A stretch of DNA of 22,823 nucleotides, taken from the NCBI GenBank assembly GCA_964344235.1, contig CAYFMJ010000012.1, positions 1 to 22,823 of the forward strand, in the 5' to 3' direction. Below the pieces are notes generated by a model. It saw nothing but the letters and a program-made list of their open reading frames with translations, was not told where the DNA came from and ran no database searches. Both the position numbers and the translations under genes were made by a program. Positions 1-22,823 of this stretch are shown one piece after another (positions within the stretch are counted from its first letter, which is position 1; each line of letters starts with the position of its first letter). This stretch comes from an uncultured Methanosarcinales archaeon (GTDB taxonomy: Archaea; Nanobdellota; Nanobdellia; Woesearchaeales; GW2011-AR9).

Positions 1-51
1 CTAAGAAATGTGTAGTAGTTTCGTGTTGTGTAGCAGTTTCGGGATATTAGA
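1..51. repeat. Left copy of 51-bp terminal inverted repeat
   Basis: 1..51 is the exact reverse complement of 22771..22821. It contains a near-tandem 15-mer, tgtgtagtagtttcg (9..23) and tgtgtagcagtttcg (27..41). Confidence 0.97.
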
Positions 52-127
52 GTAGAGAAAGAGTGGTTTATTGACGGGAAAATATTTATCGGGCAGAAAT
101 ATTGACTGGAAAAGCAATATACAAGAA

Positions 128-235
128 TTAATTTGATTGAATCCGACGTCTACGTTTAGCCTTTTTCATCTTTTTACGTTGCCATTTCCAACGCATTTGG
201 CCTTTTTTCTTCCATCGACGTGAACTTCGTTTCAT
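128..235 (-). CDS. rpl41e: Ribosomal protein eL41 (eS32), archaeal form, 35 aa
   Basis: Hand translation MKRSSRRWKKKGQMRWKWQRKKMKKAKRRRRIQSN. WKKKGxMRWKW matches archaeal L41e as recalled. Below the ORF-track size cutoff. Confidence 0.88.
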   Translation of the reverse strand: MKRSSRRWKKKGQMRWKWQRKKMKKAKRRRRIQSN

Positions 236-259
236 GTTTTCGTAATGGATTGTGATTGT

Positions 260-267
260 TTTATAAA
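260..267 (-). promoter_or_regulatory. Putative TATA box for rpl41e
   Basis: TTTATAAA 25-32 nt upstream of the ATG at 235, typical spacing for a near-leaderless archaeal transcript. Confidence 0.5.
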
Positions 268-275
268 TATTTCTA

Positions 276-809
276 TCAAACGGAGATGATTACGAAAATT
301 CTTTTGTGATTTTGGGCTTTGTTGTTGATGTATTTGACAAATCGTTGCGTATTATTGCGTTTGACAATTGTTACGGTGTTCTGTTGTATTGGAATTTTCG
401 TGTAGTCCTCTGAATTGTTTGTGTAAATAATCGAACCACCCCATGCTTCGTTCCAGTTTTCTGTAATGTCGAGAATAATATCAACGCCAGGTGGTTGTGT
501 TGTGGTGTCATTTAGGATTATGTAATCTTTATGTTTGAATTGGAGAAGGGTTTGTTTGGGGGAGTTTATTTTTTTGTTTATGATAATAGAAACGAATTTG
601 AAAAGATTGTCAGGAAGAATTGAAGTTTCTGCTTTGGCGTAGGAATGAGTGAGCGGATTTTTTTCGTGTTGTAATTTTGTTTTTGTCGCCGTGTCTTTTA
701 TGACATTATAGGATTCTTCATCAAAGAAATCAAAAAGGACAACATGGCCATCCGTGGAGAAAGCTTGTTGTATGTGTTCAATGTTTTTGTTGTAATAATC
801 ATTAATCAT
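276..809 (-). CDS. Degenerate 2OG-oxygenase-fold protein resembling the OGFOD1/Tpa1/Ofd1 C-terminal domain
   Basis: Start placed at ATG 809 (SD-like GGTGG upstream, 8-nt overlap with the upstream gene). Blocks FKHKDYIILND, DIILDITENWNEAWGGSIIY and NTVTIVKRNNTQRFVKYIN parallel the recalled OGFOD1 C-domain. No HxD...H triad. Confidence 0.75.
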   Translation of the reverse strand: MINDYYNKNIEHIQQAFSTDGHVVLFDFFDEESYNVIKDTATKTKLQHEKNPLTHSYAKAETSILPDNLFKFVSIIINKKINSPKQTLLQFKHKDYIILNDTTTQPPGVDIILDITENWNEAWGGSIIYTNNSEDYTKIPIQQNTVTIVKRNNTQRFVKYINNKAQNHKRIFVIISV

Positions 810-1371
810 GGTAAAACCACCCAGTGAGTGCAATTCTATCTGTGTTTGTAAGGACTTCTTCTACTTCGTGAAATGATTGCGGTGTAACTTTGAAGAAGAC
901 AAGGGTGCTACGTTGTGGTTGGACTCTCTTGTTTATTGTTGTTGGCATGTTGTTGTTTGAATTATATAATGTAAGTGCACCGCCACCGGATTGTTTCAGG
1001 GTTGAGAGATAGAAAATGAACGCGACTGCTCGACTTTCAAGTTGATCGTCGTGTGGGAGAAGGTAATGAGTATTTTTGTAGATATTACCAAAGAGGTCTA
1101 ACTTTGTTGGGGAAAGTTTTGTGTTTGTATGTTGTTCTATTAATTGGATAAATTCTAGCGAGAGTAATGTTTCTTTAATTGTTTGAAATTCTTTGACGTT
1201 GTTAAGGTCTTTCGTTTGTAAAAAAGTAAAGAGGTCAGAATTGAGGAGGGTAAAAGATTGTTGTTGTAATGAAGCGAGTAAATGTTTGACATTTGCTTCT
1301 GGGAGAAAGTCTTTGATGACTCCATGGAGGAAAGGTTTTTTGTAAAGTTTTATTTCTTTTGAAAAGTCCAT
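802..1371 (-). CDS. 2OG-Fe(II) prolyl hydroxylase, OGFOD1/Tpa1 catalytic-domain-like
   Basis: H107-x-D109...H168 metal triad and R179. Blocks PFLHGVIKDF, SDLFTFLQTKDL, LLPHDDQLESRAVAFIFYL, GGALTLY, LVFFKVTPQSFHEVEEVL and RIALTGWF. Confidence 0.88.
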   Translation of the reverse strand: MDFSKEIKLYKKPFLHGVIKDFLPEANVKHLLASLQQQSFTLLNSDLFTFLQTKDLNNVKEFQTIKETLLSLEFIQLIEQHTNTKLSPTKLDLFGNIYKNTHYLLPHDDQLESRAVAFIFYLSTLKQSGGGALTLYNSNNNMPTTINKRVQPQRSTLVFFKVTPQSFHEVEEVLTNTDRIALTGWFYHD

Positions 1372-1444
1372 AATCTTTCTTTTGTCTAGTACTATAAAAC
1401 TTTTTCCTGCATAAGTATTTATAGAAAATCTTTATCGAAAGAGC

Positions 1445-1918
1445 ATGTTATTAACTGATCTGTTAAACTACCACGCTCATTTGCGGGGAAGACTGAGTAG
1501 TAGAGAAGTTCACAAAGGCCTAGAACATGGAAGATTATATTGTACTGAAAAAAATCTCAGGAGTATTATCGAAAGCAGAGTTAAAGAGGACTTTAGGCGA
1601 TATTTAAGAGAGCATTTCTCGCCACCAGAGGGAGTAAATGAATGTATTCAGGATATTTCTGTGAGTTATCGTATAGTTGAGGTTGTCCCCTATGTGGCAA
1701 TTTCTGTTTTCTGTATTGACCAGGCGCTTATTAAGGCAGATAAAGGTAGGAGAGCTATTCTGAAGGAGAGGCAATTCCCAAACTATTTATGTTGGATTCC
1801 AAAATTCGCGGAAGGTTATCCTTTAAGGGTAGGGTTTAAAGCTCTTTTTTACGGAGGGAAGGCAGAAGATTTGCCAGAAGATGACTCGGGGGATCCATAT
1901 ATTGGAGCTGACGTGTAG
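1445..1918 (+). CDS. Hypothetical protein, 157 aa
   Basis: ATG-led ORF filling the gap between genes. No recognised motif. Confidence 0.65.
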   Translation: MLLTDLLNYHAHLRGRLSSREVHKGLEHGRLYCTEKNLRSIIESRVKEDFRRYLREHFSPPEGVNECIQDISVSYRIVEVVPYVAISVFCIDQALIKADKGRRAILKERQFPNYLCWIPKFAEGYPLRVGFKALFYGGKAEDLPEDDSGDPYIGADV

Positions 1919-1919
1919 T

Positions 1920-2402
1920 TCAATAAATCACTGCAACCACGACACCAACAATCTGATCGAAGTAAACTTTCTGAGTATCAGGATAATTGTTATTATCGCC
2001 CTTTACAGTGAAGTAAATTCCGTTTTTGTCTACGTTCTTTTCAATGACTCTATGGATGACTATGCCAATATTTGTTTGGTATGAAATAACATCCCCCACA
2101 TTAATCTGGTCTGCGGAGGTGGGGAGAATTTCAATAGCATGGGAGGTTTCGTCAATAAACGGATCCATGGAATTTGTGTTGGTAAACGTTGCCCATGTCG
2201 TATTTGGGATATCGAGAATTACTCTTTTTTCATAGACAGTAATTTGATCTTCCTGAATCCAATCGCTAGGTGAGGAGCGTTCTATCGCCGTGTTCCAGGA
2301 GAAAGGGATTTGATTTTGGTTCTGTAATGTGAGGAGACTAATGGAGGAAAGAGTGATTAGAACTAGAATAATAATTACTATTTTTGTAAACCACCCACCC
2401 AT
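1920..2402 (-). CDS. Signal peptidase I, S26 family (Sec11/SipW Ser-His type)
   Basis: N-terminal TM helix, NSMDP (catalytic Ser), GDVIS, VIHRV (His), KGDNN. Start moved to ATG 2402, which has an upstream TATA. Confidence 0.82.
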   Translation of the reverse strand: MGGWFTKIVIIILVLITLSSISLLTLQNQNQIPFSWNTAIERSSPSDWIQEDQITVYEKRVILDIPNTTWATFTNTNSMDPFIDETSHAIEILPTSADQINVGDVISYQTNIGIVIHRVIEKNVDKNGIYFTVKGDNNNYPDTQKVYFDQIVGVVVAVIY

Positions 2403-2421
2403 GGTTTTTTTGTAGAGAATG

Positions 2422-2464
2422 TATATATAATGATTTGTGGTATGGGGAGGATAATCTTTAAATA
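2422..2464. promoter_or_regulatory. Divergent promoter region with two TATA-like boxes
   Basis: TATATATA at 2422..2429 lies 20-27 nt upstream of the peptidase ATG. TTTAAATA at 2457..2464 lies 22-29 nt upstream of the lig ATG. Confidence 0.5.
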
Positions 2465-2485
2465 CATTCAAACTTCTCTCTTTCT

Positions 2486-4189
2486 ATGGATTTTGCTCAA
2501 TTGGTTGAGGTGTATGAAGAGTTAGAGAAAACAGCTTCTGGGAATAAAATTAGAGAGGTTTTATCTGAGTTTTTTAAAACCGTCCCAAAGGAAGATATTG
2601 GGTTAGTTGCGTATTTGACGCTTGGAAAAGTTGCTTCCGATTATGAAAGTGTTGTCTTGGGGTTAGCGGAGAAGTCCGTGATGAAAGCGATCGCTAAGAC
2701 CGCTGGGGTTTCTGAGAAAAAAATTAGAGAGTTAGTTCATAAGAAAGGAGATGCAGGTTTAGCAGCGGAAGAGGTGTTGAAGAAAAAACCAGTTACATTA
2801 GTTCCAGTAGGGAAGTTAACAATCCATGATTTATTTGATACACTCCACAAGATTGCAAAGACTTCTGGGAGTGGTTCGCAGGAAAAGAAAGAGAATTTGT
2901 TGGTATCAGTTCTACAAAAAACGTCAGGGAGTGGTGCTCGTTATGTTGTAAGAATTGCCCTTGGTACATTACGAATGGGAGTGGCGGAGATGAGTGTGAT
3001 TGATTCGTTAGCAATTGCGTTTACCGGTGAGAAGAGTAACAAGAAGTTGTTAGAGCGAGCGTATAATATTTGTCCAGATGTGGGGGAGATTGCTACAGTG
3101 CTGGCAAAGAAAGGTTTGAAAGGGTTGGAGAAGATCGAGGTAGAAGTTGGTAGGCCAATTCGAATGATGTTGGCGCAACGTGTACAGGAGTTGGAAGATG
3201 TGCAGAAAAAAATGCCAGGAGAAGTAAGTGTGGAAGGGAAATACGATGGTGAGAGAGTGCAGATTCACAAGATGAAGAATGGAGAAGTCATGTTATTCTC
3301 CCGACGGTTAGATCAAACAACAGCGCAGTTTCCAGATTTAGTGGATCATGTGAAGAAGCATGTAAAGGCAAAGGAGTTTGTGATTGAGGGGGAGATTTTA
3401 GCGATTGATGAAAAAGGGAACCCACTACCATTCCAGACATTAATGCAACGACGTCGGAAACATGATGTTGAGAAATATGTCCAAGAAGTGCCGATTCAGT
3501 TGAAAGCGTTTGACTTATTATTTGTTGATGGCAAATCGTTTATCCATGAACCGTATGAAAAACGGATAGCGAAGTTGCGCAAGATTGTCAAAGAAGGAGA
3601 GGGAGTGTTGTTAGCTGATGAGATTGTAACAGATGATGTGGAGAAGATTGATGAGTTCTTCCATTCGATGTTAGATCATGGTTATGAGGGTATTATGATT
3701 AAGAACTTACAGGGAGAGTATCAGGCTGGAACACGAGGGTGGAATTGGATTAAGTGGAAGAAAGAATATGTGCAAGATATGAGCGATACATTTGATCTTG
3801 CAATTGTCGGAGCGTTTTATGGTAGAGGTAGGAGGAGTGGAGGATATGGTGCGTTGTTATGTGCATGTTATGATTCTGTTAATGAGAAATTTGTGACAGT
3901 ATGTAAATTAGGTACTGGTTTCACGGACGAGATGCTTGCAGGGTTAGGGAAGAAGTTGGATTCGTGTAAGGTAAAGGTGAGACCGAAGAATGTGGATTGT
4001 AAAAAGGAGATGACGCCAGATGTATGGTTCTCGCCGGAAGTTGTGGCAGAAGTGTTAGCTGCAGAGATTACCAAAAGTCCATATCATACTGCAGGTGTGG
4101 CGTTACGGTTTCCACGATTTGTAAAGTTTCGAGATGATAAGAGTGCAGAGCAAGCAACGACGTTACAAGAAGTGAGGGAGATAGTATGA
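2486..4189 (+). CDS. lig: ATP-dependent DNA ligase, archaeal type
   Basis: Motif I EGKYDGER, then EGEIL, AFDLL, EGIMIK, WIKWK, LRFPRF. 567 aa. Confidence 0.97.
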   Translation: MDFAQLVEVYEELEKTASGNKIREVLSEFFKTVPKEDIGLVAYLTLGKVASDYESVVLGLAEKSVMKAIAKTAGVSEKKIRELVHKKGDAGLAAEEVLKKKPVTLVPVGKLTIHDLFDTLHKIAKTSGSGSQEKKENLLVSVLQKTSGSGARYVVRIALGTLRMGVAEMSVIDSLAIAFTGEKSNKKLLERAYNICPDVGEIATVLAKKGLKGLEKIEVEVGRPIRMMLAQRVQELEDVQKKMPGEVSVEGKYDGERVQIHKMKNGEVMLFSRRLDQTTAQFPDLVDHVKKHVKAKEFVIEGEILAIDEKGNPLPFQTLMQRRRKHDVEKYVQEVPIQLKAFDLLFVDGKSFIHEPYEKRIAKLRKIVKEGEGVLLADEIVTDDVEKIDEFFHSMLDHGYEGIMIKNLQGEYQAGTRGWNWIKWKKEYVQDMSDTFDLAIVGAFYGRGRRSGGYGALLCACYDSVNEKFVTVCKLGTGFTDEMLAGLGKKLDSCKVKVRPKNVDCKKEMTPDVWFSPEVVAEVLAAEITKSPYHTAGVALRFPRFVKFRDDKSAEQATTLQEVREIV

Positions 4190-4536
4190 GAACGGTTATT
4201 CTTTTAGTGGTTATATTGGGTGTTTTATTGAGTGGGTGTGGTAATGAGTTAGTGGCATGCACAGAGGATGCGAAAATATGTAGTGATGGTAGTGTGTTAG
4301 TGCGGGAAGGTGTTGATTGTACATTTCCAGATTGTCCCGATGAACATACGTGTTTAGATGCTGAGAGAGAAGTGGATGCGTGTCCAGAGATATATCAGCC
4401 AGTCTGTGGTTGGTTTAATGAAGAGGTTAAATGTGTAACGTATCCTTGTGCAGCAACGTATAGCAACGGTTGTTTTGCATGTCAGAATGAAGAGGTTAAG
4501 AGGTGGACGGAAGGAGAATGTCCGGAAATAAGGTAA
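4186..4536 (+). CDS. Cys-rich lipoprotein with a Kazal-like module
   Basis: Signal peptide with lipobox LSGC. CTEDAKICSDGS...CTFPDCP module followed by CPEIYQPVCG...TYSNGCFAC. ATGA overlap with lig. Confidence 0.75.
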   Translation: MRTVILLVVILGVLLSGCGNELVACTEDAKICSDGSVLVREGVDCTFPDCPDEHTCLDAEREVDACPEIYQPVCGWFNEEVKCVTYPCAATYSNGCFACQNEEVKRWTEGECPEIR

Positions 4537-4547
4537 AAAAGAAAAAA

Positions 4548-4883
4548 TTAGTTGGTGTCGTAAGGGTGTAGTCTTATTCTTCGACCTTCATACAGTAAAG
4601 ATGAACCATCAACAGATGCTCCTTCAGCTAAAAATCTTTCCTGAACTGCATCAACTTCTCTGGTAGGTACACGAATAAGAGCCCCAGTAACAGCATATGA
4701 AGTACCGAACATAGAAGAAAGCGTTCCACTCAAGTAAACTTGTTCTTCACTGACCCCTACAATTTGCGCCAAGTCTCTTTGAACACTATCTTGGTGGTCT
4801 AGTGAGCGACCTATCCTTTGTCGTTCAGCCATCATTCCCGCAGTTGTACCGTGGCCAGCCAACGTTGTTTGTAATCCTGTCAT
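4548..4883 (-). CDS. Hypothetical protein, 111 aa
   Basis: ATG-led ORF with SD-like GGAGG upstream. No recognised motif. Confidence 0.6.
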   Translation of the reverse strand: MTGLQTTLAGHGTTAGMMAERQRIGRSLDHQDSVQRDLAQIVGVSEEQVYLSGTLSSMFGTSYAVTGALIRVPTREVDAVQERFLAEGASVDGSSLLYEGRRIRLHPYDTN

Positions 4884-5002
4884 TTTATTATAATCCTCCG
4901 ATTCTTGTGAATCTTTTGACGTTTCAATGGTTTGTTTATAAGTCTTTCGTTTTTAGTGAGTGGTGACAAAGTAATAAATAGGGTTTTTGTGTTTATTTTC
5001 AT

Positions 5003-5584
5003 ATGCCTGCAAAAAAGAGTGGTATGGAAGCGCAATTACAGAAGATTTCTCGCAGATTAGGGAAGATTGAACGAGAGTTAAGCACGATTGAAAGAGTGGA
5101 GAAGAAAGTAGAAGCGGAAGAGCGGTTAGAGTTGAAAAAGCAGGAAGAGATTAGGAAAGAAGAGAGAAAGATTGAAAGGGCATTGTTTACGTTAGGGAAA
5201 TTTACATTCAAGAGAAAACACTTATTGGAATTAATTCGAGGAACAGCAGGAGCATTTCTGGGAGTAGGATTGGGAAAGAGTCTATTGAGCTTTTCGGGAT
5301 TAGCAGAAACGTTACCGTGGTGGAATATTATTGGTATTTTCATATTTATTCTGGTCGTGTCTACATTATTGATTTACAAGAATGAGCATGATTACGTGCA
5401 GAAAGAGGGTATAAGCGTTGTGTGGAAGAAGTTGTTATTCTTGTATATCATTGCGTTTGTTGTAGAGTTCTTCGCGCTGTGGTTGTTTGGCGGGATTCCT
5501 GGATCTGGCGTGATATTAGCGAAGATGATGATTATTGGTTCCTATCCAGCGATGGCAGGAGCAGTGAGTTTTAGTATTATTTAA
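5003..5584 (+). CDS. Membrane protein with N-terminal coiled coil (possibly DUF2391-like)
   Basis: Charged heptad N-terminus followed by about four hydrophobic segments. The family guess is weak. Confidence 0.7.
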
Positions 5585-5637
5585 GGCTGGGCGTTTTATT
5601 TAGATAATTTTAAGAAGAAACTTCATTTTTATTTTCT

Positions 5638-7467
5638 ATGTCTTTTGAAAAGCTTGGATTGAAGTGTGGTATTGAAATTCATCAGCAGTTAGAGGGTAGA
5701 AAGTTGTTTTCTCACACACCGACATTAATTCGAGATGATGAGCCAGATTACAAAGTTGTTCGGAGTCTAAGGGCGTCAGCAGGAGAATCGGGAAAAGTTG
5801 ACGTTGCAGCGGCACAAGAGCAAGCCAGAGGTAAGCGGTTTGTGTATGAAGGATATCATGATTCTATTTCGTTAGTTGAGTTAGATGAAGAACCACCGCA
5901 TGCGATGAGTGGAGATGCATTATACACATCGTTACAATTTTGTACACTTGCTGGATCGGTTGTATCTCCGGTTGTACAAGTAATGCGGAAGACTGTTGTA
6001 GATGGTTCAAATACATCCGGTTTTCAGCGAACTGCGTTAGTTGGTAGAGGGGGGAAGATTGAAACATCAGAAGGAGATGTGCGAATTGCTAACGTGTCGG
6101 TAGAAGAAGATGCGTGTCGGATTATTTCGGAAAGTGCCGAGGAGAAAGTGTATCGTTTGGATCGGTTAGGCATTCCGTTAATTGAAATTGGAACAGAACC
6201 AGATATTAAAACGCCGGAACAATGCCAGGAAGCGGCAAAGAAAATTGGGATGTTGTTGCGTTCGTTGTCAGGTGTAAAGCGTGGATTGGGAACAATCAGA
6301 CAAGATGTTAATGTGTCAATTATTGGAGGTACGCGAATTGAGATTAAAGGAGCACAGGATTTGAAGATGATTCCAACATTAGTCTCGTTGGAAGCAAAAC
6401 GACAGGAGGAGTTATTGAAGATTAAAAAAGAGTTGTATCACCATAGATTGAATGATTTTGAAGTGTTTGATTTAACCGTTTTATTACAGGATTGTGAGTC
6501 AAAGCGGGTTGTTGAAACGATTGGTAATGGCGGGAAAGTGTTAGGAATAAAGTTGCATGGATTTGCGGGAATGGTTGGCAGGGAATTACAACCAGGTTAT
6601 AGAGTTGGTACGGAATTTTCTGGCAGAGCAAAGGTGAAAGCAGGCGTCGGAGGAATTTTCCATTCTGATGAATTACCGAATTATGGGATTACAGAGAAAG
6701 AAGTGAAGTTAATTCGGAAGAAATTGAAGTGTACGTTGGAAGATGCGTTTGTGTTAGTGGTTGCTTCAGAGGAAAGAGGTAGGGTCGCTTTGGAAGCGGT
6801 GCATGAACGAGCTAAAGAATTGTTTAAGGGAGTTCCAAAAGAAGTGAGGAAAGCAAATGCCGATGGGACAACGTCATACATGCGGCCAATGCCGGGAGCT
6901 GCACGAATGTATCCGGAAACGGATGTGCCGTTAGTTGAGCCGGATGTTAGTAGTGTGGAGGTTCCAGAGTTGTTAGAAGAGAAGCAAAAACGGTTTGTAA
7001 AAGAGTATGGGTTAAGTAATGATTTAGCAGCGTTTATTGTAAAGTCGGATAAAGTGATGTGGTTTGAAGAATTTGTTCAAAAATTTCCGAAGATAAAAGC
7101 AGCGTTTATTGCGGATGTGTTAACAGGGATGTTGTTAGAGATTAAACGGAAGTATAGTGTGGATGCCGGTGTTTTGGTAAAGGAAGATTTTGAGAAAGTG
7201 TTTGAATATTTAGCGCAGGATGTGATTCACAAAGATATCGTGTTAGATGTGTTGATTGACATGATTAAAGGAGAGTTTAATGTTGAGAAATATAAAGGTC
7301 TTAGCACTGAGGAGATTCATGCTGTGGTTAAAGAAGTTGTTTCTGCTCATAAAGGAGCGCCAATGGGAGCGTTAATGGGCATGTGTATGAGGAAGCTTGC
7401 TGGGAAGGCTAGCGGCAAAGTTATTTCTGAAAGTTTACGTGAGATTATGAAAGAAGGGCATGTGTAG
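5638..7467 (+). CDS. gatE: Glu-tRNA(Gln) amidotransferase subunit E
   Basis: GLKCGIEIHQQL, RKTVVDGSNTSGFQRT, LDRLGIPLIEIGT, GLGTIRQDVNVSI, RPMPGAARMYPETD, plus the GAD insertion. Confidence 0.97.
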   Translation: MSFEKLGLKCGIEIHQQLEGRKLFSHTPTLIRDDEPDYKVVRSLRASAGESGKVDVAAAQEQARGKRFVYEGYHDSISLVELDEEPPHAMSGDALYTSLQFCTLAGSVVSPVVQVMRKTVVDGSNTSGFQRTALVGRGGKIETSEGDVRIANVSVEEDACRIISESAEEKVYRLDRLGIPLIEIGTEPDIKTPEQCQEAAKKIGMLLRSLSGVKRGLGTIRQDVNVSIIGGTRIEIKGAQDLKMIPTLVSLEAKRQEELLKIKKELYHHRLNDFEVFDLTVLLQDCESKRVVETIGNGGKVLGIKLHGFAGMVGRELQPGYRVGTEFSGRAKVKAGVGGIFHSDELPNYGITEKEVKLIRKKLKCTLEDAFVLVVASEERGRVALEAVHERAKELFKGVPKEVRKANADGTTSYMRPMPGAARMYPETDVPLVEPDVSSVEVPELLEEKQKRFVKEYGLSNDLAAFIVKSDKVMWFEEFVQKFPKIKAAFIADVLTGMLLEIKRKYSVDAGVLVKEDFEKVFEYLAQDVIHKDIVLDVLIDMIKGEFNVEKYKGLSTEEIHAVVKEVVSAHKGAPMGALMGMCMRKLAGKASGKVISESLREIMKEGHV

Positions 7468-7932
7468 ATGGTGAGCGTTACCCAAAAAATTGTTGCGTTG
7501 TTGGATTCTAGTGGTGTTGATTATACTGTCAAGAAACATGCTGCTACTCCCACTTCAGAAGATTCTGCACGAGAAAGAGGTGAGCCTCTGAAAATAGGAG
7601 CGAAGGCATTACTGTTAAAGTGTAAAAAAGAGTTTGTGTTGGTTGTGTTACCAGCAGATAAGAGGTTAGAGATGAAAGCGTTGCGGAGAGTGTTGGGTTC
7701 TAGTAAGTTACGGTTTGCAACAGAAGAAGAGCTGAAAGAGTTGACTGGCCTAGAGAAAGGAGCTGTGCCGCCATTTGGGAATTTTCTAGGAATTGAAATG
7801 ATTGTAGATGCGAAATTATTTGATGAAGAGTGGATGGCGTTTAATGCAGGAAGTTTAACAATGTCTGTTAAGATGAAAGCGGCAGATTACAAGAGAGTTG
7901 TAGAACCAAGAGTGGAAGAGTTCTCCCTGTAG
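7468..7932 (+). CDS. YbaK/ProX (INS superfamily) aminoacyl-tRNA deacylase
   Basis: GAKALLLK, LRFATEEEL, GAVPPFG and FNAG motifs. Abuts the gatE stop codon. Confidence 0.88.
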   Translation: MVSVTQKIVALLDSSGVDYTVKKHAATPTSEDSARERGEPLKIGAKALLLKCKKEFVLVVLPADKRLEMKALRRVLGSSKLRFATEEELKELTGLEKGAVPPFGNFLGIEMIVDAKLFDEEWMAFNAGSLTMSVKMKAADYKRVVEPRVEEFSL

Positions 7933-7942
7933 TCACTAAAGA

Positions 7943-8452
7943 GTGATGTTTTCAGAAAGATTTATAAACAGAATAGGTTGTTTGAGATATATGGGATTAA
8001 TATATACTCCAAGGCGAGGACTAGATGCAGCAGTAGATTGCGCTCTAGATAGAGGGTATGTTTTCCGTGGGAACATTGTCCCGTTGGATAGGATAGACAC
8101 TGTGGCGAGAGGAACATTACCACATCAACGAAGTGCTCTACGTTATCTTAGAGGGATGCAGAGTGTTAGGCAAGAAGAACTACGAGAATTATATGAAGCA
8201 GCATGTAATCTTACAACGGTCTCTCCTGAAGTTGCGGCAAGGATCATTCAGAGAACAAGTGATGGAAGGAGTTTTCCAGCACTCCTACTTAAAGGTTATT
8301 TTGGTACCAAAGATCCAGAAGGAGCAACAGAGACACTTGAAGAAGGGTTTGGAATTCCCGGGTTTGGCCTCTACGAGCTACCTGTAGACATATCTGACTT
8401 TGCAACTATAACGTTTCAACCAGAGTCATATAGAGCCCAACCACAAGCATAG
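7943..8452 (+). CDS. Hypothetical protein, 169 aa
   Basis: ORF fills the gap between genes. No recognised motif. Confidence 0.6.
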   Translation: MMFSERFINRIGCLRYMGLIYTPRRGLDAAVDCALDRGYVFRGNIVPLDRIDTVARGTLPHQRSALRYLRGMQSVRQEELRELYEAACNLTTVSPEVAARIIQRTSDGRSFPALLLKGYFGTKDPEGATETLEEGFGIPGFGLYELPVDISDFATITFQPESYRAQPQA

Positions 8453-8482
8453 ATTTTTATTCTCTTGAATTCTTTACCGACA

Positions 8483-9052
8483 ATGGATAGAAGAATTGTG
8501 AGAATTGTCTTTTCCGTAATTGTGTTGTTATTTGTAATACTATTATCATATAAAATTGCTGTTGGGGTTAGCACACTTACTGAGCCACAACAAGCATGGA
8601 TGGATTATTTTAATGGTGGGGAGATGCCAACAGGATATTCTGGAAATGCAGTCTCTCACATGCAGGATGTTGATAGAGTTATGATGTTTATGGAGTATGT
8701 GTTCTATGGACTGTTGTTGATAGGAACGTTACTGTTGACGTATTATAAGAGGAACAGAAAAGAAGTACGGAGGTTGTTGAAGTATAGTGGGATTACAACG
8801 GTTGTCACTGTTGTGTTGTTAGGTTTAGTTTCATTTTTATGGTTTGATATTGTATTTGAGTCGTTCCATGCAATATTCTTCCCACAAGGGAACTGGATGT
8901 TTCCAATGGATTCGTTGCTGATCCAAACGTTTCCTCCAAAGTTCTTTGTAACAATGACAATGAAAATTTTTGGCATTGCATTCGGGATAGGAATAGTTTT
9001 TATACTAGTGTCGTATTATCTGAAGGATGATCGTAAAAGCGCAAGGACTTAA
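8483..9052 (+). CDS. DUF1461 / Lit (lipoprotein intramolecular transacylase)-like membrane protein
   Basis: Four TM segments, HMQDV and FESFHAIFFPQGNWMF...LIQTFP..FF. Start set at ATG 8483. Confidence 0.75.
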   Translation: MDRRIVRIVFSVIVLLFVILLSYKIAVGVSTLTEPQQAWMDYFNGGEMPTGYSGNAVSHMQDVDRVMMFMEYVFYGLLLIGTLLLTYYKRNRKEVRRLLKYSGITTVVTVVLLGLVSFLWFDIVFESFHAIFFPQGNWMFPMDSLLIQTFPPKFFVTMTMKIFGIAFGIGIVFILVSYYLKDDRKSART

Positions 9053-9242
9053 AGCATGGTTGCTTCTCTTGGGGATAATTTTTGTTGTGTTACTAGTGCT
9101 AATTGTAATTTTCAAAGTGTTATTGTTCTTATTACCGATTATATTGGTTATTTTAGTAATTAGTTACCTCTTTCGAATGCTCAACAAAGTTAAAAAAGAG
9201 GACAAAAGAGATTTTGTCGATATTACCTATACAAAAAAATGA
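9027..9242 (+). CDS. Small membrane protein, 71 aa
   Basis: Long hydrophobic stretch and charged tail. Overlaps both neighbours. Confidence 0.65.
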   Translation: MIVKAQGLKAWLLLLGIIFVVLLVLIVIFKVLLFLLPIILVILVISYLFRMLNKVKKEDKRDFVDITYTKK

Positions 9243-9895
9243 AAGCGTTAGTCATTATCAATTTTAAGTTGTACAAAGAAGCTGCAGGTAAGAAGACCTT
9301 GCCGTTGGCTCGGGCTATTGCGAAAGCAAAGAAGAACGGGTATGAAGTTGTTGTCGCTCCGTCTTTGATTGGCATGAAAGAAATTGTTGACAAAACGAAA
9401 TTGCCAGTGTTCTCACAGCATTGTGATCCTGTTGAGTTGGGAGCACATACAGGAAGAATTTCTGCCAAGGAGCTAAAAGCGATAGGCGTGAAGGGAACGG
9501 TTTTGAATCATTCTGAGCGGAAGATTCCCTATCAATATTTAGCAGAGATTGTGGAGTTGTGTAGAAGTACTCGGTTAAAGACTGTAGTGTGTGCATCGTC
9601 TCTTTCCGAGGTGAAGAAAGTATCTCAATTACATCCGAATTATATTGCGTATGAGCCGAAGGAATTAATTGGTGGCAACATCTCTGTTACGAAAGCGAAG
9701 CCAGAAATTATTGTGAAAGCAGTTGAGTTAGTGAAAGAGTTAAGTCCAGGGACGAAAGTGTTATGTGGGGCAGGAGTGCATTCTAAAGAAGATTTAGGGC
9801 AAGCGTTGTTACTGGGAACACATGGTGTGTTGATTGGACATGCTGTGCCGAAAGCAAGAGACCCCAAGAAGTTTTTAGAAGGGATGTTGTTGTAG
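9239..9895 (+). CDS. tpiA: Triosephosphate isomerase, archaeal type
   Basis: INFKLY (Lys), LNHSERK (His), AYEP (Glu), LCGAGV. 218 aa. Confidence 0.95.
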   Translation: MKALVIINFKLYKEAAGKKTLPLARAIAKAKKNGYEVVVAPSLIGMKEIVDKTKLPVFSQHCDPVELGAHTGRISAKELKAIGVKGTVLNHSERKIPYQYLAEIVELCRSTRLKTVVCASSLSEVKKVSQLHPNYIAYEPKELIGGNISVTKAKPEIIVKAVELVKELSPGTKVLCGAGVHSKEDLGQALLLGTHGVLIGHAVPKARDPKKFLEGMLL

Positions 9896-9896
9896 T

Positions 9897-10448
9897 TTAT
9901 TTCGCACTTACATACATTTTCTGCGTATTATGGTATTGGTCACCGTTTGGCTTAAACACTTTGACGTTAAAGATGTATGTGCCAGTAGGAAGTTCTGGGG
10001 GGATTTCAACTAAAATAAGTTGTTTTGAATGTTCATTTTCTTCTATGGTAAGCCATTCTTCATTCCAGATGATGTTGGAAAAAAGGAGGTCAAGTTGTTG
10101 TGATGTTAAAATCGTTTCATTACCATCCCCATCAATGTGTTTGGAAAGTGATACGTGGACTTGAAATTGGTTGTTAGATGAATCAATGTTTAGAATTCCT
10201 AACCCAAACGCATGGCTTTGGGCCCGTTCAAGATCAATTTGCTGGAAAGGTAGGGCAACTTGTTTACCCTGATCGATGATGAGCCGTTCTAATTCTTGTT
10301 CCGTTCTCGCGTCAAGAGTTTCCTTAAGGCTTTCAGAATCGCCAATGAATTTGTAGAGCAGTGCAACCCCCCCAGCGAGAATAACAACAGAGATAATTAT
10401 AATTACGAGAAAGTTTACCGATAAGCCGATTGCACCGCGATTTTGCAT
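9897..10448 (-). CDS. Pilin-like protein with class III signal peptide
   Basis: MQNRG/AIGLSVNFLVIIIISVVIL: short basic leader ending in G, then a hydrophobic helix and a beta-rich C-terminus. Confidence 0.72.
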   Translation of the reverse strand: MQNRGAIGLSVNFLVIIIISVVILAGGVALLYKFIGDSESLKETLDARTEQELERLIIDQGKQVALPFQQIDLERAQSHAFGLGILNIDSSNNQFQVHVSLSKHIDGDGNETILTSQQLDLLFSNIIWNEEWLTIEENEHSKQLILVEIPPELPTGTYIFNVKVFKPNGDQYHNTQKMYVSAK

Positions 10449-10464
10449 TGTAAAAAGAAAAAAA

Positions 10465-10698
10465 TTAGCGAAAGATTTCGTATTCTTTCACAATGATGAC
10501 TGCAAAGAGGAAGAGTAAGATTCCACCGCCAATCATAAACCATAAGCCAGGTAGGATGTTCATATCCCTAATTGAGAGGTACATCCCCCAACCCATGACA
10601 ATGAAGCCTAACCAGAGGAATTTGTCTAAGACTAATTTCATCACTTCAAACTCTTGTTGTTCAGTCATTCGTTTTTTTGAATTAGATCGTCTTGCCAT
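10465..10698 (-). CDS. Small two-TM membrane protein
   Basis: SD GGTGA precedes ATG 10698. Two hydrophobic helices. Confidence 0.7.
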   Translation of the reverse strand: MARRSNSKKRMTEQQEFEVMKLVLDKFLWLGFIVMGWGMYLSIRDMNILPGLWFMIGGGILLFLFAVIIVKEYEIFR

Positions 10699-10707
10699 GT
10701 AAATCAC

Positions 10708-11286
10708 CTATGATGTTTTTATGAAGAATGTCCGTTCATCGAAAACTGATTCCGTTGAATCCTCATTTTCTCCTTCTTTAGCAATAAGAACAACTTTGTA
10801 GAGATACGTTCCTGTTTTATCTGGAGCTGTAATTGTTACCGGAACGACTCTCGTTTCGCCCTGTGTGAAATCTTGAAATTCACTATTCCAAATTATCTTC
10901 GATTCAGCTTCAGTTCCACCAACTGTTGTGAATGACTTTTCTACTTCAGAGACAAATGTGTCAAATCCCTCGTTGGTTTTGACTTCGAATCCAATTTTTA
11001 AACTAAGTTTCCCATCTTTAGTATTTTTAATACCAATAGCTTGCACTGTGTCCTGGCCCGTTTCCAATATAAGCTCGTCAGTTGGGAAGCTTAACTTTTG
11101 ATTTCCACGTCTTAGATCGTCTAGAATCTGCTGTTCAATTTGTTTTTGAACTTGACCAGACGTATCTTCAATGTCTATAAAAGTGTTCCGTACGAATCCT
11201 AATCCTAAACCAAGAACTACAAAGGCAATTACAACAATAACTATTGCTTGAATGGAAAGATTTAATGATCCTCTCTTTGATCTCAT
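10708..11286 (-). CDS. Pilin-like protein with class III signal peptide
   Basis: True start MRSKRG/SLNLSIQAIVIVVIAFVVL at 11286 (SD-like GAGGTG). The ORF-track extension to 11400 runs through non-coding sequence. Confidence 0.75.
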   Translation of the reverse strand: MRSKRGSLNLSIQAIVIVVIAFVVLGLGLGFVRNTFIDIEDTSGQVQKQIEQQILDDLRRGNQKLSFPTDELILETGQDTVQAIGIKNTKDGKLSLKIGFEVKTNEGFDTFVSEVEKSFTTVGGTEAESKIIWNSEFQDFTQGETRVVPVTITAPDKTGTYLYKVVLIAKEGENEDSTESVFDERTFFIKTS

Positions 11287-11487
11287 TGTGTACACCTCTT
11301 TTTTATGAATGATTGTTAATGTTGAAATGTTTATTTTGTTGTATATAAAGCTTTTGTCTTCACGTAGAAAGAAAAAAAGAAAAAGCGGGTCCCATAACAA
11401 AGCATTGCATGGTTGATCCCCGTAGCTCCCTAAGTTTTATCGGTATAATTCTTTTAAACTTATATAAATTTTTTGTCGATGTGTAGA

Positions 11488-11586
11488 GCCGAGGTCGCAT
11501 AACTTGGTTATTGCGGCGAGTTGATGACTCGTAGCCCCCTAAGGCTTGCGGGTTCGAATTTCCTAACGGAAGTCCCGCCCTCGGCG
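11488..11586 (+). tRNA. Class II tRNA with Ser-type body, anticodon GAT, and a 14-nt intron at 59/60
   Basis: Acceptor GCCGAGG/CCTCGGC, G73. Anticodon stem GCGAG/CTCGT, loop TT-GAT-GA (11521..11527). V-arm AGCC/GGCT. T-stem GCGGG/CCCGC. Intron 11559..11572 with BHB (TTCG/CGGA helix, AA/T and AG/T bulges). TATA about 25 nt upstream. Confidence 0.85.
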
Positions 11587-11591
11587 CACAA

Positions 11592-12413
11592 TTATAATAT
11601 CGTTGTAAATTCTAAAACTAATATTGTTACATACGCAAACACAAAACTGGGAACAAAAGGAACGCCTTCTTTAATGGCAACTGTTTTTATTTTTAATCGT
11701 TGCAGTTGATTGATATCGCTCTTGGTTAATGTTTTCTTTTTGAGGATTATTTGGTTATCTTTCGTTATTGGTTCCGCTAGCCAATCTCCTTCCACTAAGT
11801 TCTTTGTTGACGTTTTGTTGATAAAAAATGCTTCTTCGATTGTCATGACAAGGAGAAGGAGGTAGAATAAGATTATTGGAATTGGAATAAATACCCAAAA
11901 CATTGTAATAAAAAGTGAAGGGATAATTAAGAGAATTGTTAATACCCATACAATAATATGCGATGTTTTATGTTTCTCTAACCGTTGCGGGAAACGAATT
12001 TTAAATAATTCCCAGCGTCTGATTGCTAAAACAAGTAGCCAGATGAGACCATACACTGCTCCCAGTAGAAGAAGAGCGATGAAAAACCAGAGTAACGTAA
12101 GACTACTTTCTGAAAAGGGATATGAAATGCCAATCACAGCACCCATGCCCATTAATAGTTTAGAATCACCACCCCCCCATTGATGAGTGTGGTATAGTAG
12201 AAGAGCGAGGAGAAGGAATACTATGAAGCCCAGAAGTCCTGAAATGAAGAGATTTATTCCTAATTCAAATGAGAAGATTGCGCGGATTCCTAACGCTGCG
12301 AAGATGAGACCGTAACTTAAGATGTCAGGAACTTCACGCGTTCTGATGTCTGTATAAGAAGTTGCGAGAAGGACTAGGAGTGTGGTTGTTGCAAGTGTAA
12401 TTTCAAAAAGCAT
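11592..12413 (-). CDS. Prepilin/preflagellin peptidase, A24 family
   Basis: YTDIRTREVPD and WGGGDSKLL (GxGD aspartates), multi-TM, C-terminal EGVPFVP. Confidence 0.9.
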   Translation of the reverse strand: MLFEITLATTTLLVLLATSYTDIRTREVPDILSYGLIFAALGIRAIFSFELGINLFISGLLGFIVFLLLALLLYHTHQWGGGDSKLLMGMGAVIGISYPFSESSLTLLWFFIALLLLGAVYGLIWLLVLAIRRWELFKIRFPQRLEKHKTSHIIVWVLTILLIIPSLFITMFWVFIPIPIILFYLLLLVMTIEEAFFINKTSTKNLVEGDWLAEPITKDNQIILKKKTLTKSDINQLQRLKIKTVAIKEGVPFVPSFVFAYVTILVLEFTTIL

Positions 12414-12449
12414 GATTGAAAGAAAATGTTGTGGTATTAAAGTGTTTGG

Positions 12450-13362
12450 TTAATAGACAAGTTGAACACTCTCTGGCGCAATAGAAAGGTGAAACTGTTT
12501 ACTTTTGGCTCTTTTGTCCCCATCTAATTGTAAGTGAAGGGAAATTGGGGCTTCAGTCCGTATTTTTACTACCTCACCAGACCGATAGGTTCCAACAGTA
12601 TTCCTCCAAATTCCTCCAGTTGCCAACGCTGCAAGTGCTTTTACTTTTGAGCCAGCGATAGTTTGAACGTGGAGCTGCCCATCATCTGGGGATGCTTCAG
12701 GACAAACATGTAACCCATAGCCGTAAAAATTCCATTTTGTAACAATACAAGTCATAAGGTTATTAACACGTTCTGTAAGACCCCCAACAGTGATATCCAC
12801 ATTACAGGGTTTATAATTTCGCAAAGCGTGTAGTGATGCATCAACATATCCATCCCATCCACTTCCGTTGCGTTGGTAAACTGCGTAGGCATCCATTCCA
12901 ACACTTGCTAAGAATGCGTAATGGTCAGTTCTACCATGGTGAACGAGAAGATCTAAGGTGTGGAGAGATCCATTCTTAATACGTTGAGCTACCCAAGCCA
13001 TTGTTGCTCGCTTTGCTAGCTTTTGCAGTGTTCTCAGATGTTTCATTCCTGGGTGAAATTGGTAGAAATTAGCATCGCCAGAACCAAGTGGTAAAATTCC
13101 AAGTGGCTTGCTTTTAAGGGGAAGAGCGTTGACAGCATCACTAAAAGATCCATCACCACCAGCAATGACTAAAACATCACATTTAGCTGCTGCCTCACGG
13201 ATGAGTGTGAGGAAATCTTGTTTTTGTTTCTGTTGCACTTGTTCCTAACAAGCCTAGGGCTTCAGTTTCTAAAGCTTTTTCTGCGTCTTGAAGGACATAT
13301 TTTTTTTCTTCAGGAGAGAGATTACCAGAAACTGCACTTGCAACTAAACCATATCGCGTCAT
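12450..13362 (-). pseudogene. Diacylglycerol kinase / YegS-family lipid kinase with one frameshift
   Basis: N-terminus MTRYGLVASAVSG... starts at 13362 in another frame (55 aa, stop at 13195). Catalytic part has AGGDGS and GILPLGSG. The span is 913 nt (3n+1), and deleting one base in T5 at 13221..13225 gives a 303-aa ORF. Confidence 0.8.
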
Positions 13363-13478
13363 ACAACATAAAGGATACGCTTTTTATTTAAACATTATTA
13401 TCCTCAAGTAGAAACAGAAACAGGGCAAACTTTTATAAACAATTTCTCATTCTTATAGAGAAAAAAACGGTGGTTTCA

Positions 13479-13979
13479 ATGGCAGAAGAATATGAGATTC
13501 TCCCTCATCAATTGTTACAAGATTTAAAGGACGATGTTGAGGTATTACAAAAAAAATTATCTAAACCTGATGCAAAGACGAATGAACTTATTTTAGAGAT
13601 TGAAAGTCTTAAGGATTCAGTGCATGATTTAACGGACGTTTTTCGTAAAGCGTTGGAAGAGATTCGAGGTGAAGGAGACGTTACAAAGACTTTGCAATTG
13701 CTGAACGAAAAATTAGAATCAGTAGTAAGTCAAAATGAAACGATAGCGAAGGGAATGATCGCTATTTCCGATAAAGTGGATGCATGGATGGGTGCCAATA
13801 GAGGGGGCATCCCTGCACCACGAGTTTCTTCAGTCAGTCATACAATGGGCATGCCACAATCGCACGGTCCCGCCAAAATGGCACCACGACCAGGGATACC
13901 AACACCGATGCCTCGTGCTAGTAGCGGAATGGATTTCCCGCCGCCTGCTGCCGGGAAACGGAAGGGGTTGTTTAAGTAA
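13479..13979 (+). CDS. Hypothetical coiled-coil protein with Pro/Met-rich C-terminus
   Basis: Heptad-rich N-terminal two-thirds and low-complexity tail. Start set at ATG 13479. Confidence 0.75.
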   Translation: MAEEYEILPHQLLQDLKDDVEVLQKKLSKPDAKTNELILEIESLKDSVHDLTDVFRKALEEIRGEGDVTKTLQLLNEKLESVVSQNETIAKGMIAISDKVDAWMGANRGGIPAPRVSSVSHTMGMPQSHGPAKMAPRPGIPTPMPRASSGMDFPPPAAGKRKGLFK

Positions 13980-13982
13980 ACA

Positions 13983-14687
13983 ATGAGCTCGTTCCGCGCG
14001 CAGCAGATGTTGTTGAAAACAGCATTGTTGTATCAGCATAAAAAGGAAGCGTTTTCACGGAAAGAGATTTTGAAGAGAATTAATGAGATAAAATATTTGT
14101 CCTCTCAGAAAAACGTGCCGAAACTGACGTTGCGGAAAGAGATTCAACATCTTGAAGCAAAGTTAGGGGCAATTTTTGAAGTCGAGAAGAGTATTCAGAA
14201 GCAGAAGAAGAAAGAATCCACGCAAGTACGTTCATTGAAAGCTAAAGTGAAGAGTTTACAAAAGCAGTTGGAGATTTCAGGGGATGTTGAAATTAAGAAG
14301 AAGATTGAGAAGTTATCACATTTACTTGGAACGTGTTTAGCGAAGAATCATTCTGGGAAGGAGATTAAGACGGCGAAGAAGTTGTTGAAAGAGATTAAAG
14401 CAGGGAAGAGGACGCCTTTGAGGAAAGTTGCTCCTCCTGTTAAAGAAGTGTCCGTTGTCGGTTTACAGCAACGGATTACGTTATTGAAGCAAGAATTAGC
14501 GATTAAGAAGCAGATGGATGATGTTGACGAGGACGTCGTTAAGAATATTGAAGATAAGATTGCATTAATTGAGAAGAGTTTAGGTGGAGGTGTGAAGCAC
14601 ACAATTAAGTTTGGTGTACTTCCAAAAGCTGAGAAAGTCGAATTAGAGAAAGAGTTGCCTCTGCCGCCACCGCCGAAGATTGTTTAA
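13983..14687 (+). CDS. Hypothetical Lys/Glu-rich coiled-coil protein
   Basis: 234-aa ORF 3 nt after the previous gene, ending PLPPPPKIV. Confidence 0.75.
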   Translation: MSSFRAQQMLLKTALLYQHKKEAFSRKEILKRINEIKYLSSQKNVPKLTLRKEIQHLEAKLGAIFEVEKSIQKQKKKESTQVRSLKAKVKSLQKQLEISGDVEIKKKIEKLSHLLGTCLAKNHSGKEIKTAKKLLKEIKAGKRTPLRKVAPPVKEVSVVGLQQRITLLKQELAIKKQMDDVDEDVVKNIEDKIALIEKSLGGGVKHTIKFGVLPKAEKVELEKELPLPPPPKIV

Positions 14688-14857
14688 ACATCCCGGCCCA
14701 TGACTGTTCTTCTACCATTTTCTTTGGCACGATGGACGGCATCAAGAATTATTTGGTTGACTTTTTTATCTAATTGTTCCATGAAGTCATTAGACATGTT
14801 GTTTATCTTCAATTCAGTAAGAATGTCCTTCACTTGTGTTCGTACAACTAAATTCAT
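14684..14857 (-). CDS. Short histone-fold protein (DUF1931-like, truncated alpha3), 57 aa
   Basis: Hand translation MNLVVRTQVKDILTELKINNMSNDFMEQLDKKVNQIILDAVHRAKENGRRTVMGRDV. The RAKENGRRTVxxRD loop2/alpha3 signature is present. Missed by the ORF track. Confidence 0.88.
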   Translation of the reverse strand: MNLVVRTQVKDILTELKINNMSNDFMEQLDKKVNQIILDAVHRAKENGRRTVMGRDV

Positions 14858-14938
14858 GGTAGTGTGAATGGTTTATTTTTTTTAAAGGTTATTGTTTAGG
14901 AAGGAAAAGTAGATAAATAGGATTTGGTTTTTGGTTTT

Positions 14939-15343
14939 ATGGTAGATTGCGTGTTTTGTAAGATTGTTACAGGGGAGATCCCTAGCTATAAAGTGTATGA
15001 GGATGAAGGCGTATTTGCGTTTTTGGATATTAAACCGCATGCGAAAGGGCATACTGTGTTGATTCCGAAGAAGCACGGTGTTTCTGCGTTTGATTTTGAA
15101 GATGATGTTCTAAGAGAAGTTATCGTTGGTGTTAAGAGAGTTCTAGAGAGGGTTAAAGAAGTTCTACAGCCAGATGGCTTTAATGTAGGGTGGAATGATG
15201 GGACTGCAGCAGGACAGGTTGTGCCTCATTTACATGTTCATGTGATGCCTCGATGGAACGGTGATGGTGGTGGCAGTATGCATTCTATTATCAAAAATCC
15301 CGGCGAGATGAGTGTTGATGAAATAGCTAAGTTGTTTGAATAA
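14939..15343 (+). CDS. HIT family nucleotide hydrolase
   Basis: CVFCKI, GHTVLIPKKH, GQVVPHLHVHVMPR. Start set at ATG 14939. Confidence 0.93.
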   Translation: MVDCVFCKIVTGEIPSYKVYEDEGVFAFLDIKPHAKGHTVLIPKKHGVSAFDFEDDVLREVIVGVKRVLERVKEVLQPDGFNVGWNDGTAAGQVVPHLHVHVMPRWNGDGGGSMHSIIKNPGEMSVDEIAKLFE

Positions 15344-15756
15344 TGGACCATATAGCGATACTTGCAAAGAACTGGTTGGATAAGATTATTTCTGGTGAAA
15401 AAACTATAGAATCACGCTGGTATAAAAACAAAAGAACGCCGTATGAGAATATCTCTGAGGGAGATGCTGTTTATTGTAAAGAAGTTGGTAAGCCGGTTAC
15501 AGTGAAATGTGCTGTTGGTAAAGTATTGTTTTTTGATACTTTGAACGAAGAGAAAATGACAGATATCTTAGAAAAATATGGAAGGAGAATTGGTTTAACA
15601 GTGAGTGATGTTGATAATTTGGTGGGAAAAAAGTATTGTACATTAATTTTCTTGAAAGCCATTGAAGAGATAGAACCTTTTGCCATTAATAAAACTGGAT
15701 TTGGGTTGATGAGTGCCTGGATTAGTGTTGAAGATGTTGAGAAGATTAAACGGTAG
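15343..15756 (+). CDS. ASCH (PUA-like) domain protein
   Basis: IISGEKTIESR fits the GxKxxExR motif, followed by GDAVYCK. TAATG overlap with the HIT gene. Confidence 0.8.
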   Translation: MDHIAILAKNWLDKIISGEKTIESRWYKNKRTPYENISEGDAVYCKEVGKPVTVKCAVGKVLFFDTLNEEKMTDILEKYGRRIGLTVSDVDNLVGKKYCTLIFLKAIEEIEPFAINKTGFGLMSAWISVEDVEKIKR

Positions 15757-15794
15757 AAATCTTTATATAACAACATCTTTCTTTTTTGCCTATT

Positions 15795-15956
15795 GGCGAT
15801 GTGGCTAAGTCTGGTTATAGCGTCACATCTGTGAATCGTAAGGATTGCAGAGGACGAAGCTCATATAGTTGAACGATGAGATCTCAGGATCGATGACTAA
15901 CTCAACGCATAACTGGAGTTACGTGAAGATCGCGTGTTCAAATCACGCCATCGCCA
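15795..15956 (+). tRNA. Elongator tRNA-Met(CAT) with introns at 30/31 and 37/38
   Basis: GGCGATG/CATCGCC-A, D-arm GGTTATAGCG. Removing 15827..15858 and 15866..15920 gives TCACG-CT-CAT-AA-CGTGA. Both introns have relaxed BHB/BHL junctions. Confidence 0.88.
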
Positions 15957-15960
15957 TCTT

Positions 15961-16081
15961 GCCAGCGTGGCACAACCTGGTACTGCGCAAATCGAGGAAA
16001 TCGAGCGTAAGCCTGGAATTAGGAAAGTACCATACAGCTTGTTTCCTTCGGGATATCCCGGTTCAAATCCGGGCGCTGGCG
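15961..16081 (+). tRNA. tRNA-Ser(GGA) with introns at 29/30 and 37/38
   Basis: GCCAGCG/CGCTGGC-G, long V-arm. Removing 15991..16010 and 16019..16035 gives CAAGC-CT-GGA-AA-GCTTG. Starts 4 nt after tRNA-Met. Confidence 0.9.
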
Positions 16082-16141
16082 CTCTTTTCTTTATTTTCTC
16101 TGAGACGATTAATTTATAAGACATTGAGAAATGATTAACGT

Positions 16142-17266
16142 GTGGAAGAAACAATCATTATCGGTGGTGGGATTGCGGGGTTAGCATGCGCGAAGAGGTT
16201 AAGTGAGGAGGGAGCTTCATTTAAGTTAATATCTCCAGAAATTGGCGGGAGAATTGCTACTTCTAAAAATGGTCAGATAAATTATGCAGCGTATGTTGTA
16301 CCGAGATATTACAGGAATTTTAAGAAATATGTTACGTTAACAAGACCAATTTGAATTGTGCGAGATTGCAAATTTCATAGCAAAAAAGAAAGTTATAATG
16401 TCAGCTTTTCGGACTTGTTTTTGAATATTTCTCAGTCTCTTAGAGTTTTAAAGATTTTTTTGAAATTTAAGTGGGAGTATCGGTTATTTAGGAAAGATTG
16501 TGAGGTTATGTCTCAGAAGGAGGCGATATCAAAAAGAAAAACGATGAATGCATTATTAGAGAAAGAAGCGGAGGATTTTCTCAAAGAGAATAAATTACAT
16601 TTTATTCATAAAAAATATTTTTCACAGTATGGGAATAGTATCGGTTTTAAGAATCCACATAGATCAAAATTGTTAGGAGGATTTATTGGAGGGAATTTAT
16701 TACTCTCTTCACCAAAAGAGTTTATTTTTCAAAAAGAGAGGTTAGTTGCTGGGTTTAAAGATACAATCGTTAAAGATACGATAACAAAAATTAGTAAAAC
16801 GAAAAAGGGGTTTACGTTAGTGGGGAGAAATAAGAAATATTCTTGTAAGAATTTAATTGTGGCAACTCCAATTTGGGTATCTAATAAATTGTTGAGTTTA
16901 GGTTTGAAATTAAATATCATTAATGTTGATATGGTTCATGTAAAAGGAGAGGTAAAGAAAGGGTTTGAAAAGCGGTTTAATTTATTCGATCCGCAAGAAG
17001 TCGTTTCCGTTATTGCTAGACAGAGTAATGGTAGCTATCTGGTGTTTTACGAGGGTAAGCTAGATTTGGAGAAGTATTTTAGTAGGTATAAAGTAATAAC
17101 AAAAAAAACATTTAGGCCTGCTTTCACATCAGTGAGAGAATTTTTAGAGGCGAGATTAGCAGAGAACTTATTTCTGATTGGAGACTATAACATTAGCAGT
17201 GTTGAAGATTCTTATATCACCGGAATATATGCAGCAAATCAAATAATAAAAAAAGAAAAAAATTAA
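16142..17266 (+). pseudogene. FAD-dependent oxidoreductase interrupted by an in-frame TGA
   Basis: IIIGGGIAGL and GGRIAT in the first 70 aa, TGA at 16352..16354, then the same frame continues to a C-terminal LFLIGD...VEDSYITGIYAA. Confidence 0.78.
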
Positions 17267-18558
17267 TCTAAATTTCTTGCACGCCATCCACCGCTTTTCG
17301 ATTGGTGGTTCTGACGGTGGTTATTGAACCGTCGGCGTGAGTTTTGATTATTACCTCGCCACTGGCCACCGGAACGTTGCGGGCGAGAATTACCAAATCG
17401 ACTTCTACCGCCAAAGTGAGAGTTTCTTCGCTGTTGCGTTTCAAACCGTAACTTGGGGAAATCTTCTCGTGGTAATTCTTCCACGTCTAAATCGTATCGT
17501 CGAAAGATTGCATGGAATGCTTCGTGATCTTGCGGAGCTAGCAGAGTCACTGCAACACCGGATTGACCAGCACGAGCAGTTCGCCCTACTCGGTGTACGT
17601 ATTCTTGTGGATCGTTAGCAAGATCATAATTAAACACATGGGTTACTCCCTGAATGTCTAATCCTCGCGCTGCAACTGCGGATGCAACGAGGTAATCTGT
17701 TTTACCAGCATTGAATCTGTCAATGACTTGTAATCGTTTATTCTGCCGCATTTTTCCGTGAATCATTTCTGCTTTGACACCATGGGTACGTAAGTTTTTG
17801 TTCACTAACTCAACCGTTGATCGTTTAGAACAGAAAATGATTGCTCTGCCAACATCATCTTTCTTCAAAAGATGTGCGAGTAATGAGAACTTTTCATGTG
17901 ACTTAATGTTGTAGAAATATTGTTCCAATAAATCTTTCTTTACATGTAATTCTGCTTCTGCCACTGCAACGTTGTGCATGTGGGTGTTTTTGATGTGATC
18001 AATTTCATTCGAGATCGTTGCACCGAACAATAGAATCTGTCGGTTCTTTGGAGTTGCAGAAAGGATTCTTTCAATATCTTCAATGAAACCCATCTCTACC
18101 ATTTTATCTGCTTCGTCAAGGATGAAACAGGTTAATGTGCTTAAGTTTAGAGTTCCTCTGGATAAATGGTCAAGAACTCTTCCTGGTGTTCCCACAACAA
18201 TTTCTGATCGTGCAATTTTATCAGCTTGTGGGTCGATTGCAACACCACCGAAGACGGTAGCAATGGAAATGTTGAGGTATTTGCTCCATTTTTGGAATTC
18301 TTTAGAGATTTGATTTGCTAATTCTCTGGTAGGAGCAAGGACTAAACCCTGCACACCTTTCTGTGGTACGATTTTTTCAATTAACGGAATACCAAATGAT
18401 GCAGTTTTCCCGGAACCGGTTCGGGAGATTCCAATTAAATCATGTCCATTATGGATTAATGGAATTGCCTGTTCCTGGATGTTTGTCGGTTTGGTAATAC
18501 CTTCTTCTGTTAGTGCTTTAACAACTTCTTGTTTTACTTTTAGTTCTGTAAATGACAT
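17263..18558 (-). CDS. DEAD-box RNA helicase
   Basis: Q motif, TGSGKT, PTRELA, TPGR, DEAD, ARGLD, HRVGRTAR, and an R/G/N-rich tail. Motif III is GAT rather than SAT. Confidence 0.96.
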   Translation of the reverse strand: MSFTELKVKQEVVKALTEEGITKPTNIQEQAIPLIHNGHDLIGISRTGSGKTASFGIPLIEKIVPQKGVQGLVLAPTRELANQISKEFQKWSKYLNISIATVFGGVAIDPQADKIARSEIVVGTPGRVLDHLSRGTLNLSTLTCFILDEADKMVEMGFIEDIERILSATPKNRQILLFGATISNEIDHIKNTHMHNVAVAEAELHVKKDLLEQYFYNIKSHEKFSLLAHLLKKDDVGRAIIFCSKRSTVELVNKNLRTHGVKAEMIHGKMRQNKRLQVIDRFNAGKTDYLVASAVAARGLDIQGVTHVFNYDLANDPQEYVHRVGRTARAGQSGVAVTLLAPQDHEAFHAIFRRYDLDVEELPREDFPKLRFETQQRRNSHFGGRSRFGNSRPQRSGGQWRGNNQNSRRRFNNHRQNHQSKSGGWRARNLD

Positions 18559-18680
18559 TATATTGTCCTCTTGTTATTTTTGTAATTGATACCTTGTAAG
18601 GTTCGTTAAGTGAAACAGAATAAGCGTGATTGCTTTCTGCTTCGGCCAACTTTCACATGATACTCGTGTTTTCAATCACT
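18559..18680 (-). promoter_or_regulatory. Probable structured 5' leader of the helicase gene
   Basis: About 120 nt between a TATA-like TTTATAAA (18703..18710) and the ATG, with nested complementary segments at 18610..18656. Confidence 0.45.
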
Positions 18681-18784
18681 AATGTGTTATTATGGTTGTC
18701 TGTTTATAAATCTATTGGAGAATTTGCAGAATGTTGTCACTAAGAGATGGAAATTTTATAAAAGAAAAGAGTTTAGACGGAAAA

Positions 18785-19384
18785 ATGAAAGAAGCATTAG
18801 TTGGTTTAGGAGCACTGTGCGCGGGAGTTGCAGGTTGTGCTACTATGGCGGTTGACTATACTCATTTACTCAAGAGAGGTGCTGATTCGGCAGTTGTACA
18901 AATCGTGGATAGCGTGTTGTCATGTAACCCTTCACATAGTGACCCAATCTGGCAGCAGTACGGCGGCTTACCAGAGGGGAGAGTCTTTGGTTATGATTTT
19001 GGTGATATCACTTGGGGGGAGTTCTCTGATGAAAGGGGAGATATTCGAGCTGTGTTTGTAGATAGCTTGCATGGACCACAAGAAGAAATTGACCCTCGCG
19101 ATTCACTGATCATTATTGCTGATGTAAAGTATGGCACACGTATGGACCCTCAATCGAAGCAGATAGTTTTCATTGATGAGGGGCTTGATGGTAGGGACGT
19201 GGTAGAGAAAACTGTAAGGACCAAAGCCCGCTATGGTCAGCACACTCCAACTGGTAAAATATACACTTCTCGACACCCACGAGTTGACGAGGACTTCAGA
19301 AGAATAGCTGCCCAGGTTGCATACCGATTAAACATTGCGAAAACAAAATGTCTCAGGCGACCTCAACGAGGATTTAGAAGGTAA
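18785..19384 (+). CDS. Hypothetical exported or lipoprotein-like protein
   Basis: MKEALVGLGALCAGVAGC signal-like start at ATG 18785. Confidence 0.65.
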   Translation: MKEALVGLGALCAGVAGCATMAVDYTHLLKRGADSAVVQIVDSVLSCNPSHSDPIWQQYGGLPEGRVFGYDFGDITWGEFSDERGDIRAVFVDSLHGPQEEIDPRDSLIIIADVKYGTRMDPQSKQIVFIDEGLDGRDVVEKTVRTKARYGQHTPTGKIYTSRHPRVDEDFRRIAAQVAYRLNIAKTKCLRRPQRGFRR

Positions 19385-19422
19385 ACCATAATTCTTAAAA
19401 AGTTTTGAAAGTTAGGAATAGT

Positions 19423-19545
19423 ATGACGAAAGAGGGTCCTAAAAAAAAGAAAAAGAAGAAAAATCCGTTTGATGAGTTAATTGATGATTTAGAAGGATAT
19501 GATGATGGTTGTGAAAGTCACGATTTAATGAGTTCCGGGGAGTAA
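19423..19545 (+). CDS. Small protein, 40 aa, basic N-terminus and acidic C-terminus
   Basis: Hand translation MTKEGPKKKKKKKNPFDELIDDLEGYDDGCESHDLMSSGE. Confidence 0.5.
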   Translation: MTKEGPKKKKKKKNPFDELIDDLEGYDDGCESHDLMSSGE

Positions 19546-19546
19546 G

Positions 19547-19681
19547 ATGAAAGAAGAAATTGAAGTGGTCTCTGTAAAGGGCGAGAAAACAACCTGTTGT
19601 CAGAGTTATTTGACTTCTAAAGGAAGATGTTTTGATTGTGTCGAGGAAAGAGATGTTGATCCTGATGCGGAAGTTCTGTAA
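19547..19681 (+). CDS. Small Cys-rich protein, 44 aa, possible metal binder
   Basis: Hand translation MKEEIEVVSVKGEKTTCCQSYLTSKGRCFDCVEERDVDPDAEVL. Starts 1 nt after the previous stop. Confidence 0.6.
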   Translation: MKEEIEVVSVKGEKTTCCQSYLTSKGRCFDCVEERDVDPDAEVL

Positions 19682-19719
19682 GAGAAATCTTTAAATACAA
19701 AGTTGAGTGGTGTTTTAAT

Positions 19720-20487
19720 ATGAAGTTAGTTAGTTGGAATGTTAATGGAATTCGTGCAGTGATGAAGAAGGGTTTTCTTGATTTTGTGAAGAAAGAGAAT
19801 CCTGATGTTCTTGGTATACAGGAAACAAAAGCGCACCCTGACCAAGTAGATGAGATGTTGAAAGAGTATGAGTATCATTATTGGAATTCTGCGCAGAAGA
19901 AAGGGTATGCGGGAACGGCTGTATTTAGTAAAGTGAAACCGTTATCAGTGGGGTATGGAACTGGTTTTAAGGAAACGGATGAAGAAGACACGGAAGGAAG
20001 AGTATTAACGCTGGAGTTTGAGAATTTTTATTTTGTCACTGTATACACACCGAATTCTGGTAGAGGGTTAGTGCGGTTAGATTTCAGGCAAGAGTGGGAC
20101 AAAGCGTTTTTGAAGTTTTTACAGGAGTTAGAAGAGAAGAAACCAGTTGTATTATGTGGAGATTTAAATGTTGCACATACGGAAATAGATTTGAAAAATC
20201 CTAAACCAAATTATAACAAAACAGCTGGATATACGCAAGTGGAGATTGATGGTATTCAGAAATATTTTGATCATGGGTTTGTTGATACGTTTCGAATGTT
20301 TGAGAAAGAGGGGGGACATTACACGTATTGGAGTTATATGTTTTCAGCAAGACAGAAAAATATTGGCTGGCGCATAGATTATTTTTTAGTTTCTAAAAGT
20401 GTAAAGGATAAAGTCAAAAAGTCGTGGATTCTGAAAGATGTTATGGGCAGTGACCATTGCCCTGTTGGAGTTGATTTCGAGCCATGA
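19720..20487 (+). CDS. xth: Exodeoxyribonuclease III / AP endonuclease
   Basis: SWNVNGIRA, IQETK, GDLNVAH, GWRIDYF, SDHCPV. Confidence 0.96.
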   Translation: MKLVSWNVNGIRAVMKKGFLDFVKKENPDVLGIQETKAHPDQVDEMLKEYEYHYWNSAQKKGYAGTAVFSKVKPLSVGYGTGFKETDEEDTEGRVLTLEFENFYFVTVYTPNSGRGLVRLDFRQEWDKAFLKFLQELEEKKPVVLCGDLNVAHTEIDLKNPKPNYNKTAGYTQVEIDGIQKYFDHGFVDTFRMFEKEGGHYTYWSYMFSARQKNIGWRIDYFLVSKSVKDKVKKSWILKDVMGSDHCPVGVDFEP

Positions 20488-20926
20488 AGCGGATTGTAGC
20501 TGCAGGTTTAGAACTATGTTAGTGGGGTGTGCAAGTGCACCGAGTACTGAAGATGAGAGGTACGGAGACATATTGCACGGTGATATCTTTGATGGTGCTG
20601 TTCCCATTGCCCCAGATTACTTGATGCATCACTGTACGTATAGAACAACTTCTCCCCATTTAGCTTGTGTCTCTGAAGCAGTTGTTACCATTGAAGCAAT
20701 GCGGCGAAGAGGGGAGTTGACCCCAGATAGAACAGATCCTCATTTACTGCAGGGATATGTATGGATAATGGAAGGATATCCGCAGTTTAGGGAAGAAGTG
20801 AAGCAACAAGTACAGCGCCAGTATTGTCCGCATGCACAAAAGTTTCTCAGAGAAACACCGCTGCCGAAACCAAAAACAGAACCATTGCGAAGATTGTTAC
20901 ACAATAGGTGTGCAAGAAGGATTTAA
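20484..20926 (+). pseudogene. Probable lipoprotein with a frameshift in its signal peptide
   Basis: ATG 20484 (ATGA overlap with xth) reads MKRIVAAGLELC-stop. The adjacent frame reads TMLVGCASAP... Adding one base near 20510 joins them into a lipobox signal. Confidence 0.55.
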
Positions 20927-21516
20927 TGGATTTTTAGTGTGTTAATTAATTCCTCAACTCGCTTCTCATCTATCTTTATGAGTGTGTCAAGATATTGTTT
21001 TGCTAATTGAATACTTTTTTCGCAGTCAGAAGAACAAGGGAAGTGTGAAATAATAACGTAGTCTTGATCTCGTTTTGTGATATTGGTAAATGCATTTGTT
21101 GGAGCGAGTTGTGGATTTGGGTTATGGGCAGAGAAGTGTTGTTGAAAGAAGTCGGTGCAACAGTCTGGATAGCCTAGCAGTTCGCCAAGTGCTTTGTGAT
21201 TATTCATTAATTCGTAATATGCTGCCAGTAATGTTTTTTCTTGGTCTTTAGAAATGTAGACAAGATACATCCCTGGACGTTTGTCTGTTTCAGGAATTCT
21301 AATTCCTTTGTTGGAAAAATTAGTGTCATCTGCTAAGAGAACTTTGAATTTGGAAATTTCTATGTGGAGGTTGTTTTCTTGGCAGTATCTTTGTACTGTG
21401 GGAAGTTCAGAGTCGTAAAAACCCTGGCGGACAACGTCTTTTGTGTTGTGTTGGAGTAACAGAATTTCTTGTGCTTTTGTTTTCGAGCCGAAGATACGTG
21501 AGAGTTGTGTGATCAT
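20923..21516 (-). CDS. Cys-motif hypothetical protein (DUF483-like)
   Basis: LGELLGYPDCCTDFF and SHFPCSSDC motifs. Confidence 0.65.
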   Translation of the reverse strand: MITQLSRIFGSKTKAQEILLLQHNTKDVVRQGFYDSELPTVQRYCQENNLHIEISKFKVLLADDTNFSNKGIRIPETDKRPGMYLVYISKDQEKTLLAAYYELMNNHKALGELLGYPDCCTDFFQQHFSAHNPNPQLAPTNAFTNITKRDQDYVIISHFPCSSDCEKSIQLAKQYLDTLIKIDEKRVEELINTLKIH

Positions 21517-21539
21517 GCGTTGATGATGTTTTTTGATGT

Positions 21540-22328
21540 TTATATTGTTTCTGTAACTGTAAGGGTGTTTTGGATAATTTGTTTATAGATTTGCCATGCA
21601 TCTTTGCCTTTTCTGATGAGTTTATCCACAAAAAAGAATGCTTTGTCATGTAATCCATTAGGTGCAGGGTTTTCTGTTATGATGGAAGATTGTAAATTAG
21701 CGATGTTATGTTCTTTAATTGTTTGCATCCACGCTAGAGAGAATGCATATGCTTTAGCCTCCTCGTTTTGAGGGTTGGGTAGAGTGGGTGTGAGGACATG
21801 ACCAAGTTCGTGTCCAATCGTTAACATCACTCGTGCAAGAAAATCGTTTTTGATGAAAATCTCTGACAGTAAGCCCTGTTGTCTTCTGTTAATGGAAAGA
21901 CCAATGATACCTAGATGTGGAGCGAGTGTGCGGAATTGTTGTTCATCTAACACGGATACTTTAATATCATCTGGGAAGGGTTGATTGAAGATTTGTTGGA
22001 ATGTTTGTTCAATGAAGTGTTTTATTTCCTCGGCCTTACCTACGAACTTGCCAAGTTTTGTTGGTTTCAGAAATGAATCTGGTTGAAAAGAATACTCTGG
22101 TTGCGGTGTGAAAGAGATGTATTGGCTTTGTTGCGTGCAATATGGTTGGGGAGTTATTGTTTCATATAAGTGGGTTGGAGATTGTGTTAATGTGAAATCC
22201 GTTAAGGTGTAATCGTTCGTTAGAGTAGGAGCTGTAATAGAACATTGTGGACGGTATGATTGGGCTATGATCTCCAATGGATTATATTCTGTATGAAAGA
22301 ATGCTGTGTAGTGAGACGATTGGTACAT
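21540..22328 (-). CDS. Putative zinc metalloprotein with HEXXH motif
   Basis: TIGHELGHVL with downstream EEAKAYAF. T/Q/P-rich N-terminal third. Confidence 0.7.
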   Translation of the reverse strand: MYQSSHYTAFFHTEYNPLEIIAQSYRPQCSITAPTLTNDYTLTDFTLTQSPTHLYETITPQPYCTQQSQYISFTPQPEYSFQPDSFLKPTKLGKFVGKAEEIKHFIEQTFQQIFNQPFPDDIKVSVLDEQQFRTLAPHLGIIGLSINRRQQGLLSEIFIKNDFLARVMLTIGHELGHVLTPTLPNPQNEEAKAYAFSLAWMQTIKEHNIANLQSSIITENPAPNGLHDKAFFFVDKLIRKGKDAWQIYKQIIQNTLTVTETI

Positions 22329-22393
22329 GGTGATAGAATATAGATGTTTGAGGATTTAATTATTGTGTTAAAAGTGGGACGTAAAAGTCAAAG

Positions 22394-22509
22394 CGGACCC
22401 GGGAGGACTTTCGCAGATGTTTCGAACCCCCGACCCCTTCCTTTCTACGCGATGATAGGAGGGAAGTGTTCTTTCTGGCATTACTGTATCCAGACTAAAC
22501 TACGGGTCC
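22394..22509 (-). tRNA. tRNA-Arg(CCT) with three introns (20a/21, 37/38, 59/60)
   Basis: GGACCCG/CGGGTCC-G. Introns 22473..22487, 22443..22455 and 22408..22420. The spliced product has A20, CTTCC-CT-CCT-AA-GGAAG and GGGGG-TTCGAAT-CCTCC. Confidence 0.92.
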
Positions 22510-22585
22510 GCACAGCAGTGAGATAGTGTTCTTTTTTTAATATTGTGGGAATTTTTAAAAACAGGTTTATGCTTCCTTTGGTATA

Positions 22586-22762
22586 ATGAGTTTTCGTGAA
22601 CTGTTGTATCTACTCGCACCTCCTTACTCTCAGAGAGAAGCGGAAGTGGAAGAAACTACTAGAGGCACAGAGGGATTGGTATTGCGACAGAGTTTCTTTC
22701 CCTATGATCCGCTTGATGCCCATCGCCATAGGCTGCTTGATACAAGACAGTATGAAGAGTAG
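22586..22762 (+). CDS. Small hypothetical protein, 58 aa
   Basis: ATG ORF about 25-30 nt after a TTTTAAAA element. No motif. Confidence 0.4.
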   Translation: MSFRELLYLLAPPYSQREAEVEETTRGTEGLVLRQSFFPYDPLDAHRHRLLDTRQYEE

Positions 22763-22770
22763 ATTTTCTA

Positions 22771-22821
22771 TCTAATATCCCGAAACTGCTACACAACACG
22801 AAACTACTACACATTTCTTAG
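22771..22821. repeat. Right copy of 51-bp terminal inverted repeat
   Basis: Exact reverse complement of 1..51, followed by only 2 further nt (ct). Confidence 0.97.
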
Positions 22822-22823
22822 CT

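Follow-up and report, generated by a model that had tools for sequence, protein, structure and literature searches.

The best-described hydroxylases of the ribosomal protein uS12 are eukaryotic and consist of a single chain with two double-stranded beta-helix (DSBH) domains, an active one followed by an inactive one. Human OGFOD1 (PDB 4NHX/4NHY) is the trans-3-prolyl hydroxylase of Pro62 in uS12 (RPS23), and Sudestada1 of Drosophila is an enzyme of the same kind. Tpa1 of S. cerevisiae and Ofd1 of S. pombe (PDB 3KT1, 4NHK, and 6E0T) are prolyl 3,4-dihydroxylases of uS12, whose KQPNSA loop is situated at the decoding centre of the ribosome. A single-domain prolyl 4-hydroxylase, PPHD of Pseudomonas (PDB 4IW3/4J25), acts on EF-Tu. 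[quoted passage not shown] The widespread archaeal form presented here contradicts both statements.

The window, i.e., the whole stretch of 22,823 nucleotides analysed in this study, carries a pair of genes that had been described in a sequence-only reading as a two-gene counterpart of OGFOD1/Tpa1, of a type not reported before. This claim of novelty agrees with the eukaryote-only status that the literature gives to the family (PMC4396695), and literature linking OGFOD1 or Tpa1 with archaeal taxa was not found by full-text search, the coverage of which is incomplete. The claim is, however, weakened by the automatic annotation of JGI, in which some homologues are already named "Rps23 Pro-64 3,4-dihydroxylase Tpa1-like".

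Gene layout and domain homology

Both genes have minus-strand orientation. With 189 aa from an ATG start, ORF-A (window 802-1371, minus strand) would encode a catalytic DSBH subunit corresponding to the N-terminal domain of OGFOD1, and ORF-B (window 276-809, minus strand; 177 aa from its ATG, or 185 aa from an alternative TTG start at 833) a non-catalytic DSBH subunit corresponding to the C-terminal domain of OGFOD1/Ofd1. The stop codon (TAA) of ORF-A and the ATG of ORF-B lie within the same 8 nt, ATGATTAA (window 802-809, minus strand). The junction on this strand is ...TAC CAT GAT TAA, with ATG ATT AAT in the +1 frame. Two co-oriented genes with an 8-nt overlap had been described before, and the junction string given at that time, CATGATTAA, includes ATGATTAA. 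The overlap suggests translational coupling of the two genes and would provide an equal dosage of both subunits.

The start codon of ORF-A is preceded, 20 codons upstream, by an in-frame stop, and therefore no longer ORF-A is hidden there. Since most of its homologues begin about 15-20 residues earlier and this stop stands upstream of it, ORF-A is without their N-terminal W-I-x-x-x-Y-L segment. A TATA-like box of the archaeal type (TTTTATAG, 1392-1399, minus strand) has its centre about 25 nt upstream of the ATG, and its placement may indicate a leaderless or near-leaderless A-B transcript. Bacterial-type promoters and terminators were detected at chance level in a scan of a kind that is uninformative for archaea. 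The sequencing runs listed as containing this DNA are two DNA runs (0.12 share of words), with no RNA sequencing run among them. The uS12 gene is on another contig and the pair is not linked to it. A gene for eL41 was observed 40 nt downstream of ORF-B, an adjacency found only in the closest relatives (6/106 loci, with a narrow motif). A linkage of the pair to ribosomal genes was rejected on account of this low count.

The layout is recurrent. ORF-A is directly followed by ORF-B on the same strand in 91/93 non-redundant loci from other genomes, representing two archaeal superphyla. The two genes overlap in 74 of these loci (by 8 nt in 32, 11 nt in 22, 4 nt in 8, and 1 nt in 6), are spaced by 1-43 nt in 17, and are separated by an inserted gene in the remaining 2. 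A fused A-B gene was found in none of the 93 archaeal loci (0/93), all of which are split.

ORF-A matched the Pfam family 2OG-FeII_Oxy_4 with 94 bits. When compared with all PDB sequences by phmmer, its best match was human OGFOD1 (4nhx, chain 69-258, E 7e-23) and its second Tpa1 (E 4e-14); the block LLPHDDQLESRAVAFIFYL / LLCHDDELEGRRIAFILYL, which had been cited in the sequence-only reading, reappears in the alignment with 4nhx. The AlphaFold model of ORF-A (pLDDT 96.0) had OGFOD1 as its top Foldseek match (TM 0.90, 35% identity). The TM values were 0.82-0.88 for Tpa1 and about 0.72-0.76, at 18-20% identity, for PHD2 and bacterial prolyl 4-hydroxylases. The identity as a generic bacterial prolyl hydroxylase was rejected because the best matches are OGFOD1 and Tpa1 and not the bacterial enzymes. 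The only match in NCBIfam was NF041706 (YhhC, a cyclophane-peptide 2OG oxygenase) with 41.2 bits, under the curated cut-off of 150. The Fe ligands H107, D109, and H168 and the 2OG ligands Y121 and R179 align to H155, D157, H218, Y169, and R230 of OGFOD1, and H107, D109, H168, and R179 are invariant across 29 archaeal ORF-A homologues, in accordance with the intact HxD...H triad and 2OG-binding Arg noticed earlier.

ORF-B matched the Pfam family Ofd1_CTDD (PF10637) with 42.4 bits against a cut-off of 27, which had been named beforehand as a check on the second gene. Its PDB match was the C-domain of OGFOD1 (4nhx, chain 459-547, E 7.7e-6), and its AlphaFold model (pLDDT 95.9) had OGFOD1 (TM 0.81) and the C-terminal domain of S. 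pombe Ofd1 (6e0t, TM 0.80) as top Foldseek matches. Eukaryotic C-domains scored 90-155 bits against the profile of archaeal B sequences. In the alignment to 4nhx, ORF-B has N100 in place of the first His and T102 in place of the Asp, and the metal ligands are absent. V158 was placed at the distal-His position solely by the pseudo-symmetry of the interface model (A 167-174 vs. B 157-164), with no alignment. The same fold without metal ligands, as read from the letters, was thus recovered in ORF-B.

With the Pfam scores of both genes and the recurrent A-then-B layout, the resemblance is not due to chance. ORF-A and ORF-B are confirmed as specific homologues of the two domains of OGFOD1/Tpa1/Ofd1 in the same order. 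PDB matches, Pfam families, folds, and the block cited above all agree with the earlier claim to this effect, and nothing at the sequence level was found to contradict it. In native OGFOD1 numbering (the numbering of the PDB 4nhx chain is that numbering + 20), ORF-A ends at the equivalent of residue 238 and ORF-B starts near residue 271, while the last residue of the OGFOD1 N-domain is 238 and its C-domain starts at 270 (PMC4396695). The gene split coincides exactly with the boundary between the N-domain and the linker, as judged from the aligned sequences.

Predicted complex, probable target, and alternatives

Prediction of the A-B complex with both alignments gave an ipSAE of 0.80 (0.81, 0.80, and 0.80 in the separate runs) vs. 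0.03 for the best of three control pairs; the ipSAE mark applied is reached by 58/80 solved complexes and by 2/110 mismatched pairs. The runs showed 100% contact agreement and a partner pLDDT of at least 89. The predicted interface joins A 100-107 and 167-174 with B 94-99 and 157-164, which are DSBH strands II and VII in both domains; a hairpin (A 46-49) also contributes. In OGFOD1 the two domains also pack via their minor beta-sheets, strands II and VII (PMC4396695), and the model agrees with this packing. However, since OGFOD1 and Tpa1 have been solved as single chains, the score may reflect recall of that likeness and not binding. With this reservation, the model supports a putative heterodimer of A and B.

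Ten residues have been assigned to the substrate groove of OGFOD1, namely W236, R162, L152, D140, Q100, Y96, K91, L95, L159, and D156, and the substitutions L95A, Y96A, L152Y, and R162A lower uS12 hydroxylation in cells (PMC4396695). When this residue list is carried through the alignment of ORF-A with 4nhx, the corresponding positions, in the same order, are W185, R114, L104, D92, Q52, F48, L43, L47, L111, and D108. Eight of the ten are identical, including those of L152, L95, and R162, whose mutation reduces uS12 hydroxylation, and one is a conservative change (Y96 to F48). The last, K91, is L43 in ORF-A but K in most archaeal homologues. No gap is needed to align the short hairpin of ORF-A with residues 88-101 of OGFOD1 (14 residues). 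The uS12 encoded in the same genome (139 aa; contig 2, L002:1414-1833) has the loop VEAKQPNSAMRK (KQPNSA), identical to the eukaryotic target loop. To our knowledge, all archaea have the QPNSA loop, and therefore its presence does not discriminate between substrates. Taken together, groove conservation and the loop would be the best evidence available for the same substrate, and they make it likely that the pair is active on uS12, with the proline of the KQPNSA loop as its substrate.

In the enzyme proposed here, A would be an Fe(II)-, 2OG-, and O2-dependent prolyl hydroxylase and B its catalytically dead paralogous domain, which would pack on A via the minor beta-sheets as the eukaryotic C-terminal domain does within a single chain. 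Translation of the overlapping genes is probably coupled, and the most likely target would be the proline in the loop of the cell's own uS12 at the decoding centre. In a cell unable to respire O2 yet exposed to it, this modification would track the supply of oxygen, iron, and 2OG. We consider it fairly probable that the pair is such a split OGFOD1/Tpa1/Ofd1-type hydroxylase, with a catalytic and a dead subunit packed together and acting most likely on uS12.

The main alternative concerns the target. The split hydroxylase could be genuine and yet act in archaea on another ribosomal protein or on a translation factor. PPHD, a single-domain relative found among the fold matches (PDB 4iw3), modifies EF-Tu. 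A study of Ofd1 in fission yeast has looked for additional substrates (bioRxiv 10.1101/363747), the pair has no genomic link to uS12, and the groove of ORF-A differs from that of OGFOD1 in the change from K91 to L43. However, 8/10 groove residues, including the equivalent of the family-specific L152, are identical to those of OGFOD1, the target loop of uS12 is the eukaryotic one, and ORF-A is far more similar to OGFOD1 than to PPHD or PHD2, so that a different protein target appears unlikely. The groove bears also on the nature of the substrate. Retention of its peptide-binding residues speaks against a nucleic acid or a small molecule, either by AlkB-like dealkylation or by hydroxylation of free proline or another metabolite. 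Tpa1 was formerly proposed as a DNA dealkylase, but in vivo repair gave no support to this role (discussed in PMC6746446). The match of ORF-A to YhhC falls far under its cut-off, and the small-molecule oxygenases PolD and PasI, although among the fold matches, share 15-21% identity with ORF-A vs. 35% for OGFOD1. A substrate other than protein is thus very improbable.

The preferred reading also assigns a structural role to B, and here the survey of loci is informative. Adjacency of A and B, mostly with overlap, across two archaeal superphyla (91/93 loci) argues against the view that ORF-A works alone while ORF-B is an independent regulatory or adaptor protein or is decaying. That view, which we find quite improbable, could account for the gene inserted between A and B in 2/93 loci and for the faster evolution of B (mean column identity 32% vs. 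41% for A), and it would fit the mostly single-domain build of prokaryotic prolyl hydroxylases (PMC4396695). It does not agree well with the confidently predicted fold of B, in which the conserved surface-strand residues Y160, N162, N144, and G125 lie on the predicted interface strands, nor with OGFOD1 itself, where the hairpin of the N-domain is kept rigid by the C-domain (PMC4396695).

Distribution, oxygen, and evolutionary history

The source genome (1.19 Mb in 37 contigs, 96% complete) belongs to a group in which the pair is patchy. It was detected by Ofd1_CTDD in 56/401 sampled genomes of the phylum, all of which (56/56) are in the class of the source genome, and in 10/41 genomes of its family. 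As only 10/41 genomes of the same family have it, the pair is dispensable. The control genomes include four model archaea, none of which gave a match to Ofd1_CTDD. A scan for related loci (one genome per species, with an alignment of eight sequences as query) gave 108 relatives, and the 80 that were kept came from Woesearchaeota, Nanoarchaeota, or Pacearchaeota, together with three Heimdall/Kari Asgard genomes and three "bacterial" records. The latter, labelled bacterium, Acidobacteriota, and Alphaproteobacteria, were rejected as bacterial carriers; their genomes of 1.1-1.3 Mb encode eS27 and are mislabelled archaea. The label "Uncultured Methanosarcinales" was also seen on small DPANN-like genomes whose sequences are nested among Woesearchaeota.

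Haem-copper oxidase, cytochrome bd, and rubrerythrin were not found in the 96%-complete source genome, which does encode two peroxiredoxins and a superoxide dismutase of the Fe/Mn type. Of the 401 sampled genomes of the phylum, 230 have superoxide dismutase: 54/56 carriers of the pair (the exceptions being G021 and G199) vs. 176/345 non-carriers, a comparison that was made by eye from the lists and is descriptive only, as related genomes are not independent. The unpublished genomes G359, G242, and G395 are non-carriers with superoxide dismutase and touch the background figure only. Because nearly all carriers and about half of the non-carriers have the enzyme, the pair is a marker of DPANN lineages that are exposed to oxygen without respiring it, and not of strict anaerobes. 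The remark in the sequence-only reading that the lineage is usually regarded as anaerobic is weakened accordingly. Genes of the glutamate dehydrogenase and isocitrate dehydrogenase types are present in the genome, and their products could supply 2OG.

In a joint tree of N- and C-domains, archaeal A sequences grouped with the eukaryotic N-domains and archaeal B sequences with the C-domains, with 100% support. The duplication is therefore older than the separation of the archaeal from the eukaryotic forms. The same quick tree nested eukaryotes inside DPANN, but this arrangement was dropped, as a tree constrained to keep all archaeal N-domains together gained 76.6 log-likelihood units (p-AU 0.98). 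Rooting by paralogues gives no direction of evolution. In the tree of concatenated domains (50 rows, LG+C20 PMSF), eukaryotes formed one clan (100/98), and the Asgard sequences formed a clan (95/93) within the archaeal clan (96/96), not adjoining the eukaryotes. A sister relationship of Asgard sequences and eukaryotes was absent from every free tree, but it was not rejected either, as the tree constrained to show it was only 6.83 log-likelihood units lower (p-AU 0.37). The eukaryotes sampled for the trees were mostly Opisthokonta and Amoebozoa.

The profile of B (27 sequences) matched 2226 cluster representatives at E <= 0.001. Nearly all of the best 150 of these have 170-210 aa and most are unfused; the long ones among the 150 are eukaryotic OGFOD1. 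Fused forms in the protein searches were eukaryotic, apart from one eukaryote-like copy on a bacterium-like contig, and longer (fused) relatives of ORF-A were not found by a word-based search, which is a weak method for this purpose. A candidate for a prokaryotic fused form, of 426 aa (P0071), was rejected as an archaeal fusion intermediate; its nearest relatives are all eukaryotic (40-43% identity) and it falls inside the eukaryote clan. The contig of P0071 is gene-dense and encodes a Bacteroidota-like pyruvate kinase. Other forms of about 415 aa were rejected likewise, being incomplete gene calls on contigs of picoeukaryotes.

Trees of both halves had been proposed in the sequence-only reading, which considered either a pre-fusion state or a transfer followed by fission. 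The grouping with OGFOD1-type domains was obtained (100%), but the two histories were not separated by the trees. The trees are compatible with pre-fusion ancestry, with an ancient transfer, whichever its direction, and with a later fission. A more far-reaching scenario, in which a heterodimer of enzyme and pseudo-enzyme installs an O2-, Fe-, and 2OG-dependent hydroxyproline in the decoding-centre loop of uS12 on the ribosomes of oxygen-exposed DPANN and some Asgard archaea, and in which the two-gene form is ancestral and gave rise to eukaryotic OGFOD1/Tpa1 by fusion, is put forward only tentatively and is, in our judgment, rather doubtful. If this scenario were correct, O2-linked tuning of decoding would be older than the eukaryotes. 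The pair bears on the timing of duplication and fusion relative to eukaryogenesis. It also raises the questions of ribosome hydroxylation at the decoding centre in archaea and of O2 as a cosubstrate or signal in non-respiring, host-dependent archaea.

Comparison with known systems

Compared with the single-domain relatives PPHD and animal PHD2/EGLN1, the pair shares the superfamily, the Fe(II)/2OG/O2 chemistry, and, if the proposed target is correct, hydroxylation of a prolyl residue in a protein of translation or signalling. In these enzymes a partner DSBH domain is lacking, and the substrate is bound by induced fit with a long, flexible finger loop of 23-25 residues and a C-terminal helix, whereas ORF-A stops at the last DSBH strand and shows only the low identity and TM values given above.

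Tpa1 and Ofd1 are closer, as seen from the E value and TM range of ORF-A against Tpa1 and from the TM of ORF-B against Ofd1 6e0t. Unlike the archaeal pair, however, they have long linkers and inserts, and they work with the eukaryote-specific partners Ett1/Nro1, Sre1, eRF1/eRF3, and Pab1, of which we know of no archaeal homologue.

The closest described system is OGFOD1. As in that enzyme, an active DSBH is followed by an inactive one in the same order, ORF-A has a short hairpin where enzymes of the PHD type have their long finger loop, and the two domains are predicted to pack via strands II and VII of both. On the other hand, the archaeal enzyme would be made of two polypeptides from overlapping genes and not of one chain with a linker. 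Its total length is 366 aa vs. 542; the 31-residue linker (239-269) and the acidic, disordered insert of about 60 residues in the C-domain (371-430) are missing. Moreover, its host is an archaeon with neither a nucleus nor a terminal oxidase. The pair is well supported as a split form of an enzyme family that is already known and that the literature reports to be absent from this domain of life. The split is a natural dissection of the OGFOD1 architecture, and omission of one subunit could reveal what the inactive and enigmatic C-terminal domain contributes.

Genes surrounding the pair

Downstream of ORF-B, the Ofd1_CTDD-like member of the pair, and on the same (minus) strand, an ORF for a basic protein of 35 aa (MKRSSRRWKKKGQMRWKWQRKK...) was found at window 128-235 after a gap of 40 nt. 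Its product matched a ribosomal protein, i.e., the archaeal L41e/eL41 of PDB 6skf (E 1e-4), and a TTTATAAA box lies about 30 nt upstream of this ORF, separate from the box of the pair. The eL41 gene adjoins the pair in the closest relatives only (loci L037 and L054) and is found at a greater distance in L039 and L040. In two loci, L084 and L109, the genes for A and B do not overlap and are separated by 0.8-1 kb of inserted sequence.

On the other side of the pair, five ORFs (window 1445-1918, plus strand; 1920-2471, minus; 4186-4536, plus; 4548-4883, minus; and 5003-5584, plus) gave no match to any Pfam family (E cut-off 0.001). An ordinary DNA ligase gene (window 2486-4189) and an ordinary GatE-like gene (window 5638-7467) are also present, and no functional tie was evident between the pair and its neighbours at 1445-7467.

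A second oxygenase-like ORF in the genome

Another small 2OG-Fe(II)-oxygenase-like ORF (144 aa, HTD motif) is located on the minus strand of another contig of the same assembly (L034:1552-1986; contig 3, at about 11.7 kb). By itself it scored 22.7 bits, under the Pfam cut-off; the genome-wide scan gave 38.7 bits at this site, with read-through of one TAG. It is flanked by genes that, judging their translations by eye, we take to resemble diphthine synthase on one side and Elp3 on the other, and superoxide dismutase and peroxiredoxin genes lie about 3-4 kb away on the same contig. Its product may, like the pair, use oxygen to modify a component of the translation apparatus.

Carrier genomes and a fused homolog

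Database labels for the assemblies behind the loci with relatives of the pair (L036-L115) are unreliable. The name 'uncultured Methanosarcinales archaeon' was given at deposition to many genomes that are DPANN-like and about 0.8-1.3 Mb in size, and three genomes deposited as bacteria (Acidobacteriota, Alphaproteobacteria, and 'bacterium') encode eS27.

A fused OGFOD1-like gene (426 aa; L035:8001-9281, plus strand) was found on Logan contig SRR6202010_42297, which is 23 kb long, gene-dense, and prokaryote-like, and encodes a pyruvate kinase similar to those of Bacteroidota. This gene possibly represents a eukaryote-to-bacterium transfer; its closest kin are eukaryotic sequences (40-43% identity), and in the tree it was placed within the eukaryote clan.

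Follow-up and report, generated by a model that had tools for sequence, protein, structure and literature searches.

A tRNA gene with a serine tRNA body and an isoleucine anticodon in a DPANN archaeon, apparently one of a conserved family restricted to A35 anticodons

Transfer RNAs whose charging identity disagrees with their anticodon are rare, and they offer natural test cases for mistranslation that is tolerated or exploited. In yeasts of the CUG clade, a tRNA-Ser(CAG) that combines a serine tRNA body with a leucine anticodon delivers serine to a hydrophobic codon, in company with the reassignment or ambiguity of one rare codon. Bacterial allo-tRNAs have a serine-type long arm, G73 or U73 and mostly non-serine anticodons, those of isoleucine included (Mukai et al. 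2017, PMC5389517). Nematode nev-tRNAs are class II molecules of a single lineage in which the anticodon (Gly CCC or Ile UAU) does not match the charging identity (Hamashima et al. 2012, PMC3333845; 2015, PMC4300185). Serine identity is set by the variable arm rather than by the anticodon, and G73 is both a strong serine determinant in archaea and an anti-determinant for LeuRS (PMC9976931). Isoleucine identity depends strongly on the discriminator and the anticodon, and the E. coli and human cytoplasmic IleRS also use t6A37 as a determinant (PMC9976931).

The stretch analyzed here, referred to below as the window, comprises 22,823 nucleotides of contig CAYFMJ010000012.1 (C12) of assembly GCA_964344235.1, a 1.19-Mb assembly in 37 contigs (39% G+C, 96% complete). 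Protein matches place the genome in DPANN (Woesearchaeota/Nanoarchaeota), and its tRNA genes are rich in introns. The original prediction was of a serine-type tRNA body carrying a GAT anticodon. Read from the sequence and its fold, the gene has the following parts:

11488-11586, plus strand: class II tRNA gene of 99 nt with a 7/5 acceptor/T branch
11488..11558, plus strand: tRNA exon 1, from the 5' strand of the acceptor stem to T-loop positions 54-59, with the D, anticodon and variable arms and the 5' strand of the T stem
11523..11525, plus strand: anticodon GAT (positions 34-36), between T33 and G37, in a 7-nt loop on a 5-bp stem
11533..11547, plus strand: variable arm of 15 nt, with a 4-bp stem AGCC/GGCT, a 6-nt loop and a single unpaired 3' T
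11559..11572, plus strand: T-loop intron of 14 nt at 59/60, a relaxed bulge-helix-loop
11573..11586, plus strand: tRNA exon 2, with T60, the 3' strands of the T and acceptor stems and the discriminator G73

Both halves of that prediction held. G73 and a long variable arm characterize the body, whose acceptor stem (GCCGAGG at 11488-94, CCTCGGC at 11579-85, followed by G73 at 11586) and D arm (GCAT/TTGC, a 3- to 4-bp stem with GG within the loop) nearly match those of canonical tRNA-Ser(UGA) and tRNA-Ser(GCU) from related genomes. The anticodon arm (11516-32) reads GCGAG-TTGATGA-CTCGT, with G37 at 11526, and the loop TT-GAT-GA is a clean 7-nt loop. The T arm is formed by GCGGG/CCCGC, and its loop, TTCGAA-T, is split at the hyphen by the 14 intronic nucleotides. 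CCA is not encoded at the 3' end of the gene. Reading the loop in a shifted frame as UGA (Ser) was rejected, since the anticodon would then fall at 33-35. A C/D-box sRNA reading of TGATGA (Rfam, 8.7 bits) was likewise discarded, there being no D box and the motif being absent from the other copies of the gene.

The archaeal splicing rule was first checked on ordinary introns of this genome, such as that of tRNA-Lys(UUU) with its CTTT/AAAG helix. At 11559-72, a 4-bp helix TTCG/CGGA is accompanied by a 3' bulge AG-T, and the 5' bulge AA-T is fused with the loop. The promoter and the bulge-helix-bulge (BHB) intron had been predicted to be intact. The promoter is intact and so is the intron motif, but the latter is a bulge-helix-loop, a relaxed form of the archaeal splicing rule that falls short of a full BHB. 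Among all 4-bp BHB-like excisions, removal of 11559-72 ranked second and was the only one to yield a cloverleaf; the scan of every such excision found no alternative intron that removes the variable arm or alters the anticodon and leaves a cloverleaf. The minimum-energy fold of the precursor consists of the cloverleaf plus a helix between leader and trailer (z = -3.9 versus shuffles). Because of the T-loop intron, the gene is missed by both ARAGORN, which made no call at default settings, and the Rfam tRNA model, which gave 15.4 bits, under threshold. We conclude that the tRNA gene at 11488-11586 is real and intact, and that it joins a serine tRNA body to an isoleucine anticodon.

The gene fits none of the neighboring standard classes. 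It shares the long arm and G73 with canonical archaeal tRNA-Ser and lacks a serine anticodon (NGA or GCU). Canonical tRNA-Ile(GAU) is of class I with a variable loop of 4 to 5 nt, A73 and A37-A38; this gene is of class II with G73 and G37. Archaeal tRNA-Sec has a 9/4 fold, a long D stem and UCA, in place of the 7/5 branch, 3- to 4-bp D stem and GAT found here.

We then placed the gene within the tRNA set of its genome. Purpose-written scans, which looked for the acceptor together with the T arm or for the 5' half, located about 38 tRNA genes, an incomplete census; ARAGORN (default, with introns) and Rfam together found only about 15 of the genome's tRNAs. The genes that bear on the present one are as follows:

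C4:46177-46276: paralogue with GAT, intact, loop CTGATGA
C2:170288-170419, minus strand: paralogue with GAT, intact, loop CTGATAC
C2:7914-8020, minus strand: paralogue with GAT, intact, loop TTGATAG
C7:12253-12357, plus strand: paralogue with GAT, intact, loop TTGATAG
C6:25403-25516: serine-type paralogue with TAA
C3, about 51954-52088, minus strand: degenerate GAT copy, the seventh in the genome, loop TTGATAA, with intact variable and T arms, intron, trailer GCTGTAAAC
C2:79193-79320, minus strand: canonical class I tRNA-Ile(GAU), A73, loop CTGATAA after intron removal
C2:64460-64590: canonical tRNA-Ser(UGA)
window 15961-16081, plus strand: canonical tRNA-Ser(GGA), introns at 29/30 (20 nt, helix GCGC/GCGT) and 37/38 (17 nt)
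C2:102738-102926: canonical tRNA-Ser(GCU)
near C6:11900-12035: canonical tRNA-Leu(UAA)

The variable arms of the paralogues differ in sequence and still pair. The 5' strand of the C3 copy's acceptor cannot pair with its 3' counterpart, and this copy is probably decaying or recombined. Of the three introns of tRNA-Ile(GAU), those at 30/31 and 37/38 were derived from the sequence. A check for separate Ser(GCT) and Ile(GAT) genes had been proposed with the original prediction, and both are present, so the gene at 11488-11586 is an extra one. More generally, the serine-type GAT and TAA genes are additions to a set in which the canonical Ile, Leu and Ser tRNAs are retained. The genome encodes a single, standard SerRS (TIGR00414, 476 bits), an IleRS, the splicing endonuclease and RNase P RNA.

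Several other tRNA genes were interrupted as well. The 29/30 intron of tRNA-Ser(GGA) ends in GAGCGTAA, the same end and helix as in the 29/30 intron of tRNA-Ser(GCU) on C2. Four nucleotides upstream of tRNA-Ser(GGA), at window 15795-15956 on the plus strand, ends a class I tRNA with the acceptor GGCGATG/CATCGCC, A73 and long interruptions. Rfam gave it 46.8 bits with a 96-nt insertion and ARAGORN called it His(GTG); parsing by hand put CAT within GCTCATA, a 7-nt micro-exon flanked by an intron on either side, and it is probably a tRNA-Met. At window 22394-22509, on the minus strand, the scan found a tRNA-Arg(CCT)-like gene with apparent introns in the D, anticodon and T loops. The GAT gene at C7:12253-12357 converges, across a gap of 25 nt, on a class I tRNA gene with multiple introns on the minus strand (C7:12383-12520) that has G73 and an encoded CCA and probably carries GTT (Asn) on a short exon.

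The reading of isoleucine codons was examined in ThrRS, using an alignment of 120 sequences made up of the protein of this genome and 119 homologues. Columns at the genome's ATT and ATC codons were occupied by I (57-68%), V, L and M, with S outside the seven commonest residues. TTA columns corresponded to L and TTY columns to F, and serine codons to S, A and T. Whatever code is assumed for the homologues, the pattern is the same, because codons for V, L and M are unaffected by how ATT is read. By this comparison ATT and ATC still encode isoleucine and the code of this genome is unchanged, which agrees with the earlier view that ATT is not reassigned. AUY codons make up 5.9% of all codons, and ATT (4.1%) is the commonest among the codons tabulated.

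To follow the gene beyond this genome, we derived a covariance model from six such genes, using their 5' parts, so that the search model was itself drawn from members of the family. It gave high-scoring matches in two more genera of the archaeon's own taxonomic family and in many families across the order. Ordinary-looking canonical tRNAs for Ser, Leu, Ile and Met were matched as well, with scores of at most 56 bits; the second tier of matches was not accepted into the family, as 20 of 20 proved to be canonical tRNAs. The top match of each genome parsed gave 26 genes from about 21 genomes, which are related to one another. Their anticodons were GAT in 12, GAA in 5, TAA in 3, CAA in 2 and CAG, TAG, GAG and TAT in one each. 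Thus, A35 was present in 26 of 26, a result not forced by the way in which the genes were selected, and only Ile, Leu and Phe anticodons occurred. A search of relatives for the same gene had been suggested at the outset, and GAT indeed recurs on a serine-type body in several other genomes.

The anticodon loop had an identical register across the 26 genes. All of them had U33 and a purine at position 37 (G in 15, A in 11), position 38 was variable (A, C or G), and most members with GAT combined G37 with C38. The D and anticodon stems were paired in 208 of 208 cells, 64 of them double-sided compensatory, with seven of eight pairs covarying, in an alignment fitted to the model and drawn from related genomes. 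The 25 members with mapped ends were 98-168 nt long and therefore contain at least one intron each; the exact position of the intron was checked in the copies of this genome. The gene at 11488-11586 has the full set of family features, namely, a 7/5 class II fold, G73, A35 (as GAT), a GTGT/GCAC leader-trailer helix with an AGA bulge and a T-loop intron at 59/60. By these comparisons it belongs to a conserved archaeal family of class II tRNAs that have a 7/5 branch and G73 and are derived from tRNA-Ser.

The genomic positions of some members are conserved. The TAA gene on C6 of this genome and a GAT gene of another genome (G002) have both flanking genes in common, and their stems differ by compensatory pairs. 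In four different families of the order, a member with GAA or GAT immediately precedes a gene of the TctA family on the same strand. Since orthologous loci carry different Ile, Leu and Phe anticodons, the anticodon switches within this set at conserved loci. The TctA-family (PF01970) membrane protein loci are L017 (G032), L139 (G105), L124 (G138) and L129 (G160), with no terminator between the two genes. This arrangement suggests that tRNA and TctA-family gene may be cotranscribed at an old, conserved locus. The TctA homologue of the present genome (C2:67137-68261) has no such tRNA upstream. Within this genome, no partner gene was common to the serine-type loci; across genomes, the only one was the TctA-family neighbor in the four families.

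The flanks of the gene at 11488-11586 contain the following elements:

11451..11468, plus strand: two adjoining TATA-like boxes, CTTTTAAAC and TTATATAAA, a putative archaeal promoter read from sequence
11481..11484, plus strand: GTGT, leader strand of a 4-bp leader-trailer helix, paired with 11586-11589 in the minimum-energy fold
11485..11487, plus strand: AGA, a 3-nt bulge between the leader helix and the acceptor stem
11586..11589, plus strand: trailer strand, G73 and CAC, followed by an A-rich stretch without an oligo-T tract

T11480 and A11590 could add a fifth pair to the helix. A TATA-like box is found at similar spacing upstream of the paralogues and of the relatives' genes, about 6 nt nearer to +1 than in canonical tRNA genes. 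Divergent from this promoter, at window 10708-11400 on the minus strand, lies an open reading frame of 230 aa with no Pfam match at E 0.001.

The pairing of leader positions -7 to -4 with G73 and the next three trailer bases, together with an A-rich 3-nt bulge at -3 to -1, is a hallmark of the family. On average, 3.64 of the four positions paired in 25 family genes; sliding either strand gave 0.8-2.4, and a control set of 12 canonical class II genes averaged 1.9. Covariation is evident within the helix (GTGT/GCAC, GGGC/GCCC, CAGT/GCTG, GGGT/GCCC, AGGC/GCCT, GGAT/GTCC, GGAC/GTCT and CGGC/GTCG), and the bulge is AAA, AGA, AAT or ACA in 23 of the 25. G73 is present in all 25, paired with T or C at -4; because it is invariant while its partner varies, G73 itself appears to be under selection. 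Family trailers are A-rich, and a run of four or more T residues within 25 nt past position 73 occurs in only 5 of the 25, as opposed to the T-rich trailers of the canonical class II controls. With the TATA box so close, the transcript might start too late to include the leader strand; the covariation argues that the leader is included.

The leader bulge and helix would have the geometry of the 5' half of a BHB motif. A full BHB at the gene ends was considered and rejected: an outer helix and a 3-nt bulge on the 3' side had no fixed offset, and the 5' half alone was regular. We therefore make no claim of double cutting or circularization, as the 3' side has neither a regular 3-nt bulge nor an outer helix. 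A lack of RNase P as the cause of the leader structure was also dismissed, given the RNase P RNA in the genome.

The reading that we tentatively prefer, with confidence short of even, is that the gene supplies a weak, supply-limited serine decoder of AUY codons, gated by the T-loop intron and the leader-trailer structure. Its own TATA promoter would yield a transcript with a short leader and a trailer without an immediate terminator. Leader and trailer would pair across G73, placing the 3-nt bulge next to +1. The T-loop intron would be removed by the splicing endonuclease and a ligase, after which the ends would be trimmed and CCA added. The single standard SerRS would then be expected to charge the product with serine, since it has both archaeal determinants of serine identity, G73 and the long arm, and LeuRS is blocked by G73. 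At the ribosome, the tRNA would read AUY in weak competition with tRNA-Ile, weak because position 37 is G and not t6A. Its supply would be limited or gated by the two additional steps of maturation, so that serine at isoleucine positions would be rare or bound to certain conditions. Such a decoder comes at a cost: with AUY at 5.9% of codons and ATT the commonest, five intact GAU genes bearing serine would be very harmful unless weakly active. The variability of positions 37 and 38 is unusual for efficient decoders and also counts against serine decoding.

A broader form of the same idea would extend it to the whole order, in which these tRNAs would be charged with serine and decode the commonest Ile, Leu and Phe codons, gated by the T-loop intron and by a leader-trailer bulge-helix that sequesters the discriminator. 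A cell could thereby switch on statistical serine substitution, for example, when hydrophobic amino acids derived from a host run short. We regard this wider proposal as unlikely.

The foremost rival to serine decoding, itself somewhat unlikely, is a tRNA-like RNA that is made, perhaps serylated, and not used by the ribosome. It could act as a serine donor for another pathway, as a sensor or decoy at abundant hydrophobic codons, or as an RNA without a free 3' end, its leader-trailer stem kept or its ends circularized after endonuclease cuts. The leader-trailer helix and the missing terminator, both peculiar to this family, are consistent with such a role, as are the variable positions 37 and 38 and the toxicity expected of serine at so large a share of codons; multicopy expansion would suit an RNA whose dose outweighs decoding accuracy. 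However, U33, the purine at 37, the 7-nt loop, the covarying 5-bp anticodon stem and the invariant A35 are what ribosomal decoding needs, and it is from these constraints that we argue for use of the anticodon. G73 is invariant although A73 could pair with T at -4, which points to aminoacylation. Moreover, the serine-type loci have no conserved partner gene, and the absence of a regular 3-nt bulge on the 3' side leaves double cutting and circularization poorly founded.

The history of the copy at 11488-11586 bears on a second alternative. Its promoter, leader, acceptor and trailer match those of the C2:170288 copy (97% across the 32 nt at the start of the query), and its T arm and intron match those of the C4 copy with a score of 29 of 31, the intron itself being identical. 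The gene is a mosaic of these two copies and hence a product of recent duplication and gene conversion, in a family that has grown to seven copies in this genome. Its neighbors are housekeeping genes, and in none of 29 related genomes did such a tRNA stand beside the prepilin peptidase gene that abuts this copy. The mosaic would fit a selfish or neutral expansion, in which a serine tRNA lineage with changed anticodons spreads by duplication and gene conversion, is poorly expressed or matured and has no host function. The copy number would fit as well, with seven in this genome and none to five in most relatives, and so would the C3 copy without an intact 5' acceptor strand and the lack of synteny of the C12 copy in the 29 related genomes. 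Nevertheless, structure, G73, A35 and the leader-trailer helix have been kept across many families with compensatory changes, and orthologous loci have been retained between genera and between families. Drift would also have produced anticodons beyond Ile, Leu and Phe, and none was seen among the 26 genes. We therefore consider an expansion without function improbable.

Quite improbable, too, is an additional true isoleucine tRNA, charged with isoleucine by IleRS through its GAU anticodon despite the long arm. The anticodon is a strong IleRS determinant (PMC9976931), and several GAU copies would suit the high demand for AUY decoding. Charging by IleRS is argued against by G73 in place of the A73 determinant and by G37 at the t6A37 site. 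Sister genes at orthologous loci carry Leu and Phe anticodons on the same body, which one anticodon-reading synthetase cannot explain, and the canonical tRNA-Ile(GAU) is retained. Finally, the caveat attached to the original prediction, that an assembly error or a recent mutation had produced GAT by the one substitution that separates it from GCT, is refuted; even with decay of tRNA-Ser(GCU) included, this alternative has a nearly negligible probability, given the separate Ser(GCU) gene, GAT in five further genes (four of them intact) with different stems on other contigs, its recurrence in several other genomes and the intactness of all stems, intron motif and promoter.

How these tRNAs relate to described systems can be stated feature by feature. 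The gene shares with allo-tRNAs the serine-type arm and discriminator and the non-serine anticodon. Allo-tRNAs, however, are bacterial, have a 12-bp 8/4 or 9/3 branch and carry anticodons for 35 codons (PMC5389517), whereas this gene is archaeal with a 7/5 branch and the family is limited to A35 (Ile, Leu and Phe). Introns or a leader-trailer helix have not been described for allo-tRNAs; this gene has both. The nev-tRNAs are nematode class II tRNAs, charged with leucine and directed to rare codons. In contrast, the present family is archaeal and directed to the commonest codons, and its G73 is an anti-determinant for archaeal LeuRS. Compared to the yeast tRNA-Ser(CAG), there is no reassignment here, the genes are multicopy and several abundant codons are concerned. 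Since it lacks defining structural or taxonomic features of each of these systems, the gene stands apart from all three.

The precursor also has partial parallels. The T-loop intron with its relaxed bulge-helix motif resembles the noncanonical and multiple BHB introns of archaeal tRNAs, and the leader-trailer helix with its 3-nt bulge resembles one half of the BHB processing stems of pre-rRNA and permuted tRNAs (PMC4090602, PMC3978253, PMC7714728). The known motifs serve ordinary tRNAs and rRNAs, whereas here the helix takes in the discriminator and is confined to a single class of tRNA. A covarying helix of that kind was not found in the literature searched, nor was any published description of this tRNA family in archaea, where it apparently has not been described. 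The features brought out by the present analysis are the A35 rule, the covarying leader-trailer helix and the anticodon switches at orthologous loci. The tRNA sets of DPANN archaea are incompletely annotated because standard tRNA finders miss genes such as these.

The family may place serine at hydrophobic codons or may serve a non-decoding purpose. If charged and used, these tRNAs would provide regulated, proteome-wide serine substitution in organisms with minimal genomes; if unused, they would be tRNA-shaped RNAs of a new class, serving some other role. The family would be the archaeal counterpart of the allo-tRNAs, the nev-tRNAs and the yeast tRNA-Ser(CAG), distinguished from them by its conservation in a DPANN order, its multiple copies, its restriction to A35, its match to the most frequent codons and a precursor architecture of its own.
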